Part shown: in pieces, positions 1 to 64,000 of the stretch
Layout: each line of letters begins with the position of its first letter
Position numbering within the stretch: position 1 is the stretch's first letter
DNA from: Podarcis pityusensis
Taxonomy: Eukaryota
DNA length: 64,000 bases
Reading direction: 5' to 3' (one strand)
NCBI GenBank assembly: GCA_964106645.2
Contig: OZ067040.1
Notes under the pieces: model-generated
Databases searched by the model: none
The model's input: the letters and a program-made list of their open reading frames with translations, nothing else
What the model was told of the DNA's origin: nothing
Program-made: the position numbers and the translations under genes

Positions 1-1131
1 CAAACAACAATTCAGTCCCGGCACAACGTAGACCTCTTGCTCCTCCTGTAAAGGAGAAAAAAGACATGTTAGCCACAGCAGAAACCGACTTTCTCATTCC
101 GTCTGCTAACATCACAGTTGTTCCTGTTGAAAACAGCCCTGCAGTTCCGCATTTCGCCAGCAGGCTCGCTTAGCAGGTGCTGACCAACAGCAGTATTCAA
201 AACCCAGTGTGTCACCGTGTCCTGGCTGGAGTTGTTCTTCACAGTTGCCATAGAAGCAGTGATAAGAAAACAACCCTCCCCAGCGTCTGAACCACGTCTT
301 TCCCTTGCGTTCCCACGCTGGCCTCCTCTCCGAGACTGGTTCCCATGGGAACTCAGCTGGTTGACCTTGGGACCTTCCTGCCCAGCTGTCTCCGCTCTCC
401 ATGGGCAGCAACGACGAACTCCAGTGGAAAAACACTGCCCGGGGCTCCTCCCAGCTGGCTTGGCCCTCCTTCTCCGGAAAAGCACTCCTTGCCAGCTCCG
501 CCCCCTCTGGCCTGGCACCCACTGCGGCTTTCTGGGAACCTGCTTTGTTGACATTCCACTCCAGCACGCACAGTGGAAAACTTTTACACTTGCCTTTGGA
601 ATCCTTCGCCCCCCCGATCTGCTCACTAGCACTCCTTGAGGCTAAAACATCAGGAACAGGGGCACCAGCCATCTCCAGGCTTTTCTCAATACTTCTCCGG
701 GGCTCTGGCCTCCTGCTGAAGCTTCACAGCACATCCCAGGCAGCCCTTGCTGACTTTATGCCCTTGCCCAACGTCTTAGAGTGAGCTGTTCAATCGGAAC
801 GTCCTCCAAGACCTGGCCGCCTGCCATAGTCTTCCGTTCTCCCAAGGGGCCCCAAGCTGTACTCACAGATTACAAGCTCCTCCGGCACCCATCCGTGGGG
901 AAACGATTTTCCAGCTGCTCTCAGCTCCCAGCACTCAGCTCTCAGCACAGGCAAACCTCTGTGTCTTTCAGCCAGCTGCTCTCAGCTCCGCAGCTCTCCT
1001 TTGCCTCTTAACACCAGGCAAAAATCTCCGCTGCGTCCTGCCGGCTTTCTCTGCCTTAGACCGCAGACTTCAAACGCATTCCGGCACTTCAAAGCGTTCC
1101 TGTGACAGTTTTTACGATCGGTGATTAAGCA

Positions 1132-1140
1132 CCCATAACC
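1132..1140 (-). promoter_or_regulatory. Copia-type primer-binding site complementary to tRNA-iMet nt 31-39 (half-tRNA priming)
   Basis: GGTTATGGG immediately follows the LTR terminal CA; it is the reverse complement of CCCATAACC in the iMet anticodon arm. Confidence 0.8.
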
Positions 1141-1295
1141 TGTTGAATTGATTTATTGCTGAGGCGTGACTGGAGAGCTACTGGAGACGGAGCTGAGTGG
1201 CGCAGCTCGGAGGAAGCGCGCCGGGCATAAAGAGCTAATTGTGGATCGTAAATCAATTAGCGGGGGTCACGCCAAACCAATAAATCAATTCAACA
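1141..1295 (-). repeat. 155-bp 5' LTR of the copia element (TG...CA) with 30-bp imperfect terminal inverted repeats
   Basis: Begins TGTTGAATTGATTTATTG and ends CAATAAATCAATTCAACA (18/18 inverted, 27/30 when extended); abuts the PBS. Confidence 0.8.
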
Positions 1296-2234
1296 GTTTG
1301 CACTTTAACTACCTGTAGTTTTTAATCTAAGGACTCAGCTATACAGCTGCAAATAAAACAGTGTTTTAAGTGCAATATACAATGTTACACTAGATAGCGA
1401 TAGTGAGCCTTATGCTAAGTTCAATGTATTTTTAAAAATGTTTTCTTTTTTTAAAAAAAAAAGCATTTTCAGAACGATTTTTATATTTGTGTAGATTCCA
1501 CCTAAGTGCCCTGAAATGTATCCATACCAATATTTATTTGCCCCCAAGTATTTAAAATTTAATTCTCAAATCTGAGCAAATGCTTGGTGTTAGTAAAGTG
1601 GCCGATGACCACTTAAATCAAATGTAGCAACACACTAAAGCACATGTATTATGCAATCACATTCTATGAGAATCCTCTTATTCAGATTAGAATAAGAAAT
1701 GTGCCAGAGAACAATACCCACAATATTCAAGAGGCTACTTATATCCCTCAATGCAACTATGCCATTGTCTCCCCAACTAACAGGAAGAATCCCAGATCCG
1801 TAACAAAAAAGACAACACTGTAGATGCATGCATATGTTAATAACCTGAAACAATTCATTCTGAAAACCTAGAACTTAATTCAGCTTGCATAAACTTTAAA
1901 CATTAACCTTCACTGAAGTTGCAGAAAACCACCTCAATGATCTTTGTTTACTAAGGTAGCTGGTGACCACAGATATATTTTCTAGTGCTTACAAGAAAAT
2001 TGAAATTGTATTTGACAAGAGAAGTCAACGTGTCACACCTGTACACAACCAGCTGTCCTGTATACTACACCATTTCTACCCCTATTTCTAGGACCAGAAA
2101 AAAGTTTTTCCTTAAACTTCCAGCATTTGGCTTCATTGGATGGTCAAAATTATAGAATTAGAGTTATTCTTCCTACCATACATGATTTTCTACATCCTTA
2201 TCATCACTTCTTGGCTTTTTGGGTAAGATCAAGT

Positions 2235-3095
2235 GTACTCACCTCTTTTCTAAAATAAAGAGCCTGAATGTTGTTAAGCTTTCCTTATGCACTTGTTGTT
2301 CCAGTCCCATGATCCAATTTGGTTGCCTTTTTCTGAACCTTTTCCAACTTGAGGTGACCAAAACTGCACACAGTATTTCAAGTGTGGTCTCACCAGATAT
2401 GTATAACATTATATTGACAGTTTTAAAGATCCCGAACGTGGACATCACTTTTGCCATTTGGTTCACGCTTATCCTCTATGTGTCTCATTTCTGGCCAGTC
2501 ACTGAAAATTCAGGTCCCATTAGCATATACTTTGAATTGTATTTGCCATCTTACTGCCCATTCACCCAGTTTGGAGATCCTTTTGGAACTGCCTGCAATT
2601 CTTTTTAGCCACATTGAACAATTTGCTATCAGCAGCAAACTTGGCTACCTCCCTGATCAACCCAAACGCTAGATCATTAATGAATACATTAAGAAGTACA
2701 GGTCCCATATTGATCCTTTGGAGTCCCCCACTGGGAGAACTGTCCATTTATTCTTACTCTGTGCTTCTTGCTACTTAACCAATTCCTGATCCATAAGAGG
2801 ACCTCTCATTTCATGTCTGTTACGCTTACTCAGGAGTCTTTGGTGAGTTACTTTATCAAAAGCTTTTTAGAAGTTTTAAGTACACAGTATCAACCGGGTC
2901 ACCTCAACCGATATGCTTGTTGACACTCTCAGAGAACTCTAGAATGTTGAGACAGGACTTACCCTTGCAGAAGTCATGCTGGTTTTGTTTCAACAACTCT
3001 TGTACTTTTATATACCTCACAATTCTATCTTTAATAATGCTTTCCACCAATTTTCCTAGAACAGATGTTAAGCTAACTGGCCTGTTATTTCCCAC
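2235..3095 (-). mobile_element. CR1 LINE fragment (reverse transcriptase region, degenerate)
   Basis: Minus ORFs read GNNRPVSLTSVLGKLVESIIK...NQHDFCKGKSCL and LGPVLLNVFINDL...KFAADSKLF, typical CR1 ORF2 motifs, with stops and frameshifts. Ends approximate. Confidence 0.88.
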
Positions 3096-3629
3096 ATCCC
3101 TCCCACCGCCAAAAAAAAAAAGTTGGCTACTTTATAATCCTCAGAGTGTGTCTGATCTTATTTTTGTTAAAAGACCAGCAATTTAACATTTGAAATCTTT
3201 TAAGAAATGCCAGGTAGATGCCACCCAGACACTGTGATTAGTTAATTTTTGTTAATAAGGGCAATCCCTTGTCATCACAATTTGTTTCCGTTTTACCACA
3301 TTGTCAATTCATGTGCATAGGCAAACTCTTACCATCTTGCTATTCAGTATCGTTTTCTACTGTAATGCAATTTTCACATTGAACTGTCTGAACTAAAAGA
3401 ACTTCTCTCAACATGAACTAACATCAATTAAGTTACCCGTTACATTTTTAAACTATAATTCTATCAGTAAAATGAAGGCATTTAGAATTAAAAAAAAAAG
3501 GTTTTTCCCCTTTCCTTTTGGAGCATTCTTATACATGAAGTAGGAGTTTCAATCCAAGTTTGTGAGGGGAAAAGCATAGTCATGGTAGGTAATATGGATA
3601 AGAAAATAACAAGAGATTGTGGTGTAATG

Positions 3630-3764
3630 CAGGGATGGCCAATGTAGTACACCTTCCAGATACTGTTGGACTAAAACTCCCATCAGCCCCAGAAAGCATG
3701 GCTTTTGGCCAGGGATTATGGGAACTGTAACCCAACATCTGGAAGACATTGGATAACACCAGTG
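3630..3764. mobile_element. Palindromic MITE (ggactacaactcccatca-type squamate repeat), degenerate
   Basis: Inverted arms ccagatactgttggactaaaactcccatc...atgggaactgtaacccaacatctgg; related copies at 26727, 50437 and about 60420. Confidence 0.65.
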
Positions 3765-3789
3765 TGGAAGAGATACCTCCTCAGCTCTG

Positions 3790-5498
3790 GGACTTCCGGG
3801 TTGGCGCCATCGCCGAATGGCGGACTCCCTCCGAGCTCCGGAGGGAGCCTGCTCGGCAGGGGCTGGGTCCTACCGCACCGGCGATGCGGGGACCCTTAAA
3901 AACCACGGCCACGAGGGCCGTGGACATGGAGACTCGGCTGGCACCGTCAGCGCCCTCCCGACTCGTGAAGGAGCCTTTTTAAAGGCTACGGATCGGGTGC
4001 CGGGGAGAAGCGTGGTGCTTTGAGTCCTCTGCTATCCCTGCCGAGCGCAGCCGCATGCCATCCGGCGGAGAGCGCTGACTTCTTCCATTGAAAATTCGGA
4101 CTTTTTAACAACAACCCGTGAGTAATTTGGAAACTGGGTTTAAAAGGAGGGAAAAAAAAGAATTTCCTTTCGATTTGGACACGAGCGGGGGGGGATCCAA
4201 AAAGGAAGTCAGTCCCCCCCCCTATTGTAAACCTTCTAAGACAAGGACGGGGAAACCAAGGTCCAAAAAGATTTGTATTGCTGATAAAACCTAAGAATTC
4301 CACGATGGGAAATTATAAGAACTGTGCTGGAGGACGAATTGAGGGAGAAGAAACGTAACCCCCCCCCTGGGAACCGGGGTGATTGAAGAGAGAGCCTGGT
4401 GAAAAGAGTCGGAGATTTTGACAGCTGTCAAAGTAGCTGTCAAAGTCGGAAAGCAGAGAGGATTTTATTATGAGAACTTTGCTGGCTAAATTTGTTACAA
4501 TTTGCTACAACTTTTTAAAACTTGGATACAAAATGGCGAAAACATGGATAACAATCGGACTTTTGGACTAGAGAAAACAAAGTTACAATAATCCCCCTAG
4601 AGGAGTTTCGGGACATTACAAAGATGGTTGTAAGTGGAAAAATACCATTGGAATTTTATAGAACTGGTTATCTTCTGGGAAAGCTGCAAAACGGAAATAA
4701 TATTTTGTCTACAGGGTGTACAGCTAAAGGAGACAATAGAATTTTCTATTGAAGAAAGGAAGGGACTGAACGCAAGTTTTTGTTCCTGAATAACAATAAT
4801 CCCTGCAGACTTACTAAGCTTCTGAATTAGAACGTTTCAGCAGCGGAACAAGAGGAAACTGGACTACAATTTGGAAAGAACAATGGGGGGAGCTTTATTA
4901 AAGATCTGAAGCTAAGTGCTTTAAAAAATAAATTATGTAAGGGAAAAAACAAAAAACAAACAAAAAAAAAAAAACCAGCAAGGAGTTGGGGGAAAATAGG
5001 TGATTTATGGATTGTAAGAATTCCAGGCGGATAACATGGTTTGGTGGTCAGGGGGAAATTAAACCGGGGACAGAGGGGGAGAACTAAAATCCAAAGGCTT
5101 GTCAATTTCTTTCTTTGAACTGGTTTTGTTTCATCTATTCTATCTTTTATTTCTTATTTCTGATATTTTTATTATGTGGGGAGTCTTTATTATTAAAAAA
5201 AAAAGGGAAATTGTGGAATAAAAATGGGGTGGGCCCTGGGAAAGAAACTTTTGGCTTTTTATTAAGGGTATTGATGAGGAGTGTAGAAATTTTAAATTCG
5301 AACAATGGTCTAAACAAATTAAGTTTTTAATCAGAATTGAGAGCTTGTGGAGCCAACAATATGAAACAGGAATATGATAGGGGTGGGGGAAGGGGGGAGT
5401 CCCAGAAAGTGGATATATGAAAATAAGGTTCTGAATGTATTTTAACTTTTTACTTTCTGTATTTTTGAAAATTTTAATAAACATTATTTTAAAAAAAA
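3790..5498 (+). mobile_element. 1.7-kb non-autonomous L1-type retroposon, apparently full length
   Basis: 22-bp TSD AAGAGATACCTCCTCAGCTCTG (3768-3789 and 5499-5520); CpG-rich 5' end GGACTTCCGG...ATGGCGG; AATAAA plus poly(A) at the 3' end; no long sense ORF. Confidence 0.82.
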
Positions 5499-5669
5499 AA
5501 GAGATACCTCCTCAGCTCTGAAGCTCATTGGGTAGCCTTAATCTAGTCACCATTTCTTAGCTCAATATACCTCATAGAACTGTTGATTATTATAAAATGG
5601 ACAGAAGAGAGAGCCTGTAACTCCTTGAAGGAAGGATAAAATTGGAAGAAATATCAGATGAAACCAGTG

Positions 5670-5675
5670 TTTATT
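5670..5675 (-). terminator. Candidate ZNF318 poly(A) signal
   Basis: AATAAA on the minus strand followed by U-rich sequence, 2.2 kb past the stop codon. Other AATAAA hexamers lie near 6217 and 6521. Confidence 0.35.
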
Positions 5676-7875
5676 GGATTTCACTGGAATAAGTTATGAG
5701 AGGCAGAAAATGTTTACTAAACTTACTTCTTTGATCAAAACCACGAATCCACAGATGTGTGCAGCTGCAACAGCAGTGTGACCTCTACTGCACCTGTTGA
5801 TATTCCAAGCAAAGAAAGAAGCATGTCTTTGCTGCCCCACCACCTGAAATCCTGTTCATATATACTATCATGCAGAGTACAGAACTGTAGCAGCAGAGTT
5901 GGCTTCCGAGTTGTCAGTAACCTATGGATACAGACAAGCAAAGCAACCACAATCCCACCTCTTCCTTTATGCTATCTTGCTTCTGATATTGGTAATGGTG
6001 GTTTCTAGCAGCAATTCCTACTTTTGTACCTGTGTAATGTTCTGGGTCAGTACAGAAGTGCTACTGCAACAGTGCAGGCTGAACAACTGATAGCACAAGT
6101 TAATTGTATTTCCACCATAAATACTTATTTACTTAATTCAACTGCATTTTAAATTAGCATAAACCCTTTTTCTGTTTTTTAACAGTTCATTCATATCCCA
6201 CTTTACAAACACTAACTTTATTTGTGGACATCTTTTAAAACATAATGGGGGGAAAACCAGAAGTTTTCAAAGCATTTTTACCATACTGTTTTCTTTTAAA
6301 ATTGAAAGAATGTAATTTACACACCGTGTTTAACCTGCTGAATATTTAAGCAAAGTTTTCTCATAATGCTGCATAATTCATGGCTTGATTTAATTTCCAG
6401 TGTGGTGAAAATGGGAAATTAACTGAAGAACCAGTTGTCTGAATGTTCACAAAAAACAACTTGTAGAACCACTTATTTAAAGAACAAAGGGGAAAATGGC
6501 AATATATTTTATATATTGGGTTTATTTTAGATTTACAGATAAACCTTTTATATAGATCCATGCAAACGTTTACTTCATATCTTGACAAGCTGAATAAGTG
6601 AAAAACCTTCACAAAACAGTATTTTGCGGCTCAGGGGTTCATTCAGGCATGTAATGTCTGGGTATGTGAAGTGAATCCAATCCTGAGAGCAAAGTTGAGA
6701 TCTTCTATTTCTTCTGAGCTGGGCAGCTGCTAAACAATTCAACACAAACAGTTACTGCATTACAATACAATGAAATGAAATGTGATTTCAAATCATGTAA
6801 GTGACCTCAATATGCAGAGTCCAGTTGTTGGGCCACAGCCTTACCAAATAGTTTCCGTCTCCAAAAGTGAGTTGGTAGATTTTTCTTCTTTGCTCAGCGA
6901 GATGATATCCACACACACAGTAACATGGCATTACAGTCTGGATTACAGATTCAATTCAACAACGTAATTACAAGTCAAAACTGCAGAACAATCTTTATGC
7001 ATTTTACATTTTGTGCAACAAAACATGCATAACATTTCAAATAAACTTTCTGCTCAAATATTTCAGCAAGAGCCTTCTTTTTTCTTCAAGTTCTGAACAG
7101 GTTTTCTTGCGCTTGTCACTGTTGCACTTGGAATGTTACTTACAAAAGCTGTGTAAATCAGAAACCATTAAAATAGTCAAAGAAAAATGCAAAAAACCCC
7201 ACAAAACCCATATATGCCCCAACAGCAAGAAACCCTCCAAAGGCCCACATACCCACTGGCTGCATTCCCACAAAATGCCAAACTACTGTTTAAGCATTAC
7301 AAGGAAAATCTGCAGCAAGCCGTGAGCTCACTTGCTACCACCTTTTTCCACCAGTACAGTCATGACATTTGGAAACTTTCACTTCCATTTTAGACCAACT
7401 GTAGCTTAGCTTGTCTTGCTGTCCATATCCAGAGAAAATGCAGCTGGTCCTATGGTTGGTGGAAACAAGCCAACTTCATATCATAATTTATGAAGCTTAA
7501 GATTAATCACAGTTTGTGTTTCAGACATCATGTGAAACTGTGATTAATGCAACGTTCAATTTCCTCACAGTCACACCAGGAGAGGTAAAATGAAGTGTAC
7601 AAGCTAAAGGTTCACTGTTACGCATTCTGATAATGCTAAACCATGGTTCTGTATTATATGTGAAGGTCAGTTATAGATGAGTAATTGCATTTTAACTGCA
7701 AGAAATAGAAATGAAATGTTCTAAGTTCAACAAAAAAATGTTTATACAATCCAATATGTACAAGGGTGTATATCTTTCAGGGCAAATGAAGTTCAGGCTT
7801 TAGCAAATATCTACTTCAAAATATCTAACATATCAAACTCAAACAGAGTATTTACAAAATCTACACAACAGCTAC

Positions 7876-10800
7876 TCAAACATCAGGATCAATATTATCT
7901 GAACTTACCAGGTACTCTGCAGAGCTTTCAGTTACTTCTGAAGTCAACTTACTGTTAATCTCATATCTACTATCATTATTTTCCACTTCATCTGTCTTGT
8001 TTAACTCCCTTGCAGATGCCTGCATCTCATTCTTGACAATGTACAATTCGTTGTCACCTGAGCCCCCCACTTCTACAGATGTTTTCTGTAGATCTAGAAG
8101 GAAGGATTCCTTGCACTCAGTTGCTTGGCATTGCACATTTTTTTCGTCGCTACTCAATGGTGGCATATCAGAAGTGCTGTCTCTGCTAACATCTGATTGC
8201 AATACCATGGAAATTGGAGGCATGTCCTGCATTTCGATGAGTGACATGCTTGGTCCAGCAGTGCTACCATTTGATGCAGGAGACACTATGTCTGGGACAA
8301 TTACATCAGAAACCAAGGAGCAAAATTTATCCTCTTCCTCACCAGATGCTAACTCAACAAAAGCAATCATTTCTGGTTCAATTGTAGGTTGCTCAATGCC
8401 CAATTCTCTAGTTTTGTTGGACCCTAAAGAAATGGATGAAATGGTTTCTAACTTTGGACTCCCTACAATATCCTCATTCAGAATTTCAGATGGTAGGATG
8501 CCCAGATGTTCACGTTCTACCTCAATATCTCCCAGACTAAAATTAATGGTTTCTATTTCCAGGCTTGGTTTCAATCTAGGAGAATCATTAGGCTTTATTT
8601 CTCCAGACTTTGGAGAAGGGGTTGTAGAATGATCAAAGTTAAGTTCTGAATAAGTGCTATTCAAGTCCAAGTCACCAGCTGCTGAGGTATCCAAGATCCC
8701 AGTGTTCATGTCTGTGAATGTAAGGGCTACCTCTCCAAGATGCTCAACACTGATTTCTGTTGGAAGAGCACCTAGTGGTTCTTGAACCATCTCTGGCTGA
8801 ACACTGGAAAAGTGAGTGCTATATGTTTCTACAGAACCTCTCTCTGCATTGTCATTTAAACTGAGATCAGATTCAGAAGGCCCACACCCATTATTTTTTA
8901 TAAACATTAATTCTGCACTGGAATGAAGTTCATCATTTGCAGAAGACATACTGCCCAAAGTTTCAGCTCCCTTAGCTTGGGAATCCTTGGTTTCACAGCT
9001 TAATGGATGTTGACTAATTTCTTCATGTTTCCCTAGTGTACTGCTTATCATTGTTACGTTAACAAGGCACTCATTTGACATCTCTTCTGATACTGGAACA
9101 CCAACTACATTACAATTTTCATCATCGTTTGGTTGAGAACTAGTCAACAATTTTTGTTCATTATTTATACAGGAATTATTAAATTCATCTGTATTTAAAG
9201 GCTTCAATCCAGGATCTATGTTCTGGACCTCTGAAGTCTGCGGACTTTCATCACTGACTGCTGATTCAAGCCTATCAAGGCCCACATTGCCCCATTTTAG
9301 ATCCAATAATGGTTCTTTATTGGAACTCTGATCTATCATTGCTATTTGAGGATTTTCCTTATTCACTTTTGAAGATGAGGCTGGCTCCCATGCCAGTGGA
9401 CTCTGAACACGCACCTCTGAAACCCACATAGAAATTGTTGATTCAGAGCTGTCATCAAGTTGCTTATCTTCTGTTATAGTATGGCCTTCTCCCTTAGGGG
9501 TATCAATTTGTGTTTCAAATAACCGAGACTCATGCTCCTGACTAACAACAAACTGATGTCCTGCAAATTCTGTATGTTCTCCTCCTACATCTCTCTCACC
9601 TAAACTTGTCAAATATGCTTTCATCTCCAAACTTTTACTGATCTTGTTTAATTTGGATTTATCCATTTTCTGCTGGTCTTGTAACTCGTCGCTGATGTCT
9701 GTGCCACTTGCCACACCAACATCTTCAGCAGTAAAGTCAGTCTCATTTTCTGCCATTTGCATTATTAACTCTTTCTTACCAGGAAATTTAAACTCTGCCA
9801 TCTCATGCCCCAGAGGTTTATTGCTAACATCTTTTAGAAGAGCCTCTTGGTCTTCTGACAATTGCAGTGCTAATTCTTTATCATCAGGAGATTTATACTC
9901 TGCTGCCCTGCACTCCAATGAATTCTGGCAAAATTCTTCCAAAGAAGTATTGCTTTCTGGCAACTGCATGGCTAATCCTGCTGTCTTAAATTCAGATCGT
10001 TTCTTGCTAACATCGTGCTCTTTTAAAAGAGCAACATGGTCTTCTGACATATGTAAGCCTAATTCCTTATCATCTGGAAATTTAAAGTCTGTTGTCTCAA
10101 AGTCTGCAGGTTTGTTGCTAAAATCATCCAAAGGAAAAACACTGCTTTCTGACAACTGCACTGTTAGTTCTTTATCGTCGGGAGATTTAACGTCTGTTGT
10201 CTTAAGGCCTGTGGGCTTGTTGGTAACATCATCCAAAGGAGGAACACTGCTCTCTGGCAACCGCATAGCAAATTCTGCTGTCTCCAGTTCTGATGACTTC
10301 TTATTATCATGTTCCTGTGACAACTGCATTGCTGATTCTTTATCATCAAGAGATTTAAACACTGCTTCCTCACACACAGATGGATTCTTGTGAAGTTCTT
10401 CCAAAGGAGAAGCATTGCTTTCTGGCAACTGCATGGCTAATTCTGCAGTCTCCAGCTCTGATGGCTTCTTGCTAACATCTTCTAAGAGATCAACATGGTT
10501 TGCTGACAATTTCATTGCCAATTCTTTATCATCATCAGATTTAAAATCTGTTGTCACAAGATCAGCGGGTTTGTTGCTAAAGTCATCCAAAGAAGGAACA
10601 CTACTTTCTGGCAACTGCAGCACAAATTCTGCTGTCCCCAGCTCCGATGGCTTCTTAGTACCAGGTTTCAGGGATAACTGCATTGTTAATTCATCATCAT
10701 CATCATGAGATTTAACCTCAGCTGCCTCACATACTGAGGAATTCTTGTAGAGTTCTTCCAAAGGAGAAGCATTGCTTTCTGGCAACTGCATAGCTAACTC

Positions 10801-12603
10801 TATTGTTTCAAGTTCAGATGGTTTCTTGCTAACATCTTCTAAAAGAGAAACACAATCTACTGACAACTGCACTGCTAATTCTTTATCATCATCAGATTTA
10901 AAATCTGTTGTCTCAGGGGCATTTACTGAAAAATCATTGGATTCATATTTTAATATTGACTGTGCATCTGAAAGAGAGATTTTCTTTGATTCCCTCTCAA
11001 CACCAGTTTTAAAGTTTTCTTCATAGGCTGCCAAAAGTTTCTCAACTTCAGCATCATCTGTTTCTGGGGTCTTGTCATTTAAAGGGATTTTGCTAACATC
11101 TGAGGTACTGTGTATGTTTTGTAGAGTTTCTTGTGTGACAGGCTTGCTGCTTGGTTTGGGATCTGCCAGCTGGTCTGTTTTTTTCTGTCTCTCAACAGGA
11201 TTTGATTTAATTTTATCTGAAGTTGCAGAGTTCACAGACTTGCTATCAGCTGGACTCCTCCCACTGCGGTTGTAGAAAATATCGTATAGATCTTTGGCAT
11301 TACCTGCTGCTAGGCAAGAGTTCTTTTTCTCCAGTTTTTTAACATGGTCTCTGAAAATAGTTGGTGGTGGCAAAGGATGGGGACACATGGGCACTGCCAG
11401 TATGTTTTTATCATCCTCAGACACACCAGGAGCCATGTCATCTGCAAGGATGGTTGCTTGTTTGGGTGGCACTGCGGGCGGAGGTGGGAATGCCATTGCT
11501 GGTGGTACTGGCAGTGCTACTGACAGCGGTGGTCCTGATGGCAGTAGAGGAGGACGCCGATTAGGTCTCTCAAAAATACCCAATCTTGTAATTTGCTCCT
11601 TTATCACAGCAGCAAGTTCCCGTGCCTTTGCTTGTGCTTTTGCCACAACATTTGCTTGCTCCTGTGCCTTTGCTGCTTGTTCCTGTGCTATTGCTGCAGT
11701 CGCCTTTGCATGTTCCGCAGCTTTTGCATGTTCTACAGCCCGGGACACAGCTTCATGATCAGGTTCCTCTGTTTGTTCTGGTACCGTTGCATTCTCCTGT
11801 GAACCCTTTAAAACTACTACTTCTCCCCCAAATGCTTTCGAAATAATATCAGGAGGTAGAACAAGTTCTGGATTACCCTCTTTTACAACAGGAAGTGGCT
11901 TGGTGCTAGCACCAGAGGATTTTATGGACAAGAAAGTATTCAAAGGTGCAGGCTTGCTTACTGTTGCAGTTGCAGACTTTCTGAGAACCATCATGGGGGC
12001 TGGTAAATTGGGCCTGATTTTTGCTTGTGATGATGTCGAAACAACTGGTGTCCAGGGACTAGTGTGTGGGATAACAGTTTTCCCAGACAATTTAATTGCA
12101 ATTGGCTTTGAATTTGGTTTTCCAGATTGTGACTTGCTTTCTTTATCTTTACTTTCCTCAAAGCTCTCCTCCTTAGAGGCAGTTACATCTTTGCCTTGAT
12201 TTTTTTCATCTCTCTCAGTCTTCCTCCAGCTGAACTTTCCAAAAGATGTCATTCTTGACTCCTTTGGTGGTTCCTCTTTTTTCCCTTCCTTCTTTTCAAC
12301 CTCTTTGTCATCTTTTTTCAATTTAAGCTTAACCCCACATTTCTGGCCATTAGAAACTCCTTTCCTTTTATTAGACTCATTTTCATTATCCCCATCTCCT
12401 AGTTCTTTGGAATTCTTTGGTTCCTCTTTACTTTTTCGTTCCTCTTTCCTTGCCACTTTCACTGCTTTTTCATCTCTCTCTTCTTTTTGCTTTTCACACA
12501 GCTTCCGTTTCAACCGGCGTTCTGTTTCTTGAATCACAGACAATCCTGCCTGACGGTCAATGTTCCTTCTCTCTTCATAGAGTGGATTTTCATCCACATA
12601 TTT
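7876..12603 (-). CDS. ZNF318: ZNF318 coding exon 10 (4.7-kb terminal exon, largely low complexity and acidic)
   Basis: KYVDENPLYEERRNIDRQAGL...PIAIKLSGKT...AGNAKDLYDIFY; open reading frame to TGA at 7876. Confidence 0.93.
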   Translation of the reverse strand, partial: KYVDENPLYEERRNIDRQAGLSVIQETERRLKRKLCEKQKEERDEKAVKVARKEERKSKEEPKNSKELGDGDNENESNKRKGVSNGQKCGVKLKLKKDDKEVEKKEGKKEEPPKESRMTSFGKFSWRKTERDEKNQGKDVTASKEESFEESKDKESKSQSGKPNSKPIAIKLSGKTVIPHTSPWTPVVSTSSQAKIRPNLPAPMMVLRKSATATVSKPAPLNTFLSIKSSGASTKPLPVVKEGNPELVLPPDIISKAFGGEVVVLKGSQENATVPEQTEEPDHEAVSRAVEHAKAAEHAKATAAIAQEQAAKAQEQANVVAKAQAKARELAAVIKEQITRLGIFERPNRRPPLLPSGPPLSVALPVPPAMAFPPPPAVPPKQATILADDMAPGVSEDDKNILAVPMCPHPLPPPTIFRDHVKKLEKKNSCLAAGNAKDLYDIFYNRSGRSPADSKSVNSATSDKIKSNPVERQKKTDQLADPKPSSKPVTQETLQNIHSTSDVSKIPLNDKTPETDDAEVEKLLAAYEENFKTGVERESKKISLSDAQSILKYESNDFSVNAPETTDFKSDDDKELAVQLSVDCVSLLEDVSKKPSELETIELAMQLPESNASPLEELYKNSSVCEAAEVKSHDDDDELTMQLSLKPGTKKPSELGTAEFVLQLPESSVPSLDDFSNKPADLVTTDFKSDDDKELAMKLSANHVDLLEDVSKKPSELETAELAMQLPESNASPLEELHKNPSVCEEAVFKSLDDKESAMQLSQEHDNKKSSELETAEFAMRLPESSVPPLDDVTNKPTGLKTTDVKSPDDKELTVQLSESSVFPLDDFSNKPADFETTDFKFPDDKELGLHMSEDHVALLKEHDVSKKRSEFKTAGLAMQLPESNTSLEEFCQNSLECRAAEYKSPDDKELALQLSEDQEALLKDVSNKPLGHEMAEFKFPGKKELIMQMAENETDFTAEDVGVASGTDISDELQDQQKMDKSKLNKISKSLEMKAYLTSLGERDVGGEHTEFAGHQFVVSQEHESRLFETQIDTPKGEGHTITEDKQLDDSSESTISMWVSEVRVQSPLAWEPASSSKVNKENPQIAMIDQSSNKEPLLDLKWGNVGLDRLESAVSDESPQTSEVQNIDPGLKPLNTDEFNNSCINNEQKLLTSSQPNDDENCNVVGVPVSEEMSNECLVNVTMISSTLGKHEEISQHPLSCETKDSQAKGAETLGSMSSANDELHSSAELMFIKNNGCGPSESDLSLNDNAERGSVETYSTHFSSVQPEMVQEPLGALPTEISVEHLGEVALTFTDMNTGILDTSAAGDLDLNSTYSELNFDHSTTPSPKSGEIKPNDSPRLKPSLEIETINFSLGDIEVEREHLGILPSEILNEDIVGSPKLETISSISLGSNKTRELGIEQPTIEPEMIAFVELASGEEEDKFCSLVSDVIVPDIVSPASNGSTAGPSMSLIEMQDMPPISMVLQSDVSRDSTSDMPPLSSDEKNVQCQATECKESFLLDLQKTSVEVGGSGDNELYIVKNEMQASARELNKTDEVENNDSRYEINSKLTSEVTESSAEYLVSSDNIDPDV

Positions 12604-15600
12604 CTGTGAGGACAAGGAAAAGTTTCAGTGCTGTTACTTAATGTGAAATTTCAGTAGTGGTACAGGTTTGTCTTCCTTAATATTTTATCTTCCACATCAC
12701 CACCCCACTACTAATTGTACTTGCTTAGAAATGCAAGAGGGAGGAGAAAGAGTGGTTTTACTAGACAATTATTATTCAGAATATCTACATTAGCAAAGCT
12801 CAGTCGGTATAGCATGAGACACTCTCAGGTTCATAGGTTCGAGCCCCACTGGGCAAAAGATTCCTGCGTTGCAGGGGGCTGAACTAGATGGCCCTTGTTG
12901 TCCCTTCCAACTCTACACTTTTATATATAAAGTAATATGAGAAAAGCTTTATTCCAATGAGGTGACAAAACTGCAGCATAAAACAAATCTAGTACAGTAA
13001 AATTTCAGTAACACACAACCAAAGTGTCAACTGGGAACACAGTCCAACAATATTATCTACAGTGACTCTGAAAGATTAAAAGTCCTTCCCAGCTCTACCT
13101 GGAGATGCCAGGGACAGAATTCAGAAGCTTTTGCATATTAAGTATATGTCATGCCACTTAGCTATAGCTTCTCCTCCCTTTTACAACAGAAGACTTTAAG
13201 ACTTCAATAAGATGTCTTTTAAACATTTTTATTCAAAACAAATACTCCAGGTACCTTATATTTCTCGTTATGTGGATTATTTTTCACATGTTGTTCTGCT
13301 GATATCTGATCTCCAAAAAATTCTTGGCACAGCTGACAGTAATATCCAGTGACCGGGATTAGAAATTCAGAACCTGAAATGCCGCCCAAAACAATCAATT
13401 ACAGAAATAAGATAATAAGACACACTACAGATTTGAACAACAAAAAATCCAAACAAAACACTAAAAGTACACAAAAAAGCCCTACAATTGAAATGAGCCA
13501 GTTAACCATGGATTCCACTTGAAACAAACTGATCTGAAGAATGGAAACCTACACTTGTTCAACAATTCTTATCACTGTATACTTTGCTTATCATTCAAAT
13601 ACAAATTTATGTTGCATTTCAATCCCCCACTAATTCAGTAACAGAGCAATTCATGCAAACAAAATAGCTGACAGACATTTACTTGGAAGTGACAGTCTTT
13701 TGTTGACACTAATAAGACAAAACATTTCTTGGCAGTAAGGTGAACAATCTGGCCCTCCTAAACACCACTTAAACTATAAAAAACAACTTACCTTTAGCAG
13801 GAACTGGTATCTTGTCAATGCGTTTTGTAAGGTCTTGCTTTGTTTCAGTTTGAGTCTTCAAATCCCAAGGTCTGTTATATGGATCCAAGGTCTATTTACA
13901 ATGACAAAAGAAATATTAAAATGAGGTCTGCTTTCCTGCCAAATGCTAAAAGCACTGAGGAAAAACAGAACTATACATACCAAATGGGCATGTACTGAAC
14001 TGTCTCACATATTGACACTCAAAATGAAGCTGGGATTCAAATAGTTACCCTCAGACATTGAATATGTAAGAAAATATAAAAGTTGTTCTGTTTGATGTTT
14101 AAAATATTGGTATATTAATTTTGGGTTCAAAAAAACAGAGGGCGTCTTATACGTGGAAAAATATAGTGACAAACCATACCAAAAAGATTAGGAATAAGAA
14201 CTTATTCCAAACTGTATTTTCTAAAAGGAAAGTTGTTTGGCATGTAGTTCTTTGCTTTCTACAAAACATTATTTTACAACTTGGAAGAGCAAATTAAAAC
14301 TACTTAATGAAAACCTGATAGCACACACCTGCCTGTGCTTCTTATTATGCATATGTGTGAAGAAATCAAACATGGTCCCACAGATGGTATTGCAGTCCTT
14401 GCACCAGTGGTTTCCCGTGTCATAATAGTCATAAATATTGGTTTCCTGGGAATGCTGTTTGGATGGCTGAAAATGAGGTTCTGTAGACTTGGGGCTCCTG
14501 CACCCAGGTTTGTCATTATTTTTTAAATCCTAAATTGGAAAAAAATGAAATATTACTAACTGTGGAATGACAGCCAGTGCCTCAAAACTAGCCTTTAGTA
14601 GAAACCACACAAAATATACATATATGTAACTATATATCACCTGCTTGTCAATGCCCAGGATAATTCCACCATTTCAGTGAGCAGGCACTGCCGACTCAGA
14701 TGCTGTTCAGTCAACAGGAAAGAACTTCCAACGAGACTCAAGCATGTTGCCAAGGTTGCGGGTACTAAGCAATCAAGGGATGACATCCCATGGAGTACAC
14801 GGTGCATGTGTGCAGTATGCATGCTTAAGTACAAAATACTTAAGTACAAAATACCCAGCAACTCCCAATGAATTTGTAAATTCTCAAAAACACTTATAAG
14901 TCTTTGAAAAAGCCAGTCACTTTGCAAACTCTCTCTATATGAAACGAAATAAAATAAACACACACTTCTTCAGATACACGAAAGCTCATACCAATAACCA
15001 ACCTAGTTGGTCTCTAAGGTGCTACTGGAAGGAATTTATTTATTTATTTGTTTTGTTTTGTTTCGACTATGGCAGACCGACACGGCTACCTACCTGCAAC
15101 TACTTTATATGATGCACTCTATATTGTGGCAAAACACAAGTGCTCAGGTTCTAAGGTTCTAAGCTGTCAATGAAGAAAGCTTGCAGCAGAAGAATCTGGT
15201 CTGTCTCAAATCTTGAATTACTGACTCTGCTATTGCATTTAACATACATGAGAAATGGTGTCTATTATGTCATGCTGTTTGACTCTTTGATCCCCTAGAG
15301 TATAATATACGTGATAAAACTATTTAAAAGTCCACATCCCTAGGAAAGCCTCCCTAAACGAGTTGTAAAGAGTTGCAGGGGAAACATAAATTGCTCTTCC
15401 AACCTATTGTAAGAACTGACTGGATCAGGAGACCAGAGTACCAACATAAGACCCTTGTATTCCAATCAAGATACTGTAGTTTTTTCTTCCAAAAATGTTT
15501 GTCAGTCAGTGAAGAAAAGCATTATGTTTAATGTTGTGTGCTCATATCCTCTAGCTCCCTTCTTTGAGAATCATAAAGAATGTTTTGGCATTATATAGAC

Positions 15601-18600
15601 ATCACCCTCCTCTTCCACTGATCTGCTTGCTCCCACAAATAATGGGCTGTGAGCTCTAACAACTGATTTGTCTTTATATGATTATAAGAGCAGCTATGCT
15701 GGGATGAAGCCCATCTAGTCTAGCATTCTGTCTGTGGGAAGCCTACAAGCAGGGTCTAGTCGGCAAAGCAGACTTAAGGAGATCACATATCCAGTGTTTT
15801 CCATAGTGTTTCACTTTCAGAAGAGCTAGGAAATTTCTCTCTCATAGTTTCCAAGTTAATGAGTAGCAGAAGGGAAAATCCATCCTGATGCAAGCAGGCT
15901 GTTAGGTTTTGGAAGGCAAACCAAATTAGAATTGCATTCCCACTCAATTTTCTTGGGGGTTTTTCTGTCATTTTTGCAGAGACTGTGTCACTCCACACTT
16001 GTGATCAACAAGAAAAAACATGCATGTCTCCTTCCCGAATAATTATCAGATTCTTTACATCAAACCAGAAAATGCCACAATGATTTCTTCCCTTTTTAAA
16101 ATGTTTATTAAAGAAAATGAAGGCTATTGCAGGAGCATAAAAATCTGCCTGAGGTAGAGAATTTCAAGTCAAAAGGTAATCATAGCAAGTCAAAAGGTAA
16201 TCATAGCATTATTTAAGACAGAAAAAAACAGGAATGAATCATATTCAGCACCACATAGACTTCTCTCTTTATGCACTTCCTCAGGCTGAAGGGGAGAAAA
16301 AAAATCAACATTATATTATGGGTGTTGTGTTTTTAGCAATTTCTATTAATTCAATTTATGTAAGTTTTTCAAAACTGGACCACACAGAAAGCTATTTGAA
16401 ATTAAAATTAGAAGCTCCATGAAATAATCAACATTCATGGTCCTTCAGAAACTACCTGATAACTGTTGTGCATAAACATTCTGTTTTTTTTCTACTCTGC
16501 AGAATGTCATCAGATTATTCTAACACCAGCCTCCTCTTAAAATCATTCCCTCCACTCCTGGACCAGTGGAAAGGATTCAGGAAAGACTATTACCTCCCTG
16601 TCTTAGGCCTTTCTATCACCAACTTCCCTGTGGGAAGGATCTTGATTATTATTATTTTTGTTGATATTGTTTATTGTATTTTTTACGAATTTAATGTTAC
16701 TTTTAAGTCACATGGTAAGAATGTGTGACCCCCAAAGTCAGGATACTAATAATAAATAAAAATTATGTCAAACACAAGTGACAGCTTAACAAAGTTTGAA
16801 CTTAATATGTAAGAAGCAGGTGGCAAGAAATTCTTCCAAACACCCTGTTTTTACAAAAAGTGAGAACATCAGTTAGAATCAGCACTTAGAATTTTACCTT
16901 GACTGAGTTGGAATTTCTCTCCTGACCTTTTGCATTTTCTGACTTGTTTTTTTCTGATGAGTCCTTATTTTCTGAAGATTGCTTCCGGGACTTCTCAAAT
17001 ATATTAATACCCAGGATCTGAGCTACTTTGTCAAGCTCAGACTGTTTCTTCTCTGCAGCCTCTGCATGTAACTTCAGCTGAGAAATCTCGTTCATAATGT
17101 TCTCCTGTAGTTTGTTCACTTCTATTAGCAAAGGGTCTTTGTGTCCATCCTTCTCCCTACGTTTCTTCCGCAGCATCTCCCCTGAGTCGGTCAAAGTAGT
17201 GGAGTAGGAAGCATAAGAAAATCATGTTAACACATGCAAAATTATTTTGTGTACCTAAAGGTGTCCCACACCATTCTGTTGGGCCCAAATGCCACAAAGT
17301 TCTGTCCACATTACTGAATGCAGAACTGGCAATAATCAATACAGGATCCACAATAATTAATTCCTGTTTAGGATAATATTTAGGGGTGCCTAAATTAGTA
17401 GAAGTAAAAATAACCCTACACTTGGTATCACCACTATAGAGCATCACAGGGAAAAATGAGGCATAAAATGTGAGAAAGCAGTACCTTGCTGTTTTGAAAG
17501 TCGTTCTAATTCAGTCTTGAGATAGTGCAGTTTCTTCTGTCGTGCTTCCTGTTCAGACCTCAACTTCTCTCTTTCCTCCATTACCTAGAAAGTTAATGAA
17601 GGAAACAAAGGTATAAAAATACCCTCTTTCATGGACCAGTCAAAGAAATACTGCAAAGACCACTGGGATGACACCCACTGCTTTTTCTTGAATTTGAGAA
17701 ATTCCAATAATTATGTTAAAGTAGCCTTGTAGATTAGTATCTGATGCAAATGCATCTCTGCTCAGAGGTTGCAGCTCATTTATTCTATGCTGTATCTATG
17801 TTGATTTTTCAATCAAAATAAAAGTTTAATAATTAAGTAACTTTTGCTTTTCTCTCAACTACAGAGGAAGTTCTTTGAAATGAGCGAAGGGGCTGCAGAT
17901 GGAAAATGTTATAAAAAAAGAATAATACACACCCCTTCCTGCTCACAGAAGCCTCCAGTCTGAAAGAATGTTCTGTCAAAGGAGGGACACAACTGGATGT
18001 TTAATTAAAATTAAGCACGCTTAAGCCCACTAAAATCAATGGGCTGCAGCACATACTAACTGTTGAAACGTAGCCATAATCTACTGCAATGTAATAATAT
18101 TAAGCATCCATTTTTGGAAATATTTGCCTGTTTTCCTGGTGAATTTAGTCTTGTACTAGTTACTATTCTAGAATCTTATTATTTAGTAATGTTTCTCTTC
18201 ACTCCTAAATGAAGACAACAAATGCACAAATGCAACTGAATATAAAAAGAAAACCTAAGAGAGATTTTTATGAGAACCTTGCTAATTTGGGATATTTCAC
18301 AGGACTGTAATCTGTTTCACTTTGTTTCAAGAATTTTAAATGCTACTTGAAACACACTAAGAAACTCAACTCAGTAATAAGATGTGTCCTTGTTTCAAGT
18401 GTTTATAAGGCATCTCCTGCCACAGATTAATTGAACAGTCAAATATTTTTAAACACTGGAGGCACATTCTATTCCAAAAATAGCAATCAAGATTGAAAAA
18501 TAAACACAGATACTCAGCATTCTTATGCCTTTAGATTGTGTGTTGTAAGAAACAAAATTATCAACATCATTAAAAATACTCACCTTTAGCTTCTGAGAAG

Positions 18601-21418
18601 CCCGATTTCTTTCATCGGATATTCTTTCTTTAACACTTTTAAGAAAAGGCTGAGAAAACTGAGGGGATAATTTTGAGTAAGTCGTAGCACTAGGGATTTG
18701 TACAAGCACAGAGTCATCTCTCTTGGTATCGGGAGTCCCTTTGCCTGTGGAAACCGTCTCAATAACTCGGAGGTTGGGTCGCGTGGGATTTGATGGTACT
18801 GTCAGTGAGACAAGCCCATGTACATCTGAAAGTGTGGGGTCAGCCTGCTGAGGAGCAGCATACATGGGCCAGCCAGATGCTGCATATGCCATATAGTGTC
18901 CATATGCATCATAACCAGGAGGGGGCATTGTGGGAGATGGATAGTTTTGTGGCAGTTGAGTTGCAGTGAATGGTGAAAAGCGAGAAACTCTATACTGGGA
19001 AACCGAAGTGGAAGTAGAAGACAAATTAGGAAGAGGTGGAGCCGATGGCATTAGAGATATTGGGGGAACAGACTGTTCTGGTATGGGAGTGGGATTATTT
19101 TGCCCTACAGTTATGCTTTCTGTGTGCTCAGAATTTGAAATAGAAGGTATATCTTTAGATGGCGGGAAAGAACCAGAGGGAGAGAGAGAGTGATGCTGCC
19201 TTGATTCTGGAGAATGAGTGTCACTACGACTGCGACGCCTCTCCCTAGATTCCAATTTATGAGACGTTATTGAATGACGATCAGGAGAACGAGATGCTTT
19301 CTTCCCATGGAGTCGTTCCTGAGTGCGGGCAGCAAGCTTACCAATTTCAGCTACCCCAATGTCAAGACCAATAGTTTTGAGCAAGTCATGAATTTTCTCA
19401 TACTCTGGTCTGGATTTTCCAGGTTTTACAGAGGGATTAGCAGGAGGTGGAGAACTTTCTTTCAGGCTTTCAGGTTCTTTAACAACACTAAGTGTTGGCT
19501 TTAGAGTAGCAGGGGAATTAATGCTAGAGTCATCTTCATCATCGCCATAAAGAAACTTCTCTTCATCCTCAATGTCAGGAAAGCCACGCCTTCTCTTTTC
19601 CTGAGCACTGGTAGAATCTGCCATCATACCAAGAATGCGTGAAAAGCCACTCCCATCCTGGCTGGCTCTTTCATGAGGAAGTAAGAAGTCATTGTGCCGG
19701 TCTTCAGGCTCTGATATGGACTCATGATAGTCTTTCTGTTTCAAAAAACTGCCGAAATTCTGTTCAAAGGGGGAAGTGTTTTGCTGTTGGCCAGAATTTA
19801 GTTTCCAATTATGCACACTCCCTTGAGACTCTTTATTCGTAGATTCTGCAACTGCACTTTTGTTGAACTGTTTAAGGAAATTCTCCACCTCAGATGAAAA
19901 AGGAGCAATGCTGCTATGCTTCTGCGAAGGAGGATGATCTGTAATAAGGGGAAGCTCTTTGACAGAGGCAGAACTGCTGGAAAAGACTTCAGGCTAAAAG
20001 AAAAAAGAAATAATTGTCATTTGTGAATACATTCAGTGATAACCAATAAAACAGACAAAACTTTGATACACCAGGATTGTAGCCAGTGGTTTAGAACAGT
20101 AACAGTCAACCGTAGGAAGGTGTGAAAGAGACACAGCAGTTCCTAAATATGCTATTATTTTGACATTTAAGATTCCACAACAGCAAGGGTGACCTGGGTA
20201 TTGTTCTGAGGGTATCTACTCCAGAGATTAAGTAAAATAAGATTTACTAAAAAGCAGCAAAGTGTAACTGACAGTTTAGTAAGGAGAGAAAAAAATATAG
20301 GCCAAACCTGCACAGAAGGATCGTCCACGCGTTTCTTCAAGATGGACTTTTTGGGCATTGCTGGTGCTTCATCCGGTCTATAGAGATACCGAGGTTCAGA
20401 AGACTGCAGTGGGTTGCTCCTGTCAGGGATCATATAACCATGTCCAGGCAATTCTCGACTCAAATTTCTGCTCAGCTCCTCTTCTCTTTTTCTCCTAGCA
20501 CTTTCAAGCTCGCGGAAATCCAGATATGGTGGGCTTGGGCTCCTACTAGGACTTCGCTTACGATAGTTTCGTGTCCCTGGCAGGAAACCCTGAGGCTCTA
20601 TGCTCATATCAATTAGTCTGTCGTCTCTGTCATATCGAGGACGTTTGGGCTCTCGCCCTCTATCCTCTGATGAATACGAGGACTTCCTAAGTAGTACACC
20701 ATCCCTATCAGTTTCCCTTGGGAGAGCCTGTAGATGGTCATAGTTCATGCTATAGTCTGATTGGTGGAGGAAAACATCCCTACTGTGAGAGTCCTCATTA
20801 TGTCTCATACTGAAAGGACTAGAAGCATTTTCCTCACAGGAGGGATATCGCTCAAGGCTTCGAGGACGTGAAAGGCCTCTGCTAAATATTGGACCATCAG
20901 CCAAGTCATCCCTGATAAGAGAGGCACATAAGTTACAACAAAGTCAGGAACTTGGAACAGCATCCCCTGAACTCAGAGAGGCGTAAAATGCATGATTCAT
21001 GCTTTGAAGCTAAGATGGCTGGTTCTGGAGATGCTGCATATTAAGCAATACCTTCACCACTCATTTTAGAGGTCTTGATATTTATGACCATGAGACATGC
21101 AACATAAACAGAGGAGAGCCAAGACCTGAGAGCACCTTGTTCCATGAGTGAAATTTTGCCCACAGAACTCTGGATCCAACCAAGTATCTTTATTTTATAC
21201 AGCTTTTAAGCATTAGCCTGGCAGCCAAAGGCAACAACGGGCTGCATGCAGGTGAGTGAGTAGGCTGGCAGAGGAGGGACAGAGCGTTCTGCTACTTCTG
21301 AGCCCAAGAGAGAAACCCAGAGGCTGCCAGAGGAGGAAAGCCTCCTCCTCTTGGCCCAGCACAGAAACACAGTGCTCTGTCCCTCCTTTGACCTGCAGGC
21401 TAGTAATTTTTGTAAGAT

Positions 21419-21449
<31 letters not shown>

Positions 21450-24400
21450 CCCACCCCCCCACCCCAACACACCTTAATTGTTTTACTTAAGTTTGGACTA
21501 CATACATTACAATTCATTCATTCATTCTTATGTCTGACTGACCACCCAGGGAAGCAACAACTTCATCAGGATGGAAATAGGAGAAGTGAGCAACATAACA
21601 TTACTTAGAAGTATTTTTACACCATGGCTATTATGATTCCTCCATCCTTAGCAACAATATTATAGAAGAAAACATAAGCATTTTCCCTGCTAGTATTTTC
21701 AAAACCTGCTTTCTGAGATTCCCCCCCATGCACCCAGCATTTAGAAGACAAAATATCACTGTCCTTAACAGTTCAAAGATTTTTCAAGAAAAACAGTGAA
21801 GTTTATATAATATATGCATGTAATGTAATTTGTGAATGAACAGTGAAATGTGGTTTTGCGAATTCTTGTGCTTTGACATTATGAGCAGCTCATCACACAA
21901 ACTGCTCAAATAATCAGACCAAAGTGTCCCAACCTCAAATATGAACTTTAAAACAGAACAGCAATGCCACTTTGACAGGAGCAAATAATACAGAATTACA
22001 TTCTAAGGTCTTTCACAATCTATTGTGTACATCTGCAACCAAAAGGTAGTTAGTTCCCAGGAGAATAAGGTAGATAATGGCAAATGGGACTCAACTCAGT
22101 TATCCAACACAGTGCTCTGGTTTAGCTATAGCACTTAAGCCACTATAGACCCAATTACACCTAAAACAAGTCCATAGGATCAGGATATCAATTGGAAGAG
22201 AGTTTCAATCAAAACTATGTTTGTTACCAAGATTAAGTTGCCACTCTGAACTAGCTACAAACAATGGACAGTGCAAGTATCCTATATACAAAAAGTGAAT
22301 TCAATTCTCCAGCACAGAAATTTACTTAAGTCAAAAGAGCAGCACTGATGCACATGAGGCAATTGTCAGGAGGCTCAGGAAAACCTCAAGATTTGTAGAA
22401 TTACACAAAAGACTTAAGGCAAAAGAATCCAAATGACAATTGAGTATATCCTGTAGACCAGGGATGTCCAACCGGTCGACCACAATCAACTTGTTGATCC
22501 CCATGAGGTTTGAGTTGATCATGGTCGATTTTTCCTTTGGGGGGGGGGAAATAGGACCTGGACCCGGCGCCTCCATTTGCGCATGATCGCTAGAATAGAA
22601 GACGGAGTTTTCACTGTGAGGCTTTTTGTTTCCTGATCAATCTTTTGGTGAGTGATTTTTCAATTTCCCCCCCAAATAAAGCTCAACAACTTTGACTTTC
22701 CTCGCCAAAAGAAGCTCAACAACTTTGACCTGAACCCCGAAAGAAGGTCATATTTTTTTTCTGTGAGTAGATCGCAGTCTCTTGGGAGTTGGACATCCCT
22801 GCTGTAGACAACAAATACTGACTCACTGTTAAGGGGCATGGACAGAAGGAAAATCCTGAAAGCAAGTATAGACAACTAGCACCCTAAGCATGGGCACTCA
22901 ACTACAGGTCCAACTTACGCCATCCTTGTTCTTATGACTTTGCTGTTACTTTTTATGTCTCAAAGACTCTTCCGTTTCACAAGAAATATCAGAAAAATAA
23001 AGAAAATGAAAGCAGTTTCACCCTAGAAATAGTAATTCCCCCAAGAAGCACTAATTAGTAAATTTACTAAATGGGTGCTTAATTCTCTCTTGAACTTCGA
23101 TTCAGTTTCAGAAAGCAAATATTTCAGTTCCGTATTTGCTGTTATTGCTAACCTCTTAGATCAGAGTCTACTAAAAATAAAGTGAGCAGAAAAAACAGGT
23201 AGTACTGTAGAATGAACAATTAAAAATCCTCATGATTTCAATTAAGGAAAAATGATTAAAAACCAGCTTTGTACTTTTTTGCCCATCTCCCACCATTCTT
23301 CTTCAGAAAAGGTTGTGAAATTATCTGCATGCACCACACTCCTCAGATGCAAACGTATTTTCAAAACCTCTCGTAATACTATCATTGATGCTAGCAGAAG
23401 AACACTGTTTTAAATCTATTGTTTTCCACTCTGTGGGCAATATTGTATACATTCGGCAAGAGTGGTATTCCGAAAGCTTGTCCTGGGTGTTTACTAAATA
23501 TTCATACCAACGAGGCCCTGCCAAAGTGATGTTTGGTGTGAAGAGTGCACAAACATACACCAACAGGCCACAATTCACACTACATGTCCTACATATAGAG
23601 GAGGCGCATAAATTCCCACCCTCCTATATAGCACTACATGTGAACAAGCACTCAGCAATTTCTTATGATTACAATCTCACTAAACTGTAAATGGTCCACT
23701 CCTTCTCCAAAGCTTATTTACAATTCCTGGATCAAAGCAACTTTATTTTCTGCCACTGCAATCAACGTTGTTGTAAACTTCTCTGAAGGATTACATTATA
23801 GGTTAACTGTCTCTAAATGATTCCTCCCCTATATGCAAGTAAAATAATTAGTCATTTCCCACTCTTAATAATGCAGTGTCTGCCTTCACAAAAGCCAGCA
23901 TGACAGGAAGGAGAAAAAGTATTCATCAGATTTCATAAAAGACACTCTCCTATTTATTTATATATACTGGGAATAAAGTACCCAGAAAAACTTTACCAGC
24001 ACTGCTACCACCATACAGCAGGGAAGAACAAAATTTAAATGTACCCCTCCAGTCAAATGAGCTAATTAAAAAATAAAAATAAATTATGCTTCACAAGATT
24101 CTAACATAAAAACTTTATCCACAGTAGTTCACCACTGAAATAAATTCTCATAAAAACTCAAGAGTGTTGATCTAGTGAGAATCTTATGTTGCCTTCAGCC
24201 AACTAACTGTTTAACTTCCTAATTTATGTTTTTTTATCTTCAACTTTATCCCTTTCTAATTTATGAGCATTTATAATATATTCCATCACTATCAACAACA
24301 TGGTTAACATTACAGCAACAACAATATACATTCATATTATTCCTGTACTTGTATGCATGCAGTTCTTCAGAATCTAATCTTACTGCACAATTTTAGTTTA

Positions 24401-27400
24401 AGAGCTACCACCGGGTTTTGGCAACTACTTGGGAGTACCAATACGACGTAAAAGTGAAGAAAGCAAAACATCTCTTAGATTTGGGATTCTTGATATATTC
24501 CATCCAATACAATTTCCATACCATCTCACGGCAAGTTGGTGATCATTTATATCACCTATGATACAAGAACTAAAAGGTGTAATTCTGAAAGGCTATTCTT
24601 CAGAGGCATACCTGTCCAAATCACTTAGACTATCAACTGGTGAGCCTAGTCTATCAGATATTCTCTTTCTCTCAGGTGTGTCAATGCCGTAACGGTCATT
24701 GCCAACTGTGATCCGTAAATTCTGTTCCACTGAAGACTCAGAATGTCGACTTGGAGAATGCCGGCCTGGGGAACCTGAGCGCCGGCCCAGGGAACGTGAG
24801 TGCCGGCCCGGGGAACATGAGCGCCGGCCTGTGGAACGTCTCTGCAATTGGAGAAAAATACAGTTCCATCATGCTAATTATTAGGATAGATTACGTTATT
24901 GTTGTAAGCTGCTTTGACATCACCTTTGTTGCTTTGAAATGAAAACTAATCAAATTAAATTCAAGGAATAAGCCAAAGCCACTGTGAAATTAAACAATTT
25001 AAAGTGTTAACGCCAACTTAAATCAGACAATGCACATCAAACTTGCACTCATCTGCACTGAAGGCATCTGTGAACACATGCGTAGGCAATGGAACTAGAT
25101 TGACAACTTTACCATTAAGAAAAATTGCAGCCAATAATGTAGGGCAAAAAATATTCCCAGTGATGTTTGTTTCTACAGAATATTCTCACTTTCTTGGACT
25201 ATATTGTTTCATAAAATTAATTAGTAATAAAATGGATGGAAAGAATAGAGTTAAATTTGGGGCATTTCAAAGTTTCAACAACATTTTTTTGGTTAGATTA
25301 CTGTCTCTGGAAAGCATCTTCTCTCTCACATGAGAACTACTGATTTGTAGATTTGTGTGCTCAAGCATGCATGTATAAACAAGGCTTAATTAAAAGCCAA
25401 AAACCAAATACAGTGGTACCTCTGGATACATACACCTCTGGTTGCGTATCCTTCGGGTTACGCATGCGGCAAAGCCGGAAGTATTTTTCTGGGTTTTGCC
25501 GCGTCCATGCGCAAAGCGCTCTACCGCACCGCGTGCAAAACAGGCACCTCCGACTGCAAACTCCTCAGGATCTGACCAGAACTCCAGAACGGATCCCATG
25601 CACAACCGGAGGTACCACTGTAATTCAAATAAACTAAATCCAATCCCAATCAATTTAAGGCACTGAAAAATTCTGATTCAAAATTATCCAGAAAACTCAC
25701 ATAACTGCTTTGCCACAGTACATGACTACTGGTGAATTCATGTTTATAAATATGCAATTTTATATGGGTAGTTTTATAAACCCCACCCATGTATCACTTA
25801 TGCCATGAGCAGAAATAAAACCATAATTGCAGTTTGGGGCTCCTTTATCTAACTTGGAAGTGACTTATGTCCCTCTCAAGTAGGCTACTGTTCACTTCTA
25901 AGTTGGGTTTCAACTCCCCAGCTATCACAGGTTTTCAACCTTTCCTTTTCAGAACACTGGGCAGCAAGTCAGCAGTCTGGATTTTCAGGAAAATCTTTAC
26001 ACAGTACTATTAATTTCCAGGAATCTTGCCTGAGTATTGTACAATTATTTTATAAATGGCCTGAGTCAATTTCACTATTTTTTTATGCCACTGAATATTT
26101 GGGGAAAGCTCCTGCTCACTTGGTTGGGCTGATCACAAGCAGCTCTGCTCATTCTAAGCCAGAAGATCAAAAAGGACCAGTAGCAGGTTCTTACTCATAC
26201 TCTAGGAGCTTTAATGAAAGGTCCCCACAATTCTGTTCAGTTTTCTTGATCTACCTATTACATCAGTGCTGTGCCCCCAGCACTATTTTCCTCAGAGCAG
26301 AGGTAGCTAACCCCTGGCCTGGAAGCTGAATCAAGCCTCCCAAATCATTTCCCTGGCCCTCTAAAGAACCTACCAATTTTGGGAGCAAATAAGAGACACA
26401 TAACATTGGGGTGGGTGAAGCAAACAAAAAAACACACACAGTCTAGTGCCCTGATGACGATCCAATCAATCCCTGCCCAGCCATCAGTTGATAACTTGAT
26501 GAACAGGGAGGTCCCTGCTGGGCTGGGGAATGTGAGGGCCAGCTTGAGGAACAGCTAAGGGCCAAGGGCCTATGTGTGCACATGTGACTGTGGGTATGGA
26601 AGCATGGGATGGCCACATCCACCACTGGCATGAGGTCCCTGGAGGTCTGGTTAAAGGTGTATGTGGCCCATGGGTTAAAAAAAATCTATAATGATGGGAA
26701 AGGATTTGGCCCCACACTGCTTACAGCAGTTTTTCCTCAAACTTGAGTCCCCAGCTATTGTTGGATTACAACTCCTATCACCTTAAGTTAGCAGGACCAG
26801 TGGTCAGGAATGATGGGAGTCGTAGTTCAACAACAGCTGGGGATCCAAGTTTGAAAAACACTGGAGACTGCCACCTTTAATTTCCAAGAAATTGCGTGCT
26901 AGGCTAAAAAACAACAACACTCTTGCTGTCTGCCCACATAACTGATTTATTTCCCTCAGTAACGGCTAAGTATTTTCTAGTACTGCTTTAAGAGATGGGG
27001 TATAAAAAGTTTTTATTGTATAAACTTAATTTGTCTAACAGCAATCCTAAACAGAGTTATCAGAAATCAAATCCCATTGAATATAAAGAGGCTTATTTTT
27101 GAGTCAATATGCTTAGGATTGTGTTATATTCTGCTATAGGAACAAGCATAGTAAAATTATAAATCAAAACAAATATACTAAAACTCTTCTAAGGTTACAA
27201 CTGCAAAGCAGTAGAGCAGAAATTAAAAGATGAATTGTGAGGTAAGCCAAAGGCTAATAGACATAAGTATTTAAGATTACTTGGGTTTCATACCTATAAA
27301 CAATGAGAACATTAAAAATCAATTATGAAATATTTATACTTCCTAAATAATCTATTTTATTTCAATATCCCCATCTAAGAAACTGTTCCTCAGATGCTTA

Positions 27401-28953
27401 GCTGAAATGATTTTCAAACTAGCAGAATTTCTGAAAATCAAAAGCCAAAAGATAAGTGAAGTACTTTGGGAACCAAAGCTATTACAATTGCAATCAGTGT
27501 CATCATGTGCATATTTACTCAGAATGACTCCACTATGTGTAGTGGGACTTATTTCCTAGTTAGGTAATTTGTGTTGTAGCCTCGTATATGGACAACTGCT
27601 TAACTGCTTTTCATTCCTGTATAAATATTGCTCCTTTTATTTTATTTTTGTTTACCTTACCTATTCCCATATACACCTGTGAAAATGGACACAATTATTA
27701 TTTTCCAAAGGACAGGTTACTTTAGCAATTTGCTGTATGACCTAGCCTGTTTATTAACCCTACTGATTTCTCCCAAAATATATTTCAAGTACCTATACTA
27801 TGTTTAGTTTCAAACTTAGCATGGTCCTACTTTCCTATTCAATCCACAAAGAACTAAGCTCCCACAACCCACAAGCATTCTCTGCTTTTCTAAGAGAGAA
27901 TAATGACCAAAGAACCTTAAGATAAATTCCCAAAAACATGTTGGGCAACCCTACCATTAGGAAATGAAGAGTGTGCCTTAGGCAACTGCTTTTAAGGGTA
28001 ATGGAAGGGCAGCGAATTTGTAGTAGTCTGTTATTGTTATTATCTTCCTACTGCCAGCAAGGGGGGTGGAAGAGGTTTTTCTGGATTTTCTGTCTCATGT
28101 TCCAAAATCACTGAACCAGCCTTGGATACCAAAATCACTGAACCAGCCTTATGAACCATAAACGGAGGGCAGGTGTACCACTTGCTCCTCCACCTTAGGC
28201 AACCTCTTAGGCCAGCTCTAAACTTACTGAGACGTCTTACTAAATTAAATTACTCCCAAGTAAGTGTGCATAGGATTGCGTCCTCCGTGACTTTTTTGTG
28301 GGGGGGGGGGGGAAGCCCGCCAACTTTGGCTGAACAACTATGCCTTTGTGTTAGTCCTCCCCTAACCAAAACTGTGCTTGCAGGTACAACTGTTGGGGGG
28401 ATGCAAGAGGTTGCTAAGGCCCTGGCCCAGCGATGTGAGAGGTCTTTGTGCACTTCGGGAGCGCGAAAGGAAGATTCGCCTTTCCTGAAACCTGCAGGAA
28501 AGGTGACGACAGGAAGAGACCAAAGGGGATATATCCTCCGTTTGTCACCACTTCGGTGTGTGGCTCAGGCGAGAAAGCGAGCGGCCAGACAGGGAGCCGT
28601 TGCCATGGCCGTGGGGAGGGGGGGGGATAAAGGGGAGGGCGGACTAATATTCCCAAGGCCCGGTCCTTAGGTCGCTATGCCGGGCAAGCCTGCTCTGAGC
28701 CGGCTCGGTTCCGGCTCCCCACGGACGGAGACCGTACCCGACTACTGCGGCGCGGGGACGGCGAGCGGCGAGAAGAGCGGCTGCTGGACGGCGAACGGTA
28801 TCGGCGGCCTCGCGGGGAAGGCGAGCGCGAGCGTGAGCGGCGCGGGCTCCGGCCCCGCGTCGAACCGGAGGCAGCGGAGCGGGAACTGCGCGAGCCCGAG
28901 CTACTGCCCTCTTTGGACCGGCTGGAGGAAGACACGCTACTGGTACGGTACAT
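7876..28953 (-). CDS. ZNF318: Zinc finger protein 318, whole coding span (10 exons, 7992 nt, 2663 aa)
   Basis: N-terminal MYRTSS...RS/SP-rich region, LRITVGND...RLGSPVD, MPKKSILKKR, EDEEKFLYGD, coiled coil and two matrin-type fingers all match ZNF318. Adjacent to ABCC10 as in mammals; all splice phases consistent. Confidence 0.95.
9745..10920 (-). repeat. In-frame tandem protein repeat (about 13 units of 26-37 aa; 357-bp higher-order period)
   Basis: Recurrent K(P/S)SELETAE(L/F)AMQLPES and KS(D/P)DDKELA(M/V)QLS; near-identical blocks at 10415 and 10772, 357 bp apart. Confidence 0.9.
12797..12917 (+). mobile_element. tRNA-headed SINE with CR1-type 3' tail (degenerate)
   Basis: A-box-like AGCTCAGTCGGT, B-box GGTTCGAGCCC, tail ...GTCCCTTCCAACTCTACA. 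Confidence 0.7.
13255..13373 (-). CDS. ZNF318: ZNF318 coding exon 9 (matrin-type zinc finger 2)
   Basis: GSEFLIPVTGYYCQLCQEFFGDQISAEQHVKNNPHNEKYK. Confidence 0.92.
13792..13891 (-). CDS. ZNF318: ZNF318 coding exon 8
   Basis: TLDPYNRPWDLK...DKIPVPAK; donor G|GTAAGT. Confidence 0.9.
14329..14529 (-). CDS. ZNF318: ZNF318 coding exon 7 (matrin-type zinc finger 1)
   Basis: YDYYDTGNHWCKDCNTICGTMFDFFTHMHNKKHRQ. Confidence 0.92.
14961..15101 (+). mobile_element. Penelope-like element terminus with short 5' inverted segment
   Basis: ACGAAAGCTCATACC...TTGGTCTCTAAGGTGCTACTGG...CACGGCTACCTACCTG, same family as 57287; preceded by the reverse complement of GTATCTGAAGAAGTGTG. Confidence 0.65.
16898..17181 (-). 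CDS. ZNF318: ZNF318 coding exon 6
   Basis: GEMLRKKRREKDGHKDPLL...LDKVAQILGINIF...SVK. Confidence 0.9.
17485..17584 (-). CDS. ZNF318: ZNF318 coding exon 5 (coiled coil)
   Basis: VMEEREKLRSEQEARQKKLHYLKTELERLSKQQG. Confidence 0.9.
18584..19993 (-). CDS. ZNF318: ZNF318 coding exon 4
   Basis: PEVFSS...EDEEKFLYGD...YEKIHDLLKTIGLDIG...RASQKLK; donor AAG|GTGAGT. Confidence 0.92.
20308..20911 (-). CDS. ZNF318: ZNF318 coding exon 3
   Basis: DDLADGPIF...MPKKSILKKRVDDPSVQ; GT-AG boundaries in phase. Confidence 0.9.
22459..22801. mobile_element. hAT-family MITE, 343 bp
   Basis: Perfect 14-bp TIR CAGGGATGTCCAAC/GTTGGACATCCCTG; 8-bp TSD CTGTAGAC (22451-22458, 22802-22809). Confidence 0.92.
24612..24841 (-). 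CDS. ZNF318: ZNF318 coding exon 2
   Basis: Acceptor TTGCAG, RRSTGRRS...LRITVGNDRYGIDTPERKRISDRLGSPVD, donor AG|GTATGC. Confidence 0.92.
25411..25620. mobile_element. Tc1/mariner (pogo/Tigger-like) MITE, 210 bp
   Basis: TIR CAGTGGTACCTC/GAGGTACCACTG; TA TSD. Confidence 0.88.
26727..26863. mobile_element. Palindromic MITE
   Basis: Long inverted arms caaacttgagtccccagct...acaactcc / ggagtcgtag...agctggggatccaagtttg. Confidence 0.75.
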
Positions 28954-29410
28954 GGCGCTGCCGGCGGTGGTGGTAGTGGCGGCGGCTCAAGGAGCCCCGG
29001 AGGCCGCCCGCCCTCACTCCTCGCCGAAGCCGCTCCTCCTTGCTCCTCCTGCTGACCATCCTCCCTCAGCACGCTCCATGCGTGCATGCGCGCGCGCACC
29101 GGACGCAAACGCAAGAGCCCGAGGTTACAAAAAGCTTCCTCGGGCCGCTCCGACAAAATGGCGGATAGGGAAGGCGGGTCACGTGTCGCGTGCGAGGGAA
29201 GAGGCGGGGTTGGGGGGGGAGATGCGTCGCGAGACCATCAGCTAGCCCTGCGAATGGCGCACGGACGGAGGAAATGGCGGGGGCGGGCCTTGAGTCACGT
29301 GATAGGGAGGAAGGTAAGCGCAACGAGAGGCGGTCCCCAGTGTAAACTGCAGTGTTATTAGGCTGCCCGCCTTATTAGGTCCAATCTCCGCCTCCCATGT
29401 CTGCGCTAAC
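28550..29410. promoter_or_regulatory. CpG island and ZNF318 promoter (probably bidirectional)
   Basis: CpG dense. NRF1-like TGCGTGCATGCGCG at about 29079, YY1-like AAAATGGCGG at about 29155 and GAAATGGCGG at 29271, E-boxes GTCACGTG at 29178 and 29295, TCGCGAGA at 29227, GC boxes. Confidence 0.85.
28738..28953 (-). CDS. ZNF318: ZNF318 coding exon 1 (RS/SP-rich)
   Basis: ATG at 28953 in a CpG island; donor CGG|GTACGG, phase 0. Confidence 0.85.
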
Positions 29411-29464
29411 GCTCCCCTGCCAACGTTCTCTGAGCTTAATATGTCTGCTGGAAAAAGTTTAATA

Positions 29465-29690
29465 CAGTGGTACCTCGGGTTACATACGCTTCAGGTTACA
29501 GACTCCACTAACCCAGAAATAGTGCTTCAGGTTAAGAACTTTGCTTCAGGATAAGAACAGAAATCGTGCTCCGGCGGCGCGGCAGCAGCAGGAGGCCTCA
29601 TTAGCTAAAGTGGTGCTTCAGGTTAAGAACAGTTTCAGGTTAAGTACGGACCTCCGGAACGAATTAAGTACTTAACCTGAGTTACCACTG
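29465..29690. mobile_element. Tc1/mariner (pogo/Tigger-like) MITE, 226 bp
   Basis: TIR CAGTGGTACCTC (one mismatch at the right end), TA TSD, internal GCTTCAGGTTAAGAAC repeats. Confidence 0.88.
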
Positions 29691-32169
29691 TAAACTAAGG
29701 AGGTTTACCTGTTAGCAACGTGCGGAGGGGAAGCGTCACCTGTTGAATGCATGCCTGTGACGCGCTTCATTCAGGATATGAATTTAGACACATGGATTCA
29801 ATTCTAGTGAATGATTTCTGATCAGTTTTTAACTTGTTCATGGTGATGCTGTTTTCATTGCTGATTTTAGCTTTGTGTTTTCTTGAATCGTATGCAAGCT
29901 GCTTTGGGGACCATTCACGGGCAGTTAAGGGCATAGATGTTTTTGAGTAAATAAACAAAATACTTCTGAATAAACATTCTTAAGAATGCCATTGGTCACA
30001 GAGAAAGTTTGATCATAAAATTTATCCTTATCTTCAGTAATATCACGAAAACAAGATAAGGTAGAACAAAGTCGAATGTGAAGGGAGTTACCATAATTCA
30101 AAGGCTGACGGCACTTACATAGGAAGTCATTGGTAAATGGCGAATCTCTAGTGGTGTTTAACCACCTGTTTGGAGGTTACTATATATCATTAAAATGCAG
30201 TGAAGATTTTAGGTAAGTGTCAATTACTTTTTGTGTTGAATTTTCAGTTGAGAGGTCTTCTGGCCTTCAGGAACTAGAAGGCAGTGAGGAATGACAGGCA
30301 AGTTTCACCAGCCAACTGATTTGTTGTCTATTCTGCTGCATCACCTTTATTCTCTGGGATGGCAGGCAGATAACACCCACCAACTAAGCAAATTTGGCAC
30401 AGGAGCTGCCAGAGCTGTAGCACTTTGCATGCAATCCTGGGAATCTTGAGGTAGAGCTGGGAAGGTGTTCTGTCTGAAATTCTGGAAAGTCATTGCCTGT
30501 CAGTGTTGATAGTAGGTACTAAGTTACTACTACTGGACCAATGCTCTGAGTCGGTATCAGGCAGCTTCCTTTGTCCCTGTCTCTGAACCCTACTTGACAT
30601 TTTGCCTTTGGGCATTTTTGAAACAGAAGCCAAGCCAGTTATTATAAAAGAGATCCGTATGGATCATCATAGTACTTACAAAGGACCCACTCAAAACCAC
30701 CATCAAATCATAGACTACCTCACACATATGTTCTGTGATTTCTTGGTGGCTTTGTTGTCAACATATGTAAAAATCATGAGGATTCTTGCCTTGGATCAAT
30801 ATTTTCTTTTGTGGTGCTGCCGAACACTAGAGCGGTGATTTATGTTCTGCTCTATTTCAATAATTTTGTGTACACTCTAACTCTCATGATCCACTGCCCT
30901 GGAGGGGTGGGTGGGATGGTTGGTGGACTCCCTCTGCCCAGCCCAGAAGGTTGTAAAATCAAACTATGGGAAAGGATCTCAACATTACATAACCAGCAAC
31001 GCGATTAGTTCACCCGCTGCCAGCTTCTGCTCGCCCTGCCAACATGCCGGGACACCCTCCCACCTCTAGAGGACGGTAGAGCGAAAGTAAGTTGGTTGCA
31101 GCAGGGGAACGAAATGCCCATAGACGAAAAAAGGGATAGAGCAACATACCCTTGGCTTCCTGTTTTTTGGAGGGGGCGGGGCTTTCATTTTACAATGGAA
31201 ACCGCGTCCTCATTCAGGGAAGCGCAGGTCAAACTGCGCTGGGGTTTGATGGGGGCGATGTAAGTGACCACTCAACTGACATTTGCTTTAACGCGAGGTA
31301 TGTTTTGAATGGGTTGTCTTTTTTCTGTTCTGCATTCTGTTTTCCATATAGTTGTGTGGAGCATTGCAGCTGACACAGAACACCGGCGCGGGCGAGTTCG
31401 CCTGAAATACCTGTAACGTGTATTGTGATGCCGTTGCTCTCCTATCTCTCTACTTTGCGGACGATTGCAACCCTGACGTTGCATTTTGCCAAAAGGCTGA
31501 GTAACAGGTGATAAGTTATCAAAGCTGTCTATGAAACATGAGGAACCTCAGCCCCGTGTGCAACGTGGCGATCAAAATACCTCCAGAGTCCGAGGATAAC
31601 AAACGTTGCATCCAACGTTAGTTACACTCAAACTAGACCCATTGAAATGAGCAGGCGCATTAATTTCAGTGGGTTTCCTCTGAGCAAAACGTATAAAGTT
31701 GGATACAGCCTTGGTCTACATAACAGGGGTGCTGTAAGCCACACTCTGCCCGTCTCACCACTTGCAACAAGGAGACAAGATTGCAAAACTGCTATAGATC
31801 ACTCTCGGCCACTCGACCTTGCACTAGGAGGATTTAACAGCAGGCAACCCGCAGTAAGAGCACAATAAATCCCAGCCTCCCCGCTCCTGCTTAAATTTTA
31901 AAACCAACCTAACACAACACGCACACGTGTTGGTGTCGTTACAGATCCCACTTGGGTTATTTCTTGCTTTCGCTTCTACTTTAGTTTGCTCAGTTGGCGA
32001 GGGGAGAGACGGGAAAGCACAGCCTTGATACAACCCCGGATTCCCCTACTGTTTCCTATTTAGCAACTGTCACTTTCACGTTTCCTTAGTATGAAAAGGC
32101 AAAGCAAAACACAATGGCAAAAATAACCAGGAAGCGCAGCGTTGTATTTATTTATTTATTTGGTCATAT

Positions 32170-32596
32170 GAAAGGAGCCGGCTTTGGAGTTCCGGTTCTG
32201 CCGCAGAGTCAAGGTAGTGCCTGGGAAAGAAAGGGCTTCGGTGGGTTGAACTATCCCGTCTCTGGGTGGGTCGACCGAAGCCTCCGTCAGGCTGGGGACC
32301 GACTGGAGGAGAGCGCCGGAGAGGAGCCGCTCGGCTTCTCCCACCCATTCGCTCTGCTTCGTAGAGTAGACTTCCGCCTCTCCTACGTGCACCCACAGCT
32401 CCCTGGAGGCTCTTTTGCACTGCTCCGTTGCTCCTACGGAGGAAAGGGCATTTGCAACGTGCAACGGAAATTTTATGGTCACGTTTCAGAACAGACGGAA
32501 ACGATAGACTCCAAGCCTTCATGTCATCATCCATCTGTCCATGCTAAGTCTCTCGTTGTGCGAAGGCGAAGGCCTTCCCCCACACCGGGCTTTACC
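32170..32596 (+). promoter_or_regulatory. CpG-rich probable ABCC10 promoter and non-coding first exon
   Basis: CpG-enriched patch about 1 kb upstream of the first coding exon; ETS-like ACTTCCG; ends at donor ACC|GTGAGT (GT at 32597). Confidence 0.55.
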
Positions 32597-33648
32597 GTGA
32601 GTTTGTGGCCGAGGCTATGATTTCTAGGCATCGTTCACACGAGGTTGCTCTCAATTGGAGGCGCCCTACCTCCTTTTAAGGATTTCCCCCATCCTTTAAA
32701 AAATCCGAAAAGGAACTCAGCTGCCCAAGCAATTCTGTTCTTGCCTGGCTGCCCGGCAGACAGTTGCTGTTCGCGTTCTCTTTATTTTAAAGTGGCACCA
32801 GAAAGATCTGTGCGATCTGAGGAAAGCCTGAGAGGAGGCGAGGGGTAGGAAATCCGTAGTTTGTGTTTGTTTGCAGAGTGGAAAGGGAAAAGAGACCTTC
32901 CTTCTGCTTTCTCACTTCCAGCCATTCATTGAAAACTGGAGAAGGAACCCACATAATAATAATAATGGGGGTGGATGGGCAGCATGGCTTTGACTGATAG
33001 AGGATGGAGGTTAGTGCCTGTATGAAGAGGCAGCACTTTGGAAGCCTTCGGTCTTAAAGGAGAAACATCTACTTGGCTGTTTGGTTTGTAAAACAATTGA
33101 TTGCATTTAGGATCCTGCCCTTGTATGGACCTGCCCTAAAAAGATCTGAAGTGTTGGCAAATCACCACCACCTCTTTTCAGTACTTATTGACAGTTTCAA
33201 TGAAACCTGCAGTAATGGAGAAGATTCTGTGAAAATGCATTTCTCTCACAGGAATGACTACAGCCACCACTCCTGCATCCTGGGATGGGGGGATTTTTAT
33301 GCAGGTTAGACCTGGATACCTCTTTACCGTCACCAGTCATGTTGGAAACTTTAGCAGAAGGTCTCCCTCTCAAAAGTGCCAACATACAAGATTTTGTATT
33401 TGATGAGATTATGAATTTTATTACTTTTTCTGACAGCTGGAAAAATGGTAGGTGGAATTAATGTGTGTATCTCATTTTGCAGTGCTTGTACAAAGAAAAG
33501 AAGGAAATATAGTGGTAAAAGGGTTTTATTCTTCATTGCAAGAATGTTCAGGTTGTGGCATAAGTTACTACTTCTTTATGCTTCATTCATTGTTTTCCTG
33601 TCTTTTCCTTTAGGAACTCTTGACCGTTGTACTTGTTGCTGGCAGAGG

Positions 33649-53843
<20,195 letters not shown>

Positions 53844-54784
53844 CCTCCCTGCAGAGACACAAACACTGGACAATTGGTACCTCACGACTGGGAATGTTCC
53901 CCTCTGCAATGTGGGACCCTTTCCTGATATCTGTAGCTTAACGAAAGATGCACTCCACACACGGCTGAGAGTCCAGCTTACGAATTGAGAACAGGTGACA
54001 GAACATTCTCTGTCCAGGACTGCCAAGGGCTGCAGTTGAATCGCTCTGACACATATCGGCATCAAGGAAGAACCCTGTGTGAATGCTGGAGAGCTTGCTA
54101 CAAGGCCATGTGGGCAGTATAAGGCAGCTGAGCATTTAACACTGTGTCCTTTCCCTGTCCTGACTTTATTCAAGATGTCCCCACCCTGTCCCAAGTGGCA
54201 TGGCCTACCTTGGTCATAGAACCTGCTTGGCCAGCCACTTCGGCAACTGAATTGCCAGGGTTAGCAGCAAGTCCCATGGCTACAGTCTGGCATCCTCACA
54301 CATTGTTTGCAGTATTCCTCTTCCCAGCCTGTGTCATACCTACAAAAAGAATACAGGAGGGTCAGAAGAAGAAAACAACAATATCACAAGTAGCAAAAAT
54401 AGGAAAAGGGGTGGGCAGTGCCATAGGGCATTAGCTTTGCACTAACAGTCACAGTCTCAATTCTTGACGATGCTGGGAGCGAAGGGAGTTTCTCTTGCAT
54501 AATGTAGACAAGCGCCTCTCATAAGAATGCTAGAGTTCTTGCAGAAAGCAACAGCAGGCAGGTGAGAAGCGTTTAAGTGGGTGGAGCCAAGCATGGGGCA
54601 AAAGGGAGCTGTGGGGAAGAGGCAGAATTTGGGGTGGGGCTTTTGCGCATCAATCAACCAGGAATGCCTGTCTAATTCTTGCCTGGGGACAGTGAGAAAG
54701 GCATCTCCATTGAATAGATCTGTGGATAGAAGCACAGCAGGGTTTGGGGGGGGGGTACAGGGAAGCACAGCCCTGTTGTTTTTA

Positions 54785-54839
54785 AATAAAAATAATAATT
54801 TTGAATGAACCTCTTCAAAGGAAGTACAAACTCAATAAA
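54785..54839 (+). terminator. Candidate ABCC10 poly(A) signals
   Basis: AATAAA at 54785 and 54834, about 1 kb after the stop codon. Confidence 0.45.
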
Positions 54840-56925
54840 CAATATTCAAAACTTGGGTTACAATTTCTACGTCTCTCCTTCATGCAGCAGTACATAAAGT
54901 CAACCATACCAAATTCTACTGCAGTCTGTTCCTGTTGTCATCAGGTGTGGAAATCTCTAAAGAGAAGGAAAAAAACAGCCCTTATCCTCCAAATCTGCAA
55001 TCTCTGTTAGTGTTCATGTATGAAACAAAGGGAGACCATTTCCCTAGGAAGGTGTCTTCTTGTGTTTTATTCTTAGCCAGCCTAAACTTGGTACATAAGC
55101 ATTTCAGAGCTCTGGTACTTTTTTCAGTATGGAAGCAATGATGTCATTTGACAGAAACTCCTTGTTCCAACAAGTGAATGACGTGATAACAAGGTTTTCT
55201 GGAGGGGGGGGTTTTATATAAAAAAAGTTAGATCAGCATAGAAGCCACAAAGAGGAAAACAATCAAAAGAGGCTGGGTACTCTCTCCCCTCCTTTTTATG
55301 GGGTTCCTATTTCCCATTAACAATTGAAATTAAACTGTGATTGATGCAAATGATGTCTTTCTCCACTTTCCCAGATGAAAAGAGGCATGCTCTTTTCCAC
55401 CAGCTGCAGAATGGCTGTATATACCACTAAAACACCTGCTAACTGCTTTGTTTGACCCTGACACACACCTCAGAAACCCCTGCCCTTTGAGTAAACTGAT
55501 GGGTTCTGAACAATATCCTAAGGCAATAGCAGGCATATGTCAAACCCCAAACACAGCAACCAGCACTGGCATGTGGTGGTGTTGGAATGCTATACATGCA
55601 ATATTATTTGGCTGATTTTTGACACGTAATCAGCCACGCAAACATGATCCTGGTAACTCATTTGAAATCGAAATATGTCAGTGTCTTATCAAACTGTATC
55701 CCTGTCCTTTGGAACTTGTCAGAGGGATAGTATAACTGGCTAAGGGCACTATCTAACACAATAATGGAAGGAAAGGGCTTTTGGAAGTTTGTGCCCATAA
55801 TCAGTTGGCTTACTGCCCAGTCAGAAGTTCAGCAAAACGATTAAAATTCCTGCAGCAGACAAACTCTATCGGAGGTTGTTTTAATTAGTAAGCACAAATG
55901 CACACACTCGATACAGTTGCTTCAAGAAGGGTTCTCTCTCTGAGCCTTGAGAGGGTTTTCAGTCTTTGCTTCAAGTTCTCAGGAGGTCGAAAGTCCTAAG
56001 TTGCCAAAATCCTGCAACTTCAGTCTTCTGTTTCTTCTTTGCAAGTCTTTACAACTCTCCCCAACAATCCTTCACCATTCTCCGCCACCACCACGAAATT
56101 CTGTAATGACAACTTCTGATATAGACCAGAACTGCATGCCAGTATGCACAGCGACAGAGATCAGACAATTACGAGTAATCTGGGGGGCAGGGGATCCTTT
56201 TCTACCAACTCATGGAGAATTAACTCATGACTTAAAAAGGTCCACCTGACCCACCATCATACAAAGGACAAAATACATGACTTGGCTAGCAACTTGAGGT
56301 GGTGACCTTCTGTAAGCGCAATAAATATGCAAAGTTTTCAGATATACAGACTCCATACGAGGATCTATTTGCTTGAATGAATGAACCTGGGATTGATCTG
56401 GATGACCAGGTGTGCCCCCCTCCATCAAAAAACTACACACAGAAAGTAGGGTTTTGTTTTTTTATGGTTTATTACATCTTGTCTGATTGCATTCCCCATT
56501 TCCCTTAAAAATATAATATTTATACGACTACAAATAAAAGGGCAGGAAGCTGAGATCCAAAAGGCCCCCAGACCAAGCAGAAACGCTGCTACGAAGTTTA
56601 AGAGCTAAGCACAAGAAGCAAAAATGAGAAATGAGCTTTAGCACAGAGGTGTGGTCTCTCTCTGATTCCTTCACTCCATGATAGCCTTTGCTTTATGACT
56701 GCCTATTTCTCTCTCTCTCTCTTCATTTCTTTCCATCCTATTTCCCAACTAAAATTGTGCTGCATGTGGCTGGGGTCCAACCCTTTGTACTACGTCTTCT
56801 GTACACCACTTAGAGGTGACGGCAGATTAAGTGGTATATAAATTGTCAAAATAAAATACAGTTTTGTATTGATGAATGACAGATTGGGGCTAGAAACCTG
56901 CAGAAAGCTTTCCACTGCTTTAGGG

Positions 56926-57221
56926 CAGGGGTTGGCAAGGTTTACCTCGCCTGGGCTGGTTCACTCCAGCGGAGATCCCTCCGCGCCCACGATTTCCAGT
57001 GTCTGCACAGGTGCAATTTCCAGCGTCGGTGCAGACGCGATTTTTGGCGTCTGCGTAGACACGATTTCTGGCGCCATGGAAGCGTGTCCCCGCGCCACGC
57101 TGCTTTAGTGCAGCGTGCAGGGACTCGCCAAGTGGGCGGCTCAGTTCAGGGGCGGCTCATGGGCCAGTTAAACAACTCCTGTGGGCCACTTGTGGCCCAT
57201 GGGCCTTAGGTTGCCAACCCC
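56926..57221. mobile_element. hAT-type MITE with internal ~24-bp tandem repeats
   Basis: CAGGGGTTGGCAA...TTGCCAACCCC (last 2 nt and right TSD missing); GATTTCCAGTGTCTG-like unit repeated about 4 times. Confidence 0.7.
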
Positions 57222-57286
57222 ACAAACATTCCATCAGCTTGTATTTGGACATATGCCGAAGACCATTGTATTACAAAGAGTTACAT

Positions 57287-57396
57287 TTTTGCACACGAAA
57301 GCTCATACCAAGAACTAACTTAGTTGGTCTTAAAGGTGCTACTGGAAGGATTTTTTTTATTTTGACTATGGCAGACCAACACGGCTACCTATCTGT
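57287..57396 (+). mobile_element. Penelope-like element terminus, 5'-truncated
   Basis: GCACACGAAAGCTCATACC...CACGGCTACCTATCTGT; 12-bp TSD AAAGAGTTACAT (57275-57286, 57397-57408). Confidence 0.7.
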
Positions 57397-59939
57397 AAAG
57401 AGTTACATGTGATGCTCTGCAATTTTCCCTTTGAATGTCCTCAGAGGTGCACAGGCCTGGACCTAGCACTTGCAAGAAGTTACACTAGCACAGCTTTGTA
57501 GAGATCCATAAGAGTTAATCACTGCTTGCTAGAATCAGCACTTATTCTAGAAAGCCTATCTGACCAACAGCGTGGGAGATATGGGACCATGTGTCCTTTG
57601 GAGGCCTGGCAAGCTGGATCCCCACACATTAACTCAGTGCTGAATAGAGTAGCAGGTGAAGATCTTCACCATCACATCCCTTTATAGTCCACCATTTGTT
57701 CTGACCTTGCAGACAAGGTCATGGGAAGATGACATCAAGCACAGGTGACCAAGCGTCACTGGCATTCCCAGATATTTTCCAACGTGCAAGCCCAGTTATG
57801 GGCAGTAGGAATCTCAGTGCAGACCTATAAGGATTCAACCCATTGTTTGCCCAAAAAGGGAAAGTGATTCTCCAACCATAGATGGAGCTGTAAGATGTCC
57901 GTTTCCTCTTGCTTTGTTCCTTATTTAACTCAGCCTGTAAATAAAGCCTGTTAAAGAGCGACTTTAGTGGTCATCACTGTCCATCTTTGGCAGAACACAG
58001 CACAAGCATTTCTGTTTGCCTGACAGAAAGAGCTGCCCCTCCCTTCCTGTGTGCTGTTCTGGGAGTTTCCCTAACTCTCCCCACCTCCAAGTCAATTTGG
58101 GGGGGGCAAAGGGAAGGCAGGGGAACTTATTGCACCAGCAGGAACCTTGCACTGTCTCCTGCTAGCTACATAGTTGAATTAGAACTACACGGTTGAATGT
58201 CCTCCTCAAAGGGGTCCATTCTTCTGCCGTAGGACTATAGCTTTGTCAGTCCTCCTGGATCTCACAGTTCTTGCACAGATCGCTGCCCTCCAGAAAGACA
58301 GTTCAGCCTGCTTCAGAACTGAGCCAGACTTGGCTTGACCAGTTTGCTTCCATTCTGTTCCATGGCTCTCCTGCAGACCCTATGTTCACAGCAAAAATTA
58401 TTCCCCCCAAATGTGAACTGAACAACTCAGCACCTTCCAAAACAAGTTAACACCATGGGTGGACAACCAACCATTGGCCAAGTGCAGAAACCTACCCAAG
58501 ATTTTGGAGCTGAATTGCTACTAGATTGGTACTCCATTCCAGCCTCATAAAGATTCAGAAAGTGTGTATCAGACTCAAAGTCTACAATAATTTTGCAACA
58601 TCCTTCCATTATCTTTTGCATCTTGCCTCTGCCTCCATTGATTAACTAAAAGTCAAACACATATCTCCTTCCAAAGCGCACTCATCTAGCAAGAATTGGA
58701 TTCAGCAGCATGTTAATGTGAAATCTCCTACCATATTTGATGCACCTCCTGAGTAAAACCATGCTTTTACTAAACACATATTCCAAGAGTCTCATGTATT
58801 AGGATTAAATTATGTTATCAATGCATGTTGGCAGATTTACTCAATGACTCACACAGGTCTTTTCCAAGACAGAAATGATGTTTATTGAGCACACCAAAAC
58901 AAAATATATACATCCATTACAGAAATGAGGAATAGCTCAGCAAATTATGTGCCTGCCAACATATTCATTATCAAGGAGAGGATCAAGAAACCAATGTCCC
59001 CTCCTTTGAGACCTCTTAAACGCATGTAACACTTTAACTAAATATCCAATGACACATCAGAAAGTGGCAACATGCTATTGTTGTTTTTTCATCGGCGTCC
59101 CCTCGCTTTTTGTGTAACATCCAGCCTGATTGAGAACTCAAAAGGTTTGCTACAAAGAGGATTGAAAAGCAAGAGGGATTTCCCCCTTGCTGCGATACCT
59201 CTGGCTGCCTGCTTCTCTGGAGATAGCTGAGCAATCCAGCTTTGCTCTTGCTCCACCACAGCCCAAGGAGGTGTGACTGAGTCAGGACCCAATTAGGGGG
59301 CAGCACACAAGAACTGGAGAAAGCTGAGGTTTCACAGCAAGTACAGGGTTGGTTGGGGGGCATCAGTTAGAAGCACCTCTCTGCCATGCAAATGGCTGTG
59401 TCCTGATGACTTCTGACTGGCTAATGTTGCCAATCACAAGGAAACTCTGGGTGAGGGATGAATGTCCTCTCAGGCTATTTTCAATGGAAATTGCTAAAAG
59501 CTCATTCTCCAAGAGAAGGAATTGCTTGAAAAAACTGTGAGCTGCAGATCAAGGTGGGACCTAGCAGCACAGTGATTGCTGACTGGATGCATGCATATAC
59601 ACCTTGCAGCTGACTGGCCAGTAGAGCTAGAGACTGAAAATCGACTCCAGTGAGACTGATCATCATGGTCGATGCTGGGGGCAGGGTAAAGACGTAGGAA
59701 GTTCTGGGTTTATTTAAATGACTTGTTTCTTTTCCGTTTGAGCAACGTAAGAAAAGATATAAAGACCCACACCCTCACCAGAGCACAGTCTCATTTCAAA
59801 GTAATTCAGTATCATGTAAATATTTCCCGTCAAATAAAAGTGTCCTTCCATAAATCTTCATGAGCTGTAGGTGGTCTGTAGTCATGTTCTGTTGTCAAAG
59901 CATACAAAAAAACCAAAACCATGTTGTATATTTGATTTA

Positions 59940-60240
59940 GCATTGTTCCTCAGGTCTTGAAGTTGTTGTTGCCTTTTCTATTAAAATTAAGTCCCAAGCT
60001 TGCATAAACCACACTTCAAACAGGTCAGCATTTGAAGTTCTCCAGTGTCTAGCAATGGTAAGCTGTGCTGCCACGATAAGGCAGATAAGAAGATCCATTT
60101 GAGTAAGGTCCTGGGCATCCGCAGCAAAAATGGAGAGAAGAGCAATCTTGGGGTTCAAAATAATCACCTTTAGAAGTGCCTTCATCCTAAATCGCCAGAA
60201 AATAGAAGCCCTTCTTTTGGTTGTTTGAGAATATGGGCAC
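59940..60240 (-). mobile_element. Degenerate L1-clade ORF2 C-terminal fragment
   Basis: FW....NPKIALLS...LIVAAQLTIARHW...W matches the pattern after the zinc knuckle in non-mammalian L1 ORF2. Confidence 0.65.
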
Positions 60241-63200
60241 TGACCTCTCTTACTTATTTGAGTATGGACTCTCAAAAAAAAATAGAACCTGAACTCCTTC
60301 TTTGAATTGCTAGTAGCTCTCTTCTCTCAATCACATTTCTCCAATCCATTCTGTCTCCTATACCTTCAAACACCTAGGAACCCATGCACAACTGCTACCC
60401 CCCAAACTGAACATTTAGCCCTCCAGATGATGTTGAACTACAACTTTCACAATCTCTTATCATTGCCCATGCTGGCTGGGGCTGATGGCAAGGCTAACGT
60501 CATCTGGAAGGCTACAAGTTTCACATCCATGGGTTACATCTCAATTACCAGGCACACCATATGTTTCGGTCTTCTATCTGTTCTACATATACTTGCTAGA
60601 ATCATTTATGACTATGGTACTTTAAACTCTGCAGTTTCCATTTACACACTCTAATTATTAAACTGTTTCACTCTGTAATTACAAAACCCTTTCCCAGTAC
60701 TTTTATTAAAAGTAAAATGGCATGGGAGAAATGAGAGAATGCTGCAGGAGCCCAAAGCACATTTGGCAAGGGGTCAAGCAATCATTGCCTAACACCACCA
60801 TCTGGAGTCAGTTCCAACTCAAGAGGGCCTAACCAGAAGGCTGCCATGGTTGAAAGCCCCTGAAACATCAATGGTGTTTTGAGACAAGACATTGTGCAAT
60901 GTTTTCCTCTGTTTCCTGTGGTTTTTTCATGGCATCCACACCATCTTGTCATCCTTTTGCAAACATCCCACGATGTTTCTTCCTTTCATCCATAACTTTA
61001 TGTATGGATGCCTCTTTGCTCTTTCACCCTTTACGATTATTTGGCTATGGTTTTGATTTGGGTAAATGACAATTCCAGAAAGCTATCCTTTAATCACAGC
61101 TCTTCTCTTCTGCTCTCACCTGATCACACTATCCATGCAATTTTGTTTCTTTCCATTACTGCCAGGCATGTTACTACTTTTATAATGTTGCAGAGATCTC
61201 TTTACTAAAGACCTTTGCACAGTGTATATGGACAAATTTCTGCAGCTCTATTATTTATTTTTTGAAAAATTGCAATTTAAGGTTTCCAGCAATTCTGTTA
61301 GCACTTTATAATGAATGACCATAATAAATGTTCCAACTTTTAGTAAAAGGAGGTATTTGCCAGTTACATTGTGTGCATGTGTCATTGTACAGAAGACATA
61401 GGCTGTTTTTCAATCACACAATACAAATTATTGTGATTAGAAATGAAGTACAGTCGGAAAAGGAGAACTGACTGTGGCCAATCAGAATGTCAAAGTTCTG
61501 AAATACCAGCATTCCAATTTTTAATTTTTTTTTAAAGCACATGCAGGTCTATGAAATACATGCATTCGTGGTCAGGAAACACATGAGTGGAAAAGGGAAG
61601 TGATAGATATGATGGATGTGGTGCAAAGTGTGAATTGTTTTGTTCCAAACACATCTTGGCATGATCCACTCACTGGTATAGACTGGAAATAGAGTGATCA
61701 AATAAAATGAACACAAAAGTTTGACATGGTATGGATGGTAACTTTTAGTTCCACAGTCTCAAAAGGAAAAACAACGTCCTTGTTCACAAAAAGCCTTGCC
61801 TCTGGAAGCACATCAATATAATCAACAGGGTCACACTTCCTCATCTTTCAGCAAATCCAAGTTAAGAATTGGAGTATAAAACCAAATACTTTCAGTTCAT
61901 AAAAGAAAAATCTCCATTCTACTGTATCAAATGCCTCTTTCTCCACTGCTTTTTCTATAAGTACTTTTTATTGGTTTTCATATACATATAACAAAATATA
62001 ACTAGACAAATAAACATAATCATAACACCCCTCCCCGAAGTCTCTCCAGATATCTGGTAAGTATTCATGTCCCTATACTAATTGTCCCTCTTTTCATTTT
62101 TCTGCAGGATTCTCTGATGTTATTCTTCCAGGGTTGCAGGGCAGCATCTGTCCGCAATGAGGTCATCTTCTCCAACTGAAGTATCCAACTATCAAGAAGT
62201 ATACATGGTCACAACATCTAGATTTGTAATGATGAAGCAGATAACATATTCTGTAGACCCCTTTCACTAGTACACACAGGTCCCACTATTGGAACACTTG
62301 TTATCAAAAATTTCAGTTATACCCAAACTGCTGATTAAGATATCTGAACAGCTGGAGCTTGCCCACTTCCTTACTTGTTCATGCTCTGCTTGTTGCCAGC
62401 AGCCATTTTGAGCAGAAACCATGGAGGGACGGAGAGAGATCAGACAAATCAGGGAGCAAGAGAGATTGAACAAATCAGCTTTTCTTTTGTTTGGTTTTGC
62501 TGATCGGCTGTGGCAGTTTCAGGCATAAACCAGGGAGGGATTGAGATTGGACAAATCACAAATTAAAAATGTTCCCATAGGAAGTAATGGAAATCACCAG
62601 TTTTGTCATGTGAATGCTGACCTAACAAATTATTTTCTTGTTCAGAGGAAGGCATTGCACTGGGAAAGCAGGACCTGCGTGTATATGAAATGCATGGCCA
62701 TCAGATGGCATAAAAGGCATCTGTTTTTTACTTTCCTTTCAGTATAGGTTATTTTCTCAGCTATAGCTAATCTCCAAACATTTTTTTACTATAGGTCTAC
62801 TCTCCACTGCTTCCATTGGCCTGGCAGGTAAGTAGAAGCAGAAGCTAAATGGATTTTTAAAAGCTTGTTCCTCAGCTGTTCCAGTTGCCTGCTCTCTTGT
62901 CTTCTGAGCTGCTCCTCTAGGCATGCTGAGCCTGGCAGCAGTACACCTGTTGCCAGAAGAAGCCAGTTTCCTTGGTGGACACTGACAGTATCCAATTGGC
63001 ACGTTTCAAATAGTTACACATTGTATGCACAGGAAACCATGTGTTAAAGAAACCATGTGTTAAAGTTAAAGTCTAATTATGCTAGATAAAGTGGGAAACA
63101 GATGCCTATAAGAGTAACTCACTGTCAAGATATGGATTTTTCTGTGGCCAGGTTGTTACAGATCAGCAGAAAAACCAGATTGTACACAAAATCCTCTATA

Positions 63201-63647
63201 AAATGAATATTTTAAAAAACACAAATCTATACATAATTTTTAGGATTGCAAAAATCACTATGCACAATAATTTGTTTTAGAAAATTTCAGTTGTTGGCTA
63301 AGCAAGTGTTAAAATAGATCATTTTACAATTGTATCTTTCTGATTATATAATGTAGCAATCTGAGTAATCTATACGTGTACTTCTAATTATACATTTAGA
63401 GTCCTAGAATGCACAATGGCAGAATCATTAACAGCTGAAATGATTATAAAAGGCTTTCTGTACCAAACATGTTGATATAATACAGATTTGCTGACTGCAA
63501 AATCCAATCCTTTTTGTTGGTATATTTATGAAGCTTGTTTATATTTTAAGCATTTTTACCCCAATATTCAGCCATAAAAAGCTTCTAGAATGTTTATTTT
63601 TACTAACATCACAATAGGACTGCAACCCCAAACACCTTAATGAGAAT

Positions 63648-64000
63648 GGTAAGGTAAAGGACCCCTGGATAGTTAAGTCCAGTCAAAGGTGACTATGGGG
63701 TTGCAGCGCTCATCTCACTTCAAGCCGAGGGAGTCGGCATTTGTTCACAGACAGCTTTCCAGGTCATGTGGCCAGCATGATTAAACTACTTCTGGCGCAA
63801 CAGAACACCATGATGGAAGCCAGAGCGCATGGAACCACTATTTACCTTCCCGTCGCAGCAGTACCTATTTATCTTTGGTATGCTTTCAAACTGCTATGTT
63901 GACAGAAGCTGGGACAGAGCAATGGGAGCTCATCCTGTCAGGCGGATTCAAACCGCTGACCTTCTGATCAGCAAGCCCAAAAGGATCAGTGGTTTAGACC
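63648..64000 (-). mobile_element. Sauria SINE (head cut by the window edge)
   Basis: (ACCTTT)n-type tail read as GGTAAGGTAAAGG; core CAGACAGCTTTCC...CATGTGGCCAGCATGA; TTTACCTTCCCG...GTACCTATTTATCT; B-box-like sequence near 63950. Confidence 0.9.

What the first reader, a model, noticed from the sequence alone, without database searches (positions are those of the whole stretch)
1132..1260. Copia LTR carries the complement of the rest of its tRNA primer: candidate bipartite PBS or tRNA-derived LTR
Seen: the canonical PBS is only 9 nt (GGTTATGGG, pairing with tRNA-iMet nt 31-39). Inside the LTR the plus strand reads AGCTGAGTGGCGCAGC (1191-1206), a 5-nt spacer, then GGAAGCGCGCCGGGC (1212-1226). 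Established: vertebrate tRNA-iMet begins AGCAGAGTGGCGCAGC-GGAAGCGTGCTGGGC-CCATAACC, and Drosophila copia is primed by the 5' 39-nt fragment of tRNA-iMet. The two LTR blocks match tRNA nt 1-16 (15/16) and nt 17-31 (13/15). Both mismatches in the second block are T>C, which would be G-U wobbles in the element RNA:tRNA duplex. The match decays exactly over the part the PBS covers, then a T-loop-like TGGATCG reappears at 1242-1248 inside a perfect 8-bp hairpin (GCTAATTG/CAATTAGC). Inference: PBS plus LTR together complement essentially the whole 39-nt half-tRNA primer. With the 3' LTR copy the primer would bridge the two ends of the genomic RNA, as with the bipartite PBS of yeast Ty3. Alternatively the LTR captured a tRNA-iMet gene whose A/B boxes give an antisense Pol III promoter, analogous to 5S-containing Cassandra LTRs. 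I know of no description of this in a vertebrate copia family, but I cannot search.
Basis: partly seen in the sequence, partly recalled or inferred. Interest (0 to 1): 0.85.

Follow-up and report, generated by a model that had tools for sequence, protein, structure and literature searches.

The report
tRNA-iMet-derived LTR, inverted in this copy
The short repeat at the end of this reptile jumping gene does contain a decayed copy of the initiator methionine tRNA, but in normal family members it points the same way as the element, so it cannot pair with the tRNA primer; it only looks complementary here because this copy is rearranged.

Summary
The sequence match is real. Window 1191-1230 (+) aligns to tRNA-iMet nt 1-37 (score 40; 0 of 5000 shuffles reach it). 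CCCATAACC at 1132-1140 is a copia-type primer site on the minus strand.

The "complement of the primer" reading holds only for this copy. An independent contig of the same family (L001), contigs of a second species and raw RNA reads of a third all show the normal arrangement. There the tRNA-like strand has the same sense as the primer site and internal region. The element RNA then carries a tRNA look-alike, not its complement. In L001 nothing except the 12-nt primer site complements tRNA-iMet.

The window copy is a chimera. Positions 1-1156 are the element on the minus strand, ending with the last 16-18 nt of its LTR. Positions 1157-1295 are LTR positions 14-151 on the plus strand. The perfect 18-nt terminal inverted repeat is a product of this junction.

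The closest known kind is Helenus (Kojima 2024): non-autonomous LTR elements with tRNA-derived LTRs. This family differs: it is in an amniote, has a copia-type half-tRNA primer site, derives from the same tRNA that primes it, and is too long and T-run-rich for Pol III. The bipartite primer site is not supported. The scan noted this LTR before on other DNA (s1-717102).

The parts
1..1131 (-). Internal, apparently non-coding part of a non-autonomous copia-type LTR element. Its sense strand is the window's minus strand, and it runs off the left end of the window.
   Evidence: 92% identical over 1183 aligned columns to L001 130-1295 in reverse orientation. Word depth is hundreds to thousands of times the single-copy level in three species. 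No Pfam family matches the ORFs, and the 186-aa ORF frame is not kept in L001.
1132..1140 (-). Primer-binding site GGTTATGGG, complementary to tRNA-iMet nt 31-39 (half-tRNA, copia-type priming).
   Evidence: In L001 the site is GGTTATGGACCC, 11 of 12 complementary to nt 28-39.
1141..1158 (-). Last 16-18 nt of the LTR (U5 end), in the same orientation as the primer site. It is the left arm of the apparent terminal inverted repeat. The TG at 1157-1158 is shared with the next part.
   Evidence: It is the reverse complement of 1278-1295. The junction was read from the alignment with L001.
1157..1295 (+). LTR positions 14-151 in the opposite orientation to the primer site. The first 13 nt of the normal LTR (TGTGTTCAACTC...) are missing.
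   Evidence: 134 of 134 aligned bases identical, with 1 gap, to L001 22-155 in plus orientation. The most abundant unitig of run X1 (depth 6611) has CTGTGTTCAACTC before 1157.
1191..1230 (+). Sequence derived from the tRNA-iMet 5' half: nt 1-16, a 5-nt insert, nt 17-31, a 2-nt deletion, then CATAA. It contains the A-box region.
1216..1232 (+). GCGCGCC-GGG-CATAAAG: consensus matches to a BREu-like and a TATA-like box, built on the decayed anticodon arm. Function is inferred, not shown.
   Evidence: L001 81-97, offset 1135.
1234..1261 (+). 8-bp hairpin whose loop holds the T-loop/B-box-like TGGATCG-T-AAA.
1279..1284 (+). AATAAA, 11 nt before the LTR end in this copy (12 nt in L001).

Best explanation
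**What it is**
Window 1191-1261 (+) is a decayed copy of the initiator methionine tRNA. It makes up roughly the middle half of a very short (151-nt) LTR of a high-copy, non-autonomous copia-type retrotransposon of a reptile. Given where amniote Copia occur, the host is probably a squamate.

**Why it cannot be a second primer site**
In normal family members the tRNA-like strand has the same sense as the element RNA, the primer site and the internal region. It therefore cannot base-pair with the tRNA-iMet half that primes reverse transcription.

**Why this copy looks different**
In this copy the LTR body is inverted relative to the primer site. The minus-strand element keeps only the last 16-18 nt of its LTR. 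At a shared TG it joins LTR position 14 onwards on the plus strand. That creates both the 18-nt terminal inverted repeat and the apparent complement of the primer.

**Inferred, not shown**
- Origin: the module was captured from the tRNA-iMet packaged for priming, by a template switch during minus-strand synthesis. This would explain why it is the same tRNA as the primer and why it is sense-oriented.
- Role: it is kept because it now forms the U3/core promoter. The decayed anticodon arm reads as BRE-like plus CATAAAG, about 50 nt before AATAAA.
- Loss of the anticodon part: this also removes a sequence that would otherwise pair with, and block, the primer site just downstream.
- Rearrangement: the most economical origin is a strand switch late in reverse transcription, ending in a run-off at a U5 end. 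That would leave integrase-type CA ends on both termini.
For: **The match to tRNA-iMet**
- It is far beyond chance.

**The normal orientation**
- In L001, the LTR body matches in plus orientation (135 aligned columns, 99.3%, one gap) and is followed directly by GGTTATGGA and 1.1 kb of internal sequence that matches the window's minus strand.
- An organism B contig of depth 235 runs from the internal part through the primer site to 1158 and then continues as the reverse complement of the LTR 3' part.
- Organism B also shows 'opposite strands' joints at 1144/1272 and 1158/1277.
- Four raw RNA reads of organism D carry the joint 1146/1271 (all).
- RNA read direction flips between the internal part (first mate on +, 47 against 6) and LTR 1227-1288 (first mate on -, 15.5 against 2.3). 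This is what co-oriented normal copies would give when laid on an inverted copy.

**Nothing else pairs with the primer**
- In L001 only the primer site complements tRNA-iMet.

**Constraint on the LTR body**
- It has 0 mismatches in 134 bases between two subfamilies whose internal parts differ at 44 of 1106 aligned bases plus 63 gap columns.
- No listed variant falls in 1050-1231 in three species.

**Pol III cannot make the genomic RNA**
- The sense strand has 8-9 runs of T4-T6. The first, a T5, lies about 115 nt after the LTR in both copies.

**Promoter-like motifs**
-.

**The kind is known**
- PMC10886601.
Against: - Only one full independent contig (L001) could be fetched. The other evidence is short contigs and a few reads from related species.
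- Whether the window's junction is unique, a propagating sub-lineage or an assembly error was not tested. The single read-laying run showed no X1 contig across 1156/1157 in the window's form, but most pieces were not listed.
- The element's other end lies outside the window, so the 3' LTR, polypurine tract and target duplication were not seen.
- The promoter reading rests on consensus matches only.
- The RNA run is from a relative, and 92% of its laid reads run on into unlike sequence.
- The identity of the LTR body between subfamilies could reflect LTR exchange rather than selection.
- The tRNA 3' half used for comparison was typed from my own knowledge.
Confidence: 0.72

Rival explanations
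1. Helenus/Cassandra-type Pol III module. In normal orientation the A box and the B-box-like T loop recruit TFIIIC and Pol III, and this is why the module is conserved.
For: The best-kept parts include the A-box region (nt 8-19) and GGATCG of the B box. Kojima proposes this role for tRNA-like LTRs. The LTR body is invariant between subfamilies.
Against: Pol III would stop at the T5 about 115 nt after the LTR, and at 8-9 T runs in all. It could make only a roughly 220-nt RNA, never the genomic RNA of about 2.8 kb. The B box carries a 1-nt insertion that displaces the invariant A58 and C61 (my reading). The A box is split by the 5-nt insert. No small-RNA data were available.
Confidence: 0.2
2. 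One reading: in a sub-lineage with this inverted LTR, the complement of tRNA-iMet nt 1-31 in the element RNA acts with the 9-nt site as an extended or bipartite primer-binding site.
For: In this copy the minus strand carries the complement of nt 1-31 (score 33) about 50 nt upstream of the primer site. Both mismatches in block 2 would be G-U pairs. AATAAA is kept on the element's sense strand.
Against: Every other copy seen has the opposite orientation. The sequence is letter for letter the normal LTR body (134/134), so the two T>C changes were not selected in this orientation. The inverted copy has no TATA-like box on its sense strand. The complement lies 5' of the primer site, so the primer would have to be displaced from its own template.
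Confidence: 0.05
3. The inversion is an assembly error, or the result of two events: a nested insertion of one copy into the LTR of another, followed by deletion of the resulting palindrome.
For: High-copy, near-identical LTRs invite misjoins. Only a 2-nt microhomology (TG) marks the junction. No read evidence for the junction was listed.
Against: There are no gaps or N in the window. Both sides of the junction are otherwise clean family sequence. A misjoin at 2 nt of homology is unusual for long-read assemblies. This was not tested.
Confidence: 0.15

Closest known systems
Helenus (TRIMp3), non-autonomous LTR retrotransposons with a tRNA-derived sequence in the LTRs (Kojima 2024, PMC10886601)
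   Same: Short LTRs (151 nt here) contain a non-functional tRNA-derived sequence in the element's sense, with the A- and B-box regions best kept. The element is non-autonomous and high in copy number. As in Helenus, the tRNA-like sequence is not complementary to the element's own primer site. [quoted passage not shown]
   Different: Helenus was not reported in amniotes. Vertebrate Helenus use the 3' ends of tRNA-His, Leu or Lys and look Gypsy-dependent. Helenus is 311-1263 bp, whereas this element is at least 1.66 kb in L001 and about 2.8 kb according to earlier unchecked notes. It has many T runs, so Pol III cannot make its RNA. Here the module derives from the same tRNA that primes the element.
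Cassandra (plant TRIM with a 5S rRNA-derived sequence in the LTRs) and Ajax
   Same: A small-RNA gene fragment sits inside both LTRs of a non-autonomous LTR element.
   Different: Those carry 5S rather than tRNA. They are under 900 bp, and Cassandra is reported to be transcribed by Pol III (PMC10886601).
Bipartite or extended primer sites: Ty3 (5'-3' bipartite PBS) and Ty1 boxes pairing with the T and D arms of tRNAiMet (own knowledge; Ty3 review PMC5371799 listed, not read)
   Same: In this one rearranged copy only, a second stretch complementary to the primer lies outside the primer site.
   Different: In normal copies the stretch has tRNA sense and cannot pair with the primer. No other complementarity lies above the shuffle null.
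Half-tRNA priming of Drosophila copia and yeast Ty5 (cited in PMC10886601, section 3.6)
   Same: The primer site is complementary to the anticodon stem-loop of tRNA-iMet (nt 31-39; nt 28-39 in L001).
   Different: No tRNA-derived LTR is described for those elements.

Membership tests
Helenus / TRIMp3 | tRNA-derived sequence inside the LTR | tested here: met
   Score 40 against a shuffle maximum of 31, 0 of 5000. The same sequence is in the L001 LTR.
Helenus / TRIMp3 | tRNA-like strand in the sense of the element, so that boxes A and B could drive its transcription | tested here: met
   Met in the normal arrangement (L001, organism B contigs, organism D reads). Not met in this window's copy, which is inverted.
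Helenus / TRIMp3 | TRIM size (311-1263 bp in the paper), short enough for Pol III | tested here: not met
   L001 holds the LTR plus 1.5 kb of internal sequence without reaching a 3' LTR. There are 8-9 T4-T6 runs on the sense strand.
Helenus / TRIMp3 | Conserved box A (TRGCY...YGG) and box B (GGTTC) | tested here: inconclusive
   The box A region reads TGGCG..(5-nt insert)..GG. Box B reads GGATC, as in iMet, but with a 1-nt insertion after GGATCG.
Helenus / TRIMp3 | Two LTRs, a primer site and a polypurine tract | tested here: inconclusive
   The 5' LTR and primer site were seen (window, L001). The 3' LTR and polypurine tract lie outside both sequences. Two LTRs are reported only in unchecked note s1-717275.
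Ty1/copia superfamily | Primer site complementary to the anticodon stem-loop of tRNA-iMet (3'-truncated primer) | tested here: met
   GGTTATGGG at 1140-1132. 11 of 12 in L001.
Ty1/copia superfamily | Copia-type pol remnants or gene order | tested here: inconclusive
   No Pfam hit in the window's ORFs. Only a sub-threshold SH3_retrovirus match (E 0.072, 13.5 bits against a cut-off of 27) at the cut end of L001.
Ty1/copia superfamily | 5-bp target-site duplication | not testable with these tools
   The other end of the element lies outside the window.
Bipartite primer-binding site (Ty3-like) | A second segment of the element RNA complementary to the primer tRNA, present in family members | tested here: not met
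   In L001 the only complementarity above the shuffle null is the primer site itself. The normal orientation gives tRNA sense.
tRNA gene | Cloverleaf with acceptor, anticodon and T stems | tested here: not met
   ARAGORN finds 0 genes. Rfam gives no tRNA match at E<=10. The fold is no cloverleaf, z -1.54.

The most novel reading that the evidence does not exclude
The sense-oriented tRNA-iMet look-alike in the LTR is a working mimic rather than a fossil or a promoter. A non-autonomous element would use it to be recognised by the machinery of its copia partner that selects and packages tRNA-iMet, or by tRNA-binding host factors. This would explain why it copies the very tRNA that primes it, why the D arm and T loop are kept, and why only the part that would mask the primer site is lost. 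As a side branch, inverted-LTR copies like this one would carry a ready-made extended primer complement.
Probability: 0.08. Interest if true: 0.8.

Novelty: new variant of a known kind. Interest (0 to 1): 0.4.

Why it matters
- It corrects an attractive but wrong mechanistic reading. The complement of the primer is an accident of one rearranged copy.
- It extends the recently described class of LTR elements with tRNA-derived LTRs to amniotes and to an animal copia-type lineage. This example does not fit the Pol III promoter explanation, and the tRNA copied is the element's own primer.
- That pairing hints that the tRNA was captured from the particle's packaged tRNA pool during reverse transcription. 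This origin differs from the SINE-insertion origin proposed for Helenus.
- Such LTRs scatter hundreds of initiator-tRNA look-alikes in squamate genomes, which matters for tRNA gene annotation.

Tried and rejected
- **No second copy in the window.** Pattern searches and blastn of 1-1300 against the window found only the unit's own inverted arms.
- **No copies in the public collections searched.** Exact-pattern scans for two LTR-body patterns gave 0 hits in metagenome contigs and viral contigs.
- **Protein route to other copies.** Exact look-ups of the two 186/187-aa ORFs found nothing on record. The LTR-spanning ORF had no candidate. The search of protein representatives with P0001 returned only itself. 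One word-index search gave the single useful contig, L001.
- **Earlier findings by sequence:** blank.
- **Chance resemblance:** rejected.
- **Functional tRNA gene:** rejected.
- **Primer read-through as the origin.** Copying the half-tRNA primer during plus-strand strong-stop synthesis would put the complement of the tRNA on the sense strand, downstream of the primer site. The normal copies show sense orientation inside the LTR, so I rejected it.
- **Simple inversion between the 8-bp repeats GGCGTGAC/GTCACGCC.** Rejected, because the 4-nt spacers next to them (CTGA and AAAC) are in plus orientation too.
- **MITE or DNA transposon.** I considered this because of the 18-34-nt inverted ends. I rejected it once the left arm proved to be the LTR end attached to the primer site.
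- **Not attempted.** No consensus of the family was built.

Full report
**1. The observation**

The letters are as described.
- CCCATAACC lies at 1132-1140.
- It directly abuts a 155-nt TG...CA unit (1141-1295) with perfect 18-nt inverted ends. The inverted repeat extends to 34 nt at 88%.
It gives 15/16 and 13/15 matches around a 5-nt insert and then, after a 2-nt deletion, CATAA.
- The local score is 40. In 5000 shuffles the mean is 13.9, sd 2.2 and maximum 31, and no other tile of the window exceeds 25.

The match does not end exactly where the primer site begins. The T-loop-like TGGATCG-T-AAA inside the 8-bp hairpin is modest when its position is ignored: 180 of 5000 shuffles reach its score. 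It does sit within about 2 nt of the collinear position, so derivation from a whole tRNA rather than the 39-nt half is likely. The 3' half of the tRNA used for this comparison was typed from my own knowledge.

It is not a tRNA gene. ARAGORN finds none, Rfam has no tRNA match at E<=10, and the fold is no cloverleaf (z -1.54).

**2. The family**

Reads and contigs of four public runs were laid on 700-1600.
- Both the LTR and the sequence to its left are repeated hundreds to thousands of times. In X1 the word depth is 3,000-49,000, against about 26 in the single-copy flank.
- The family is present in at least three related species (coded organisms A, B and D).
- Depth drops at about 1296-1319, so the repeat ends at 1295 and continues leftwards.

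This fits a 5' LTR plus primer site of an element on the minus strand. The sequence left of the LTR is not purine-rich, so it is not a polypurine tract. The ORFs in 1-1131 have no Pfam family, and the 186-aa ORF is not kept in frame in the related copy. The part of the element seen here therefore appears non-coding.

Earlier first-reader notes on other pieces of this genome, which I did not check, describe three things:
- non-autonomous copia elements of about 2.8-2.9 kb (s1-717275, s1-717222);
- the same LTR as an initiator-tRNA mimic (s1-717102), so the scan has met this before;
- the host as a reptile.

Among amniotes, Copia are reported only in Lepidosauria, and squamates hold record copy numbers, all of the Mtanga clade (PMC11889832).

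**3. The decisive comparison**

A protein search with the window's 186-aa ORF returned one Logan protein. Its 1664-nt contig became L001.
- L001 130-1295 matches window 1170-1 on the minus strand at 92%.
- L001 22-155 matches window 1157-1291 on the plus strand at 99.3%.

Reading L001 gives a 151-nt LTR. It starts TGTGTTCAACTC and ends AATTCCCACA. The tRNA-like sequence is in sense. It is followed directly by GGTTATGGACCC (11 of 12 complementary to tRNA-iMet nt 28-39) and the internal region.

So in L001 the tRNA-like strand and the primer site are co-oriented. The window instead has two parts.
- 1-1156 holds the internal part, the primer site and the last 16-18 nt of the LTR, all on the minus strand.
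- 1157-1295 holds LTR position 14 to the end, on the plus strand. A shared TG (1157-1158) marks the junction.

The 18-nt inverted ends are thus the same LTR end present twice, once in each orientation.

**4. Which arrangement is normal**

answers this independently of L001.
- The most abundant X1 unitig over 1157-1245 (depth 6611, no differences) is preceded by CTGTGTTCAACTC. That is the L001-type LTR start.
- An organism B contig of depth 235 runs from the internal part through the primer site to 1158. It continues GCGTGACCCC, the reverse complement of the LTR 3' part.
- Two further organism B contigs give 'opposite strands' joints at 1144/1272 and 1158/1277. Four raw RNA reads of organism D give 1146/1271.
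- A 182-nt organism B contig (depth 91) holds the plus-strand LTR followed by letters that fit the primer site.
- RNA read direction flips between the internal part (first mate mostly on +) and LTR 1227-1288 (first mate mostly on -). Transcripts of co-oriented copies would give exactly this when laid on an inverted one.

L001 cannot be a k-mer chimera, because the two contexts share only 18 exact bases. No evidence for the window's junction in other copies was listed, but most pieces were not shown.

**5.

In normal copies the element RNA carries tRNA-sense sequence, which cannot pair with the primer. I scanned L001 for complementarity to the whole tRNA. The only notable match is the primer site (score 19, within the null range, but at the expected position abutting the LTR). 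The next best scores (18, 16, 14) also lie within the shuffle null, which has mean 17.2 and a 95th percentile of 21.

The window's LTR body is letter for letter the normal one (134/134). The two T>C changes therefore did not arise as G-U-preserving changes in the antisense context. The bipartite primer site is not supported.

Kojima made the same negative observation for Helenus. He found no complementarity between the tRNA-like LTR sequence and the primer site.

**6. What the module may do (inferred)**

*Constraint.* The LTR body has 0 mismatches in 134 bases between two subfamilies. Their internal parts differ at 44 of 1106 aligned bases plus 63 gap columns. At 4% divergence the chance of no mismatch is about 0.004. 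No listed variant falls in 1050-1231 in three species, although 49 rows were not shown. LTR exchange between subfamilies is an alternative to selection.

*Pol III.* Pol III cannot make the genomic RNA. The sense strand has 8-9 runs of T4-T6, and the first, a T5, lies about 115 nt after the LTR in both copies. The B-box-like motif has a 1-nt insertion, and the A box is split by the 5-nt insert. A Helenus/Cassandra-type role could therefore yield only a short RNA.

*Pol II.* In normal orientation the decayed anticodon arm reads GCGCGCC-GGG-CATAAAG, which is BRE-like plus TATA-like. AATAAA lies about 50 nt downstream and 12 nt before the LTR end. This is my preferred reading at roughly 40%, but it rests on consensus matches only. 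The inverted window copy lacks a TATA-like box on its sense strand, so it is probably inert.

*Loss of the anticodon part.* An intact anticodon arm in sense orientation would be complementary to the primer site about 60 nt downstream and could mask it. That would explain why this part in particular decayed.

**7. Origin (inferred)**

Three origins were weighed.
- Primer read-through during plus-strand strong-stop synthesis would give the complement of the tRNA, downstream of the primer site. That is not what normal copies show.
- A template switch of minus-strand synthesis onto packaged tRNA-iMet gives a sense copy in U3. It also explains why the tRNA is the element's own primer species.
- Insertion of a tRNA-derived SINE, as Kojima proposes for Helenus, would leave that coincidence unexplained.

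**8. The rearranged copy**

Three explanations remain.
- *Strand switch.* Late in reverse transcription, after copying 16-18 nt of U5, synthesis switches onto minus-polarity DNA at a TG and runs off at a U5 end. This gives CA ends on both termini, so the product could be integrated. It predicts a normal LTR at the far end.
- *Two events.* One copy inserts into the LTR of another, and the resulting palindrome is then partly deleted.
- *Assembly error.*

None could be tested, because the far end is outside the window.

**9. Comparison and novelty**

The closest known kind is Helenus/TRIMp3 (PMC10886601). This family meets the defining feature, a tRNA-derived sequence in the LTR in sense orientation. 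It fails the size and Pol III features.

It is new in several respects:
- an amniote host;
- a copia-type half-tRNA primer site in an animal;
- derivation from the priming tRNA itself.

Full-text searches found no description of it. I rate it a new variant of a known kind. Interest is moderate.

**10. Limits and rules**

- Organism names were coded by the tool and are not known to me.

Noticed in passing
window 1320-1420: The flank right of the LTR is itself a very high-copy repeat. Summed word depth is about 43,000 in X1, 19,000 in X2 and 21,600 in X13, against about 26 (X1) and 12 (X13) for single-copy sequence. It holds a near-palindrome at 1348-1374. Many contigs end or diverge at 1326-1361. 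It looks like a SINE or MITE.
   Followed up: no
window 1227-1288: The last third of the LTR (hairpin plus end) has 3-15 times the depth of the tRNA 5'-half-like part (1165-1226) in organisms A and D. In D it mostly carries 1232T and 1242A and diverges after 1265. Other LTR families, perhaps including the autonomous partner, seem to share only this part.
   Followed up: partly
L001 1590-1664: The reading frame at the cut end of the contig gives a sub-threshold match to the retroviral polymerase SH3-like domain (PF25597, E 0.072). This may be a remnant of a copia integrase C-terminus about 1.45 kb into the element.
   Followed up: partly
L001 10-35 (normal LTR start; window 1157-1170 holds its end): The first 20 nt of the normal LTR contain CTCTGCT, identical to the 3' acceptor strand of tRNA-iMet. 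The following TGCTGAGGCG resembles tRNA nt 2-12. This may be the rest of a second tRNA-like copy, but the score is within the shuffle null.
   Followed up: partly
window 911-936 and 972-998: A 27-nt direct repeat (93%) in the internal region. Contigs of several runs skip or vary here: joints 835/963 and 928/996, and an insertion after 920.
   Followed up: no
window 1024-1066: Twenty RNA reads of organism D replace 41 nt with CTCCTGCC. This is an expressed length variant of the leader in that species (tables 5 and 5c).
   Followed up: no
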